From a virus, in the IMG/VR virus record IMGVR_UViG_3300045988_084041, positions 1-40,374 of that record: a stretch of 40,374 nucleotides of DNA, one strand, 5' to 3'. Numbering within the stretch: the stretch's first letter is position 1; every line of letters starts with the position of its first letter. The notes under the pieces were generated by a model. That model did not search any database and was not told the DNA's origin. It worked only from the letters and a program-made list of their open reading frames with translations. The position numbers were made by a program, and so were the translations under genes. This document shows, piece after piece, positions 1-40,374 of the stretch.

Positions 1-55
1 CCAAAGGCGGTTTGAAAACCATTGCCGCAAGCCTGTTTTTCTCCTCCGCATACGC
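1..55. repeat. Terminal overlap, exact copy of 40320..40374
   Basis: ccaaaggcggtttgaaaaccattgccgcaagcctgtttttctcctccgcatacgc is present at both ends, as read directly. This is typical of a circular contig left untrimmed. Confidence 0.95.
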
Positions 56-757
56 GCGGCATACGGCTCTTGCTTTGCAAAACCCGTCATCACAGTGACG
101 TCCTGCTATACAGTCACCGTCACCGCTGTTCGCAAGTACGGCTTTAGGCTTTAAATCTTCGCCCCACTTAATGAGTTCGTCGCGTGTAAGCGTTTCCGTA
201 TCAATGTTATCAAGTCGTGGTTGGAATATCGTTAAATTGACCTTATGTATGTCGTATAGGTAGTCGTATTCGCTCAATGCTCCTAAGCCATATATTCTAA
301 GCTGACTGTTCTTGTCTGCCGATACCTTTACGCCCTGTCCGTATTTAAGGTCTATTATTTCGATTATTCCGCCGCCGATAATAACGGTGTCGCCTGTACC
401 GAATCCGTCGGGTACCCATTCCGAAAAATCTAAACGGCGTTCAAGATGAATCTGTGCGTCCTTGCATTGATTTTTCACTGCATTGTACCGCTCTAATACA
501 AAATCACGATAACTGTCCGTGTATTCTTCCATATCTTCGGTTATATCAAGCGAACGTATCATTTTATGATACTGCACGCGTGTTATGTGGTTTAAAGCTA
601 ATTTCAGCTTTGCCTCACCCAATGAATGTGCGGTAGTCCCCTCTTTTGCATATTCACTGCTTTCGTCGGGGAATTTGCTTTCCATTGCGATTGACGCAGG
701 GCAGTTTATCCACTTCTTTGACCCCGACGCTGAAAGTTTTGCGTGTTCTTCCGGCAT
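1..757 (-). CDS. PD-(D/E)XK / Cas4-like exonuclease (DUF2800-type), N-terminal part; the gene wraps the junction and ends at 39913
   Basis: This ORF is not in the supplied track because it runs off the edge. My translation from the ATG at 757 (TAATG overlap with the upstream stop) reads MPEEHAKLSASGSKKWINCPASIAMESKF...GTGDTVIIGGGIIEIIDLKYGQG...HCDDGFCKARAVCRAYAEEKNRLAAMVFKPPL. It is open to base 1 and in frame with ORF 39913..40341 through the 55-bp overlap. It shows a D...(D/E)xK-like motif (IDLKYG) and a Cas4-like Cys cluster. Total length is 1164 nt, or 387 aa. Confidence 0.8.
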   Translation of the reverse strand, partial: MPEEHAKLSASGSKKWINCPASIAMESKFPDESSEYAKEGTTAHSLGEAKLKLALNHITRVQYHKMIRSLDITEDMEEYTDSYRDFVLERYNAVKNQCKDAQIHLERRLDFSEWVPDGFGTGDTVIIGGGIIEIIDLKYGQGVKVSADKNSQLRIYGLGALSEYDYLYDIHKVNLTIFQPRLDNIDTETLTRDELIKWGEDLKPKAVLANSGDGDCIAGRHCDDGFCKARAVCRAYAEEKNRLAAMVFKPPL

Positions 758-1176
758 TACTTCACATCTCCTATTCTTGTCATCGCCTCTGTGTATCGCT
801 CAGGCGGTATTTCCGTTACTTTGTCGTAACCCATTTCTTGAAGCAGTCCCTTGGCCTTATCTCTGCCCTGCGACTTCGCATATTCACCGAATGCCTTGCG
901 TACTTCTTCTATTGTGTATTCGGTTGTTGTTACTTCTGCGTTTTTATCCTCTGTCGGAGTATTGTCTGCCAGTACTTCGGCGGTATTATCCTCTGCCGGC
1001 GTATCGTCTGACGTCTGTTCCTCTCTTACAACGTTCGCCGATTTCTCAACTTCCGCCTTTGTCATCTCCACAGGTCCCGTCTTTTTGTTGAGTACCGAAC
1101 ATAATCCGTACATTCGGTCGAATACTTCCTTGTTACCCTCAAAATCTCTCTGTTCAAGCTTAATTACAATTTGCAT
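757..1176 (-). CDS. Hypothetical early protein, acidic central region (139 aa)
   Basis: ORF track entry. RBS GAAAGGA lies upstream of the ATG. The stop overlaps the next start (TAATG). There is an internal near-duplicate, TPAEDNTAEV / TPTEDKNAEV. Confidence 0.65.
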   Translation of the reverse strand: MQIVIKLEQRDFEGNKEVFDRMYGLCSVLNKKTGPVEMTKAEVEKSANVVREEQTSDDTPAEDNTAEVLADNTPTEDKNAEVTTTEYTIEEVRKAFGEYAKSQGRDKAKGLLQEMGYDKVTEIPPERYTEAMTRIGDVK

Positions 1177-1233
1177 TGATTTTTATTCCTTTCTGTGATA
1201 TAATGTTTGTATAGATTAATAATCTATGTGCTT

Positions 1234-1383
1234 TTATTTGACCGTTATTGAGTTGCCGCTCTGACGGTCATTTTTATTGCGACTAAGTACCATCGCATTT
1301 ACGAAAACACCTACCAAATGCTTTTCATTCGGTGTTAAATCGCTATACAATTTCAGTATTTCCGCCGTTTTCTCATCTGCCAC
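1234..1383 (-). CDS. Small hypothetical early protein (49 aa), GTG start
   Basis: Below the track's length cutoff. GGAGGTG, then 6 nt, then GTG at 1383, directly after the stop of the upstream gene. Translation: MADEKTAEILKLYSDLTPNEKHLVGVFVNAMVLSRNKNDRQSGNSITVK. Confidence 0.45.
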   Translation of the reverse strand: MADEKTAEILKLYSDLTPNEKHLVGVFVNAMVLSRNKNDRQSGNSITVK

Positions 1384-1395
1384 TCTTCTCACCTC

Positions 1396-1677
1396 CTAAT
1401 TCTGATATTTTATAGGTTGTCTGTATGCTAAAACTATTCCCCAAGATAATCCGTAACTGTACGGATACTGCAATACCTCTTTGAATAGGTCATACCACGC
1501 TTTTTCCTTTTCGTATGCATTGGCTTCTTCTTCCGTAAGTCCGTCGCGTTCATCGTCGCATACTGCGTCATCATCATCTATGCACGCCCAATCATCATCA
1601 ATACAGGCGAAGTCGTCATCACGACAAGCAAAGTCATCGTCTATGCACGCCAAATCGTCAAATTCGTATTTCGTCAT
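1396..1677 (-). CDS. Acidic Cys-containing heptad-repeat protein (93 aa), function unknown
   Basis: ORF track entry. The N-terminal half is DDLACID-DDFACRD-DDFACID-DDWACID-DDDAVCDDE, encoded by imperfect 21-nt tandem repeats at about 1545-1665. Confidence 0.7.
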   Translation of the reverse strand: MTKYEFDDLACIDDDFACRDDDFACIDDDWACIDDDDAVCDDERDGLTEEEANAYEKEKAWYDLFKEVLQYPYSYGLSWGIVLAYRQPIKYQN

Positions 1678-1682
1678 AGCTT

Positions 1683-1853
1683 TTAGTTATCTCCGCTGAT
1701 AATCTTCGCAACACTCACTTCAAGCGGGTGCTTTGCTTTAATGCGGTTTGTTATGCCGTATCCTTTTGATATGTACGCCTTAATCGACTTGTTGTCATCG
1801 GCATTTAAAACCACAACATCATCTCTTCCCGTCATTACTACATATTTGTTCAT
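1683..1853 (-). CDS. Small hypothetical early protein (56 aa)
   Basis: My translation: MNKYVVMTGRDDVVVLNADDNKSIKAYISKGYGITNRIKAKHPLEVSVAKIISGDN. AAAGGAA lies 9 nt upstream of the ATG. The stop is 5 nt before the next gene's ATG. Confidence 0.45.
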   Translation of the reverse strand: MNKYVVMTGRDDVVVLNADDNKSIKAYISKGYGITNRIKAKHPLEVSVAKIISGDN

Positions 1854-1995
1854 TTGAAAATATTCCTTTCACTATAATATTTTGCTTAGGGTGTTCCTTG
1901 CTCTCTTTGGCAAATGCGTTAATCATCGGAAATACTTCTCTGTGAAAATATTCTTCCGTTTTCTCATTCTCTGTTTTTGGTTTTCTTTTTAGCAT
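1819..1995 (-). CDS. Small hypothetical early protein (58 aa); overlaps both neighbours
   Basis: My translation: MLKRKPKTENEKTEEYFHREVFPMINAFAKESKEHPKQNIIVKGIFSNEQICSNDGKR. AAGGGA lies 8 nt upstream of the ATG. The 32-35 nt overlaps with adjacent ORFs lower confidence. Confidence 0.3.
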   Translation of the reverse strand: MLKRKPKTENEKTEEYFHREVFPMINAFAKESKEHPKQNIIVKGIFSNEQICSNDGKR

Positions 1996-2077
1996 TCTTC
2001 CTGTCCCTTTCTGCCAATTTCCAACTTATGATTAGTCCGATACCGAAACTTATCAGTGCAATTCCTATTGTATTCAT
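1964..2077 (-). CDS. Small single-pass membrane peptide (37 aa)
   Basis: My translation: MNTIGIALISFGIGLIISWKLAERDRKNAKKKTKNRE, a hydrophobic helix followed by a basic tail. AGAGAGG lies 8 nt upstream of the ATG at 2077. Confidence 0.45.
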   Translation of the reverse strand: MNTIGIALISFGIGLIISWKLAERDRKNAKKKTKNRE

Positions 2078-2124
2078 TTGTTTTACCTCTCTTTATCCTG
2101 TGAGCTTGTCCTATCGTCGGAGCA

Positions 2125-2358
2125 TTAAGCTCCTTTTTCTTTGTTTGCTTGAATATCATTGTACTCGTCAACCATCTTCTGCGACGGCTCAACCGTTACA
2201 TTGCCATACCCAAGCATATGATACATATTTTCTATATGAGGTTTCCAATGCTGAAACTGTTCATAAGCGGGTCTGTCTTTCCAACTGCCTACCACTTCAA
2301 CGTGTACTTTAGGTTGCTTTCTCGGCTTTCTTGCCTTTTTGGTCTTTTCCGCCTCCAT
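2125..2358 (-). CDS. Hypothetical early protein (77 aa)
   Basis: This is the track ORF 2125..2502 trimmed to the ATG at 2358, which has the strong RBS AGGAGGTGGAG. The longer form would overlap the antirepressor by 88 nt. Confidence 0.55.
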   Translation of the reverse strand: MEAEKTKKARKPRKQPKVHVEVVGSWKDRPAYEQFQHWKPHIENMYHMLGYGNVTVEPSQKMVDEYNDIQANKEKGA

Positions 2359-2414
2359 AATCTCCACCTCCTGCTTTAATCTATGTATTTCATTTTTTGT
2401 CCTATTACTTTGTA

Positions 2415-3203
2415 CTAAGCGATCTGCTCCTGTTCCATTATCGGAAGTATACCCTCGCTCTTTAACAATGCATAAATAAACAATCTGCCTTTTTGTGTCC
2501 AATACGTATTTACTTTAGAATGTTGCTTGCCGTCATTTCCGTTTACAGTATGCGTCTTTGTACTTGTATAACCTTTTTCAGCATATTCCTTATACAATAG
2601 CCATATCCCGCCTTGCTTAAACTGTATCTTGTGTTCTTTTAAGAAATTGTTTAACCATTTTGCCGACTTACCGTAATCCTTTGCTATTACAGTGACAGAT
2701 AATAAATCGGGGCAATTTAAAACTAAATCATAATATGACGCCTTTGGTTGAAGTTCCATAATCTGCTGTTCTTGAACTTTAACAGTAGTGTTTAGTTTCT
2801 TATTTTTCTCTCGTTCCAATTTTAATGCCGTAAACGCCTGTATAGCCAAATCGGGATTTTCCAATAGTTCTTCGGTCGCATACATTCCTGTTTTGCGTAT
2901 CGCCGGTAATACATCAGCCGTAACCCAATGCTTAAACTTCTTCGCATTCGGCATTTTGCTTGATAAGATAAGACTGTACAAACCCGATTCGTTTATAATG
3001 ATTGTTTCTTTATTCTGATTACCGTCAAAAAGCATGACCTTATGTCTATCTTCTTCATCTACATGGCGGTTAATATCTCGACTACCGTTTTGGTACTCGA
3101 GGATTTCCGCTACATCCTTACCGACAAACATAATCTCTCCGTTTACTGTTGTTGTTCTTACAGAGCCAAACTCTGCATTTTCAAATACCTTTAATTCTTC
3201 CAT
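2415..3203 (-). CDS. Phage antirepressor (Bro-N domain + KilAC-type C-terminal domain)
   Basis: The N-terminus, MEELKVFENAEFGSVRTTTVNGEIMFVGKDVAEILEY, is the typical Bro-N/ANT signature. The gene sits directly downstream of the cro-like gene. Confidence 0.8.
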   Translation of the reverse strand: MEELKVFENAEFGSVRTTTVNGEIMFVGKDVAEILEYQNGSRDINRHVDEEDRHKVMLFDGNQNKETIIINESGLYSLILSSKMPNAKKFKHWVTADVLPAIRKTGMYATEELLENPDLAIQAFTALKLEREKNKKLNTTVKVQEQQIMELQPKASYYDLVLNCPDLLSVTVIAKDYGKSAKWLNNFLKEHKIQFKQGGIWLLYKEYAEKGYTSTKTHTVNGNDGKQHSKVNTYWTQKGRLFIYALLKSEGILPIMEQEQIA

Positions 3204-3220
3204 AACTTTAATTTTCCTTT

Positions 3221-3236
3221 CTTGCGTTTTCGTAAG
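3221..3236. promoter_or_regulatory. Operator-like imperfect palindrome CTTGCG-TTTT-CGTAAG
   Basis: It belongs to the same motif family as 3462-3477 and 3549-3564. It lies between the cro-like stop and the antirepressor start. Confidence 0.45.
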
Positions 3237-3446
3237 TTAGATTCCAAAAAAAATTGAATCTCGTTCTTGTTCGTCAAGATTTAATCGTTTAGTTAAAATT
3301 TTAATCTCTGCTCTCGAAAAATCACCATTTCGTGATATTTTTCGATAAAGAGTAGATAAATTAATATCTAACCATTCTGCTACATCTTGCATAGAATAAC
3401 CTCTTGCCACTACAGTACCCTTTAATAACTCTTTTTTAAATTCCAT
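3237..3446 (-). CDS. Cro-like HTH transcriptional regulator (69 aa)
   Basis: Translation: MEFKKELLKGTVVARGYSMQDVAEWLDINLSTLYRKISRNGDFSRAEI... The gene is divergent from the XRE repressor. The start was moved to the ATG at 3446 because the track's upstream ATG lies inside the operator palindrome. Confidence 0.7.
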   Translation of the reverse strand: MEFKKELLKGTVVARGYSMQDVAEWLDINLSTLYRKISRNGDFSRAEIKILTKRLNLDEQERDSIFFGI

Positions 3447-3461
3447 TATATCACCCACTTT

Positions 3462-3477
3462 CTTGCGTTTCCGCAAG
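3462..3477. promoter_or_regulatory. Operator: perfect palindrome CTTGCG-TTTC-CGCAAG
   Basis: Read directly. It sits immediately downstream of the -10 of the leftward promoter. Confidence 0.6.
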
Positions 3478-3480
3478 TAT

Positions 3481-3509
3481 AGAATAGCACATTAAACATT
3501 CTTTGTCAA
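3481..3509 (-). promoter_or_regulatory. Leftward early promoter (cro-like/antirepressor operon)
   Basis: On the minus strand: TTGACA (3509-3504), a 17-nt spacer, then TGcTATTCT (extended -10, 3486-3481). Confidence 0.6.
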
Positions 3510-3548
3510 TACTTTTTCGCAAGTTTTTTATACTTTTTTGAATATTTT

Positions 3549-3578
3549 CTTGCATTATTGCAAGTGGCGTGCTATAAT
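3549..3578 (+). promoter_or_regulatory. Rightward repressor promoter overlapped by operator CTTGCA-TTAT-TGCAAG
   Basis: TTGCAT (3550-3555), a 17-nt spacer, then TATAAT (3573-3578) preceded by TGc. The perfect palindrome at 3549-3564 covers the -35. Confidence 0.65.
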
Positions 3579-3601
3579 ATCTTTAAAGGGAGGTTTTTAA
3601 T

Positions 3602-3946
3602 ATGGCATTAAAAGATGATTTAAAACAACGACGCATTGAATTAAATCTCACTATGGCAGAAGTAGCAAAAAAAGTTGGAGTAAGTGAAGCGACAATATCA
3701 AGATGGGAAAGCGGAGACATTGCAAATATGCGTAGAGATAAAATTGTTCTACTATCAAAAGCACTTAAAGTTTCTCCATCTTTTATTATGGGATTAGATG
3801 ATAACCAAGAAACAGGCAATGAATTAGAGGGCGTATACTTTAGTTTAGCAAAAAATGCGCAAGACGAGGGTATTGACCCCGATGATATATTAACGGCTAT
3901 TGAGATGCTAAAAAAGCTAAAGTCAAAAAGAAAGGAAAATGAATAA
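3602..3946 (+). CDS. XRE-family (CI-like) repressor
   Basis: HTH_3 signature LTMAEVAKKVGVSEATISRWESG. RBS AAGGGAGG. Followed directly by an ImmA-type protease gene. Confidence 0.85.
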   Translation: MALKDDLKQRRIELNLTMAEVAKKVGVSEATISRWESGDIANMRRDKIVLLSKALKVSPSFIMGLDDNQETGNELEGVYFSLAKNAQDEGIDPDDILTAIEMLKKLKSKRKENE

Positions 3947-4633
3947 GTGCTATATCTGTCAAAAAAAGATTTATACGAACGTGTAGAAAGATTTAGAAGA
4001 TTAATAGGCATTAATGATTCTGCTTACCCTTTAGATATATTTGATTTATGTCAAAATAAACTGTCAAATATTGCAATAGGCAAAGTAAACTTTAAAACTA
4101 ATGATTTAAGAGGTATGGCATTTATATCTAACAACCTTCAACGCGAAAATCATGTAATTCTAGTAAATGCAAATAAAACACAAGCAGAAATAAATTATCA
4201 TGGTACACATGAACTTATGCATATAGCAATTCAAAATAATTCAGGTGTTCAAGCATTTAAGTGTTATGATAAAGTTAAACCAACACAAGATTTTTACACT
4301 GAATGGCAAGCTAATGAGGGAGCCGCAGAATTTTTAGTTCCTTATAAACTATTACTACCGCTTATAAAAGAGAATTACAATAAACTGCAAGAAGATTTTG
4401 GTACATACTATTTTTCTGAAAACTGTTCTCTTCTATTTGGAGTTTCGAGAGTGGTTATGCAAAATCGCCTAAATGCCTTAAGTTATGAAATAGAACAATA
4501 CTTAAATGGTACATCATTAGACAGTATAAGAATATTATCTAATTCGCAACAAAAGCGAGAAGGAATAAATACATTATCATTAAATCAGCTTGAAGATATT
4601 AGACTCATGCAATCGATTGAAAATTTTAAATAG
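3947..4633 (+). CDS. ImmA/IrrE-family zinc metallopeptidase
   Basis: HEXXH motif (THELMHIA). The position immediately after the XRE repressor is the canonical ImmR/ImmA pairing. GTG start abuts the repressor stop. Confidence 0.8.
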   Translation: MLYLSKKDLYERVERFRRLIGINDSAYPLDIFDLCQNKLSNIAIGKVNFKTNDLRGMAFISNNLQRENHVILVNANKTQAEINYHGTHELMHIAIQNNSGVQAFKCYDKVKPTQDFYTEWQANEGAAEFLVPYKLLLPLIKENYNKLQEDFGTYYFSENCSLLFGVSRVVMQNRLNALSYEIEQYLNGTSLDSIRILSNSQQKREGINTLSLNQLEDIRLMQSIENFK

Positions 4634-4711
4634 ACTGCATATTCCTAATTGAATTTATACTATAGAGATATTCTTTTATTTATACTATTCAAAAAGAAGG
4701 AAGTGATTATT

Positions 4712-5116
4712 ATGGACATCATTAAATATTACGGCAGTGATGAAACCAAAACAGAGTTTATCAATCACGACAGTGAGCCTTTAATGGCAGTAATTGCACA
4801 CGACCGCTCACACGCTGTTGTTTCATTGCTTGATGAGGGTTGTGAACATCACTTGTTGTTGGCAAAGGCTCTTGACAAATACAATATAGATGAATATTTC
4901 AGAATTATTTTTGATAACGAGGGTGCCGATTGGACCTTTGTATGCCCACCTAATTATAAAAATATAGCTAATAAAGAAAAACGTATAACGGAATTTTTTA
5001 ATGACGGTGTTGACGCTATAACCGAATTTCTGAAACAAATCGGTTATGACGTGCCTATTAACGTACCAAGACGTTATCGCAGACATATGGACTATTTGAA
5101 AAATTCAGATTATTAA
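4712..5116 (+). CDS. Hypothetical lysogeny-module protein (134 aa)
   Basis: Track ORF trimmed to the ATG at 4712, which has AGAAGGAAG about 8 nt upstream. No family recognised. Confidence 0.55.
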   Translation: MDIIKYYGSDETKTEFINHDSEPLMAVIAHDRSHAVVSLLDEGCEHHLLLAKALDKYNIDEYFRIIFDNEGADWTFVCPPNYKNIANKEKRITEFFNDGVDAITEFLKQIGYDVPINVPRRYRRHMDYLKNSDY

Positions 5117-5123
5117 AAAAATC

Positions 5124-5150
5124 CCCTCAACCGCTACCAACAGTTGAGGG
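5124..5150. terminator. GC-rich hairpin CCCTCAAC/GTTGAGGG; the U-tract is only in minus-strand orientation
   Basis: An 8-bp stem with an 11-nt loop. A-runs lie on both sides in plus orientation, so it is a better terminator for leftward transcription. Confidence 0.4.
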
Positions 5151-5309
5151 AAAAAGAATAAAGTGCATTTATACACAATATCCAAACCAATAATATTGTA
5201 TCATAAATGCACTCTGTTTTCAATATAAAAATTAGAGAAAAGGAGTGTTATTTTTGTGCCGTTTTTTAGAAAAACGTGTACTGCATAACACAAGAAAGGG
5301 AGATTTACG

Positions 5310-6788
5310 ATGAATGTAGCTATGTATTTACGAAAATCAAGAGCAGACGAAAACAATCCGCTTGAAACACTTGAACGTCACAAAGAAATTCTTCTTTCTT
5401 ATGCAAAGGACAATAATTTAACGGTCATTGACATATTTGAAGAAGTGATAAGCGGAGGAATGTTATACAACAGAACGGAAATGCTGAAACTACTTGACGC
5501 TATTCCCTCGCACATATATGATGCGGTATTATGTATTGACCTTGACCGTTTAGGGCGCGGAAGTGCCGCAGACAGTGAAAAAATCTTTGACGTTCTTAAA
5601 GAAAACGATGTAAAAATTATTACGCTCAAAAAAATATATGACCTCAACAACGAGTATGACGAAGATTACAGTGAATTTGAAATGTTTATGGCTCGAAAGG
5701 AGCTTAAATTCATCACTCGCAGAATGAACCGCGGACGTATCAAATCAATCAACGACGGTTGCTTTGTGTCGGGTGCTCCGTTTGGTTATCGAAATGCCGT
5801 AATAAATAAAAAGCACACGTTGGAAGTATATGAACCGGAGGCAAAATATGTTCGTATGATATTTGATATGTACGTAAATCAAAGTATGGGTATTACTTCA
5901 ATAAGCCGTCAGCTTGCAAATTTGGGTGTCTTGAGCAAGAAAAATACACCGCTCCACCCCACCACAATCGCCCGTATGCTCCGAAATCATACTTACATAG
6001 GTAAGATAGTGTGGAACAAATCAAAGTCTGTTAAAGGCAAAAATACGCAAGAAAAAACGAGTAAAGATGATTGGTTATATGTTCCCGGACTGCATGAGCC
6101 AATAATTGACGAGGACACGTTCAACAAAGCACAAGATATTATAAATCTGAAATACAAACCGCCTATGCGTACAGGCACGTTGCAAAATCCGTTTGCAGGG
6201 CTTTTAAAGTGTGCTAATTGCGGTCGGGCAATAGTTATCAATACTTCTAACGAAACCGTTGAAAAATACCGTCTTTGCTGTCGTACACTTGGTTGTAATA
6301 AGGCATCTGCATTGAGTATTGTAGAAGATAAAGTATTTGAAGTGCTTACAAAGGAATTTAAAGATATTGAATTGTCTTTGAAAAATATCCGTCAATCGCA
6401 TAATAAAGATAAACTTTCCTGCCTTGATACAATAGCCACTTTGGAAACAGAATTAAAAAAACTTGATAAACAACAACTCCGTCTGTATGACTTGCTCGAA
6501 CAGGAAGTCTATACAAAAGAACTTTTCCTTGAACGCAATAACGCAATTTCAGATAGAAGAAAAAAAATTAATGCCACGATAGCACAGGAACGTGAAAAAT
6601 TTAAACTTGTGGATACATCTTCCGTCGAAGAACGACTTCCCCTTTTGCGTGAACTTCTCACTAATTACCACTCTCTTTCAGCCGCCGAAAAAAATTCCAT
6701 TCTTAAAAATTTCGTAAAAAAAATTGAATATAAACGTGAAAAATCCGCTCCCAAGGGCGATATTTTCTTGAAAATCTATTATAAATAA
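5310..6788 (+). CDS. int: Large serine recombinase (phage integrase)
   Basis: N-terminal resolvase-type catalytic region (MNVAMYLRKSRADE...DRLGR), a recombinase domain, a Cys-rich zinc ribbon (CANCGRAIV...CCRTLGC) and a C-terminal coiled coil. Length 492 aa. Confidence 0.9.
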   Translation: MNVAMYLRKSRADENNPLETLERHKEILLSYAKDNNLTVIDIFEEVISGGMLYNRTEMLKLLDAIPSHIYDAVLCIDLDRLGRGSAADSEKIFDVLKENDVKIITLKKIYDLNNEYDEDYSEFEMFMARKELKFITRRMNRGRIKSINDGCFVSGAPFGYRNAVINKKHTLEVYEPEAKYVRMIFDMYVNQSMGITSISRQLANLGVLSKKNTPLHPTTIARMLRNHTYIGKIVWNKSKSVKGKNTQEKTSKDDWLYVPGLHEPIIDEDTFNKAQDIINLKYKPPMRTGTLQNPFAGLLKCANCGRAIVINTSNETVEKYRLCCRTLGCNKASALSIVEDKVFEVLTKEFKDIELSLKNIRQSHNKDKLSCLDTIATLETELKKLDKQQLRLYDLLEQEVYTKELFLERNNAISDRRKKINATIAQEREKFKLVDTSSVEERLPLLRELLTNYHSLSAAEKNSILKNFVKKIEYKREKSAPKGDIFLKIYYK

Positions 6789-6853
6789 CTTTTTACCCAC
6801 CTTATGTATCTTGTTGCCATAGCTGTATGGATAACAACAAGATACCCAACCAA

Positions 6854-6884
6854 AAAGAACATAAGCATTTTGCCTATGTTCTTT
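6854..6884. terminator. Hairpin AAAGAACATA/TATGTTCTTT, roughly bidirectional terminator between int and the GHKL-like gene
   Basis: A 10-bp stem with an 11-nt loop. It is followed by a T-run in minus orientation and by TCTTAATT in plus orientation. Confidence 0.55.
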
Positions 6885-7040
6885 CTTAATTATATAAGGT
6901 TTTTAATATATTTTTTAGAAGGATATTCAATTTATTTTAATATTCAAATCTTTTAGCCGGATATGTTTTTAATAAATCCATATCTCGACCTGAAATTGTA
7001 CAATCTTCTTTAGGGGTTTTCCAATAGTAATCGAAATATT

Positions 7041-7928
7041 CTAATAATCTTTTTGAGTTTCTGTTCTAAAATCACCTCTCAATGCTGAACATATAAACTC
7101 AGAATCTTTCTTTACTAGCGGTAGTCTTTCGTGCCAATTTTTATATACAGTACATGGTATGCCCAATCCAGTATCTAAAAAAACAAAACGAATACTATCA
7201 TCAGTTTCTTCAGCAAATAAATACCACGAATTTGCTGAAGAAGATTGCATTGTTTTTTTAGTATAGGCATGATTCTTTGTGTTGTCCATTAATTCTACTA
7301 ATATATTGTATAATGATATTGTTTTAATACGGTCAATATTACATATCGTCTGAACCATTTCACATGCCTCCCTCGCAATGTCAGGAGTATTTTTTGTTCC
7401 ATGCCTAATTTGAATCTTATTGCTACGAGGTATTATGTGAGTTCTATTTGATTTTACATAGTCCAAAAAACCCGATTCGGTTAAAATGCGATGAACACTT
7501 TTGTCTTCAGGAAATGTACCTTTGAAACTGTATTTTTTTAATATGTTACTATGTAAATCATTCATTAATGCTATCAAATACATCAATGCATCCGTATCAA
7601 TTTTTTGAATATCACTTAAATCCAAGAAGAAAATAACTTTTTTATTCGTTCTTTTAGTTCTATTCATTTGATACAGAATATAATTAAAAAAACCTATGGT
7701 TTCCTCAGTATTATCCATAATACTGAAATTTTGTGGGGCTTGGCATTTTATAGTAATCGAATGAACATCATGAATAATTTGATTGTCACATTCTATTTCT
7801 CTTTCCAACATATATCTTTCTGAAGTTCGACGTCTATTCTTGTTATATTTAGTGATAAACTTCAACTTTTTCTTACATCTATTATCATGCCAAATTTTAT
7901 TTTTTATTTTCCTTTTTATAATATTCAC
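7041..7928 (-). CDS. STAS-like + GHKL (Bergerat-fold) ATPase-like protein, basic N-terminus; accessory gene
   Basis: N-box-like LVELMDNTKNHA and G1-box-like FLDTGLGIP. Upstream STAS/anti-sigma-antagonist-like stretch VIFFLDLSDIQKIDTDALMYLIALMNDL. Very AT-rich (15/60 GC at 7561-7620). The start codon is uncertain: the GTG at 7928 has GGGGG abutting it. No G2 box before the TAG stop. Confidence 0.6.
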   Translation of the reverse strand: MNIIKRKIKNKIWHDNRCKKKLKFITKYNKNRRRTSERYMLEREIECDNQIIHDVHSITIKCQAPQNFSIMDNTEETIGFFNYILYQMNRTKRTNKKVIFFLDLSDIQKIDTDALMYLIALMNDLHSNILKKYSFKGTFPEDKSVHRILTESGFLDYVKSNRTHIIPRSNKIQIRHGTKNTPDIAREACEMVQTICNIDRIKTISLYNILVELMDNTKNHAYTKKTMQSSSANSWYLFAEETDDSIRFVFLDTGLGIPCTVYKNWHERLPLVKKDSEFICSALRGDFRTETQKDY

Positions 7929-7945
7929 CCCCGAATCACATTATG

Positions 7946-7974
7946 ATTTTAACACAAAATATAACTCTTGTCCA
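7946..7974 (-). promoter_or_regulatory. Promoter for the GHKL-like gene
   Basis: On the minus strand: TGGACA (7974-7969), a 17-nt spacer, then TGtTAAAAT (extended -10, 7951-7946). Confidence 0.5.
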
Positions 7975-8052
7975 TATATACATAATATTTTTATATTTTC
8001 ATTTTTAAGAGTTCAACCAATTATAATCATAAATTGTAGCTTTTACCTCATA

Positions 8053-8844
8053 TTATTTACTATACAGGCCACAACGGTATTCACGCACAATAGTTCGTAG
8101 GTCCTTATAAGATAGTCCCAATCTCCCTTGCTCGTCACCGACCAATGCGCCGTAATCTTGCGCGGCTTGTACTGCCGTTCTTGCCCACGATGGCATGTTG
8201 CCATCGTTATAGTCATACACCATTGTACTTTGCACTACGGCTTTTAACTCCTTGTTTTCTATTTGTAGTGCTGAAATAGCCGCCTCCTGTTTCTCTATTA
8301 GATTTTTTAATTCATTGTACTGCTCCATAGTTAATTCCTCACTTCCTGTTAATCGTCTTTTGAAATTATCCCATAGCTCCGGCTGACGTACGAACGGTTC
8401 GGGACACTTTTTATCCCACACATCATAGTGTCGTAATACGTTTTCTACCGGCACACCGTATTTATTCATCAAATACCGTGTTAATTTAATTGTCTGTTCC
8501 ACAATCCCGTCACGAATATAGTATTTACCGTCCGCACCGATACGGCTGCACATTTCAATCGAAATACTGTTCATATTCCTACAATACGGGTGTTTGTAAA
8601 TTTTTGTACCACCGACAGCCCACGCCGCCCATTTATCGGGTACAGATTGATATATTCCGTCATCACCGATAAAATAATGTGCAGACGCACCACGATTTGC
8701 ACCGCTGAAATAATTGCAGTTGTTCAATGCCGTATCGCCGTTATTTGACGTAAAATGAATGACGATATATTTAATATCGCCATTCCTATATGTATAACAG
8801 TTGGACGGGTGACACTGCGGACCCTGTTTGATTTGAATATCCAT
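8053..8844 (-). CDS. Endolysin, N-acetylmuramoyl-L-alanine amidase (Amidase_2/PGRP type) with C-terminal coiled-coil/binding region
   Basis: IVIHFTSNNGDTALNNCNYFSG...ASAHYFIGDDG is typical of Amidase_2. The gene is directly downstream of the holin. Confidence 0.85.
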   Translation of the reverse strand: MDIQIKQGPQCHPSNCYTYRNGDIKYIVIHFTSNNGDTALNNCNYFSGANRGASAHYFIGDDGIYQSVPDKWAAWAVGGTKIYKHPYCRNMNSISIEMCSRIGADGKYYIRDGIVEQTIKLTRYLMNKYGVPVENVLRHYDVWDKKCPEPFVRQPELWDNFKRRLTGSEELTMEQYNELKNLIEKQEAAISALQIENKELKAVVQSTMVYDYNDGNMPSWARTAVQAAQDYGALVGDEQGRLGLSYKDLRTIVREYRCGLYSK

Positions 8845-8846
8845 AC

Positions 8847-9254
8847 TTATTCCTCCGTATCATCTTCGCCGCGCAGTTGTAGCAATATATCTTTCAACTT
8901 TTGTGGCATTCGCGGGTAAATTACCGCCACATTTTCCAACACGCTTATACCCTCATTTGCTATGTAAAACATAATGACAATTTCACGAATTGCGACGTTA
9001 TCGCCTGTAATCTGTTGCAGGACGTTTGATAACGCTACTATAATTAATATAGTAATCTTTTTGAGCAGTCCTTTAAAACCAATCTCACTCGACATTGTTT
9101 TTGTGTAGATTGCCTTGATAATACCTGTCAGATAATCCAGCACCATTATCACCAACAGCGCCCATAAAATACTATCCCATTGACCGAATATTGCGGCGAA
9201 AAAACCGCCTACAATTCCAATAACCGTACTTGTCCAATTAAAAATCTTATCCAT
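8847..9254 (-). CDS. Holin (phage_holin_4_1 / toxin-secretion holin type)
   Basis: Three hydrophobic segments and the conserved LVIMVLDYLTGIIKA motif. Its position upstream of the amidase fits. Confidence 0.8.
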   Translation of the reverse strand: MDKIFNWTSTVIGIVGGFFAAIFGQWDSILWALLVIMVLDYLTGIIKAIYTKTMSSEIGFKGLLKKITILIIVALSNVLQQITGDNVAIREIVIMFYIANEGISVLENVAVIYPRMPQKLKDILLQLRGEDDTEE

Positions 9255-9257
9255 AAA

Positions 9258-9380
9258 TTAACCCTCCATAATCTCCTGTTTCTCAGCTTCTGTAATAAAA
9301 CCTGCTTTGACAAATACATCAAGCTGTTTCTTGGTATATAGCCCCTTTTTGTAATATCTTTTTATCAATGCCTTATTCAT
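9258..9380 (-). CDS. xkdX: XkdX-family small protein (40 aa)
   Basis: Below the track cutoff. My translation: MNKALIKRYYKKGLYTKKQLDVFVKAGFITEAEKQEIMEG, matching the XkdX pattern (YY.kGl.t..qv..fV.kg.IT..ey..It). The ATG overlaps the upstream stop, and the stop is 3 nt before the holin ATG. Confidence 0.7.
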   Translation of the reverse strand: MNKALIKRYYKKGLYTKKQLDVFVKAGFITEAEKQEIMEG

Positions 9381-9750
9381 TGCTGACACCTGCCTTTAAC
9401 TCTGCAATCTGTAGTAACAGCATTGCGTTGATTTCATCCTGTGTCAGCTCACCGTTCATAACAGACTGAACATATTGTTTCATATCCGACATACTGTCAA
9501 ATGTTTTTGACTGTATCTGTGACAGCTGTTCTGATGTCGGCTGTTCCAACGTTACGTCTGTATGCTGAATTTTTGCAATTTCTGTGTCCATATCGAAATT
9601 GTCGTCAGTTTCGGCGAATTTGTTATTTACAACACTGCGTTTTATACGCAATATATCCCTGTCGGTATGTATTCCGTACACTGTGCCGTCAATTTCAACA
9701 CCGTGTTCATAGAAATACGCTGTTCCGTTTTTCATATAAAATTTGTACAT
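9373..9750 (-). CDS. Hypothetical protein between tail fibre and XkdX (XkdW-position), 125 aa
   Basis: Track ORF trimmed to the ATG at 9750, which has AAGGAGG 6 nt upstream. Confidence 0.6.
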   Translation of the reverse strand: MYKFYMKNGTAYFYEHGVEIDGTVYGIHTDRDILRIKRSVVNNKFAETDDNFDMDTEIAKIQHTDVTLEQPTSEQLSQIQSKTFDSMSDMKQYVQSVMNGELTQDEINAMLLLQIAELKAGVSNE

Positions 9751-9761
9751 ATTCGACCTCC

Positions 9762-12467
9762 TTAACTCCATGCAACCGTATTACCTTCAGCCACACAACC
9801 TTCGTCCAGTTGACCTATTGAGCTTGCACTTGTGACATTGCCCGTTACAACCGACGAAGCGTTAGCTTCGATAACGTACAGATTTTCTAATATGTTTGTT
9901 GCCGCAGATAATAGAATCACATTATCACGACAAAATGCCTTGTTTGCATAAAGGATATTATATCCCTTAACTTCTGTACTATCTGTTGTTATAATAGACA
10001 GATTTTTAATATAATTGTTTGCAAATGTTGCTTCTACACCCAAATCAAAAGCGCAGTCACCTTCTTTTACCTTTAATCCAAAGAATGTATTGTCATTGCA
10101 GATACTTCTCAATTTGACTGCTATACACTCGTTCAAATCTAACGAAATAAATACATTATTGGCTGTATTACCTGCCAGTGTAATATTACCGATATCACTA
10201 CTATTGAAAATATTATGATTACAAAGACTGTTGTTACCGCTGAAATATATTTCCCCTTGTGGTATGGTGTTATCTTCAAATACATTGTTTATAAATATCG
10301 ACGCTGATACAGACATTAAATATCCCGAATCTGAATTATCGGTAGTCCATATATTTGTAAATTTATTGTTATCTACAAAAACTTTTGTAAATTTCATACA
10401 TGCACCTATATTGGTTTTTGTTTTTAAGCACCAACCGTCAATAACATTGTTTGTAAATTTTGAACCACTGCACATAATGATATTACCAACGGTACTATCA
10501 TCTTGATTTACATCATATACTTCGCCTAATACACAATTATCAACGATTGCGTTACTATTGCCAAATAAAATCATAGGATTAACAGATGTTTGAGTACAGG
10601 TGGTGTTATCCTCTTGGAAATTTATATTTTTTAACTTCGCCATAATACCCAAGAAGAATATAACTTGACGTGCGGCAGGATTGGTATTTTTAAACGTAAT
10701 TGAACTACAGTAAGTACCGTCTAATGTAACTCGTATACCTACATTTAATATAGCATTATAATGACCGAACCCCGAAACAAGCCCACTGTCCTGTGTGTTT
10801 TCGTTAGTCAGTACACAATCACCCATGATATATACTACCGTGCCTCGTATGGCTCTCGACAACGCCGCCTGTATTTTTAATTCGTCGTGGTCGCCGTCAC
10901 ACACGACAAATATTTGATTTTTTGAAATGTCTGTAACTGTTTTATCAATTTCGGTGATTTTTGTTGTATTGGCAGTAATTTTTGATGTATTCGTGTTAAT
11001 ATCATCACGCAATACCGCCACACATTCATCATCATAACAAACGGCCGACTGTATTAATGTTTTCTGTTCACACGCATTTCCCGTCGGGTCACCGTTTGTA
11101 TAAAAGTTATCCGATACAATTCGGAATGAAATTGATTTAATTTCTTTGGTTACAGGGATTTCAATTTTAAATTTCGTTGTTTTATACGTTTCTGATGTGC
11201 CGTTTATCGTGATTGTTTTATCACCGGTATCAGTTGTTGTGTAATATGACTGTCCGAATGTTTCTGTTGTTGTATCAGTGTATGTAATCAATACGTCTGT
11301 TTCACCTATATTCAAACCGCCACTGTCGCAACCGTCCACAGCTATATGACGTGACGCCACATTGAATGTCAATTCTAATGTGGTTTCCGTTTTCGGTTTA
11401 CGGCGAAAATTATCAACAACAAAATTGTGATACAAATACGTTCCGTTTTCAAACGAACCCGAATATGACAAATACTGTACACCGCTGTCGTCAGTGACTA
11501 ATGTGTTGTCACTGTTGACGTATTTAGATAAATCATAAAACAGGTTATCCGTTGTCAGTTCTGTATTTATATCTGATATTTTTGCTTTCAACTCGTTGTC
11601 CGCCGCCTGTCGGTCCGAAATTTCAGTACTGATTTTTTCATTCAGTGAATGCTCTGCACCCTCTCTGTCCGAAATTTCAGTTGTCAGTTTTGTTGAAATT
11701 TCATTGACCGCCTCTAAAAACGAATTTTTATTATTGGTTTTTAGTCCGTTCAAATTGTTGATACCTGTAAACGTTTGCGCCCTGTTGTACATTGTTGTTA
11801 CTGTTGCGGTGTTATATCCTACCGTCATTAATGCGATAGTTCCCTCTTCCGGTGACGTTTCAACATCTTCAACCGTCATTGTCAGCGTACCTGTTTCGGG
11901 TGAATAATATATACAAATATATTTGTCGCCGTCCTCACCTTTTCCGCAACCGAACATTGCGGATAAATCCGCCGCCTGTATTGAATAACCGTCTAACAGG
12001 ATTTTTGATTTAACCGTGTTACCCGCTACTGTAACCGTGCCTGTACTGTGTCCTGCGTCGATACTGACAGCCATATCCGCCGCAGTCAATGAATATGTAA
12101 CAGTATGCTTTGTCGTTTCATCAGTGCCGTACAACTCTGTTTTGTCAGCCTTTTTGCTGTCTGCTGTCTGTCTTTCGGTGATTTCACTGTCAATATTACG
12201 TTGCAGTTCATTATCCGCCGCCTGTCGTATTGTTACTTCGTTGCTTATGCGACTGCTTAACGAACTATCCGCACTTTCCCTCGCTTTGGTTTCGGCTGTG
12301 ATTTTGTCTGCCAAACCTACATCAGCGTTGGTGCGTTGCGTGATTTCTGTGTCCAATTTGTCGGACAGTGTGTTGTGGTCGGTTTGAATTGCCGTGAAAT
12401 TATCGCGAACAATCTTCCACCATTTCGATAAAAATGTTTTACCGTCAAAATTAAAATTTAATTTCAT
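9762..12467 (-). CDS. Tail fibre / receptor-binding protein with coiled-coil repeats and C-terminal parallel beta-helix (depolymerase-like)
   Basis: Six copies of the E(I/V)(T/S)xRxxAD motif are present. The C-terminal third has an Asn-ladder periodicity (NNVIDG, NNKFTN, NNVFEDN, NHNIFNS, NNVFISL, NDNTFFG, NNYIKNL, RDNVILL). The gene lies downstream of Tal. Confidence 0.75.
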   Translation of the reverse strand: MKLNFNFDGKTFLSKWWKIVRDNFTAIQTDHNTLSDKLDTEITQRTNADVGLADKITAETKARESADSSLSSRISNEVTIRQAADNELQRNIDSEITERQTADSKKADKTELYGTDETTKHTVTYSLTAADMAVSIDAGHSTGTVTVAGNTVKSKILLDGYSIQAADLSAMFGCGKGEDGDKYICIYYSPETGTLTMTVEDVETSPEEGTIALMTVGYNTATVTTMYNRAQTFTGINNLNGLKTNNKNSFLEAVNEISTKLTTEISDREGAEHSLNEKISTEISDRQAADNELKAKISDINTELTTDNLFYDLSKYVNSDNTLVTDDSGVQYLSYSGSFENGTYLYHNFVVDNFRRKPKTETTLELTFNVASRHIAVDGCDSGGLNIGETDVLITYTDTTTETFGQSYYTTTDTGDKTITINGTSETYKTTKFKIEIPVTKEIKSISFRIVSDNFYTNGDPTGNACEQKTLIQSAVCYDDECVAVLRDDINTNTSKITANTTKITEIDKTVTDISKNQIFVVCDGDHDELKIQAALSRAIRGTVVYIMGDCVLTNENTQDSGLVSGFGHYNAILNVGIRVTLDGTYCSSITFKNTNPAARQVIFFLGIMAKLKNINFQEDNTTCTQTSVNPMILFGNSNAIVDNCVLGEVYDVNQDDSTVGNIIMCSGSKFTNNVIDGWCLKTKTNIGACMKFTKVFVDNNKFTNIWTTDNSDSGYLMSVSASIFINNVFEDNTIPQGEIYFSGNNSLCNHNIFNSSDIGNITLAGNTANNVFISLDLNECIAVKLRSICNDNTFFGLKVKEGDCAFDLGVEATFANNYIKNLSIITTDSTEVKGYNILYANKAFCRDNVILLSAATNILENLYVIEANASSVVTGNVTSASSIGQLDEGCVAEGNTVAWS

Positions 12468-12515
12468 TTTATCAGTCCTTTCTAATCGTAATTGATTGGG
12501 ATTTCATTAAAAAAA

Positions 12516-12530
12516 CACGCCGTAAGCGTG
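12516..12530 (-). terminator. Short GC hairpin CACGC/GCGTG followed by T7 (minus strand)
   Basis: Read directly. The stem is only 5 bp, so this is weak. Confidence 0.35.
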
Positions 12531-12579
12531 CTATGGTGGTATTCGTCTGTACATTATGTCACCTCATTTTTGGTACGAA

Positions 12580-12610
12580 AAAAGCACTCACCGTTTTGGC
12601 AAGTGCCTTT
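12580..12610 (-). terminator. Imperfect hairpin (GCACT/AGTGC core) followed by T6 (minus strand)
   Basis: Read directly. The large loop makes it weak. It lies downstream of the lipoprotein-like gene. Confidence 0.35.
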
Positions 12611-12654
12611 CTTGATAAAATCATATTTTGTTGTTATTTGCAAGATTTAATCGT

Positions 12655-13209
12655 TTATTTCAACAACGGCTGTATCTCGTCGACAAATTGGTCGTACGGG
12701 ATAACTTCATCTGAATCCATAACCGTTGTTTTGCCCGTATAAATCACATTATCACCGCTTACGGCTTTAAATGTTTTTGTATCGTAGTCGTAGTCAAATT
12801 TATATCCTGCGTCTTGAATTTTAGTCGCCACAAAATTAATCAACGCATAGTATACACCGTCTTTTTGAGTAATGAAAGCAGAGTCGTTTATATACTCTGT
12901 CGGTGGAGTGTATTTACTTGTAACTGCCATATTATCATATTCTTTCTTTTCTGATATTGTGGCGGTGCTTGTTTGGTTATCATACTGTACGTCTTTTCCT
13001 AATGCTTCACTCACTGCCCTTATCGGCAAGTATGTTGTATCATTGTATAGGAAATTATCGGCTTGTACTTCTTTACCGTCTACAACAACTTTGATTGTAT
13101 TCGGTAAAACATTTATATTCTGCCATACGTCAGCCGCGTATGCTCCCGCACACGATATAACACCCATAACGAGCATACCGCATATAAAACTTTTCATATT
13201 CCCTTTCAT
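12655..13209 (-). CDS. Secreted protein or lipoprotein with copper-amine-oxidase-N-like (stalk) domain; moron in the tail cluster
   Basis: Signal peptide MKGNMKSFICGMLVMGVISCAGAYAADV, with a possible lipobox VISC. IKVVVDGKEVQADNFLYNDTTYLPIRAVSEALGKDVQYD matches the Cu_amine_oxidN1 pattern. AAGGAGG lies 8 nt upstream of the ATG at 13209. Confidence 0.7.
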   Translation of the reverse strand: MKGNMKSFICGMLVMGVISCAGAYAADVWQNINVLPNTIKVVVDGKEVQADNFLYNDTTYLPIRAVSEALGKDVQYDNQTSTATISEKKEYDNMAVTSKYTPPTEYINDSAFITQKDGVYYALINFVATKIQDAGYKFDYDYDTKTFKAVSGDNVIYTGKTTVMDSDEVIPYDQFVDEIQPLLK

Positions 13210-13236
13210 AAAAAATACCTCCTTTGTAATACCTAA

Positions 13237-13265
13237 ATTGTACCACAAAGGAAGATTTTTGTAAA
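13237..13265 (-). promoter_or_regulatory. Near-consensus sigma-A-type promoter for the lipoprotein-like gene
   Basis: On the minus strand: TTTACA (13265-13260), a 17-nt spacer, then TGgTACAAT (extended -10, 13242-13237). It starts 6 nt after the Tal stop. Confidence 0.55.
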
Positions 13266-13270
13266 TATTT

Positions 13271-14986
13271 TTATGAAATATCTGTTATAAGTCCGCCCGA
13301 AACTGTTACAGTTTTTCCGTCTGCCGTTTGAAATGTTCCGCTTGCTCCTTGTTCAAACTTCCACTTATTTTTGCCGACTGTCGTGCCATTTCCCGAACTA
13401 AGTATGTCTAATCCATACGTTCTTAACAAAATTCCCGATATAGCGTTGTATATTTGAAAAATACACTTATTATTGTAGTATAAATTAAAATCAGTATATC
13501 TCATATCGTTGCTACTCGGTGCATTACACCACAAACCGTACCTGTTGCCGTCTGCATCGTAACTTTGAATACCGTTTTTGTCTATAACGGTCCTTGCTTC
13601 TGTGTCCGTACCCGTTGCAAATATACCCGTTATCGTTACATTACCGTTCTCGTCCATTTCGATTGTTTTCTTTTTAAGCTGATTAAACAGCTCAAAAACG
13701 AATTTACCGTCCATATTGCCGAGATTTATACGTCGTCTGCCCTTGTCGTCCTCTATGTACAGTAAATCACCGTCTAACAGCAGTTTTTTGTTATCTGATT
13801 CAACGGGGTTTTGGGTACTGTTCACCGTACCGTGAAAATAGCTTGTTTTCAGTTTATTCGCTCTGCCTGAATTTTTCTGAATAGTTTTAATCAGCTTACC
13901 CATATACCACGCGTGGTAATACGCATTAGCCAATGTAGGCTGACCGATTGTAACTGACGGTTGTTTTGCGCTGTATGGATAATACGTCATTGATACAATT
14001 CGCTGTTTATGTTCGATATTATCTTCAAAAACGTGTACTGTATCACCCAACGCAATTTTATAAAAATCACCGTACTCGGCAAGTTTACTCAAATCAACCA
14101 CGTCACCCGTGATTGTCAGTTGAGGGCGGTCAAGTCTGAACTCGTTACCCTCACCCTTTAAGTCCCACTCACCAAACGCCTTTAGCTTTTCGGGGTCATC
14201 GTAATCGCTGTAATCTCGGTACGCCTCACGAATACCGTACTTCTCGATACCCTCTTTACTGTCAATGTACGGCTTACCGCCGTTTACAGATGAAATCGTC
14301 AAATCGTCCTTGCCGTACATATACAGTCTTGTCGTCAGCTCTTGTGTGTTTCTCTCGACTGAAAGACTTGTCATATTCTTTTTTATTGACATTCTCACGC
14401 CGTTATCCTTACCGATACGCTCCACAACCGCAAATCGGTAATTATCATAGTATATTTCGCCCCTGCCGTAAGCCTCTATGACGTTTTGTATAACATCATA
14501 TGTATTTATCTTATCGGTCGGGTAAAAGTCGATTTTAACGCCGTCTGCGCCTATTCTCGTCATACCCATTTCCTTAAGTTCACTGTCGGGTATAAGCTCA
14601 AACTTTGTATCGGCTATCGCAAGTTTTATAACGTCGTATGGGTCAACACCAATCGTTGATTTTGTCACGTCCGTATCGTTGCCGATTGTCGGCAAGTGAT
14701 GGTGAAGTGCGTCATCATAGAATATTCGGTTAGCTTTCACCGTCATAATTCTTGAACCGCTGTAATCTCGCTTTACAAGTGTAATGCGGTATGCTTGTCC
14801 TTCAACCGATACTATACGATTTTCTTTTATAAGCTCCGCTTTTTCGTCTTTCATAGGGTACTTAAAAGAAACTGTGTGCGTTTCCTGCAATCCCTCGAAC
14901 ACCGCCACTTCGTACGCCTTATTCAGATACGCAAGGCAACCGCCTGTGAAGTCTGTTTCGTTCCATTCGTGTAATTTAAAAGCCAT
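13271..14986 (-). CDS. Tail-associated lysin/Tal-type baseplate protein (prophage endopeptidase tail family)
   Basis: Large protein immediately after Dit. The N-terminus is typical of siphovirus Tal (MAFKLHEWNETDF...). Start set at the ATG at 14986, which has GGAGTGA 5 nt upstream. Confidence 0.7.
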   Translation of the reverse strand: MAFKLHEWNETDFTGGCLAYLNKAYEVAVFEGLQETHTVSFKYPMKDEKAELIKENRIVSVEGQAYRITLVKRDYSGSRIMTVKANRIFYDDALHHHLPTIGNDTDVTKSTIGVDPYDVIKLAIADTKFELIPDSELKEMGMTRIGADGVKIDFYPTDKINTYDVIQNVIEAYGRGEIYYDNYRFAVVERIGKDNGVRMSIKKNMTSLSVERNTQELTTRLYMYGKDDLTISSVNGGKPYIDSKEGIEKYGIREAYRDYSDYDDPEKLKAFGEWDLKGEGNEFRLDRPQLTITGDVVDLSKLAEYGDFYKIALGDTVHVFEDNIEHKQRIVSMTYYPYSAKQPSVTIGQPTLANAYYHAWYMGKLIKTIQKNSGRANKLKTSYFHGTVNSTQNPVESDNKKLLLDGDLLYIEDDKGRRRINLGNMDGKFVFELFNQLKKKTIEMDENGNVTITGIFATGTDTEARTVIDKNGIQSYDADGNRYGLWCNAPSSNDMRYTDFNLYYNNKCIFQIYNAISGILLRTYGLDILSSGNGTTVGKNKWKFEQGASGTFQTADGKTVTVSGGLITDIS

Positions 14987-14987
14987 G

Positions 14988-15818
14988 TTATTCACTCCAT
15001 TTCATATTGTCAAAATCTACGTCGTACAAAAATTTAGGCGTGTAATTTATCTGTACAACTCCACCGCCTGTTACTGTTATTGTGTTATCCAATCCCGGGA
15101 CAAGTTCAAAGAAATCGCCCGATATATCCGTCATAAGGCTTGTATTTCCGCTGTAAGCTATCTCTTTTTCGCAGTCAATAACAATATCGCCCGTATGCTT
15201 AACAGTGATATTTTTGCCGTTATTTCCTATTGTGAAAGGATTTGTTGCACCTGTTACGGTTATAATAGGTTTGACGTGTACATCACCGATATTCGATATG
15301 TTTTTGTATGTGCCATTACCGTTTAATGTTAAATATTCATCTTGACCTATCGGAATTTCTGTATCAAGCGTCGTATATGTATCAAGGCAAGGTCCGTTCA
15401 GCGCGTCAAATATAAGCTCCGAAAAAGGCTCTGCCTTATACGTCACTGACAAAACGGCTTTTCTGCCGTCGTGTTCGGGTGTATATGACACGCTGTCCAT
15501 TACCCTTACGTTCCACTTGACAAACGGCATATCGTTAAAAATAAGCGTGCCTTTGCCCTTAAACCAACGGCTTATAGCGGTTAGCTTTTTGTTTAATTCT
15601 TCGGTACTGTCCGCACCGATGTTAAAATCAATCTGAAATTTTCGTGTATTGAAATATTCGTGACCCGACACGTCAGTAAAATCATATTCACCGTCTGTTT
15701 CGTCGGCACTTGCGGTAAACTCCTTTACCTGCGGAAATACGGGACGGTCCTTTGTTCTGACCGTCACTCGCTTAAAATCCGTTGTATTTTTGCCGTTAAA
15801 TTCAAAACCGTTACGCAT
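14988..15818 (-). CDS. Distal tail protein (Dit)
   Basis: Position directly after the tape measure, size 276 aa, and the siphovirus-type tail component pattern. Confidence 0.7.
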   Translation of the reverse strand: MRNGFEFNGKNTTDFKRVTVRTKDRPVFPQVKEFTASADETDGEYDFTDVSGHEYFNTRKFQIDFNIGADSTEELNKKLTAISRWFKGKGTLIFNDMPFVKWNVRVMDSVSYTPEHDGRKAVLSVTYKAEPFSELIFDALNGPCLDTYTTLDTEIPIGQDEYLTLNGNGTYKNISNIGDVHVKPIITVTGATNPFTIGNNGKNITVKHTGDIVIDCEKEIAYSGNTSLMTDISGDFFELVPGLDNTITVTGGGVVQINYTPKFLYDVDFDNMKWSE

Positions 15819-15828
15819 ATCTTTCCTC

Positions 15829-18800
15829 CTATAATCCTACGTATTTGTTCAATGCATCTTGTTTTTCTTCCGGTGTCATTTGCATGAAGTTATTTATGAT
15901 CTTCCTGTTGTCGCTCATTGAATTATTTTCAATTTTGAAACTATCGAATTTGTCAAGCATTCGACTTAGCAAACTTTCTATATTACCGCCTGTCGCCGAA
16001 ACCTTATCGGTTATCGTTGCTACATATGCAGATATGTTGATGTCGGCATTTTGCAATCCTGTAAGAATGTTTTTCTTGCCGTCCTCCATTTGCTTGTATT
16101 CAGCCTCAAGACTTTCAATAGTGGCATTATTCTTTTTCTGTAGTTGGTACAATTCTTCATCACGTTGCAACTGTTTCATTTGTTCCTGCAACTCTTTGTA
16201 CTTCTGTTGCCCCTTATCAGTAACTGAATTTGCGTACACATCAAGTTGTGCCTGTACCTCTGACATATCTGTTTTGCGATCCTGTACGTCCCAACTGTCA
16301 CGAAGTTCTTGCTCTTGCTTTGAAAATTCGTCTTTGACATTTGAAATATAGTCTTGTTGCTTTTGGAGCAGTTCGTCAACCGCACTTGATTGCGACTTGT
16401 ACAGTTCCATGCTGTACTTGTTTGTGTCGTCAATAAATTCCTCAAAACTGATTTTACCCGCATTGTAAAACTCTTTTACTCGGTCAATCTTGCGTTTTAG
16501 GAAATCTTCCTCGCTGTCACCATACTTATCCCAATCATCATATGTACTTCTTAACTCCTGCCATGCGTCTGCGTCTTTTTGCCACGCCGAATACTCGTCA
16601 GCATTTTTTTGAGCCACTGCGTCATAACGTTTTTCTTCAAGTGTCTGTTTTTCCTCGACGTATTTTTGATAATTAATAACGTCATTCGCATAAAATTCTT
16701 CAAGACGTTCCGCCTCTCTGTCGATACCTGCAATGTAGTCGTCTATCGACATACTGTGATACTTCTGCTGATGTTCAAGCCAACTGTCCGAGTAGCTTTT
16801 CATATCGTCATAAAGCGTTTCGCCTGCGTCCGACACGTTGTCAACATAATCGTCCCAAGTGATTTTTGCGTCTTGTAAATCTTGATAATTTCTGTCTTTT
16901 ATACGTTTGAAAGCGTCAAGCGGTGTGTCGCCGTTATCACCCCAATCGTTAATTGCACTGTGTTTTTCAAGATATGCTTTAGATTGTTTGTTAAATTCTT
17001 GTGTCTGCTTTTGTGTCAGACTGAAAATCTGTTCTTCAATGTCAGCAATATCCTTGTCGTTCGACTTGAATTTCTCTTGAAATTCTAACCACTTTTCAAG
17101 TTCTTGTGCAGTCGTTACTGCGTGCGTTTTGGTGTAATGCGTCCAATCGTCCTTGGCTGATGTAAACGCGTCCGAATTGTCTTTTCCTGTTGCGTAATGC
17201 GGTATACCCATACCCGACATTATCGCCTTGGTTTGTGACGCTGTGTACACCTTTGCGCCCTTTGACAATGGCAACAACACGTCCTTGCCCTGCGGTATAA
17301 ATGCACGTCCTTTGTCAACGATTAATTCTCGCGGGTCAGATATACCCTTTTCATCATTAACCATTGCCAAACCGCCCTCGAAGTTCTGCGTACCTTTTGC
17401 GACTTTCTTTTTGACGAACGTTCCCGTACTGCCAAAACGTGCCGCAGGAGCACTTTTATCGCTTAGTCCCTCTATAGACGAACCCTCAACAGAAACAGTA
17501 TAATGGACTGTCGCAAATTTGTCTTCGGGTTGATAGCCGTCAGGTTCTGCACTATTCTTCTTAAATGTAACATTGCCCTCTTTGGGTGGTGCCGTATAGT
17601 TGTCGGGTTCTGTGCTGTCGTTAGTCCATATAACTTTACCCGTTGCAGTGATTTCACCCAACTTATTACCATTCAAATCGTTAATATCAAAACCGCCTGT
17701 ATCTACATTAAATGTTATGGTAACTTGGTTGTTATTGATTAATTCCTGTAGCTTTGAATCAGCCGTATCTAATACAGAAATATCGCCCTCGGCACTGACT
17801 TGTAATTGTACATTGCCTGCGTTATTTATTTCCTCGACAGCATTTTTTGCGTTCTCGATAGCAGACACATCCCCGCTTGCGTCAATTTCAATATGTTTAT
17901 CCTCAGGCAATAATCCCAAACTGTGCGCCAATGCGTCAACTTGCTCTGTGCTTAGTCCCAAATCGCCACCTAAACTTGATAGGTCTTTCACTAAACCACT
18001 TACATCACCCGACGCTACAGCCTGTTGAATATCAGAAAAACCGTTTTTCATTAATGCGGCTTTCGTGACTATTTCCTCTGACGTTAGTCCGATTTCTTTA
18101 CCTTGTTTGACAAAATCATTTACAACAGCGTCTAATGCGTTATTATTAATTGCACCTTGTAGGTCTTGAAAACCGTTTTTAAACAGCGCTATTTGTGCGG
18201 CAATGTCTTGATTTTCAAACCCCAAATCAGTCATAGTTGATTTGATTTGTTTGCATACTAAATCTACAGCATTACCGCCGCTTTCAAAGACTTCCTGCAT
18301 ATCCTTAAAGCCGTTTAAATTCATAGCATCCGTTGTTGCGACTTCTGCCATAGCTTGTAGTGATTCTCTGCCGTTCTTGGCTCGTTCGTCCATGCTTTCG
18401 ATGTTATCACTTATTTCACGATACGCATTTGATACATTTTGTATTTCTTGTATTACTTCGTCTACATCACCGAATTTGAATGTACTTCCCGTAAACCTTT
18501 CATATGCCTTAATAAAATCACTGTCTTTTAAACCATTTATGAACGATTGTCTTTCTAATGCCGCCGCCTTTATTCTCTCAGAACTTCCGTCTTTATATGC
18601 GGCATTCATCTCATCAACTATTGCTTTATACTGTGTTTTGTAGTCTGTCGCTTGTTGCAACCACCCACGCATTTCTTCTTGTTGGTTTTTATAATCAGCA
18701 CCATAGGAACTACCTTTTTGAAGTGCGTCGTACCCCTCTGATACTGCCTTTTGTGCCTTTTTGCCTGATGTTAAATCCAATGCGTCTTTAATTTCGTTCG

Positions 18801-21231
18801 CACTGTCTTTGGCGTTTGAAACCGCCATTGCAAGAGCAGTGTCAAATTCGCCTGTATCAATCATCAGTTTTATGGTATCATCATTTGTGGTTTCCTTGAT
18901 TTCTTGCATAATCGCATTTATGCGATTTTTAGCATTTTCAAGTTCTTCTGGATTTAATGTACCGCTGTTAATTGATGTATTCAGTTTTTCATATTCATTT
19001 TTTAAGTTTTCAAGATGTGAAACTTGACTATCGGCGTCTTGCCACGATTTATATAAATCCTTGTAGCTTTGACCCAATTTTGCGTTGTTTTCAATAGCCT
19101 CTGTAACGTGGTCGGCAACAACCTTATACCCTGCAACAACCGCCGCAGGCGCTAATACTGCACCGAATATCGGCGCTAATGCAGAAAATGAACTGCCTAA
19201 CCCCGCAGTCGATACTTTTATCGCTGACGTTGCGTCTGCTATAATAGGCAATTTATCGCTGATTACTCCTAATCCCTCAACAAAATCGCCTGCACCCTTA
19301 ATCACTCCGACACCGACTTTTGACAATGCACCTAAAGCAATGACCGTAGCACCGGTATTAACAACAACTTTCTTTTGTTCGTCTGACATTTGCGACAATC
19401 CTTTTGCAAAATCGGCTACTGTGGTGCTTGCGTCTTTTATTGACGGCAACATTGTTTCGCCGATACTTCTTGCCGCCTCAACAATATTGTTTTTGGTAAC
19501 TGACAACTGTGACGCAGTTGTTTCAGCCTTTGCGTCAAACTCGTTCTGCAATGCAATGTTTTCGTTCCATGCTGTATTTGAACGTGTTACCGCCTCGGTG
19601 ATACCTGCCTCACTGTTTGCCAAACGTAACAAAGAATCACGCAAACGCACTTCGGTAAAGCCCATATCCTGCAACATACTGATTGCGTTTTCACCTGCAC
19701 CGTCGGCATTTTGTAGACCTTTGATGAATGCGTCTATCGCCTCGGCAGGAGATGAATCAAACAAATTCTTAAATTCTTCTGTTGTCTTTCCTGTGATTTT
19801 AGCGAAATTCTCTAATTGTACGCCTGACGAAATCATTGAATTTAGTTCGGTGCTTGTGTAGCCTAAACCATCAGCCAATGACTTGAAGTCTTTGCTGTTG
19901 TTTGCGGATAGTAGTTGCAAATCTCTTAATGACATTCCTGTTTTGTTCATAACGTCATTAACCTGCGTATAACCGTTTGTAGTTGCCATTTGCATAGCAA
20001 TCATAGCCTTACTGAACGCACTACCACCCATTTCAGCCTCTATACCAACGCTTGACAATGCGGTTGCTATACCTAATATGTCGGCTTGACTTAATCCGAT
20101 TTGTGTACCTGCACCAGCTAAACGCATAGACATATTAGCTATATCCGATTCTGTTGTAGCGAAATTGTTACCCAAATCAACTATTGAACTTCCCAAACGG
20201 TCAAAATTTTCTTGGTCCATTTTTGTAACGTTTGCGAACTTTGCAAGTGTTGCCGCACCCTCTTCGCCGTACAGATTTGTAGCAGTGCCGAGCATTGCCA
20301 TTGTTTCAGTAAATTTAGATATGTTTTCAGTTTTTATACCCAACTGACCGCCTGCCGCCGCAAGTTCGGTTAATTCTGCCGTTGTTTCAGGAATGGCAGA
20401 ATGTCCGTTTATTCCGACAGTCGTCATATCTATAATTTCTTGCCTAATCTTTTCAATCTGTTCAGGTGTACCGTCAACAGTTTTCTTTACATTTGCGAAA
20501 TTGTTCTCAAAATCTATCGCAAACTTGGCACTCGCAACACCGCCCGCGGCAAGTGCAGTCGCCGCATACTGTAACGGTTTAGTTACAGTATCTATACCCT
20601 CACCGACTTCTTTCCACCGCTTACCTGTATTCTGTAGGTTTTGCGCCTCATCTGCACGTTCAGCGGCTTTTAAGCCTTTCTCATATTCCTCGTATTGCTC
20701 TGTTGCTTTTTTGACGGTTGCTTGTGCGTCGGTATATGCCTTTTTACTTCCCGACAATGCCGCCTCTTGCGTACGAATAGAATCGGATATACTTTGACTT
20801 TGCTTTGTGTATGCCTCAATCTCGGTATTTACCCAATTCAATGCCTTTTGATTGTCTTTATACGAAACACTGTTTTTGTCAAGACTTTTGTTCGCCTCTG
20901 TCAGCAACCTTTTCTCATTTGAACGCAAAGAAATTTGTTTATCTAATTCCGTTTTCTGCGCTTTCAGTGCCGTAACATTTTTATTTACAGACTTGACGTT
21001 ATCCTCATACGCTTTTTTTGTATTCGTCAATGCCGTACGGCTTGTTTGCAAGGTGGTTTGTGCGTCTTGCATTTGCTTTTTATATGCCGTAAGACCTTTT
21101 GTACTTGTATTATTATTTTTGCTTTGCGTCTGCTCCAATTTTGACAATTCACTTTCAACACTGCTTATTGTCGCCTCTAAGTCGGACGCATCACCTCTTA
21201 TTCTTACTACTAATTCTGCCGCGTCAGCCAC
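15829..21231 (-). CDS. Tail tape measure protein (1800 aa)
   Basis: GTG start with GTGAGGTGA RBS. Long coiled-coil-rich ORF after the G/GT chaperones. TP901-type core (FENNFANVKKTVDGTPEQIEKI...), Gly/Ala-rich membrane-like segments and repeated LFKNGFQDLQGAI / LMKNGFSDIQQAV. Confidence 0.9.
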   Translation of the reverse strand: MADAAELVVRIRGDASDLEATISSVESELSKLEQTQSKNNNTSTKGLTAYKKQMQDAQTTLQTSRTALTNTKKAYEDNVKSVNKNVTALKAQKTELDKQISLRSNEKRLLTEANKSLDKNSVSYKDNQKALNWVNTEIEAYTKQSQSISDSIRTQEAALSGSKKAYTDAQATVKKATEQYEEYEKGLKAAERADEAQNLQNTGKRWKEVGEGIDTVTKPLQYAATALAAGGVASAKFAIDFENNFANVKKTVDGTPEQIEKIRQEIIDMTTVGINGHSAIPETTAELTELAAAGGQLGIKTENISKFTETMAMLGTATNLYGEEGAATLAKFANVTKMDQENFDRLGSSIVDLGNNFATTESDIANMSMRLAGAGTQIGLSQADILGIATALSSVGIEAEMGGSAFSKAMIAMQMATTNGYTQVNDVMNKTGMSLRDLQLLSANNSKDFKSLADGLGYTSTELNSMISSGVQLENFAKITGKTTEEFKNLFDSSPAEAIDAFIKGLQNADGAGENAISMLQDMGFTEVRLRDSLLRLANSEAGITEAVTRSNTAWNENIALQNEFDAKAETTASQLSVTKNNIVEAARSIGETMLPSIKDASTTVADFAKGLSQMSDEQKKVVVNTGATVIALGALSKVGVGVIKGAGDFVEGLGVISDKLPIIADATSAIKVSTAGLGSSFSALAPIFGAVLAPAAVVAGYKVVADHVTEAIENNAKLGQSYKDLYKSWQDADSQVSHLENLKNEYEKLNTSINSGTLNPEELENAKNRINAIMQEIKETTNDDTIKLMIDTGEFDTALAMAVSNAKDSANEIKDALDLTSGKKAQKAVSEGYDALQKGSSYGADYKNQQEEMRGWLQQATDYKTQYKAIVDEMNAAYKDGSSERIKAAALERQSFINGLKDSDFIKAYERFTGSTFKFGDVDEVIQEIQNVSNAYREISDNIESMDERAKNGRESLQAMAEVATTDAMNLNGFKDMQEVFESGGNAVDLVCKQIKSTMTDLGFENQDIAAQIALFKNGFQDLQGAINNNALDAVVNDFVKQGKEIGLTSEEIVTKAALMKNGFSDIQQAVASGDVSGLVKDLSSLGGDLGLSTEQVDALAHSLGLLPEDKHIEIDASGDVSAIENAKNAVEEINNAGNVQLQVSAEGDISVLDTADSKLQELINNNQVTITFNVDTGGFDINDLNGNKLGEITATGKVIWTNDSTEPDNYTAPPKEGNVTFKKNSAEPDGYQPEDKFATVHYTVSVEGSSIEGLSDKSAPAARFGSTGTFVKKKVAKGTQNFEGGLAMVNDEKGISDPRELIVDKGRAFIPQGKDVLLPLSKGAKVYTASQTKAIMSGMGIPHYATGKDNSDAFTSAKDDWTHYTKTHAVTTAQELEKWLEFQEKFKSNDKDIADIEEQIFSLTQKQTQEFNKQSKAYLEKHSAINDWGDNGDTPLDAFKRIKDRNYQDLQDAKITWDDYVDNVSDAGETLYDDMKSYSDSWLEHQQKYHSMSIDDYIAGIDREAERLEEFYANDVINYQKYVEEKQTLEEKRYDAVAQKNADEYSAWQKDADAWQELRSTYDDWDKYGDSEEDFLKRKIDRVKEFYNAGKISFEEFIDDTNKYSMELYKSQSSAVDELLQKQQDYISNVKDEFSKQEQELRDSWDVQDRKTDMSEVQAQLDVYANSVTDKGQQKYKELQEQMKQLQRDEELYQLQKKNNATIESLEAEYKQMEDGKKNILTGLQNADINISAYVATITDKVSATGGNIESLLSRMLDKFDSFKIENNSMSDNRKIINNFMQMTPEEKQDALNKYVGL

Positions 21232-21245
21232 TACAAATCACCTCA

Positions 21246-21712
21246 CTACATTCCATAAAACATTTTTAAATACGGGTCATTTCCCGTATATTCTTCTTCC
21301 TCGTCCTCGATTATAACTGCAAGTAATAATCTTGGGTCTTGTTTTGCCAAATCATTCGGCAATATACCGTGATATTTCAGCATTGTCCCATATAAATCGC
21401 TTAATCTTCCTTTTCGGTTGCCTGCTCCGGCAGGCTTTCCTCGTTTTTTCCCGTAAAATCGTCCATAAACCACTTCATAACTTCACGACACATTCTCATT
21501 TTTGCTGAAACAGCCGTGTCCAAAATATCTTGTGTCGCCTCTGTACCCTCAAACAGATAGTCAACGGCATCTGCACATACCGACGTAGCCGTTACTTTTT
21601 CACCCTCTGCAACGTCCATATATTCTTTTTCAACCAACGTTGCCGCACCGAAACACCACGGTTTTGATACATACTTCTTTTTGTTGTGTACAAATGTTAA
21701 TACTCTTTGCAT
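21246..21712 (-). CDS. Tail assembly chaperone frameshift product (gpGT-like, about 155 aa) via -1 slip at 21446-21452
   Basis: The -1 frame ORF 21246..21473 overlaps the 3' end of the G ORF. A G_GGA_AAA heptamer is in the correct phase. I verified both frames by codon arithmetic. Confidence 0.65.
21401..21712 (-). CDS. Tail assembly chaperone (gpG-like, 103 aa)
   Basis: Track ORF trimmed to the ATG at 21712, which has GAGGAG 9 nt upstream. Its position between the major tail protein and the tape measure fits. Confidence 0.7.
   Translation of the reverse strand: MQRVLTFVHNKKKYVSKPWCFGAATLVEKEYMDVAEGEKVTATSVCADAVDYLFEGTEATQDILDTAVSAKMRMCREVMKWFMDDFTGKNEESLPEQATEKED
21446..21452 (-). other. 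Programmed -1 ribosomal frameshift slippery heptamer G GGA AAA
   Basis: The minus strand reads ACG GGA AAA AAC in the G frame. The -1 frame reads GGG AAA AAA CGA, giving GKKR and matching the downstream ORF. Confidence 0.7.
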
Positions 21713-21765
21713 TGTTACTCGCTCCTCTCTATACGAAAAAAGCACGCCTTTCGGCGTGCCTTGTC

Positions 21766-22392
21766 TTAAAGTTCTTTCTTCACAGGATACCAATTCATAT
21801 CGGTAAACCACTTTTCTTCAAGTTCCTCTACTGTTACACCCTCCGGCAAATCGCACTCATCAATAACATCATAGTATACATTGTTATAATCAGGCTTAAC
21901 AGCTGTAAATGTTGCTTTTGCCGTCTGTCTTTCAGGCGCACCGCTTGACGGAGCTGTCTTTGCTCCAACGTGGGAACCAAAACTGTATGAGCCTTTTCTA
22001 TATCTGATATATCTGAATCCCGACTTGTTTGGGTCTTTTATTTTTACTTTCCACGCTACACCGAAATATACTGTCTTACCATTATCAGTGAAACTTAATA
22101 CGCCGTTTTTCAATTCCAATCCGCGCCACATTGCGTCGACTTCAGGCGGAATATCGGCGTTTGTCAATTCGTGTCCCAACTTTTCAACATAGCTTACTAC
22201 ATCATACGCCCCATTGTCTGCGTCAAAAACATCACTACCGCCTGCGTCTGTCGGAGCTATTTCAACGGTACCTCTTAGGTGACACGGCTCTTTATATGTA
22301 ATACCCTCTGCCGTATCCGATTCAACTTCAAAAAATGTGTAGCGTTCTACACCCGTTATAACCTTACCTCTTACTTCTTTTCCTGTTGCCAT
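21766..22392 (-). CDS. Major tail protein
   Basis: A 208-aa ORF between the tail-completion genes and the chaperones. The N-terminus MATGKEVRGKVITGVERYTFFEV resembles phi13-type major tail proteins. Confidence 0.7.
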   Translation of the reverse strand: MATGKEVRGKVITGVERYTFFEVESDTAEGITYKEPCHLRGTVEIAPTDAGGSDVFDADNGAYDVVSYVEKLGHELTNADIPPEVDAMWRGLELKNGVLSFTDNGKTVYFGVAWKVKIKDPNKSGFRYIRYRKGSYSFGSHVGAKTAPSSGAPERQTAKATFTAVKPDYNNVYYDVIDECDLPEGVTVEELEEKWFTDMNWYPVKKEL

Positions 22393-22395
22393 AAA

Positions 22396-22749
22396 TCAAT
22401 CATTCCTTTCTACTACTTTCGTAAATCTCATTGTCCTATGTTTTATACTCTTGTCGTCGGGATTGGGTACGTCCATTGTCATTTCGTGATAATATTCATT
22501 ATCAGTCAACAATTTATATACCCTCTCCGACAATTCAAAACACGTTTGCGGATAATCGGCGTAAATATCAATCTGAACAGTCGTATCATTCGTAACGACC
22601 GTATTGTCATATGACATTGAGCCTTTGTCCGTTAGCGTGTAATATGCTATTGCGGGCAATTTATTAAAATTATCGGGGTAAGCAAAGCATACACTTACAC
22701 CGTCTATCTGCTTTAAAATGTCCCGTAATTCCAAACCAATATCAAACAC
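22396..22749 (-). CDS. Tail completion / tail terminator-like protein
   Basis: Assigned from synteny (it immediately precedes the major tail gene) and size (117 aa). Confidence 0.5.
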   Translation of the reverse strand: MFDIGLELRDILKQIDGVSVCFAYPDNFNKLPAIAYYTLTDKGSMSYDNTVVTNDTTVQIDIYADYPQTCFELSERVYKLLTDNEYYHEMTMDVPNPDDKSIKHRTMRFTKVVERND

Positions 22750-23152
22750 CGTACCCCTCCTTGAATTTTGCGATTATCTCGCTGATGTTATTTTTCAGTG
22801 CAGGTACGAGGAACGGCTGTGGTGCTTGCCCCGACGTTGTGTAAAATCGACCGCCACTGTAATACGTCCAGTGTCTTTTTGACGTATGCGAAACAGATTT
22901 GTCGCCCTTTGAGCCTGTGCCAAATTCGACATAAATGCCGTAATCGGCAGTCGGACCGATTGCAACGCTGTCACCGTCCACTTGGCTTACGATACTGCCT
23001 TTTAATCGCCCTGTTGCAACAGGACAGTTTGCCACTGCGTGCGCTCTTACGACTTCACCCGCCATTGCCAAACCTCGCTGTATTTTATCGCCCGACGCAT
23101 ACTGTGTCAGCTTGTCAACAACGTTGTCTATCCCTTCGATTGAAAAATTCAT
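22742..23152 (-). CDS. HK97 gp10-family head-tail joining protein
   Basis: RLKGSI...YGIYVEFGTG pattern, plus synteny. Confidence 0.6.
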   Translation of the reverse strand: MNFSIEGIDNVVDKLTQYASGDKIQRGLAMAGEVVRAHAVANCPVATGRLKGSIVSQVDGDSVAIGPTADYGIYVEFGTGSKGDKSVSHTSKRHWTYYSGGRFYTTSGQAPQPFLVPALKNNISEIIAKFKEGYGV

Positions 23153-23499
23153 TTCAGCCTACTCCTTTCGAGCATTGCTACCAAACCGCTGTCCCATTTC
23201 TGCACATATGTTATATCATATATGTCGCCGTCATATTCAACCCTGTTACCGACCTTTACGTCGTCTGACATATCGCAGAACATACGCATTTGACATTCTA
23301 TATCTAAACCGTATTGCTCTCTTGCTCTGCCACCGCTGTACGGTTGTACATCGGCTTTAATTTCGGACAATACAGTCTTTTCGGTTTTACCTGTATAGTC
23401 GTCAATTTCATATTCTGCGATTATAACAGTTTTATCGTAAAAATCACTGAATACTGATGTCACTCGGAACACGCCCCTTTCGTTTACGGAACGGGTCAA
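23149..23499 (-). CDS. Head closure / head-tail adaptor protein (SPP1 gp16-like)
   Basis: Assigned from synteny and size. An alternative GTG start at 23463 would remove most of the 56-nt overlap with the upstream gene. Confidence 0.55.
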   Translation of the reverse strand: MTRSVNERGVFRVTSVFSDFYDKTVIIAEYEIDDYTGKTEKTVLSEIKADVQPYSGGRAREQYGLDIECQMRMFCDMSDDVKVGNRVEYDGDIYDITYVQKWDSGLVAMLERSRLK

Positions 23500-23797
23500 G
23501 GCGTTTATAATAGTTGCTGAAAATCTTATCGTTGTCGGTTTCGGTATATGTCACGGAACGTTCGCCCTCACTTATGCTCTTGACTACTTCGGGACTTTTA
23601 CTGTCCCCGTAACCTTTCGCCCTGTACATATCCGCCGCAATCTTCGGAACAAGGCTTTCAAGCTGACGAGGCAGTACATCAATATGACAATACGCCATAA
23701 TCATATTAACCGTGTCCTCAATCAAAAAGGACAACAAGCTATCTTGCTCGTCGTCCTTAATTCCCAACAACATTTTTAGTGTCCCCAACTGTTCCAT
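23444..23797 (-). CDS. gp6-like head-tail connector (DNA packaging) protein
   Basis: LGIKDDEQDSLLSFLIEDTVNMIMAYC pattern. Start set at the ATG at 23797, which has GGTGA 5 nt upstream. Confidence 0.65.
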   Translation of the reverse strand: MEQLGTLKMLLGIKDDEQDSLLSFLIEDTVNMIMAYCHIDVLPRQLESLVPKIAADMYRAKGYGDSKSPEVVKSISEGERSVTYTETDNDKIFSNYYKRLDPFRKRKGRVPSDISIQ

Positions 23798-23798
23798 A

Positions 23799-24950
23799 TT
23801 ATTCACCGCTTACAACGTCGGCACTGCCCGACTTTCTCGCCTTGCCGTCTGCGGTAACTTCCGCAACTGTAATCTTGTGACCGTTTGTCGCAGTGATTTC
23901 GTCACCGTTGTTAAACTCTGTCCACTTCGACAAATCGTCGTCATATGCAACGCTTGGAGCGGTGCTTGCGGCAGTCTTGTAAACCAACTTGTGACCGCCG
24001 ATAGGCTTTGGCGATACCGTAATAACAGTGTTGCCTGTTGTGCCGGCAACCGATTCAACTGTCAATTCGCCGAGTGTCGGAACACCGTTCTTAAATGCGG
24101 CAAATGCGTCGTCCTTAACAACAAGGAAACCTAAACGCATAGTAGCCTTGATTGCAACCATATCTTGCTCGGCAAGTGATAGCGGTTTACCGTCACTGTC
24201 AAGAGTGCCTTGTAGTGTTGCTTCTGTAAGAATTTCATAGTTGATACCTGCACGCATACCGACAACGGCATACTTGAAGTTACCTGTGATAATATCGGCA
24301 CGTTTATTGTCCCACGCACCGTTACGTACAAATTCGATAGGCTGACCGTACAGCTCACCGCCTGTTGTACCGTTGACATATGCAGGTGCGCCGTTTGCGT
24401 CACGTAGCTTTCTTAGCATATTCTTAACACCGATACGACCGATAAATCCCGACGGGTCATAGCCGTTTTCTTCAATCATTGACATTGCGTCAGATATAGC
24501 AATATCAATATTTGTGTTGTCTGTAACAACCATATGCTTGCTGTCTATAGCGTTCATAATGTTTGTCTTGAACGGCGAATTTGTACCGAAAATGCACGCC
24601 GCGTCAATCGCTCTGTAGAATGCCTCTGCAATTTCCGGCTTTAGTTCTTCAAATACGCTGATAGTCGGATCTTCCAACTTTTCCTTTGTTACCGGAATAA
24701 TAACGGCTAACTTCTTAGCCTCGATTTCAGGGTGAATCCAAGTAGCACCGCTTGTCTTAATTCTTTCACCCTCACCGACCCAGTAAGCACCCGGACCGTC
24801 TGTAAGTACGTTAAACTTTTTCTTCTCGTGTTTCATTTCCTCGACTTTCGCCATTCTTAAAACACTTGAACCCCTTGTCACCATTTTGATGATTTCTGTT
24901 GCTTGCTCGACAGGCACAAAACCTGTCAATTCATTTTTTAAATAACCCAT
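23799..24950 (-). CDS. Major capsid protein (HK97 fold) with C-terminal Ig-like extension
   Basis: A 383-aa ORF after the scaffold gene, with RBS AGGAGTG. The C-terminal roughly 95 aa (LTVESVAGTTGNTVITVSP...KITVAEVTADGKA) look like a Big/Ig-like decoration domain. Confidence 0.85.
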   Translation of the reverse strand: MGYLKNELTGFVPVEQATEIIKMVTRGSSVLRMAKVEEMKHEKKKFNVLTDGPGAYWVGEGERIKTSGATWIHPEIEAKKLAVIIPVTKEKLEDPTISVFEELKPEIAEAFYRAIDAACIFGTNSPFKTNIMNAIDSKHMVVTDNTNIDIAISDAMSMIEENGYDPSGFIGRIGVKNMLRKLRDANGAPAYVNGTTGGELYGQPIEFVRNGAWDNKRADIITGNFKYAVVGMRAGINYEILTEATLQGTLDSDGKPLSLAEQDMVAIKATMRLGFLVVKDDAFAAFKNGVPTLGELTVESVAGTTGNTVITVSPKPIGGHKLVYKTAASTAPSVAYDDDLSKWTEFNNGDEITATNGHKITVAEVTADGKARKSGSADVVSGE

Positions 24951-24961
24951 TTATTTCACTC

Positions 24962-25498
24962 CTATCTTTGATTTTCTCTGATTATGTCCATAAAACTGCC
25001 TGTGTTGTGACCGCCACTGCCACCGTTTAAATCCGGTGTTTTGCCCTTTAAACGCTCGGTAACACCTGCTTGTACATCTTTGTCATAGCTTTCTTTTATC
25101 TTGTCAATAACCGCCTTTGTGCTATCCTTGTCCTCTGCTACAATGTACTTTGCAATCTCGGCAGACAATCCGACTTTGGCAAGTTCTGTTTCGGCATATG
25201 CAACGATTTTTTCACGTTCAAACTCTGCCTTTGCCTTTTCAAATTCTGCTCGTTCCTTGTCGTCGTCCTCTTTTTTTCTTTGCTCGTTTGTCAACTTGGC
25301 TTTTCTCATGCCCTCGTTTTCAGCGTCCTTTAGCTTTTGCTCAAGTTCCTTTTCCCACTCCGCTTTTACCTTAGCTATCGCTTCATCAATCGCCTTTTGA
25401 TTGTCGTCGTTATTCGGTGCGGGAGGCTCCGGAGGTGTCGGAGGTGTTGGAGGTGTTGGCTCCGTTGTTTTTGTTGGATTTGGTGTTGGCTCTGCCAT
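24962..25498 (-). CDS. Head scaffolding protein (DUF4355-like), Pro/Thr-rich N-terminus
   Basis: Highly charged coiled-coil protein immediately upstream of the capsid gene. The N-terminus is TEPTPPTPPTPPEPPAP. Confidence 0.75.
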   Translation of the reverse strand: MAEPTPNPTKTTEPTPPTPPTPPEPPAPNNDDNQKAIDEAIAKVKAEWEKELEQKLKDAENEGMRKAKLTNEQRKKEDDDKERAEFEKAKAEFEREKIVAYAETELAKVGLSAEIAKYIVAEDKDSTKAVIDKIKESYDKDVQAGVTERLKGKTPDLNGGSGGHNTGSFMDIIRENQR

Positions 25499-25650
25499 TC
25501 AAATCATTCCTTTCTTAAAAAATTGTATAAAAATAAGACGTATAACCCCACGTCTAACAGGGAGATAATCGGATCACCATTCCTTTCTTCTATGTGTATG
25601 TTGTGCCTATGCTCACACTATCACCGCCTTTCAATAAATTTGAATATCAA

Positions 25651-25677
25651 AAAAGCACTTCAAATGAGGTGCTTTTG
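25651..25677. terminator. Bidirectional terminator AAAAGCAC...GTGCTTTT
   Basis: An 8-bp stem flanked by an A-run and a T-run. Confidence 0.6.
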
Positions 25678-25681
25678 TTTA

Positions 25682-25710
25682 TTGTAATTTAATCCATATT
25701 ATGTTATAAT
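25682..25710 (+). promoter_or_regulatory. Promoter of the plus-strand Cys-rich gene
   Basis: TTGTAA (25682-25687), a 17-nt spacer, then TGtTATAAT (25705-25710). Confidence 0.6.
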
Positions 25711-25732
25711 CATTCTCGAGGAGGTGATTATA

Positions 25733-25924
25733 ATGGACAAATGTTATTCTAAATGTTTTAAAGGTGTCTGTCCTCAAACCAATAAAGATGAACAAATATG
25801 TATTAATTTTGTCGAATTTCCCAATTCACACATAGTTGGTCATAAAGCATTAGGGTTTAAGTGTTTAGTACACAATAAGTGTCTTAATCCTAATGAATGC
25901 CCTATTTTCCTAAAATACAAGTAG
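25733..25924 (+). CDS. Small Cys-rich protein (63 aa, 7 Cys), opposite strand to the structural operon
   Basis: GAGGAGGTG RBS 7 nt upstream of the ATG at 25733. Translation: MDKCYSKCFKGVCPQTNKDEQICINFVEFPNSHIVGHKALGFKCLVHNKCLNPNECPIFLKYK. Flanked by terminators. Confidence 0.65.
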   Translation: MDKCYSKCFKGVCPQTNKDEQICINFVEFPNSHIVGHKALGFKCLVHNKCLNPNECPIFLKYK

Positions 25925-25927
25925 CAA

Positions 25928-25953
25928 AAAAGCACGTCCGCAAACGTGCTTTT
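25928..25953. terminator. Bidirectional terminator AAAAGCACGT/ACGTGCTTTT
   Basis: A perfect 10-bp stem with a 6-nt loop and flanking A/T runs. Confidence 0.7.
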
Positions 25954-26067
25954 AATCTCCATCAAGATATGCGTATTTATCTGACATTGATTTTTTCTTT
26001 TCTTCTGTCAAGCAGTCAATCATTCTCTGATTGGCTCTTTCGTTTTCCTCATCTGTTCCGCTTTTTA

Positions 26068-26307
26068 TCAATACCACATTACTAAGCATTCAGATGTCAG
26101 CTCATTCCTTTCTGCCATATTTATTAACTTACGCTTTGCCATGTGCATATGAGTCTTACAGTAAGCATATTCTGTTGGCAACACATCATGTGTTAATTCT
26201 TCACTAGTCATATTTACGAACATATTTATACCTATTGTACAATCCTCAGGATAAGCTACACAAGAAATAGTTTCATTATCTTTTTTTATGTTTTTCAATC
26301 GTATCAT
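26068..26307 (-). CDS. Small hypothetical protein (79 aa) overlapping the MuF 3' end; candidate immunity-type partner
   Basis: ORF track entry. AT-rich, with a 32-nt overlap with the MuF gene. No family recognised. Confidence 0.55.
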   Translation of the reverse strand: MIRLKNIKKDNETISCVAYPEDCTIGINMFVNMTSEELTHDVLPTEYAYCKTHMHMAKRKLINMAERNELTSECLVMWY

Positions 26308-27790
26308 AATATTTTCTTGCCTCCCTCGAATAATTATATTCTTTAGATGTCATTATATGTGCCTCACTTTGAGGTATCCCTAAATCTACAAGTTTGTTTT
26401 CCATAATTTCATGTTTAAGTAATATCAAATCATGTTGTTGAATGTTTTTACCATCTATTAATCTTTGCCATGATTGAGCCATTTCATAACTTGCGTCAAA
26501 ATATTCTAATTTTCCTCTACCTAAATCATGTTTCTCCATAAATATAAAGTTTTTTATTCTTTGTATTTCATTTGTAGAGTATCCTGTATTAGATGCTATT
26601 CTTGCAACATCAGTTGTCATATGCCTTACAGATTCATAATACCTAACAGCGTGTTCTTCTGCCCTTTTACTGTACGGATTTAAAGCACCACTTATCGCTC
26701 CCGCTTTTATTATACCACGTTTTTCACTATTTGCAACATATTTTAACGCATTTTTCTGTTCGTCCGACAAACTGTTTTTCCATTCGTCAAACGTCATACC
26801 ACCGTCAACCTTATAATTTTCGCCAGTGAGCGGATCGCGTGCAATACGACTTGTCAAATTCACGTCTGCCATAATCGTAACGCACCGACAACGTGGGTGT
26901 ATCGGTGGGAAGTTTTCGCCCTCAACGGCTTTATCCGTATCAAACACGCTACCGTCAAGACTTCCGCACCTGTCACACGTCAATTCAGACAATGCCGCCA
27001 CAAATTGATATTTCTTTATGCCGATTTCCTCATATGCCATTCTCTGCCCTTGGTTCATAAAATGTGCCGTTTCACTTCGCACAAGTGTTTCGGCTGATGT
27101 TCGTATTCCGCCTGGTGCAGTATCTTTGACGTAATCAATCAGCTTGTCAGTCATACGGCTTACGCTGTGACCGCTGATTATACCGTCCTCAATCGTCTGT
27201 CCGACTGCCTGTATAAATCTGTCGTTATGTATCCACACTCTCTCGCTGTAGTTGTGACCGTGCCACGGCTCTCTTAACACCATATTAACCGCTCTTTGCG
27301 GAACGAGTGAAAAATCAATACCGCAGTTTAAACCTTGTGCAGTATCAAATATATTCGTGTAATATGCCGTCTTTACTGCACTGTCATACAGTTTCTTTTG
27401 CTCCTTTATAGCCTCGTTTGCAACGTGCCTAAAGTAAATATATACATTACGTTTCAGCCCCTCTAATCGGCTAATTCTCGCACCGTATGCCTGTGCATTT
27501 ATGCGGTTTAGAATTTCCTTTTTGACTGTCTTGTCGTCTGTTTCGTCGTACAGTTCAAGAAGTTCTTCATACTGCTTGTCGCTGTCGGCTATGCTCATTA
27601 ATCGGCGTGCCTCTTTTTCGGGTATATCAGTCGAAATATAGGCTTTAAACGTTTTCTCAATATCATTGTTTACATTCTTGATTGCTCGCTCATATGCCTT
27701 AATTACACCGTCCTTAACGCTGTCCGCTTGCGATTGTAAATATGTTTCAACTTCAACGGCACGTTTTACCCAATATGCCTTACTCTTCAT
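26276..27790 (-). CDS. Minor head protein, MuF/SPP1 gp7 family, with about 150-aa AT-rich C-terminal extension
   Basis: MuF core: NYSERVWIHNDRF...RSETAHFMNQGQ...CDRCGSLDGSVF...PPIHPRCRCVTI. Residues from about 355 to 504 lie beyond the core and are encoded by markedly AT-richer DNA. Confidence 0.85.
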   Translation of the reverse strand: MKSKAYWVKRAVEVETYLQSQADSVKDGVIKAYERAIKNVNNDIEKTFKAYISTDIPEKEARRLMSIADSDKQYEELLELYDETDDKTVKKEILNRINAQAYGARISRLEGLKRNVYIYFRHVANEAIKEQKKLYDSAVKTAYYTNIFDTAQGLNCGIDFSLVPQRAVNMVLREPWHGHNYSERVWIHNDRFIQAVGQTIEDGIISGHSVSRMTDKLIDYVKDTAPGGIRTSAETLVRSETAHFMNQGQRMAYEEIGIKKYQFVAALSELTCDRCGSLDGSVFDTDKAVEGENFPPIHPRCRCVTIMADVNLTSRIARDPLTGENYKVDGGMTFDEWKNSLSDEQKNALKYVANSEKRGIIKAGAISGALNPYSKRAEEHAVRYYESVRHMTTDVARIASNTGYSTNEIQRIKNFIFMEKHDLGRGKLEYFDASYEMAQSWQRLIDGKNIQQHDLILLKHEIMENKLVDLGIPQSEAHIMTSKEYNYSREARKYYDTIEKHKKR

Positions 27791-29126
27791 TGTAGTTTAC
27801 TTTCCTTGCCGAACTTTCAGCGATACGCATATCTTCGGCGGACTTTTCAGCCTGTTCTCTGCGTGCGATTTCAACTTCTTCCTTTGCGTCTGTTATAAAC
27901 GGCAGACGCTCTAATAATGTTTCGTCAGACGCAAGACCTTTGAGGTAATTAATCATCTGCGCTATTTCAAGTTCGTTTGCAGGCAAGTTATATGTAAATC
28001 CAATATCAACTCTGTGCGACGGCACTTCTTTCATTGCGTTTAATGTCACTAAGAAATTGTTGTAAATCTCTAAACGTTTTCTCAACGTCTTAGCGAAATT
28101 ACGTTCTTTGTTCTTGACGTGCTGTTCAAATCCCAACAGCTTGTACTTTATCGCCACACCCGACAAGTTGTTGCCGAAACTTTCGTCCGACAGGTCGGGA
28201 ACGTGTGACAAACGGTGTATATCGTCCTTGATGTCGTCACGCAACACCTTTGTATCAGCCTCGTTCAGCACCTTTGACAGATACTCCGCCTTTGCGTCAC
28301 CGTCACCCATTAAGATACGTTCTACCAATAATTTTTTTGCCTGTTCGGTGTCAAGGTCGCAGTTACACAAAAACAACAGCGAATTAACAAATTGCTCTTT
28401 GTCATTAATTCTATCTGACATCAACACATTGTATGCGTCAATCTGTGTTATAAGCTGTTCAAAATCGCCCTGCATTTCCGTATTATTTCTGTATTCGATA
28501 ATAGGTACATCAAAAAAGTAATGCGGTTCAACATTTTGCAATGACAATGCCGTATAGCTGTCAAGACCTGTGTATGTATATATAAACGACTCATCATACA
28601 CACGACAAATACTGCCTGTGCAGTAGCCGTCAAGGTCGTATTTCTTGTAGTAATACACCGCAAACAACGGCTTTTCAAATGCCGACTGCGAGTAACATAC
28701 AAATGTATGCTCCGGGTCCAATCGGACACTTCTCGGCTTGCTTTTTTCATCTGCATAAATCAGTTCATATGCTTTGCCGTAAATGCTCATATTCTTTACG
28801 ATTTCACTGTCCACACTCGGCATATCCTGTTCCAAATATTCGTTTTTGATTGCCTCAATATCGTATTCGTCCGACACCGCATACGTTACAGGATTGCCGA
28901 CAAGATAACTCTGTGTCATATCGGTTATGTACTTTGCGTGATTACACATTATGCGGTTGTTTGCCACGTTTTTGCCTCTTTTTCTGCGGCTTAAAATGCG
29001 GTGATCGCCCATATAGTAATCGTGCAATAATCGGTATCTCTGTCGCTCTCGCTCGTGCCGTTCAATCAATTTTGTTATGATGAACGGTGTCACACCGCCT
29101 GCGACTATATCTTCATCAATTATCAT
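27780..29126 (-). CDS. Portal protein (SPP1 gp6-like)
   Basis: A 448-aa ORF between TerL and MuF. The ATG overlaps the TerL stop. Confidence 0.85.
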   Translation of the reverse strand: MIIDEDIVAGGVTPFIITKLIERHERERQRYRLLHDYYMGDHRILSRRKRGKNVANNRIMCNHAKYITDMTQSYLVGNPVTYAVSDEYDIEAIKNEYLEQDMPSVDSEIVKNMSIYGKAYELIYADEKSKPRSVRLDPEHTFVCYSQSAFEKPLFAVYYYKKYDLDGYCTGSICRVYDESFIYTYTGLDSYTALSLQNVEPHYFFDVPIIEYRNNTEMQGDFEQLITQIDAYNVLMSDRINDKEQFVNSLLFLCNCDLDTEQAKKLLVERILMGDGDAKAEYLSKVLNEADTKVLRDDIKDDIHRLSHVPDLSDESFGNNLSGVAIKYKLLGFEQHVKNKERNFAKTLRKRLEIYNNFLVTLNAMKEVPSHRVDIGFTYNLPANELEIAQMINYLKGLASDETLLERLPFITDAKEEVEIARREQAEKSAEDMRIAESSARKVNYNEE

Positions 29127-30361
29127 ATTCCGTACTCCTCTCTTGAATAGATTTTAGCTTTCTTATCCTTGCGCCAACTCTCAACGCCGTATCTCAGTGC
29201 CGCCATTGCATCATCAAATACATTGACGGGTTCGTCAGTATACTCGTCCGACTTTTCATCAACTCGCCAACGCCATTGCTGTATCTCTTTGATTACATTC
29301 ACGCAAGACGGGTGAATGTGTATCTTTCTGCCTTTTAACCAGTCAATCTGCGATTGTATGCTGTTCGGATTTTTAACAACTGCCCTTGCGCGATAGCCTG
29401 CCTTTCGCCACATTTTTATACGGTCCGGCTCTGCACTGTCGCACCACATTGCAAGACTTTTGCTGAACTTCCCGTCAGCTTTAGTGATAATTTCGGTCGT
29501 ATCCATTTCGTGTACATACAGTTCATTACAAACGTAAATATCGCCGTCCTTATAACCTAACGTCAATATAGCATTTGCGTGATTAAATCCGAAGTCCTGT
29601 CCTATTGCCATAGCGTCAAAACGGCTCATATCTGTATCAAATTCTTCAATGCGATAATTTGAGAATATCAATCCGCCTGTTTCGCCCCATTCACCCAGTC
29701 CGTAAATTCTGTATCCCTCAGGGTCAACTTCTTTACGACGTAGCATACGTTGCCTGTATGCCTCGTCACAAAATCGGTTTGTTAAATATGTGCTTTGGTG
29801 CGTTAAGACGTTATCGTCCTGTATGTCGAAAAACACTTTCTTTATCCAGTGACTTGACGATACAGGGTTAAATGTCAATTTTATCTGATAAAAAAGACCG
29901 TCGGGGAGTTCACCTCTCAAACGGTCATCTATAATTTCAAAATCCTGTTGTACAAGTTCCGTAGCCTCTTCAATCCATACGTCCGTTAATTTTCCGTTTG
30001 CAAATGTGATTGATTTCAGTTTTTCACGTTGCTTGTTATCGTTGACACCGCGAAATATAATCTTGTTGCCGTTTATACAGGTGAACGACAACGGACTTTG
30101 CGTAACTCGCCACGCTCTGCCTACGCCCATACGGTTTATGGCACTTTCAAGCTCCGCAAAAGTGCTGTCGCGGTTTGTTATGTCGGACTTTCTCACACAT
30201 ACAAGATTACGTCCTTTGTCACGCATTAAACGAAGTATGTACAGTTGTGCAGTATCAACACTCTTGCCACTTCCGGCACTGCCTTTCATTACAACATAAC
30301 GCTTTTTACATTGATGTACAGGTTTGAATATCGGATTGAACGGTACTGTTATTTTGTTCAT
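29123..30361 (-). CDS. terL: Terminase large subunit (PBSX/Terminase_3-like)
   Basis: Walker A VVMKGSAGSGKS. Start placed at the ATG at 30361, with GGAG 9 nt upstream. The track's longer form overlaps terS by 107 nt. Confidence 0.85.
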   Translation of the reverse strand: MNKITVPFNPIFKPVHQCKKRYVVMKGSAGSGKSVDTAQLYILRLMRDKGRNLVCVRKSDITNRDSTFAELESAINRMGVGRAWRVTQSPLSFTCINGNKIIFRGVNDNKQREKLKSITFANGKLTDVWIEEATELVQQDFEIIDDRLRGELPDGLFYQIKLTFNPVSSSHWIKKVFFDIQDDNVLTHQSTYLTNRFCDEAYRQRMLRRKEVDPEGYRIYGLGEWGETGGLIFSNYRIEEFDTDMSRFDAMAIGQDFGFNHANAILTLGYKDGDIYVCNELYVHEMDTTEIITKADGKFSKSLAMWCDSAEPDRIKMWRKAGYRARAVVKNPNSIQSQIDWLKGRKIHIHPSCVNVIKEIQQWRWRVDEKSDEYTDEPVNVFDDAMAALRYGVESWRKDKKAKIYSREEYGI

Positions 30362-30830
30362 CGTCATCATCTCCGTAATCGATTTTAATGCTGTAGTCCA
30401 TATCACCGTCAACGTTTAATTTGTCTGTAAACAATGCGTAGTATTTACCCAACATTTCCGCCGCTTTGTTTACGTCCGACACCTTTGTCGGTATTTCAAC
30501 ACATATCGGTTGCTCCGCCTCATCAATTACTTTCTTGCCGTTATTATCGTAGTATGATTTTCGTGCTTTACACGTCACTACAACCGTTTCGGGTTTCTCA
30601 CGTCGCATAACAGCCGTAAGCGTTTTCAATACCTCATCTTGTTTGGCGATAAGAGCGTCCTCTTTCTCTTTCAGCCGTTTTTGTATGTATTCTTGAATTT
30701 CAGGTTTCTTCAAGTTCTCATTCCCAATCGAATACGCCGTCTTTTCCGAATATCCTGCTCTTAACGCCGCTTGCGTTGCATTCAAATCAATCAAATATTC
30801 CTCACAAAACCGTTTCTGTTTCTCCGTCAC
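30306..30830 (-). CDS. terS: Terminase small subunit (Terminase_2/P27-like)
   Basis: TEKQKRFCEEYLIDLNATQAALRAGYSEKTAYSIGNENLKKPEIQEYI is the typical N-terminal HTH. Start moved to the GTG at 30830 (AGGAGGTG plus 6 nt), because the track's ATG at 30869 lies inside a terminator stem. Confidence 0.8.
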   Translation of the reverse strand: MTEKQKRFCEEYLIDLNATQAALRAGYSEKTAYSIGNENLKKPEIQEYIQKRLKEKEDALIAKQDEVLKTLTAVMRREKPETVVVTCKARKSYYDNNGKKVIDEAEQPICVEIPTKVSDVNKAAEMLGKYYALFTDKLNVDGDMDYSIKIDYGDDDDEQNNSTVQSDIQTCTSM

Positions 30831-30860
30831 TCTTATCACCTCCTGTTTTATCTCATAAGA

Positions 30861-30886
30861 AAAACACACCCGATTAGGTGTGTTTT
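30861..30886. terminator. Bidirectional terminator AAAACACACC/GGTGTGTTTT
   Basis: A perfect 10-bp stem with a 6-nt loop, followed by a T-run in minus orientation. It lies 3 nt after the stop of the 4-TM gene. Confidence 0.7.
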
Positions 30887-30889
30887 AAA

Positions 30890-31513
30890 TTATTCATCGT
30901 TATCTTCACTTAAAAAATCAATAAATTTATATGATATATTTACCCTAAATAACGAAATAGTATTATAAATTGTACTTTTTATTTCTAAAAATACTCTAAA
31001 TGACAAGCTATAATATATAAACAATATAACAAAAGCCAATATATCACTAAAAGTTTTATTAATGATAATAAATTCATTATTTATAACTGATATAAATATT
31101 TTTATTATAAATGTTATTGCAATATTCACAAAATATAAAAACAATACTTTTTCATAATATGATAAATATTCTTTTAATTTTGACTTTTCTCCATTATCCA
31201 TCTTTATTCTAGATAATATTTTTAGCATATTGTCATTAAAAAAAGCTAATATAATAGAATATATGGTGAATATAATTCCAAACAACGCAAGTTGCACATT
31301 TAGAAACTCACTTATTATTGAATTTGTAACTACTACTGTTTCAAATGAAAAACTAGTTTTCCATGAAATATACGCCCCCAAAAGCAATGCTATAATTCCT
31401 AATATTACATCATCTTTCTTTAATTTAATCATTTTTAATGCCATTTTTATTATTTTATTAGATGGTGGTATCTTAATCATATCTATTGCGGCTTGCTTAT
31501 ACTCATTCTTCAT
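30890..31513 (-). CDS. Four-pass membrane protein (207 aa), second gene of the AT-rich cassette
   Basis: Hydrophobic segments: VILGIIALLLGAYISW, LALFGIIFTIYSIILAFF, VLFLYFVNIAITFIIKIFISVI and ILAFVILFIYYSLSFRVFL. AAGGTG RBS lies inside the upstream gene, with a 4-nt intergenic gap. Confidence 0.7.
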   Translation of the reverse strand: MKNEYKQAAIDMIKIPPSNKIIKMALKMIKLKKDDVILGIIALLLGAYISWKTSFSFETVVVTNSIISEFLNVQLALFGIIFTIYSIILAFFNDNMLKILSRIKMDNGEKSKLKEYLSYYEKVLFLYFVNIAITFIIKIFISVINNEFIIINKTFSDILAFVILFIYYSLSFRVFLEIKSTIYNTISLFRVNISYKFIDFLSEDNDE

Positions 31514-31517
31514 ATAA

Positions 31518-32480
31518 TCACACCTTTATAATCTTCCTTAATCTATCTACAGCTTTTTCAAACAAAGTTAAATTTTCAGAACTTGTTTTAGTTATTTTTT
31601 CATTTTTTTTCGCCTGACTAATCAAATATTTATCATCTTTTGAATTTATATTTCCATCAAAAATAATATCTGTATCTGATTTAAATTGCCCTTCTTTTAT
31701 ACGGACCACACTTCCATCAGAATTTTTTAATCTTAAACTTGTAACAGCCAAACCAGATGTATCTTGCACATTTTTAATTATTGTTTCAATAGACCTAGGA
31801 CTATTAATTTTCAAATTAGCAGAATTAGCCTCTAATTCTTTTATTTTTTGGTCCACATCATTCGCAAATTGAAGTGGTGATATGTCTGCATTTAAAGGGA
31901 AGAATTTAAAGTTGATCCATTCGATTTTTTTTGCATGTTTTAATGTATTCCTTATCTCTTCATCAAAAGGCATATCAACAATATTAATATTTGCCGCGGG
32001 TAAGTTATCTTCTTTTTTTCTTTCAAGATTACTTATATGTATATAGTTATTAATCATCTTTCTAAAATGTGCTTGAAAACTTCTTACATCAGGACTTACA
32101 CTGTCATTTTTTATTAGCACCATTCTGTGATTCTGTAAAAAAATTATAAATCTTGAATATGGAGACGATGGAACATACATATCTTTTTCTTCTAATTCTC
32201 CATTTTCCATAGTAGTATTTACACTGTATCCCATATTTTTGACATAGTTGCCTACTAAAACTATGTCATCGTCAATTTCCTTAACTTTTACATCTGTCAA
32301 TACAAAATTCATACCTGTTTTGTTTGGAGATTCTCTAATATATCCGCTTGTCATTGCAGGATATATTATATCAAAAAAATGTTCTAACATAGGCTCCGAA
32401 TCATTTCCAAATGTAATATTGAAATTAGCATAATACATTTTCTTATTAGTATACTCACTACTTATTATTTTATTTGCCAT
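31518..32480 (-). CDS. Soluble protein of unknown function (320 aa), first gene of the AT-rich cassette
   Basis: ORF track entry. GGAGGATAAAATT-ATG RBS. No catalytic motif recognised by eye. Very AT-rich. Confidence 0.7.
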   Translation of the reverse strand: MANKIISSEYTNKKMYYANFNITFGNDSEPMLEHFFDIIYPAMTSGYIRESPNKTGMNFVLTDVKVKEIDDDIVLVGNYVKNMGYSVNTTMENGELEEKDMYVPSSPYSRFIIFLQNHRMVLIKNDSVSPDVRSFQAHFRKMINNYIHISNLERKKEDNLPAANINIVDMPFDEEIRNTLKHAKKIEWINFKFFPLNADISPLQFANDVDQKIKELEANSANLKINSPRSIETIIKNVQDTSGLAVTSLRLKNSDGSVVRIKEGQFKSDTDIIFDGNINSKDDKYLISQAKKNEKITKTSSENLTLFEKAVDRLRKIIKV

Positions 32481-32651
32481 AATTTTATCCTCCGTAAAAA
32501 TTGTATTTGTGTATATAATTCGACAATATCACACAAAATTCCTTTTTTAGAAGAATAATTTTTTTAATATCTCCACTCCCACAAATCACACGAGATATTC
32601 ACCCATCATCTCACGATGATACACCGCTTATGTTACTAATTCCACGATACA

Positions 32652-33089
32652 CTATATCACAGATGCAATATAACATTCTATAACATCTTTAATCAAATTC
32701 AATGCCTTACCGTGCAAACGGCATATTTGCATATAGCTGTAATTCATTTTGCAAGCAATCATTTCCCACGTTTGAAAATTCAGATAACGCAAAATTAATA
32801 TAGTTCGAAGTGTTGCGTCGTCGAGTTTATTCACGTTTTCCAAAATCTCTTTTTTAATTTCGTACAGTCTGTCAATGCGTTTATCTATCAATTCGGAATA
32901 AGCGGCATAGCTTATGAACTTATTCTCCGAAGTATTCACGTTTGACGTCTGCACCTTTTCACTGCCCGACTGAGCCACAGTGCTTGTTGCGTTTGTCAAT
33001 GCTCGCTCCTGCTCCAAAATCAATGCGTTAATCTCCTCGTCCGTCTTTCTCGCTCTCGAAAGCCATTCTTTACATTCTTTAATCGTCAA
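32652..33089 (-). CDS. Sigma-70 region-4-like late-gene regulator (DUF1492 / ArpU-RinA-like)
   Basis: The C-terminus, DDATLRTILILRYLNFQTWEMIACKMNYSYMQICRLHGKALNLI, resembles a region-4 HTH. It sits between the replication and packaging modules. Confidence 0.6.
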   Translation of the reverse strand: MTIKECKEWLSRARKTDEEINALILEQERALTNATSTVAQSGSEKVQTSNVNTSENKFISYAAYSELIDKRIDRLYEIKKEILENVNKLDDATLRTILILRYLNFQTWEMIACKMNYSYMQICRLHGKALNLIKDVIECYIASVI

Positions 33090-33101
33090 ATCAATTCCCC
33101 C

Positions 33102-34469
33102 TTATACACCGTATTTTTCTTTCAAACTTTCAAGCAATTCGTCTTGTACCTCGCGTTTACCCTGCAAACTGTCGAGAACACGTTTATCGACTGTTCCGTC
33201 GGTCACAAGGTGATGGATTATAACAGAGTTTTTCTGTCCCTGTCTATACAATCTTGCATTTGCCTGCTGATACAGTTCCAAGCTCCACGTCAGACCGAAC
33301 CAAACTATTATATTACCGCCTGTTTGAAGATTGAGTCCATGTCCCGCACCTGCGGGGTGAGCCAGTAAAAGCGGAATTTTTCCGTCATTCCAATCCTTTA
33401 TATCATCTGCACTTTCAAGCTTTTTTGCACCCTTGAACTTTCTAAGTATTCTCTCGCAGTCGTGGCGATAGCTGTAAAAGCACAAAATCGGCTGACCTTG
33501 TGAGGTATCGACTATTTCCGCCAACGTCTCAAGTTTTTTATCGCTCGTCACCTTATAACTTCCGTCGTCCAAATACATTGCACCGTTTGAAAACTGCAAA
33601 AGTTTATTTGTAAGTGCGGCGGCAGTGGCGGCGGTAACTTGACCGTTTATAAACTCCAAATACTGTTCCTTTTCAAATTCTTCGTACAGTTTCAGCTCCT
33701 TATCTGACAGCTTTATATGCTGAACGGTATCAATCCTTTCAGGCATTTCAAGCCAATCCTCTGCCGACATACTGACGCATATATCCGAAATTTTATCATA
33801 TATCGCCTTTTCGGACTCCTCTTTCGGCTTGTAACTGAAAATCGTGGTCTGATTACGTTTATCGGGAAGAAAATATCTTTCTCTGTAACCGCTTACCGTT
33901 CTGCCGAGCCTTTCGCCGCTGTCAAGCAAATATATCTGACTCCATAAATCAATAAGTCCGTTCGGTGCAGGTGTGCCTGTAAGTCCGACTACTCTTTTAG
34001 ACAGTGTTATGTATTTTTTCAGTGCCTTAAATCTCTGCGACTTTGAACTCTTAAAGCTCGACAGCTCATCAATAACCACCATATCAAAGTCCCACGCATT
34101 GCCTATGCTCGATAATTCGTTTGTGAGCCACGCAACATTTTCACGATTTATAATATAAATATCTGCGTCCTTTAAAAGTGCGTTACGTCTTTGGCTCGGA
34201 GTGCCGAGAATTTTCGATATTCTCAAATGCCTTAAATGGTCCCACTTCTCGCACTCTCTGCTCCAAGTATCTTCTGCAACCCTCAGCGGTGCTATGACAA
34301 GCACTTTTTCGATTTCGTAACAGTTATAAATCAATTCGTCAATCGCCGTAAGCGTTACAACCGTTTTACCAAGTCCCATATCAAGGAACAATCCGACACG
34401 CGGTGTAGAAATAATTTTATCCAACGCAATCTGCTGATACCTATGCGGTTTAAAATTCAAAATTCTCAC
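33102..34469 (-). CDS. SNF2-family DEAD/H helicase
   Basis: Motif I DMGLGKTV, motif II VIDELSSF, motif III GLTGTPAPNG, motif V-VI HPAGAGHGLNLQ...QQANARLYRQGQ. An alternative TTG start lies at 34460. Confidence 0.85.
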   Translation of the reverse strand: MRILNFKPHRYQQIALDKIISTPRVGLFLDMGLGKTVVTLTAIDELIYNCYEIEKVLVIAPLRVAEDTWSRECEKWDHLRHLRISKILGTPSQRRNALLKDADIYIINRENVAWLTNELSSIGNAWDFDMVVIDELSSFKSSKSQRFKALKKYITLSKRVVGLTGTPAPNGLIDLWSQIYLLDSGERLGRTVSGYRERYFLPDKRNQTTIFSYKPKEESEKAIYDKISDICVSMSAEDWLEMPERIDTVQHIKLSDKELKLYEEFEKEQYLEFINGQVTAATAAALTNKLLQFSNGAMYLDDGSYKVTSDKKLETLAEIVDTSQGQPILCFYSYRHDCERILRKFKGAKKLESADDIKDWNDGKIPLLLAHPAGAGHGLNLQTGGNIIVWFGLTWSLELYQQANARLYRQGQKNSVIIHHLVTDGTVDKRVLDSLQGKREVQDELLESLKEKYGV

Positions 34470-34734
34470 CCCTTAACAATTTATCAACTTTATCCTTTGT
34501 ATCAATCACATAAACGTGAAACCCGAGTTTTTCAAAAAGTCGGTGTACGGCGGTTTGTAATTTTCTCGGCTTTCCGTTCGGGCGTTTAAGTTCTGCGAAG
34601 TATATCGTACCTTTCGGAATCATAACAATCCTATCCGGTACGCCTGCCATACTCGGCGACACGAATTTCAGTGCCAAACCTCCCATTTGCTTAACCTGTC
34701 TTACTAAATATTTTTCAATGTCCTTTTCTATCAT
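34450..34734 (-). CDS. VRR-NUC domain nuclease
   Basis: GVPDRIV...YFAELKRPNG gives the PD...ExK arrangement. Size is 94 aa and the gene is adjacent to the SNF2 helicase. Confidence 0.75.
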   Translation of the reverse strand: MIEKDIEKYLVRQVKQMGGLALKFVSPSMAGVPDRIVMIPKGTIYFAELKRPNGKPRKLQTAVHRLFEKLGFHVYVIDTKDKVDKLLRGENFEF

Positions 34735-34756
34735 TTTTCCACCTGTTCTTTCTGCG

Positions 34757-34991
34757 ATAACTTTAAAACCGTTTTGCCTATACTTATACGCGTATATGTG
34801 CGTTATGCGTGCGTGTTTCTCTTTGTACTGTATATATGTATATAATATATAGAATTAAAGTTACTAAAGTTATATATGCCCTAAGCTATTGATTTTACTG
34901 ATTTTTCGGGATAACTTTCAAAAGTTATACAAAGTTATAAAAGTTACCCCGAATGTTACTCATTTGGGTCTAAGTTACCTATGAAAGTTAT
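34757..34991. repeat. Iteron array AAAGTTAY (about 9 copies, both orientations) plus an AT-rich stretch; candidate replication origin
   Basis: Copies at 34757-64 (inverted), 34857-64, 34866-73, 34911-18 (inverted), 34921-28, 34931-38, 34940-47, 34972-78 and 34984-91. A partial GTTAC lies at 34955-59. TATATATGTATATAATATATAG lies at 34831-34852. Confidence 0.6.
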
Positions 34992-37377
34992 GCTCTTTTT
35001 TAAAGCCTTTTTGCACTCCGTAATCCTTATTAAAACGCATTGCCTTATCGTATTTTTCCCAATCGTCAAACGATGAAATGATACTGTTAATTTCTATCGA
35101 ATCCCTACGTTGAATTTGCCTAAAATCGCCGTTAAAGAGTTCGCACCATATTTCAAGCGCACACACTCTGTCACGTTCGACAAGTTCTTCTTCCGGCACA
35201 CTCACAATCTCCGACCAATAATCACGACGCTTTGATAAGTCCCAACTATTCCAATCCGACGGAACACGTTTATCAAGGAAGTCACGGATAAGTCCCTCTT
35301 TAACCGACACTTCCCTATGATCTGACTGCACTTGTTTCGCAAGCTGTTCCGTTTCCTTTGACAAATAAAGCGGTTCATTCTGCGTATAACGCACTTTTGC
35401 CTCCGCCCAAATCTGATTAATTTCCTCATCGGTCAAATCGGTAAACACGCTCTTTTTTATCGGCACAATCTCCGTATCAACAGGCCAAAATCTTCTGTTA
35501 CCGGTACGGTCACGAAGATAATCGCTGTTATTGCTCGTACCGAAAAATACACATCTTCGCGGGTGTTCCTGTACAATTCTGCCGTATGCCGCGCGGTATC
35601 TGTCCGACGTCTGCGACAGTATCTGCTTAACACTGCCGACTTCCGACTTATTAAGTGCCTCAAGTTCGCTTATCTCTACAATCCATTTACCCTGTATAAC
35701 CTCGCACAATTCCTTACCCTCGAACGTCTTTATGCCGTCCGTAAACCACCTGTCAAAGCCGACTTTGCGAAGTATCGTACTCTTGCCTATGCCCTGTCTG
35801 CCCGACAGAATAAGCATATTATCGAATTTACTTCCCGGCTCATACGCTCTTGCGACCGCTCCGACGAACATTTTACGCGTCACTTCTCTTGTATATTCGT
35901 TATCCGCCGCACCGAGATAATCGACAAACAATGTGTCAAGTCGTTCCGTATTATCCCACGCAAGACCGTCCAAATATTCAACAATCGGATCATACGCAAC
36001 ACGTCTGTAAAACACCGACAACGCACGGAAAACCTTATCATTACCCATTTTAATGCCGTACACATATTCAAGATACCACTGCAATCCGTCCGTATCGGAA
36101 TCCTGCCAAACACGTTTTTCAGGTGCGTCCTTATCCCAAGGCATAATGCCGTCAATCTCCGCATATCCCGTAAAATCGTTCATTTTGATTTTACCTTTTA
36201 AATGCGAATCATTCTCAATTATAAGAATAATATTATTAAGAGTTTTTTCGTAAGCGCCTGTATTTTCGTTTTTCTCCAACTTTAACGCCCACTGCATATC
36301 GTCCGTTTCTTCGTTTTCGATACCGCCGAAATCTTCTGCCGCTTTCTTTTGACGTTCCTTAAACATAAGCATTGAAACATCACTGTCACCGTCTATAAGC
36401 TTGCACATTGCCGAATATGACGGCAGTTTCGATACAGGTGTACCGTCCTTTGCGTCTGAATCCGTATCGCCGAATTTATGAATACGAACAAGGTCAAAAC
36501 TGTTGCACAGCTTACCGCTTGCAGGGTCTGTTGCGTGGTTTGAATACGCAAATTTGCCGTTCTCATACACTACAAGTCCGCTTGAACTTGATCCGTCCTT
36601 GTATGTGTATCTGTCGCCTACGGCACACTTTTCGTACACGTCCGAAAGGTATTTTTCTATGCACGAATGTATATCGTACGTTCTGCAAAACGCACCGATA
36701 ACGCCTTTTTTAAGCGTTGGGTCCTCTTGTTTTTTTACCTGTCTGTCCAACGCCTTTGTTGTTCTTGACGAAACGTACCAACTCGATACGTCGTGCCAAT
36801 CTTCATATTTTGCAAGCACCTTGTCAACGTCAAGCGGTTTATTTTCCTCGTGTTCAAACACATACTCGCCATCAATGCTCGTACTCGGCCAATACATTAA
36901 ACGGTGCGGCTGATACGTTGTGTCGTCAAACATATCTATACCAATATCATACGCCACCATTCTCGCAACAGCTTCGTATTCATCGGGCGTACAAGGTCTT
37001 GACAGAAGTATCACCAAACGAAATCTCGGCTTTTCGGCTGTGTGCTTGTGCGTTGAGTAAATGCAGTATGTAAAATCGTAAAACATTGAAATATTATCGC
37101 AAAAATCACTGTCGGCAAAGTCTGCGTCAAGCGTAAGCAAAATTCTGTTTTCGATACTTCCCGACTGTCGCTTGCCGTTTTTCACCTTACCGCCCACAAA
37201 ACCGCCGACGTCCTTTATATCATCCTGTTGTGACTTCGGCATATTTGCAAATTCACCTTGCGTTTCGCTCGTCCTTGTTGTCGTTTTCAGCCTTTCGACA
37301 AAATCTCCCCACGACATTTTTGTATTTTTCCATAGTTTTGATTTTCTGTTTTGTCCCGTAGCAATTACTAAATCCAA
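34975..37377 (-). CDS. Bifunctional primase-polymerase / VirE (D5-like) helicase
   Basis: An 800-aa ORF with TTG start (GGGGGTG RBS). Walker A LSGRQGIGKST, Walker B-like WIVEISEL. The C-terminal half is VirE-like. Confidence 0.8.
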   Translation of the reverse strand: MDLVIATGQNRKSKLWKNTKMSWGDFVERLKTTTRTSETQGEFANMPKSQQDDIKDVGGFVGGKVKNGKRQSGSIENRILLTLDADFADSDFCDNISMFYDFTYCIYSTHKHTAEKPRFRLVILLSRPCTPDEYEAVARMVAYDIGIDMFDDTTYQPHRLMYWPSTSIDGEYVFEHEENKPLDVDKVLAKYEDWHDVSSWYVSSRTTKALDRQVKKQEDPTLKKGVIGAFCRTYDIHSCIEKYLSDVYEKCAVGDRYTYKDGSSSSGLVVYENGKFAYSNHATDPASGKLCNSFDLVRIHKFGDTDSDAKDGTPVSKLPSYSAMCKLIDGDSDVSMLMFKERQKKAAEDFGGIENEETDDMQWALKLEKNENTGAYEKTLNNIILIIENDSHLKGKIKMNDFTGYAEIDGIMPWDKDAPEKRVWQDSDTDGLQWYLEYVYGIKMGNDKVFRALSVFYRRVAYDPIVEYLDGLAWDNTERLDTLFVDYLGAADNEYTREVTRKMFVGAVARAYEPGSKFDNMLILSGRQGIGKSTILRKVGFDRWFTDGIKTFEGKELCEVIQGKWIVEISELEALNKSEVGSVKQILSQTSDRYRAAYGRIVQEHPRRCVFFGTSNNSDYLRDRTGNRRFWPVDTEIVPIKKSVFTDLTDEEINQIWAEAKVRYTQNEPLYLSKETEQLAKQVQSDHREVSVKEGLIRDFLDKRVPSDWNSWDLSKRRDYWSEIVSVPEEELVERDRVCALEIWCELFNGDFRQIQRRDSIEINSIISSFDDWEKYDKAMRFNKDYGVQKGFKKEHNFHR

Positions 37378-37390
37378 TTTATAACACCCC

Positions 37391-39340
37391 CTAATCTTTC
37401 ATATAAAAATTACATTCGTATCCGTCCGCATTAAGCGGAAGTCCTTTCGCCCATTCAATCGGCTCACACATTATTGCCGCCAACTCCTCTGCACTCGACA
37501 CGCCTTTCGGAACGTCAACTATAACCTCATCGTGAACGTGGAAATTAATCTTAAAACCTCTGTCCTCAAGCCGAATTATGCTTTCAGCCAAGCAATCCCT
37601 CGCAAACGCCTGTACTATGTTTTCAACAAGCTTACCGCCCCATGTTTCAAGTCTGCTCCAAGTTTTTGTTGTCTGATTCATACCCATATATGTAACGGCT
37701 TTTTTTCCAAATCTGTTTACTTCGATTTTCGGTTTAACGTAAGCGATTTTTCTTCCCGACGGCAGACCGATAAAAAGAATATTCGACTGTTTGTAAAAAG
37801 AAATATCGTGTCTAATCTTGCTCGGATAACCCTCAACCGCCTTAATCGCCGCATTCTCGACCGTTCGCCAAAATGCCGTTATGGCGGGATTTGAACTCCG
37901 CCACTTATCCACGATACCTTGAAGTTCTTCTTCGTCAATACCCATTTTCAAAGCACCCATACTCACCATAGCTCCGACACTTCCGCCGTAACCGAGTGCA
38001 AGTTCGGCAATCTTGCCTTTTTGACGTAGCGGATCGCCTTTGTGAATACTTTCAATCGGAACATGGAACATCTGACTTGCCGATGCCTCGTATATTTTTC
38101 CGTGAGTTTTAAATACTTCAAGTCGCCACTGCTCGCCTGCAAGATATGCAATAACTCTTGCCTCAATCGCCGAAAAGTCCGCTACTATAAATCGCCTGTC
38201 CTCACTCGGTACAAGTGCTGTTCGTATAAGCTCCGACAGCGTTTGCGGAACGTTCTCATAGAGCATTTCAAACAGTTCAAAATCGCCGTTTTCCACACAT
38301 TCTCTTGCGTAATCAATATCTTTCAAATGATTTTGAGGTAAGTTCTGCACCTGTACAATTCTCCCCGCCCAACGTCCTGTACGGTTTGCGCCGTAAAACT
38401 GCAAAAGTCCTCTTATTCGTCCGTCATCGCAGACGCTCCGCTCCATTGCCTCGTACTTTGTTACGGACGTTTTCGCCATCATTGAACGCAGATATAGCAC
38501 TCTTTTCGCCTTTAACGATATGCTTTCATCGGCTATAAGTTCCTTTAATTTTTCCTTGTTTAAGCTGTCGATTTTCTGCCCTGTTTCTTCTTCAAGCCAC
38601 GCCTTTAGTTGCACAACTGATTTCGGATTTTCAAGTCCCGTTATTTTTTGTGCCTCATCATAGCACCTGTCGCTGTATTCCGTATTGAATTTGATTGCAT
38701 TTTCAACAAAGTTTCGGTCAACTCTTACACCTCTGTCGTTAATTCGTTGGTCATACGTCCACAGTTTTTGTTCACTGTCGCATATCGGAAATTGGGCGAG
38801 TTTCTTTTTTATCGCACGTTCCACTTCAACGTCCTGTATGCAGTATTCTTTGAATACCTCCCACTTGTCGGGTGCGTGCGTTGGTAAATTCCTTGTACGT
38901 CCGCCGTTCGTCTTTGTAGGCTTACACGGTTTTGAGAAGTAATCAATCAATGCTTTTCCGCGTTTGTCCTTTTGCTCCTCCAAACCGAGTGCAACCGCTA
39001 CTGCCGAAAGTGAAAGCGGAAGTCCGAGTTCAGACGCTTGTACCGCACTGCACCGCCACTGATTTACGGGCAAATTAATATTAAAATACTTACCGATACA
39101 CGTTCTTTCAAAGTTTGCATTATACGCCGTTTTCAACATATCCTCGTCCGTCAATGCGTCCATTACTTCTTTCGGCAACGCCTCACCTTGTGCAAGGTCA
39201 ATTATTTTTACTTCTTCATCATCAAACGCATACGCAAATAACAGGATTTTAAAATCGGGGGCATTCGCATAAGCATATACCCCCGATTTAATTAAATCAA
39301 CACTTCCGTATGTTTCAATGTCGATACTGAGTGATTTCAT
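37391..39340 (-). CDS. Family A DNA polymerase with 3'-5' exonuclease domain
   Basis: ExoI SIDIETYG, motif A VADFSAIEARV, motif B RQKGKIAELALGYGG, motif C HVHDEV. Confidence 0.9.
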   Translation of the reverse strand: MKSLSIDIETYGSVDLIKSGVYAYANAPDFKILLFAYAFDDEEVKIIDLAQGEALPKEVMDALTDEDMLKTAYNANFERTCIGKYFNINLPVNQWRCSAVQASELGLPLSLSAVAVALGLEEQKDKRGKALIDYFSKPCKPTKTNGGRTRNLPTHAPDKWEVFKEYCIQDVEVERAIKKKLAQFPICDSEQKLWTYDQRINDRGVRVDRNFVENAIKFNTEYSDRCYDEAQKITGLENPKSVVQLKAWLEEETGQKIDSLNKEKLKELIADESISLKAKRVLYLRSMMAKTSVTKYEAMERSVCDDGRIRGLLQFYGANRTGRWAGRIVQVQNLPQNHLKDIDYARECVENGDFELFEMLYENVPQTLSELIRTALVPSEDRRFIVADFSAIEARVIAYLAGEQWRLEVFKTHGKIYEASASQMFHVPIESIHKGDPLRQKGKIAELALGYGGSVGAMVSMGALKMGIDEEELQGIVDKWRSSNPAITAFWRTVENAAIKAVEGYPSKIRHDISFYKQSNILFIGLPSGRKIAYVKPKIEVNRFGKKAVTYMGMNQTTKTWSRLETWGGKLVENIVQAFARDCLAESIIRLEDRGFKINFHVHDEVIVDVPKGVSSAEELAAIMCEPIEWAKGLPLNADGYECNFYMKD

Positions 39341-39351
39341 TTTGTCACCTT

Positions 39352-39897
39352 TTAATTAAGAAAATCGTCGTCATCGTCATACAGTCCCGCAAAGTCATCC
39401 TCCGCAGTGTTTCGTCCGCCTAAAGGCTCTCCGTCCCTTGTTTTCATCAAATTATTAAGACCGCACGCAATACCTTTATTGCCGTTGGAGTTAAAGGCGT
39501 AAAACGAAATTGACGCATGACCGTAACAACCGCTGTAAAATTCCGTCTTGTCGATTATCGGCTGACGTGACTTGTCCACAATACCCGGTGCGGTTTTGCA
39601 GTTTGCGTTGACAAAATAGCTGTTTGCATAGTTTTCGTCGTCCTCTCTGTCAGTATCACCGTCACGCAACGGCAACTTTAAATTTGCGGGAATTTTACCG
39701 CCGAACTTCGCAATGCCCTCTTGCTTTGCCGCCTCGATTGCGTTGTTTATTGCCTTGATTGTCTTTGTGTCGCTTTTCGGAATGATGATACTTACCGAAT
39801 ACTTTTCGTCACCACCGTTGATTGATGACGGCTCCCAAACGTGTGCATAACTGAATCTTACTTCTCCTGTGATTACCTGTGTCTTTCTTTTTTCCAT
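39352..39897 (-). CDS. DUF2815-type ssDNA-binding protein
   Basis: The N-terminus VITGEVRFSYAHVWEP and an acidic C-terminal tail (DDDDDFLN) typical of SSBs. It lies in the conserved DUF2800-DUF2815-PolA gene order. Confidence 0.7.
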   Translation of the reverse strand: MEKRKTQVITGEVRFSYAHVWEPSSINGGDEKYSVSIIIPKSDTKTIKAINNAIEAAKQEGIAKFGGKIPANLKLPLRDGDTDREDDENYANSYFVNANCKTAPGIVDKSRQPIIDKTEFYSGCYGHASISFYAFNSNGNKGIACGLNNLMKTRDGEPLGGRNTAEDDFAGLYDDDDDFLN

Positions 39898-39912
39898 TGT
39901 TTTTGTTCTCCT

Positions 39913-40374
39913 TTACTTTATATCTTTAAAATCTTCTGCCGCTTTCTCTGCCGAGTTCCATTCGGGACGTTTGTCCTCCGAACGCACAAGCGTCGGCTTT
40001 CCCTGCGGTTTTATTACATATTCTCCGAGCAGTTCGTTAAATCTTGCTCTGCCTAAAAGTGCCTCTATTTTCGTGATGTTGAGTATTTCCTTTTTGTAAA
40101 TACTCTTTTCATCATAGCCGGCTTTAATTAATACATCGGCGATTTTGCTGTCGTCCTCCGCATATTTGCGGTTACTTCTTCCCTCAACCACTTTAAATCC
40201 CGGATACTTAACGCCGTTATTAAGTGCCTGTTCCAAAGCATAGTCCTTTACGAGTTTCGACCACTTCGCAAGGTTTTCCGCTTGGTCTATTACCTCCGCA
40301 ATTTCATCTTCGGTAAGTTCCAAAGGCGGTTTGAAAACCATTGCCGCAAGCCTGTTTTTCTCCTCCGCATACGC
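39913..40374 (-). CDS. C-terminal part of the wrap-around Cas4-like DUF2800-type nuclease (continues from 1..757)
   Basis: The track ORF 39913..40341 starts at an internal Met. The frame stays open to the window end and joins 1..757 through the 55-bp overlap. Confidence 0.8.
   Translation of the reverse strand, partial: AYAEEKNRLAAMVFKPPLELTEDEIAEVIDQAENLAKWSKLVKDYALEQALNNGVKYPGFKVVEGRSNRKYAEDDSKIADVLIKAGYDEKSIYKKEILNITKIEALLGRARFNELLGEYVIKPQGKPTLVRSEDKRPEWNSAEKAAEDFKDIK
40320..40374. repeat. Terminal overlap, exact copy of 1..55
   Basis: Same 55-mer as bases 1-55. Confidence 0.95.

Follow-up and report, generated by a model that had tools for sequence, protein, structure and literature searches.

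The open reading frame at positions 7041 to 7928 on the minus strand of the window, the whole 40,374-nucleotide stretch analyzed here, is in our assessment (probability about 0.85) an inactive remnant, left by a very recent deletion, of the gene that heads a prophage cargo operon. The intact operon encodes a kinase-like protein (K), a small STAS protein (S) and a predicted membrane protein (T); we refer to it as K-S-T and to the remnant as K'. The window is a circular 40.4-kb phage contig, and the open reading frame list and comparison with the family identify K' as a 3'-truncated gene for a CapK/VapK-like kinase. The original prediction had proposed a stand-alone, single-gene switch with a naturally degenerate ATP site. 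That proposal does not hold, as a deletion truncated the gene at its 3' end and removed its operon partners S and T.

K' starts with GTG in the open reading frame list and encodes a product of 295 amino acids. The G+C content along the gene is 0.245 to 0.315, compared with about 0.40 in the lysis genes, in agreement with the AT-rich minus-strand frame originally described. At its N-terminus the product has a basic helix, which is followed by an alpha/beta domain that is STAS-like and then by the GHKL N and G1 boxes. The Lys/Arg-rich N-terminus, N-box and G1 box (DTGLGIP) reported earlier are all present. An N-box of the E..N...HA type with its Mg-binding Asn is found in LVELMDNTKNHAY. The N-box residues of K', LVELMDNTKNHA, map to invariant columns of the family alignment, and none of the 53 homologues deviates at E, N, H or A. 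The G1 box, of the form DxGxG, lies in FLDTGLGIP, and its D and first G are invariant in the same 53 homologues while the second G is kept in at least 90% of them. K' ends at residue 295, just before the sequence NRSKGLP, and so lacks the G2 box with the ATP lid, the G3 box and the C-terminal strands. The lack of a G2 box had thus been read correctly, but it is a consequence of deletion, and the full-length relatives in the family alignment carry G2-like (RGKGLP) and G3 (GT) boxes. Scans of K' against Pfam, including HATPase_c, and against NCBIfam and PADLOC gave no match, and a GenBank search restricted to phages with window positions 4600 to 9300 returned no annotated relative.

The truncation is evident when K' is compared with a 363-residue full-length protein (P0062), to which it is identical at 294 of 294 residues before ending in a tyrosine and a stop codon. 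In the phrog_3364 profile, K' covers positions 8 to 221 of 304 and the full-length protein extends up to 292. A prophage (L058) is matched by window positions 7039 to 14844 and 6814 to 7058, and the two matches flank a gap. The 12-bp direct repeat ACTCAAAAAGAT occurs twice in this prophage, at 7787 and 10203, and when L058 positions 7799 to 10214, the 2,416 bp between the repeat copies, are taken out, the result is exactly the window sequence (631/631). Recombination between the two repeat copies removed these 2,416 bp, and the sole remaining copy, at window positions 7047 to 7058 on the minus strand, marks the junction; the repeat is perfect over 12 bp and imperfect over about 20 bp. A split gene with its C-terminal part elsewhere in the window was ruled out, as tblastn did not find that part.

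Codons 295 to 363 of K were lost in this event, and with them the ATP-lid/G2 box, the G3 box, the final helix and a pair of long strands, as well as all of S, all of T and the first ~375 codons of a DUF4238 gene. The reading frame of K' stops one codon past the junction. The last ~39 codons and the stop codon of the DUF4238 gene remain at 6937 to 7058 on the minus strand, in a frame that differs from that of K'. This remnant is 100% identical to L058 positions 10203 to 10324 and is the tail of a 415-residue DUF4238 protein ending in SKRLLEYFDYYWKTPKEDCTISGRDMDLLKTYPAKRFEY. K' lacks a G2 box and a partner because of the 2,416-bp deletion. The undeleted arrangement is seen in sibling prophages with an identical amidase, where the order amidase, K (363 aa), S (106 aa, DUF4325), T (177 aa) and DUF4238 protein (415 aa) precedes the host junction in 10 of 10 loci. 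K' shows no further decay since the deletion, and a promoter-like site upstream of it is intact.

In agreement with the earlier placement, K' occupies a cargo (moron) slot, which has the lysis genes on one side and the attP site and integrase gene on the other. Upstream on the same strand is the lysis cassette at 8053 to 9254, with an amidase (8053 to 8844; Pfam Amidase_2) and a holin (8847 to 9254; Phage_holin_4_1). On the other side is a large serine integrase gene on the plus strand at 5310 to 6788, with Pfam Resolvase, Recombinase and Zn_ribbon_recom domains, which adjoins host genes in six prophage loci (L002-L007). Homology to the window ends at 6826 in these integrase-side junctions and at 6814 in the lysis-side junctions of L058 and others. 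The 13 bp common to both sides, TTGCCATAGCTGT at 6814 to 6826 on the plus strand, form the attP core, the crossover region of the integrase. A break at attP or a swap of the integrase module was ruled out, as the attP core lies ~220 bp from the break; the intervening sequence is the 3' end of the DUF4238 gene and its terminator.

The gene had also been assigned its own promoter and terminator. The promoter-like site TGGACA-17-(TG)TAAAAT at 7946 to 7974 on the minus strand is indeed the best in the region from 6700 to 8200 (10/12 in a consensus scan, plus the TG), but such sites are no more frequent in this AT-rich stretch (9) than in shuffled sequences (10.0 +/- 3.1). The hairpin at 6854 to 6884 on the minus strand is strong (-19.2 kcal/mol, z -6.68, with 0 of 200 shuffles folding as well) and is followed by U5, as expected for an intrinsic terminator. 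Its position relative to the DUF4238 stop codon at 6937, however, makes it the point at which the DUF4238/cargo transcript of the undeleted phage terminates. These two elements, the STAS-like plus GHKL architecture and the recurrence of the truncated form on 4-5 contigs are what would favor a complete protein with a naturally degenerate ATP site, acting as a lone sensor or switch in exclusion or on host sigma factors. We regard such a protein as highly improbable. The hairpin belongs to another gene, the product is identical over 294 of 294 residues to part of a 363-residue protein and stops one codon past a repeat-mediated junction, and no full-length relative lacks the G2/G3 boxes or an S partner. 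The truncated form, moreover, has about 1% of the frequency of full-length K, which was found on 422 contigs (712 blocks), and the inspected homologues have no sigma or anti-sigma gene nearby that is associated with a phage or with the module.

The 4-5 contigs with the exact 295-residue product are separate, come from different data sets and include several of phage length, which argues against a mis-join across the repeat during metagenome assembly. The junction does fall within a repeat, as such an artefact would require, but the perfect repeat is 12 bp long, far below the 55-bp overlap that marks the k-mer of this assembler. We give the artefact next to no credence and set it aside on these two grounds.

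A truncated kinase could in principle have been retained by selection, as a dominant-negative protein or decoy whose STAS-like domain and partial kinase domain bind S-type proteins or the activating ligand of intact K-S-T operons in co-resident prophages and so blunt abortive infection (Abi), to the advantage of this phage. In its favor, neither the promoter-like site nor the reading frame is disrupted before the junction, and several contigs of phage length carry the variant. Loss of a self-targeting Abi module could also help a replicating phage. Nevertheless, we consider a selected decoy very unlikely. There has been no sequence change at all since the deletion and therefore no sign of selection on K', the variant is rare, and the ends of the deletion were set by a chance 12-bp repeat. 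The structural model further suggests that loss of the last helix and two core Bergerat strands would destabilize the protein. We therefore return to K' as a deletion remnant. It is probably unable to bind or hydrolyze ATP normally and, being thus damaged and without a partner, most likely does nothing, although it may have a residual role.

Full-length K, about 350 residues long, begins with a basic helix, continues with a STAS-like domain and ends in a GHKL kinase domain of the SpoIIAB/VapK kind. Nearly all of 58 homologues are 335 to 390 residues long, and the family comprises 3,351 clusters, formed at 50% identity, at E<=1e-10. Pfam HATPase_c gave E 0.16 and 12.9 bits for P0062, below the cut-off of 26.4, and the K profile had no match among PDB sequences. 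The GHKL part of the proposed fusion was confirmed on a predicted structure, an AlphaFold2 model of full-length K (pLDDT 86.9) in which a Bergerat fold was found, with C-terminal strands at residues 309-324 and 333-353. The best 50 matches listed by Foldseek against the PDB were all GHKL proteins, with modest E-values, among them TopoVI-B (7e-4), SpoIIAB (1.4e-3, probability 1.00), GyrB and BCK, and the model also matched viral HATPase proteins in BFVD.

The STAS-like segment originally proposed has indirect support only. The predicted topology of residues ~58-177 fits the beta-beta-alpha-beta-alpha-beta-alpha STAS fold, and an hhalign comparison of the K family with VapK is colinear through the region of STAS helix alpha-2. 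For the isolated N-terminal domain, however, Foldseek found nothing significant (best E 0.057), with about 11 of the 50 best matches being STAS domains (SLC26/SulP, SpoIIAA at TM 0.44-0.46), interspersed with other alpha/beta folds. No conserved phospho-acceptor Ser or Thr was found at the alpha-2 N-terminus of this domain in K. The position is variable (V, I, P, G, T, A), and the STAS-like domain of K is not a conserved substrate.

The S gene directly follows K in 46 of 46 loci. Its product is a STAS protein of ~106 residues, assigned to Pfam DUF4325 in all 43 proteins scanned, in which Ser61 at the start of helix alpha-2 is invariant (43/43). The match of S to phrog_5816 covers the C-terminal 100 of its 441 positions and suggests that K and S also occur as fused proteins, of which P0071 (469 aa) is an example. 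In 41 of 46 loci the gene after S is T. It encodes a protein of ~180 residues in which two transmembrane helices are predicted near the N-terminus, followed by a helical part in the cytoplasm; two transmembrane segments were predicted in 29 of 41 T proteins and one in 9 of 41. The third-gene products are related, with 24 of 41 matching the copy in one locus (L001) by phmmer. Pfam and PDB profile searches with T returned only noise (coiled coils, and SLATT_1 with E 0.03 in 2 of 37 members) and no recognizable toxin domain, and T could be an anchor or sensor instead of an effector. The gene following T is DUF4238 in one phage lineage and Abi_alpha (PDC-S47, in L001) in another, and it varies or is absent among loci. 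As T is kept with K and S while the next gene varies, the conserved unit is K-S-T. PADLOC-DB v2 has no model or meaningful match for K', full-length K, S or T. The PADLOC match in the neighborhood is confined to the Abi_alpha neighbor in L001, and the DUF4238 protein had no PADLOC match, though Pfam recognizes DUF4238.

Loci with K-S-T include prophage cargo slots, mostly in prophages of gut Clostridia, as well as a Tn916-like element and a defense island that also holds restriction-modification, reverse transcriptase and CBASS genes and an AAA+S8 pair. The homologues are thus found in prophages and defense islands and not in sigma-factor operons, as a survey of their neighborhoods proposed with the original prediction was to establish. 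No sigma-factor or PP2C families were found among the neighbors in L001, L058-L067 and L068-L070, and the only Sigma70-type match was a host UPF0122 gene by ffh in integrase-side loci. Nothing supports a link between the K gene and sigma-factor signaling, and the earlier suggestion that it manipulates host sigma factors found no backing in the inspected loci.

A mechanism for intact K-S-T can be outlined by analogy with VapKSC, which consists of the STAS-GHKL kinase VapK, the STAS antitoxin VapS and the PIN toxin VapC (Chambers et al., EMBO J 2026; PMC13373217). S would keep the membrane protein T inactive until an infection cue activates K, which would then phosphorylate S on the invariant Ser61. 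The freed T would damage the membrane and thereby abort the infection or keep superinfecting phages out, from which the lysogen would benefit. CapK and VapK are activated by ssDNA via a conserved aromatic residue (W68/F54) (PMC13373217); the sensor of K, with its basic N-terminal helix and without the conserved aromatic residue, would be unlike theirs. By the analogy with VapKSC, intact K-S-T probably functions in phage exclusion, for which the earlier suggestion was a reasonable guess. The more specific proposal, that K-S-T is a distinct and widespread phosphorylation-gated Abi or superinfection exclusion system, carried mainly as cargo of gut Clostridia prophages, in which a VapK-like kinase with a non-ssDNA sensor frees a two-transmembrane effector from a DUF4325 antitoxin, is tentative, and we place it somewhat below even odds.

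The remnant in the window shows that prophage cargo can be lost via short-repeat deletions, and that a motif oddity such as a missing G2 box in a gene without a partner can simply mark a truncation. K-S-T itself is a conserved module, abundant in gut-bacterial prophages and defense islands, for which PADLOC-DB v2 holds no model. With it, the kinase-substrate logic of CapK and VapK would reach beyond a nuclease toxin to a membrane effector. Confirmation would add an effector class, and possibly a new trigger, to phosphorylation-controlled bacterial immunity and would explain one way in which these temperate phages protect their lysogens.

Among known systems, the classical partner-switching proteins resemble parts of K-S-T. 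The GHKL domain in the K model matches SpoIIAB structures (1th8_A, 1l0o_A, 1tid_C; probability 1.00, target TM 0.61-0.67), and S resembles SpoIIAA and RsbV as a STAS-like protein with a serine at the alpha-2 N-terminus. Unlike SpoIIAB and RsbW, K carries its own STAS-like domain, and K-S-T travels as cargo of mobile elements instead of forming a regulatory operon of the host, with no associated gene for a sigma factor or PP2C phosphatase. In the PHROG collection, phrog_3364 is matched by K' (E 4.6e-23) and by full-length K (E 7.5e-31); this cluster and phrog_5816 are unannotated and hold no functional information.

Although the architecture had not been recognized as that of a named defense family, the kinases CapK (HTH-STAS-GHKL) and VapK (STAS-GHKL), which have STAS substrates, were described in 2026 (PMC13373217). 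CapK-CapS pairs are located upstream of immune operons, and CapS is a STAS-wHTH repressor (PMC13373217). As in CapK-CapS, K combines a STAS-like domain with a SpoIIAB-like GHKL kinase, the gene for a STAS-domain putative substrate directly follows it, and defense genes often come after. Intact K and S might accordingly be read as a transcriptional controller of the CapK/CapS type acting on the adjacent defense gene, DUF4238 or Abi_alpha (PDC-S47) depending on lineage, and not as a toxin-antitoxin switch, with T as an accessory membrane sensor. This seems quite unlikely to us, since K lacks the HTH of CapK and begins with one long basic helix, and S, with ~106 residues of DUF4325 only, lacks the wHTH that defines CapS, so that a repressor role is unlikely. 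In K-S-T, furthermore, a conserved membrane protein comes after S, and it is the gene after T that varies or is absent.

The closest resemblance in gene order is to VapKSC, which has the same succession of a STAS-GHKL kinase, a STAS protein of ~110 residues and a third protein, and which likewise occurs near other defense genes. The likeness of the K family to Escherichia VapK is modest (hhalign probability 73.7%, E 2.9e-5, 224 colinear columns). K has an extra basic N-terminal helix of ~50 residues, and hhalign pairs F54 of VapK with a column of K that is variable and non-aromatic; the trigger of K may therefore be a different one. Pfam DUF4325 includes both S and VapS (E 2.2e-15), and in the PDB the S profile matches VapS best (E 0.005). 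Each of the two has a conserved serine where STAS helix alpha-2 begins, although HMMER aligns the phospho-serine of VapS one residue before the invariant Ser61 of S. In place of the PIN toxin, the third gene encodes a helical protein with two predicted transmembrane helices and no PIN match in Pfam or the PDB. Whereas the window has lost the DUF4325 partner and keeps just the first 294 codons of K, intact K-S-T is, on this sequence comparison, a putative widespread relative of the VapKSC anti-phage system.

The window is one entire metagenome contig of 40,374 bp and encodes a temperate siphovirus-like phage whose replication, packaging, head and tail genes are followed by a holin and an amidase and then by K', a 295-aa minus-strand ORF with a GTG start (7041-7928). 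Beyond K', on the opposite strand, lie a large serine integrase, an ImmA/repressor and an antirepressor. The window ends (1-55 and 40320-40374) form an exact 55-bp terminal direct repeat, so the phage genome is complete and was assembled as a circle; a DUF2800 gene broken by the window end (39913-40341) is unbroken in a permuted record. Integrated copies of the phage occur in long contigs, where homology to the window stops at 6826 on the integrase side and at 6814 on the lysis side, and the 13 bp common to both sides, TTGCCATAGCTGT (6814-6826), is the attP core. The integrase appears to target a host membrane-protein ORF with faint matches to the ZIP family (11495-11848 of the integrase-side junction L002; 10305-10892 of L058, the lysis side of a sibling prophage), split by integration into 117 aa on the integrase side and 195 aa on the lysis side, and the host core sequence contains two tandem copies of TTGCCATAGC. 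Just beyond the integrase-side junction, several host contigs carry fragments of a Phage_Mu_F-type head gene (about 12549-14075 in L003, L004 and L006, 95-96% identical to window 25922-27448), which look like what is left of a decayed prophage, either an earlier one or one in tandem, at this att site.

K' is AT-rich, as originally predicted, with a G+C content of 0.245-0.315 versus about 0.40 in the neighbouring lysis genes, and the N-box and G1 motifs of the original prediction are present, at positions that the family alignment shows to be invariant. The protein is unrecognised by Pfam, NCBIfam and PADLOC and falls in the PHROG cluster phrog_3364, of unknown function, covering just profile positions 8-221 of 304. 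The promoter-like TGGACA-17-TAAAAT with an upstream TG (7974-7946, minus strand) is the top consensus match of the region, but such sites in the AT-rich stretch around K' number 9 against 10.0 +/- 3.1 in shuffles, which is no excess. The hairpin and U-run at about 6854-6884 are strong (-19.2 kcal/mol, z -6.7), but they are the terminator of a DUF4238 gene.

Nearly all of 58 homologues of K' are 335-390 aa long, and the nearest, at 99% identity, has 360 aa. The C-terminal 69 residues of this relative, which start NRSKGLPQ and include a G2-like box, have no coding match anywhere in the window, and identity to its contig breaks off sharply at window 7046/7047, with the K' stop one codon on. In sibling prophages with an identical amidase (10 of 10 loci), four genes separate the amidase from the host junction, in this order: the full-length kinase-like gene K (363 aa, called as 324 or 333 aa in some), a DUF4325 gene of 106 aa (S), a gene of 177 aa (T) and DUF4238 (415 aa). 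Window 7039-14844 corresponds to L058 7805-1 and window 6814-7058 to L058 10447-10203; these matches overlap in the window by a perfect direct repeat of 12 bp, ACTCAAAAAGAT (about 20 bp counting imperfect matches), with copies at L058 7787 and 10203. In-silico removal of the 2,416 bp between the two copies yields the window sequence at 631 of 631 bases.

The window carries a 2,416-bp deletion between direct repeats. It took out K codons 295-363, S and T entirely, and some 375 codons of DUF4238, whose 3' remnant lies at 6937-7058. K' and P0062, a full-length K protein of 363 aa, agree at all 294 residues compared, so the deletion is recent. The truncated product occurs on four contigs, none longer than 40.4 kb, against 422 contigs and 712 index blocks for the full-length protein; in 122 of these blocks the longest contig is 20-50 kb. 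Being far commoner, also in contigs of 20-50 kb, the full-length form marks the deletion as a rare variant, not something characteristic of the free phage. The deletion is unlikely to be an artefact of assembly, given a repeat far below the assembler's 55-bp k-mer and the same product on several independent contigs.

In one sibling prophage, L067, an IS element (rve and HTH_Tnp_1; 9075-10988) cuts DUF4238 to 224 aa and K is called as 333 aa, so this cargo region has decayed independently there too. In contigs L059, L061, L062 and L073, a DUF4046 gene and an ORF of 383 aa come after DUF4238 in place of ZIP-like, SpoU and DprA host genes, which points to a second integration context or to an adjoining element.

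The original prediction, which had most of the sequence features right, took K' for a stand-alone, degenerate fusion that could act as a single-gene sensor or switch; this interpretation is wrong. Its apparent degeneracy and lone position result from the 2.4-kb deletion; the G2 box is indeed absent from the window copy, but full-length homologues have a G2-like RGKGLP. K' is without the ATP lid, last helix, two core strands and partner genes, and is presumably inactive. Both the single-gene switch and a decoy role for K' rank below the model for the intact module set out below.

We surveyed 49 K loci from genomes and IMG/VR, 46 of them with downstream DNA. In all 46, an ORF of 100-146 aa lies directly after K, often overlapping it; every one of the 43 ORFs scanned matches Pfam DUF4325 ("STAS-like domain") and has an invariant serine, S61, inside ...LDGxYGYxxSFLEEAFGGL. 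A third same-strand ORF, T (134-206 aa), is present in 41 of 46 loci. The T proteins are related, 24 of 41 matching the copy in prophage L001 by phmmer, and very divergent (mean identity 19%), and nothing rose above noise against Pfam and PDB families. Two N-terminal TM segments are predicted in 29 of 41 and one in 9; the remainder is helical. P0071 (469 aa) is a natural K-S fusion in which the K stop is lost and K reads directly into S, and S also matches the C-terminal 100 of the 441 positions of phrog_5816.

Across 53 full-length K homologues, the N box (E..N...HA), G1 (DTGLGIP), an aLxGxFRTxT segment, the G2-like box and G3 (GT) are conserved. The 360-aa relative, modelled with AlphaFold2 (pLDDT 86.9, pTM 0.80), has a long basic helix (residues 8-49), an alpha/beta domain of beta-beta-alpha-beta-alpha-beta-alpha topology (58-174) and a C-terminal domain (179-353). 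Among the Foldseek matches listed against the PDB, the best 50 are all GHKL proteins (TopoVI-B, 7e-4; SpoIIAB, 1.4e-3, probability 1.00, target TM 0.67; GyrB; BCK/PDK), and BFVD matches are phage HATPase proteins. At modest E-values, these matches support a predicted Bergerat fold for the C-terminal domain, the GHKL half of the fusion proposed at the outset. For the STAS half, a fold search with the N-terminal domain of K' by itself (pLDDT 85.4) produced nothing significant; SLC26/SulP-transporter and SpoIIAA STAS domains account for about one fifth of the best 50 matches from that search, and the STAS reading is plausible. At 50% identity the family comprises 4,755 clusters (E<=1e-3), or 3,351 at E<=1e-10.

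The gene after T varies: DUF4238 in the window phage lineage, Abi_alpha (PADLOC candidate PDC-S47) in a myovirus-like relative, and unrelated genes elsewhere. That relative, L001, is an otherwise unrelated prophage (Baseplate_J, sheath initiator) without DUF4238 after K-S-T, which shares the holin-amidase-K segment alone (window 7039-9272, L001 8657-10880, 92% DNA identity); lysis genes and K-S-T appear to travel jointly between phage types while the post-T gene is exchanged. Other K homologues occur in a small resolvase-associated island, a Tn916-like element and a defence island with R-M genes, a reverse transcriptase, Cap15/CD-NTase and an AAA+S8 protease pair. At L068 (6341-10566), a small resolvase and K-S-T cassette lies between full spo0A and a 75-aa Spo0A_C fragment, an arrangement suggestive of an insertion in or close to spo0A that duplicated the target. 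Homologues clustered at host sigma/anti-sigma operons would have spoken against the original prediction; no such operon lies beside any K homologue locus inspected. In a Francisella prophage (PMC7924643, phage KIRK table), a 293-aa hypothetical protein and a 112-aa DUF4325 protein, between repressor and integrase, may be a Gammaproteobacterial case of the kinase-STAS pairing.

K-S-T is abundant. By analogy, we put at about one half the probability that intact K-S-T works by a VapKSC-like mechanism. S would hold the membrane protein T inactive until an infection cue switches on K, which would phosphorylate S on Ser61; freed T would then compromise the membrane, leading to abortive infection or superinfection exclusion.

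VapKSC consists of VapK (STAS-GHKL), VapS (a STAS antitoxin of about 116 aa) and VapC (a PIN toxin), and is protective against a phage (PMC13373217). Phosphorylation of VapS by VapK is predicted, and the phospho-mimic VapS S48E loses VapC binding and neutralisation (PMC13373217). With VapK taken from those authors' AlphaFold 3 file, the K profile aligned by hhalign at 73.7% probability (E 2.9e-5); the alignment is colinear across 224 columns that begin at STAS helix alpha-2 and reach the G3 box. The best PDB match of the S profile is crystallised VapS (9z7o_A, E 0.005), a fragment that itself matches Pfam DUF4325 (E 2.2e-15). Kinase and STAS substrate are thus shared with VapKSC, whereas its defining third feature, the PIN toxin, is missing from K-S-T, and the K column opposite the aromatic residue with which VapK contacts ssDNA is variable. 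In the related CapK-CapS system, ssDNA activates CapK (HTH-STAS-GHKL), a kinase that phosphorylates the STAS-wHTH repressor CapS (PMC13373217, 2026); unlike these, K has no HTH and S no wHTH. K-S as a transcriptional controller of the neighbouring gene ranks below the VapKSC-like model. PADLOC-DB v2 has no model for the K-S-T family. The remnant thus belongs to a family of the CapK/VapK kind in which a membrane protein takes the place of the nuclease.

Follow-up and report, generated by a model that had tools for sequence, protein, structure and literature searches.

Results

A coupled gene pair of foreign composition

The window, meaning the whole stretch of viral DNA analysed here (40,374 nt), encodes a serine recombinase and a repressor with an M78 peptidase, which identify the phage as a temperate prophage. 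On the minus strand, between the gene for a late transcriptional regulator and terS, lies a cassette of two genes, g1 and g2, about 24 kb from the repressor module (30.9-32.5 kb for the cassette, 2.4-6.8 kb for the module). From the regulator towards terS, the features are:

32652..33089, minus strand: late transcriptional regulator, upstream flank (phrog_36, E 4e-23; weak DUF1492 and Sigma70_r4, sigma-70 region 4, matches)
32566..32624, minus strand: invariant stretch of about 60 nt that closely follows the regulator gene and marks the slot's left-hand boundary
32481..32555, minus strand: AT-rich leader on the cargo side, outside the phage backbone; homology with relatives stops at about 32555
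31518..32480, minus strand: g1, open reading frame for a 320-aa soluble protein, the proposed cytoplasmic sensor
31925..31932, minus strand: A8 homopolymer within g1, with A7 and A9 variants in relatives
31521..31526, minus strand: g2 ribosome-binding site AAGGTG within the last codons of g1, read from the sequence
30890..31513, minus strand: g2, open reading frame for a 207-aa four-pass membrane protein, the proposed effector
30861..30886, minus strand: hairpin terminator marking the slot's right-hand boundary, ahead of the ribosome-binding site of terS and about 30 nt from its start
30306..30830 (open reading frame 30306-30869), minus strand: terS, small terminase subunit, downstream flank (Terminase_2, E 3e-40; phrog_51)

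The g1 stop codon (TGA, 31518-31520) is followed by a 4-nt gap (TTAT) and then by the g2 ATG at 31513; with the g2 ribosome-binding site inside the end of g1, the two genes are translationally coupled. A non-coding stretch of 171 nt separates the regulator stop (32652) from the g1 start (32480), and the likely start of terS is a GTG at 30830, preceded by AGGAGG in the sequence. The GC content of the cassette is 25.1%, against 39.4% for the window; locally, 10 of 60 nt are G or C at 31021-31080 compared with 26 of 60 at 30421-30480 in terS, and GC3 is 0.17-0.20 in g1 and g2 versus 0.43-0.48 in five neighbouring genes. An earlier, sequence-only reading of this DNA had described the coupled minus-strand genes at the regulator-terS junction, with their 4-nt gap and internal ribosome-binding site, the 171-bp gap ahead of them and the two G+C counts; the open reading frames and their coordinates reproduced the former, and both counts came out exactly as claimed.

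The pair occupies a variable cargo slot

The same reading asked whether the junction is a variable cargo site, and comparison with relatives shows that it is. Of 51 assessable relatives sharing the same terS, only 1 has the pair. Otherwise its place is taken by an N6 methylase, by a DNPPF methylase-like gene, by small membrane proteins, or by a zinc-ribbon protein together with a 2TM protein carrying a CyanoTRADDas_TM domain. In alignments with relatives the insertion edges are sharp, at about 32555 and about 30895, with homology resuming at 30891-30897. Patchy occurrence in close relatives, sharp edges and deviant composition, the hallmarks of morons and accessory cargo, are thus all found, and the g1-g2 pair is horizontally acquired cargo of foreign composition.

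The slot is framed by shared elements. Nearly every relative whose sequence extends upstream of the slot has the 60-nt element (32566..32624) on the left, whichever of the two regulator alleles precedes it and whatever cargo follows; its RNA fold is no better than that of shuffles (z = -1.0), and it is a candidate late promoter or regulator-binding site. On the right, the hairpin at 30861-30886 has a perfect stem of 10 bp, or 11 bp if a closing G-U is counted, with a U-rich stretch behind it, and folds at -13.8 kcal/mol (z = -4.25; 0 of 200 shuffles fold as well), and it is not among the calls of a stricter terminator scan. It had been read as the cassette's own perfect 10-bp terminator. The hairpin is real, but it is not the cassette's own, because relatives with other membrane-protein cargo retain it; it also accompanies the cassette beside an unrelated terS, and as judged from these alignments it is a common boundary of the slot and not cassette-specific.

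The leader contains the g1 ribosome-binding site (GGAGG, 32489-32493), and in one relative (L088) the same leader and first codons precede a different pair of soluble-protein and membrane-protein genes. Matches in a sigma-70 promoter scan were no commoner than in shuffles, and none in the 75-nt leader was convincing. Lying in the leader of the late operon, the cassette could be expressed late.

The two genes are inherited together

Homologues of g1 amount to 83 clusters and to 697 representatives at 50% identity, and those of g2 to 35 clusters. Among the non-redundant loci in which a g1 homologue has at least 600 nt of downstream sequence, a g2 homologue follows directly on the same strand in 38 of 38, with a gap of -74 to +44 nt in 37 and of 265 nt in one. 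These loci include Acinetobacter, a Klebsiella plasmid and an archaeal contig, and g1-g2 is inherited as an obligate unit. At least three phage backbones carry this cassette, and one of them has an unrelated terminase and a myovirus-type tail; 527 sample blocks contain the exact g2 protein, on contigs that reach 0.2-1 Mb. The remote member on the Klebsiella plasmid places the pair directly after the CI repressor of a P2-like prophage; other homologues follow lysis genes at prophage ends or adjoin integrases, and some reside on mobilisable elements. Chromosomal islands with homologues of the pair carry AAA_21 with RloB, OLD-type TOPRIM, Dam with DUF87, and Mrr_N. Co-inheritance, the accessory sites on mobile elements and the defence-island neighbours fit a defence or exclusion module.

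In 8 of the roughly 38 non-redundant loci the membrane-protein gene is immediately followed by a third gene, which encodes a PF04245 NA37/YejK-like protein of 327-337 aa. Some 80% of loci consist of the two genes only, so that the pair is self-sufficient in most elements, and a tblastn search of the window found no NA37 homologue anywhere in it.

Models of the soluble and membrane proteins

The AlphaFold model of g1 is of high confidence (pLDDT 91, pTM 0.87) and comprises an N-terminal seven-stranded beta domain (about residues 10-152), an alpha/beta domain (about 163-275) and C-terminal helices. Residues N19, N21, T23, S109, H118, N125 and D131 form a strongly conserved polar cluster. What is known of RexA offers no explanation for this cluster. 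Neither g1 nor g2 has a significant match in Pfam, PADLOC, PHROGs, NCBIfam or PDB sequences, and searches by sequence and fold assigned neither protein to a nuclease, NTPase or other enzymatic family, in keeping with the earlier failure to recognise a nuclease, NTPase or protease motif in g1. Foldseek against a viral structure library matched g1 to no named fold other than RdgC (E 2.4e-3, probabilities 0.90 and 0.69, TM-scores only 0.24-0.30); against the PDB, Iml3 stood at rank 3 (E 0.065), nothing reached E 0.001, and RexA (8TWQ) and RdgC were absent from the top 50. We consider these model-based matches to RdgC and Iml3 marginal. The sequence-only reading would have been refuted by a confident match of the 320-aa protein to a packaging, structural or DNA-metabolism family; none was found, the marginal RdgC fold match being the only DNA-related signal.

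The A8 tract varies among near-identical relatives: some have A7 or A9 there, a frameshift that splits g1, while their g2 is intact. In the window itself and in 6 of 10 near-identical contigs checked, g1 is unbroken.

For g2 (AlphaFold pLDDT 83), a Kyte-Doolittle scan places hydrophobic helices at residues 36-54, 73-91, 123-141 and 158-176, and the model likewise contains four, in agreement with the four helices noted earlier. Lysine and arginine residues number 9 in the N-terminus and 7 in the central loop, versus 0 and 1 in the other loops; by hydropathy and the positive-inside rule, both termini and the central loop are predicted to be cytoplasmic. TM4 is followed by a conserved helix (consensus FRVFYExKSTIYNTIxLFR) with one invariant residue, N184, and four nearly invariant ones, E177, K179, S180 and F189. 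In a fold search with g2, a 165-aa Sbash protein, the length of gp31, appeared at rank 13 (TM-score 0.44, E 1.9).

Rex-like systems as the nearest analogue

By organization, the nearest analogue of g1-g2 is lambda RexAB together with the Rex-like systems of Sbash, CarolAnn and P. putida, and not Kiwa. Like g1-g2, RexAB is an operon of two genes, the first for a soluble protein and the second for a four-pass membrane protein; the cytoplasmic termini and central loop of RexB agree with the topology predicted for g2. RexAB is likewise prophage-borne and dispensable for phage growth, and the cI-rexA-rexB order is mirrored by the g1-g2 family member that directly follows a CI repressor. The hydropathy scan used for g2 also finds four TM segments in RexB and CarolAnn gp43. 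In the RexA crystal structure, as published, a seven-stranded beta domain is followed by an alpha/beta domain and then by C-terminal helices, which parallels the g1 model. Secondary-structure elements of that model come in an order compatible with the split seven-stranded domain and the alpha/beta dimerisation domain of RexA, for which RdgC and Iml3 are the reported structural relatives (PMC11077077). There are also differences. Compared with RexA and RexB, g1 and g2 have 41 and 63 additional residues, respectively; g2 also differs from RexB by about 35 extra residues at its N-terminus and by the conserved cytoplasmic helix that follows TM4. The pair in the window occupies the regulator-terS slot, 24 kb from the repressor, whereas RexAB is co-transcribed with the immunity repressor; the g1-g2 phage belongs to Clostridia-type gut bacteria, unlike lambda.

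Sbash gp30/31, CarolAnn gp44/43, Butters gp30/31 and P. putida RexABpp share the gene order and sizes of g1-g2, the actinophage and Pseudomonas systems pairing a soluble protein of 337-372 aa with a four-pass membrane protein of 148-178 aa. P. putida RexA is 37.5 kDa, and the RexA and RexB sizes agree with g1 and g2 (PMC12894663). Rex-like systems diverge widely from one another, with only weak HHpred links to DUF4747, the domain reported for RexA, Sbash gp30 and CarolAnn gp44, or to RexA. Sbash 30/31 lies just after holin and tail genes, outside the immunity region, and thus co-transcription with a repressor is not universal among Rex-like systems; g1-g2 homologues are likewise found after lysis genes.

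Sequence homology of g1-g2 to the Rex proteins was tested and is unsupported by profile comparison. The Pfam RexA (PF15969) and RexB (PF15968) models and the PADLOC RexA and RexB models gave no match to g1 or g2 at E<=1, while lambda RexA, as a control, matched the Pfam and PADLOC models at 1e-97 and 9e-110. In hhalign, the family profiles reached a probability below 1% against lambda RexA, RexB, CarolAnn gp44, gp43 and a three-sequence actinophage alignment (0.3% for the g2 family against RexB). With the g1-family HMM, 9 of 300 shuffles scored as high as RexA itself, and on actinophage proteins the family HMM did no better than on shuffles, 59 to 145 of 300 scoring at least as high. The g1-family profile aligned with the actinophage alignment co-linearly over 97 columns (E 0.14, probability 0.4%), and the g2-family profile gave nothing against the actinophage membrane-protein alignment. 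The motifs ANFN, G[RN]xI and NS[DE]G are co-linear in the g1 family, gp30, gp44 and Sejanus gp46.

DUF4747 (PF15931) matched neither g1 nor about 80 family members. The remote member P0283 (E 3e-49 with the family profile), which is followed by a gene matching the g2 profile (E 2e-11), has a DUF4747 match at E 2.9e-4 (20.8 bits, against a Pfam cut-off of 27). Among precomputed weak or unmarked DUF4747 matches on P0036, P0008 and P0283, those on P0036 and P0008 were not reproduced; CarolAnn gp44 itself gave no hmmscan match to DUF4747. The sequence link of the g1 family to DUF4747 is weak. PADLOC 2.0 has no model that recognises the actinophage Rex-like family or the g1-g2 family. The pair had been called undescribed, which is right insofar as the family is unnamed in databases; the closest described kind, however, is that of lambda RexAB, Sbash, CarolAnn and P. 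putida.

Kiwa, PANGU and RdgC

Kiwa, the comparison drawn in the sequence-only reading, also joins a four-pass membrane protein (KwaA) to a soluble protein of about 300 aa. As that reading itself stated, the gene order is reversed: kwaA lies upstream of kwaB, whereas here the soluble-protein gene comes first and the membrane-protein gene second. DUF4868 has no match among the window proteins or about 80 family members, the PADLOC KwaA and KwaB models match none of the window proteins, and no Kiwa structure is among the PDB fold matches. The missing DUF4868, KwaA and KwaB matches and the opposite order rule out Kiwa as the analogue, and Rex-like systems take its place as the closest described kind.

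PANGU resembles the logic we propose for g1-g2, in that a DNA-clamping soluble protein activates an effector (in type II, a membrane protein) and infection is aborted. There, YejK-like proteins detect the genome damage that phages cause and switch on a variety of effectors, membrane proteins among them, and an untested 'Cluster4' has two conserved hypothetical proteins upstream of the gene for a nucleoid-associated protein (bioRxiv 10.64898/2026.04.06.716658). The g1-g2 loci with a downstream NA37 gene may be this 'Cluster4'. PANGU has its NA37 gene in the operon, whereas the window is without one; g1 shows no convincing relation to YejK-like proteins (hhalign probability 0.3%; in the HMM comparison, 4 of 300 shuffles scored as high), and PANGU Pag2B, unlike g2, has an N-terminal DNA-mimic domain and a C-terminal TM region. 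RdgC (PDB 2OWL), a recombination-associated DNA-binding ring dimer, is a marginal fold match of g1 and no sequence match; unlike g1, it has no membrane partner and acts on its own, as a housekeeping or phage recombination protein.

Discussion

The reading that we favour, with roughly even confidence, is that the cassette is an acquired moron, occupying a defined variable slot in a temperate phage of the Clostridia type, and encodes a Rex-type two-component exclusion or abortive-infection system. By analogy of organization, g1-g2 is probably a new family of Rex-like sensor and membrane-effector exclusion systems. The earlier proposal of a defence or exclusion module stands in part: the pair is neither matched confidently to a packaging, structural or DNA-metabolism family nor strictly conserved at this position, the two computational outcomes that would have spoken against it, and the context fits, but the analogue, the terminator and the level of novelty had to be corrected.

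In the mechanism that we envisage, g1, a soluble protein with a two-domain RdgC/RexA-like fold and probably a dimer, would be expressed in the lysogen and sit on or survey DNA or a protein-DNA intermediate, and would switch to another state upon replication or DNA damage by a superinfecting phage. Activated g1 would then contact the cytoplasmic face of g2, for which the K/R-rich N-terminus, the central loop and the conserved helix after TM4 are candidate sites. In response, g2 might oligomerise or open as a channel or pore; membrane potential and ATP would be lost, the cell would arrest and the infection would be aborted, conferring protection.

A tentative alternative, possible though doubtful, is that g1-g2 is an independent, very widespread two-protein membrane-effector module and not a descendant of Rex, with about 700 clusters at 50% identity across Bacillota and Pseudomonadota and one homologue on an archaeal contig. 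The invariant polar cluster of g1 (N19, N21, S109, H118, D131) would then be a ligand-binding or catalytic site, the pair would act alone or under a YejK-like sensor of nucleoid damage, as in PANGU 'Cluster4', and the A8 tract may switch it on and off. Were this so, the pair would be a portable effector cassette common to several sensing strategies. We judge unlikely a defence module of a different logic, in which g1 and g2 together are the effector under a YejK-like sensor (supplied in cis at some loci, absent or in trans in the window), or in which a membrane sensor directs a DNA-directed soluble effector, as proposed for Kiwa and Butters gp30/31. The NA37 gene directly after the membrane-protein gene in 8 of about 38 loci, the activation of membrane-protein effectors by YejK-like sensors in PANGU and the similar 'Cluster4' layout would suit the former, and the latter could draw on Butters, where the main effector is the soluble protein, and on the polar cluster of g1, which could be a catalytic or effector site. 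Yet the window lacks an NA37 homologue and about 80% of loci have two genes; DUF4868, KwaA and KwaB matches are absent, the gene order is opposite to that of Kiwa, and searches by sequence and fold detected no nuclease, NTPase or other enzymatic family.

The remaining explanations assign the pair to the phage itself or to no function. Transcribed with the late operon, it could serve the lytic cycle, by holin/antiholin-like timing of lysis, by blocking DNA entry of superinfecting phages or as a membrane aid to packaging. Its place between terS and a late regulator with a conserved element would be apt, the interval from hairpin to terS is too short for a promoter, and several other cargo genes of the slot encode small membrane proteins; lambda rexB, too, is also transcribed from a late promoter. 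Nevertheless, 50 of 51 close relatives package and lyse without the pair, which occurs also in non-phage chromosomal islands and mobilisable elements and, elsewhere, after the lysis cassette or by a repressor or integrase, outside late operons; frameshifted g1 variants moreover persist in otherwise intact phages, and we hold a lytic role quite unlikely. Selfish maintenance or control of lysogeny seems to us slightly less probable still, whether as a toxin-antitoxin-like pair, with a membrane toxin g2 checked by g1, or as a RexA-like modulator of the lysis-lysogeny switch. The tight, translationally coupled and always co-inherited pair would accord with it, as would its presence by repressors and recombinases in the lysogeny modules of several elements, the toxicity of leaky co-expression of the P. 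putida pair, and the bias that lambda RexA exerts on the bistable switch independently of RexB (PMC11077077). Loss of g1 by frameshift with g2 intact should, however, be lethal if g1 were an antitoxin, and is found in near-identical phages; in the window the cassette lies 24 kb from the repressor module, and defence-island contexts would be left unaccounted for. That the pair is a decaying passenger without current function, as its frameshift variants and extremely AT-rich composition might suggest, is highly improbable given large families with invariant residues over deep divergence in both proteins, high-confidence models of both, an intact g1 in the window and in 6 of the 10 near-identical contigs, and an exact g2 sequence recurring in all those 527 sample blocks.

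To our knowledge, how RexA senses infection and how RexB opens have stayed unresolved for some 70 years after Benzer's rII experiments. Only five Rex-like systems have been described (PMC12894663). The g1-g2 family, being large and deeply conserved and having high-confidence models, offers a tractable handle on such systems, with g1 N19 and H118 and, in the post-TM4 helix of g2, E177, K179, S180 and N184 as targets for mutagenesis and complex modelling. The slot, framed by the invariant 60-nt element and the shared hairpin, is a hotspot for mining phage-borne conflict genes. If the Rex-type reading is confirmed, Rex-type exclusion would extend to abundant prophages of gut Clostridia, where it is invisible to current defence catalogues.

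The cassette and its neighbours

Between the late transcriptional regulator and the small terminase gene, the sequence-only reading had placed two minus-strand genes, one for a soluble protein (g1) and one for a four-pass membrane protein (g2). We recovered both, in the following setting:

30306–30869, likely start 30830: small terminase gene, terS (Terminase_2, E 3e-40)
30861–30886: hairpin
30890–31513, minus strand: g2, 207 aa
31518–32480, minus strand: g1, 320 aa
31925–31932: A8 tract in g1
32566–32624, minus strand: invariant element of ~60 nt, GTGTATCATCGTGAGATGATGGGTGAATATCTCGTGTGATTTGTGGGAGTGGAGATATTAA
32652–33089: late transcriptional regulator gene (phrog_36; weak DUF1492 and sigma-70 region 4 matches)

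The proposed coupling was confirmed, with 4 nt separating the g1 stop from the g2 start and an AAGGTG ribosome-binding site lying within g1; the four hydrophobic helices of g2 were also found again, and the G+C counts that had indicated a compositional shift, 10/60 in the cassette and 26/60 in terS, were reproduced exactly. Over its whole length the cassette has 25% GC compared with 39% for the window, and its GC3 is 0.17–0.20 compared with 0.43–0.48 in the neighbouring genes. A second AT-rich dip (window 34650–35100, GC 0.31–0.32) covers an intergenic gap at 34735–34974, flanked by a 94-aa ORF and the gene for an 800-aa VapE-like primase/helicase. AlphaFold models of both cassette proteins are confident, with pLDDT values of 91 for g1 and 83 for g2.

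A variable cargo site between regulator and terminase

We fetched 80 viral contigs whose terS is 74–97% identical to that of the window; 51 of these have enough sequence upstream. Only one of the 51 assessable relatives carries g1 and g2, a near-identical phage that was also recovered through g1, and the pair is absent from this site in the other 50, so that its earlier assignment as cargo survived the comparison. The regulator–terS junction (the equivalent, in fetched contigs L061–L140, of window 30895–32555) is a cargo hotspot, or slot. DNA homology of the relatives to the window ends at ~32555 and restarts at 30842 or at 30891–30897. Other slot contents include a 528-aa N6 DNA methylase (N6_Mtase), a 287-aa DNPPF methylase-like protein, membrane proteins of 140 or 172 aa, and a 128-aa zinc-ribbon protein together with a 155-aa 2TM protein bearing a CyanoTRADDas_TM domain; in some relatives the slot holds only a small basic protein of 53–80 aa. 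PADLOC returned no significant match for these other cargo genes. One relative (L088:3213–4941) has the 75-nt leader and first codons (MAN...) of the window cassette, followed by a different gene pair encoding a 327-aa soluble protein and a 198-aa multi-pass membrane protein, with undetectable similarity to g1 and g2 (hhalign probability <1%). The cassette itself is common: identical copies of the g2 protein are indexed in 527 sample blocks, some on contigs as long as 0.2–1 Mb, and the intact cassette occurs in at least three phage backbones that differ in their replication modules; one cassette-bearing backbone differs in its terminase as well, and its tail is sheathed.

At the right boundary of the slot stands the hairpin (−13.8 kcal/mol, z = −4.25), previously described as the cassette's own terminator. 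The hairpin is indeed present, but it is kept in relatives with other membrane-protein cargo and also travels with the cassette beside an unrelated terS, and thus the terminator belongs to the slot rather than to the cassette. It reaches almost to the ribosome-binding site of terS, ending ~30 nt ahead of the start of this gene (window 30830–30890), and leaves no room for a promoter ahead of terS; read-through and antitermination are possibilities for how late transcription reaches terS past it. The left boundary is formed by the ~60-nt element, just downstream of the late-regulator gene. Nearly all terS-relatives having sequence upstream of the slot contain this element, whichever of two regulator alleles precedes it and whatever cargo type follows; it is probably the late promoter or regulator target. 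Its predicted RNA fold is no better than those of shuffled sequences, a promoter scan showed no enrichment relative to shuffles, and an Rfam search of the whole window found no match.

Two protein families that are always paired

At 90% identity the g1 homologues of the protein collection make up 83 clusters, and at 50% identity there are 697 representatives (E ≤ 0.001); g2 homologues make up 35 clusters. When profile HMMs built for both families were run on 44 non-redundant loci, a g2 homologue was found directly 3′ of the g1 homologue, on the same strand, in all 38 loci where the g1 homologue was followed by 600 nt of sequence or more. The gap between the two genes is −74 to +44 nt in 37 of these and 265 nt in the remaining one. 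Pairing also holds in the most remote members, from Acinetobacter, a Klebsiella plasmid prophage, a DUF4747-annotated metagenome protein and a Methanimicrococcus contig. Residues of g1 invariant across 34 sequences include N19, F20, N21, T23, P107, S109, H118, N125, S129 and P130, and G77, H118 and P130 are still invariant when 49 sequences, with identities as low as 18%, are aligned. Conservation in g2 peaks at the end of TM4 and the next helix (consensus FRVFYExKSTIYNTIxLFR). The g2 N-terminus holds nine Lys or Arg residues and the central loop seven, with none and one in the other loops, a distribution that predicts cytoplasmic location of both termini. One 227-aa protein (P0115) begins as the N-terminus of a g1 homologue and continues as the last three quarters of a g2 homologue, the result of either a fusion by deletion or a chimeric assembly. 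Neither megablast of the 6-kb region nor tblastn of g1 matched any of 50,697 phage genomes.

The A8 tract in g1 varies among near-identical phages, with A7 in two contigs (L011 and L073) and A9 in three (L050–L052). With either tract length, g1 is broken into a piece of 191 or 195 aa and a second ORF while g2 remains intact, which argues against g1 acting as an antitoxin of g2. The variation may reflect decay, assembly or homopolymer error, or on/off switching by phase variation.

Genomic settings of the pair

The window phage is temperate, because it encodes a lysogeny module with antirepressor, repressor plus M78 peptidase, and serine recombinase at 2.4–6.8 kb:

2415–3203, minus strand: Bro-N/ANT antirepressor
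3602–3946: HTH_3 repressor
3947–4633: M78 peptidase
5310–6788: serine recombinase

In metagenome contigs, this prophage is integrated beside trmD-rimM-rpsP-ffh. Elsewhere, the pair is found at prophage ends 3′ of lysis genes (for example, in Desulfosporosinus youngiae), beside integrases or recombinases in lysogeny modules or mobilisable elements, and in chromosomal islands, either together with AAA_21+RloB, OLD-type TOPRIM and bAvd or together with Dam, DUF87 and Mrr_N. A remote pair on Klebsiella pneumoniae plasmid NZ_CP083056.1 (L159:5054–7655) directly follows the phage CI repressor of a P2-like prophage and precedes its integrase; it copies the position of rexA-rexB behind cI in lambda and the order of CarolAnn genes 45-44-43. 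Similarly, Sbash genes 30/31 lie just after holin and tail genes, like the homologues at prophage ends. These sites are typical positions of prophage-borne exclusion genes. The Klebsiella plasmid, a conjugative one of the IncF group, bears qnrS1 as well, and its gene table lacks the membrane-protein gene of the pair; tblastn of g1 against plasmids found no match.

Comparison with Rex systems

As the sequence-only reading had supposed, neither protein is recognised by existing families: Pfam, PADLOC 2.0, PHROGs and NCBIfam gave no significant match, and the family profile met only a chance match among PDB sequences (E 0.18). Two further Pfam scans, one covering 34 family members and the other 49, were equally negative. 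The proposal of a defence pair thus outlasted searches that might have given a confident match to something else. The lead to Rex came from faint precomputed DUF4747 matches on two g1 homologues. The literature ties DUF4747 to the soluble components of lambda RexAB, Sbash gp30/31, CarolAnn gp44/43 and Butters gp30/31, in each of which the partner is a four-pass membrane protein. Precomputed PF15931.11 (DUF4747) matches on homologues P0036 and P0008 were not reproduced by hmmscan with PF15931.10. On a further homologue, P0283, the precomputed match was reproduced only with E 2.9e-4 (20.8 bits, where the cut-off is 27); P0283 matches the family profile with E 3e-49, and the gene 3′ of it matches the g2 profile (E 2e-11). 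CarolAnn gp44 itself has no DUF4747 match by hmmscan, so that the signals uniting the Rex-like class as a whole are weak; as a sequence bridge to the g1 family, DUF4747 is likewise weak.

Direct comparisons were negative. Pfam and PADLOC both have models for RexA and RexB, which detect the lambda control but not g1 or g2, and hhalign of the family profiles with RexA, RexB, CarolAnn gp44 and gp43 gave probabilities <1% each, as did alignment-to-alignment comparison with three actinophage Rex-like proteins. Against a 209-sequence family HMM, the actinophage proteins score no better than shuffles; relative to shuffled targets, p is ~0.03 for RexA and ~0.01 for the YejK-like protein NA37, for which hhalign again gave a probability <1%. 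The motifs ANFN, G[RN]xI and NS[DE]G do occur in the same order in g1 relatives, gp30, gp44 and Sejanus gp46, a suggestive likeness to the actinophage Rex-like proteins.

In the g1 model a seven-stranded beta domain is followed by an alpha/beta domain and then by C-terminal helices, an order that parallels the crystal description of RexA. Foldseek of this model against the PDB gave nothing below E 0.04, and RexA (8TWQ) is absent among the best 50 fold matches. Iml3 ranks third in that search, and the only named matches in the viral library are two RdgC proteins (E 2.4e-3); RdgC and Iml3 are both structural relatives reported for RexA (PMC11077077). The fold evidence, taken from a predicted model, is marginal, yet points toward RexA. 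For the g2 model, no significant match was found in the viral library; a 165-aa Sbash protein of gp31's length has the highest target TM-score, 0.44, but with E 1.9. The best viral matches of the two models come from one uncultured phage, which hints at a further, more distant pair of this type.

Mechanism and assignment

A Rex-type abortive-infection or exclusion pair is the best-supported reading. The g1 protein would be a soluble sensor, probably DNA-associated, that on infection activates the four-pass membrane effector g2 and so depolarises the cell; we infer every functional step for g1 and g2. Analogues studied by experiment act in this manner: in Pseudomonas putida, RexA is a dimer that binds DNA, and cells that overexpress it stop growing and have leaky membranes, both in a RexB-dependent way (PMC12894663). 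Kiwa, initially offered as an analogue of the cassette, was rejected owing to the lack of a family match and the opposite gene order.

Three features do not sit quite easily with the Rex reading. The conserved polar cluster of g1 resembles a specific site more than a surface for non-specific DNA binding, and the cassette stands in a late-operon leader, followed by the hairpin and with no recognisable promoter. Moreover, an NA37 gene (PF04245) is added directly 3′ of the membrane-protein gene in 8 of ~38 non-redundant loci, about one fifth (L007:9611–10615, L152:9757–10770 and L154:9591–10586; also L038, L043, L044, L047 and L048); none was found in the window. On one contig assigned to an archaeal methanogen, Methanimicrococcus sp. 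(JAJDHP010000048.1, L048, 1777–4382), the g1–g2–NA37 trio reflects either inter-domain transfer or assembly contamination. A 2026 preprint on PANGU systems reports that genome damage caused by phage is sensed by YejK-like proteins, which then set off effectors, some of them membrane proteins; it also lists a still untested cluster in which a nucleoid-associated protein gene is preceded by the genes of two hypothetical proteins (bioRxiv 10.64898/2026.04.06.716658). The g1–g2–NA37 loci may be PANGU Cluster4, and g1 and g2 may serve as the effector module in NA37-bearing loci.

Taken together, we consider it likely that g1–g2 is a defence or exclusion module, and give about even chances to its working by the Rex mechanism. 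Sequence tests for membership in the Rex family being negative, the pair is called Rex-like because of its presumed Rex-type working and not because of family membership, and we would assign it to a new family, so far unannotated, of two-component exclusion systems that resemble Rex.
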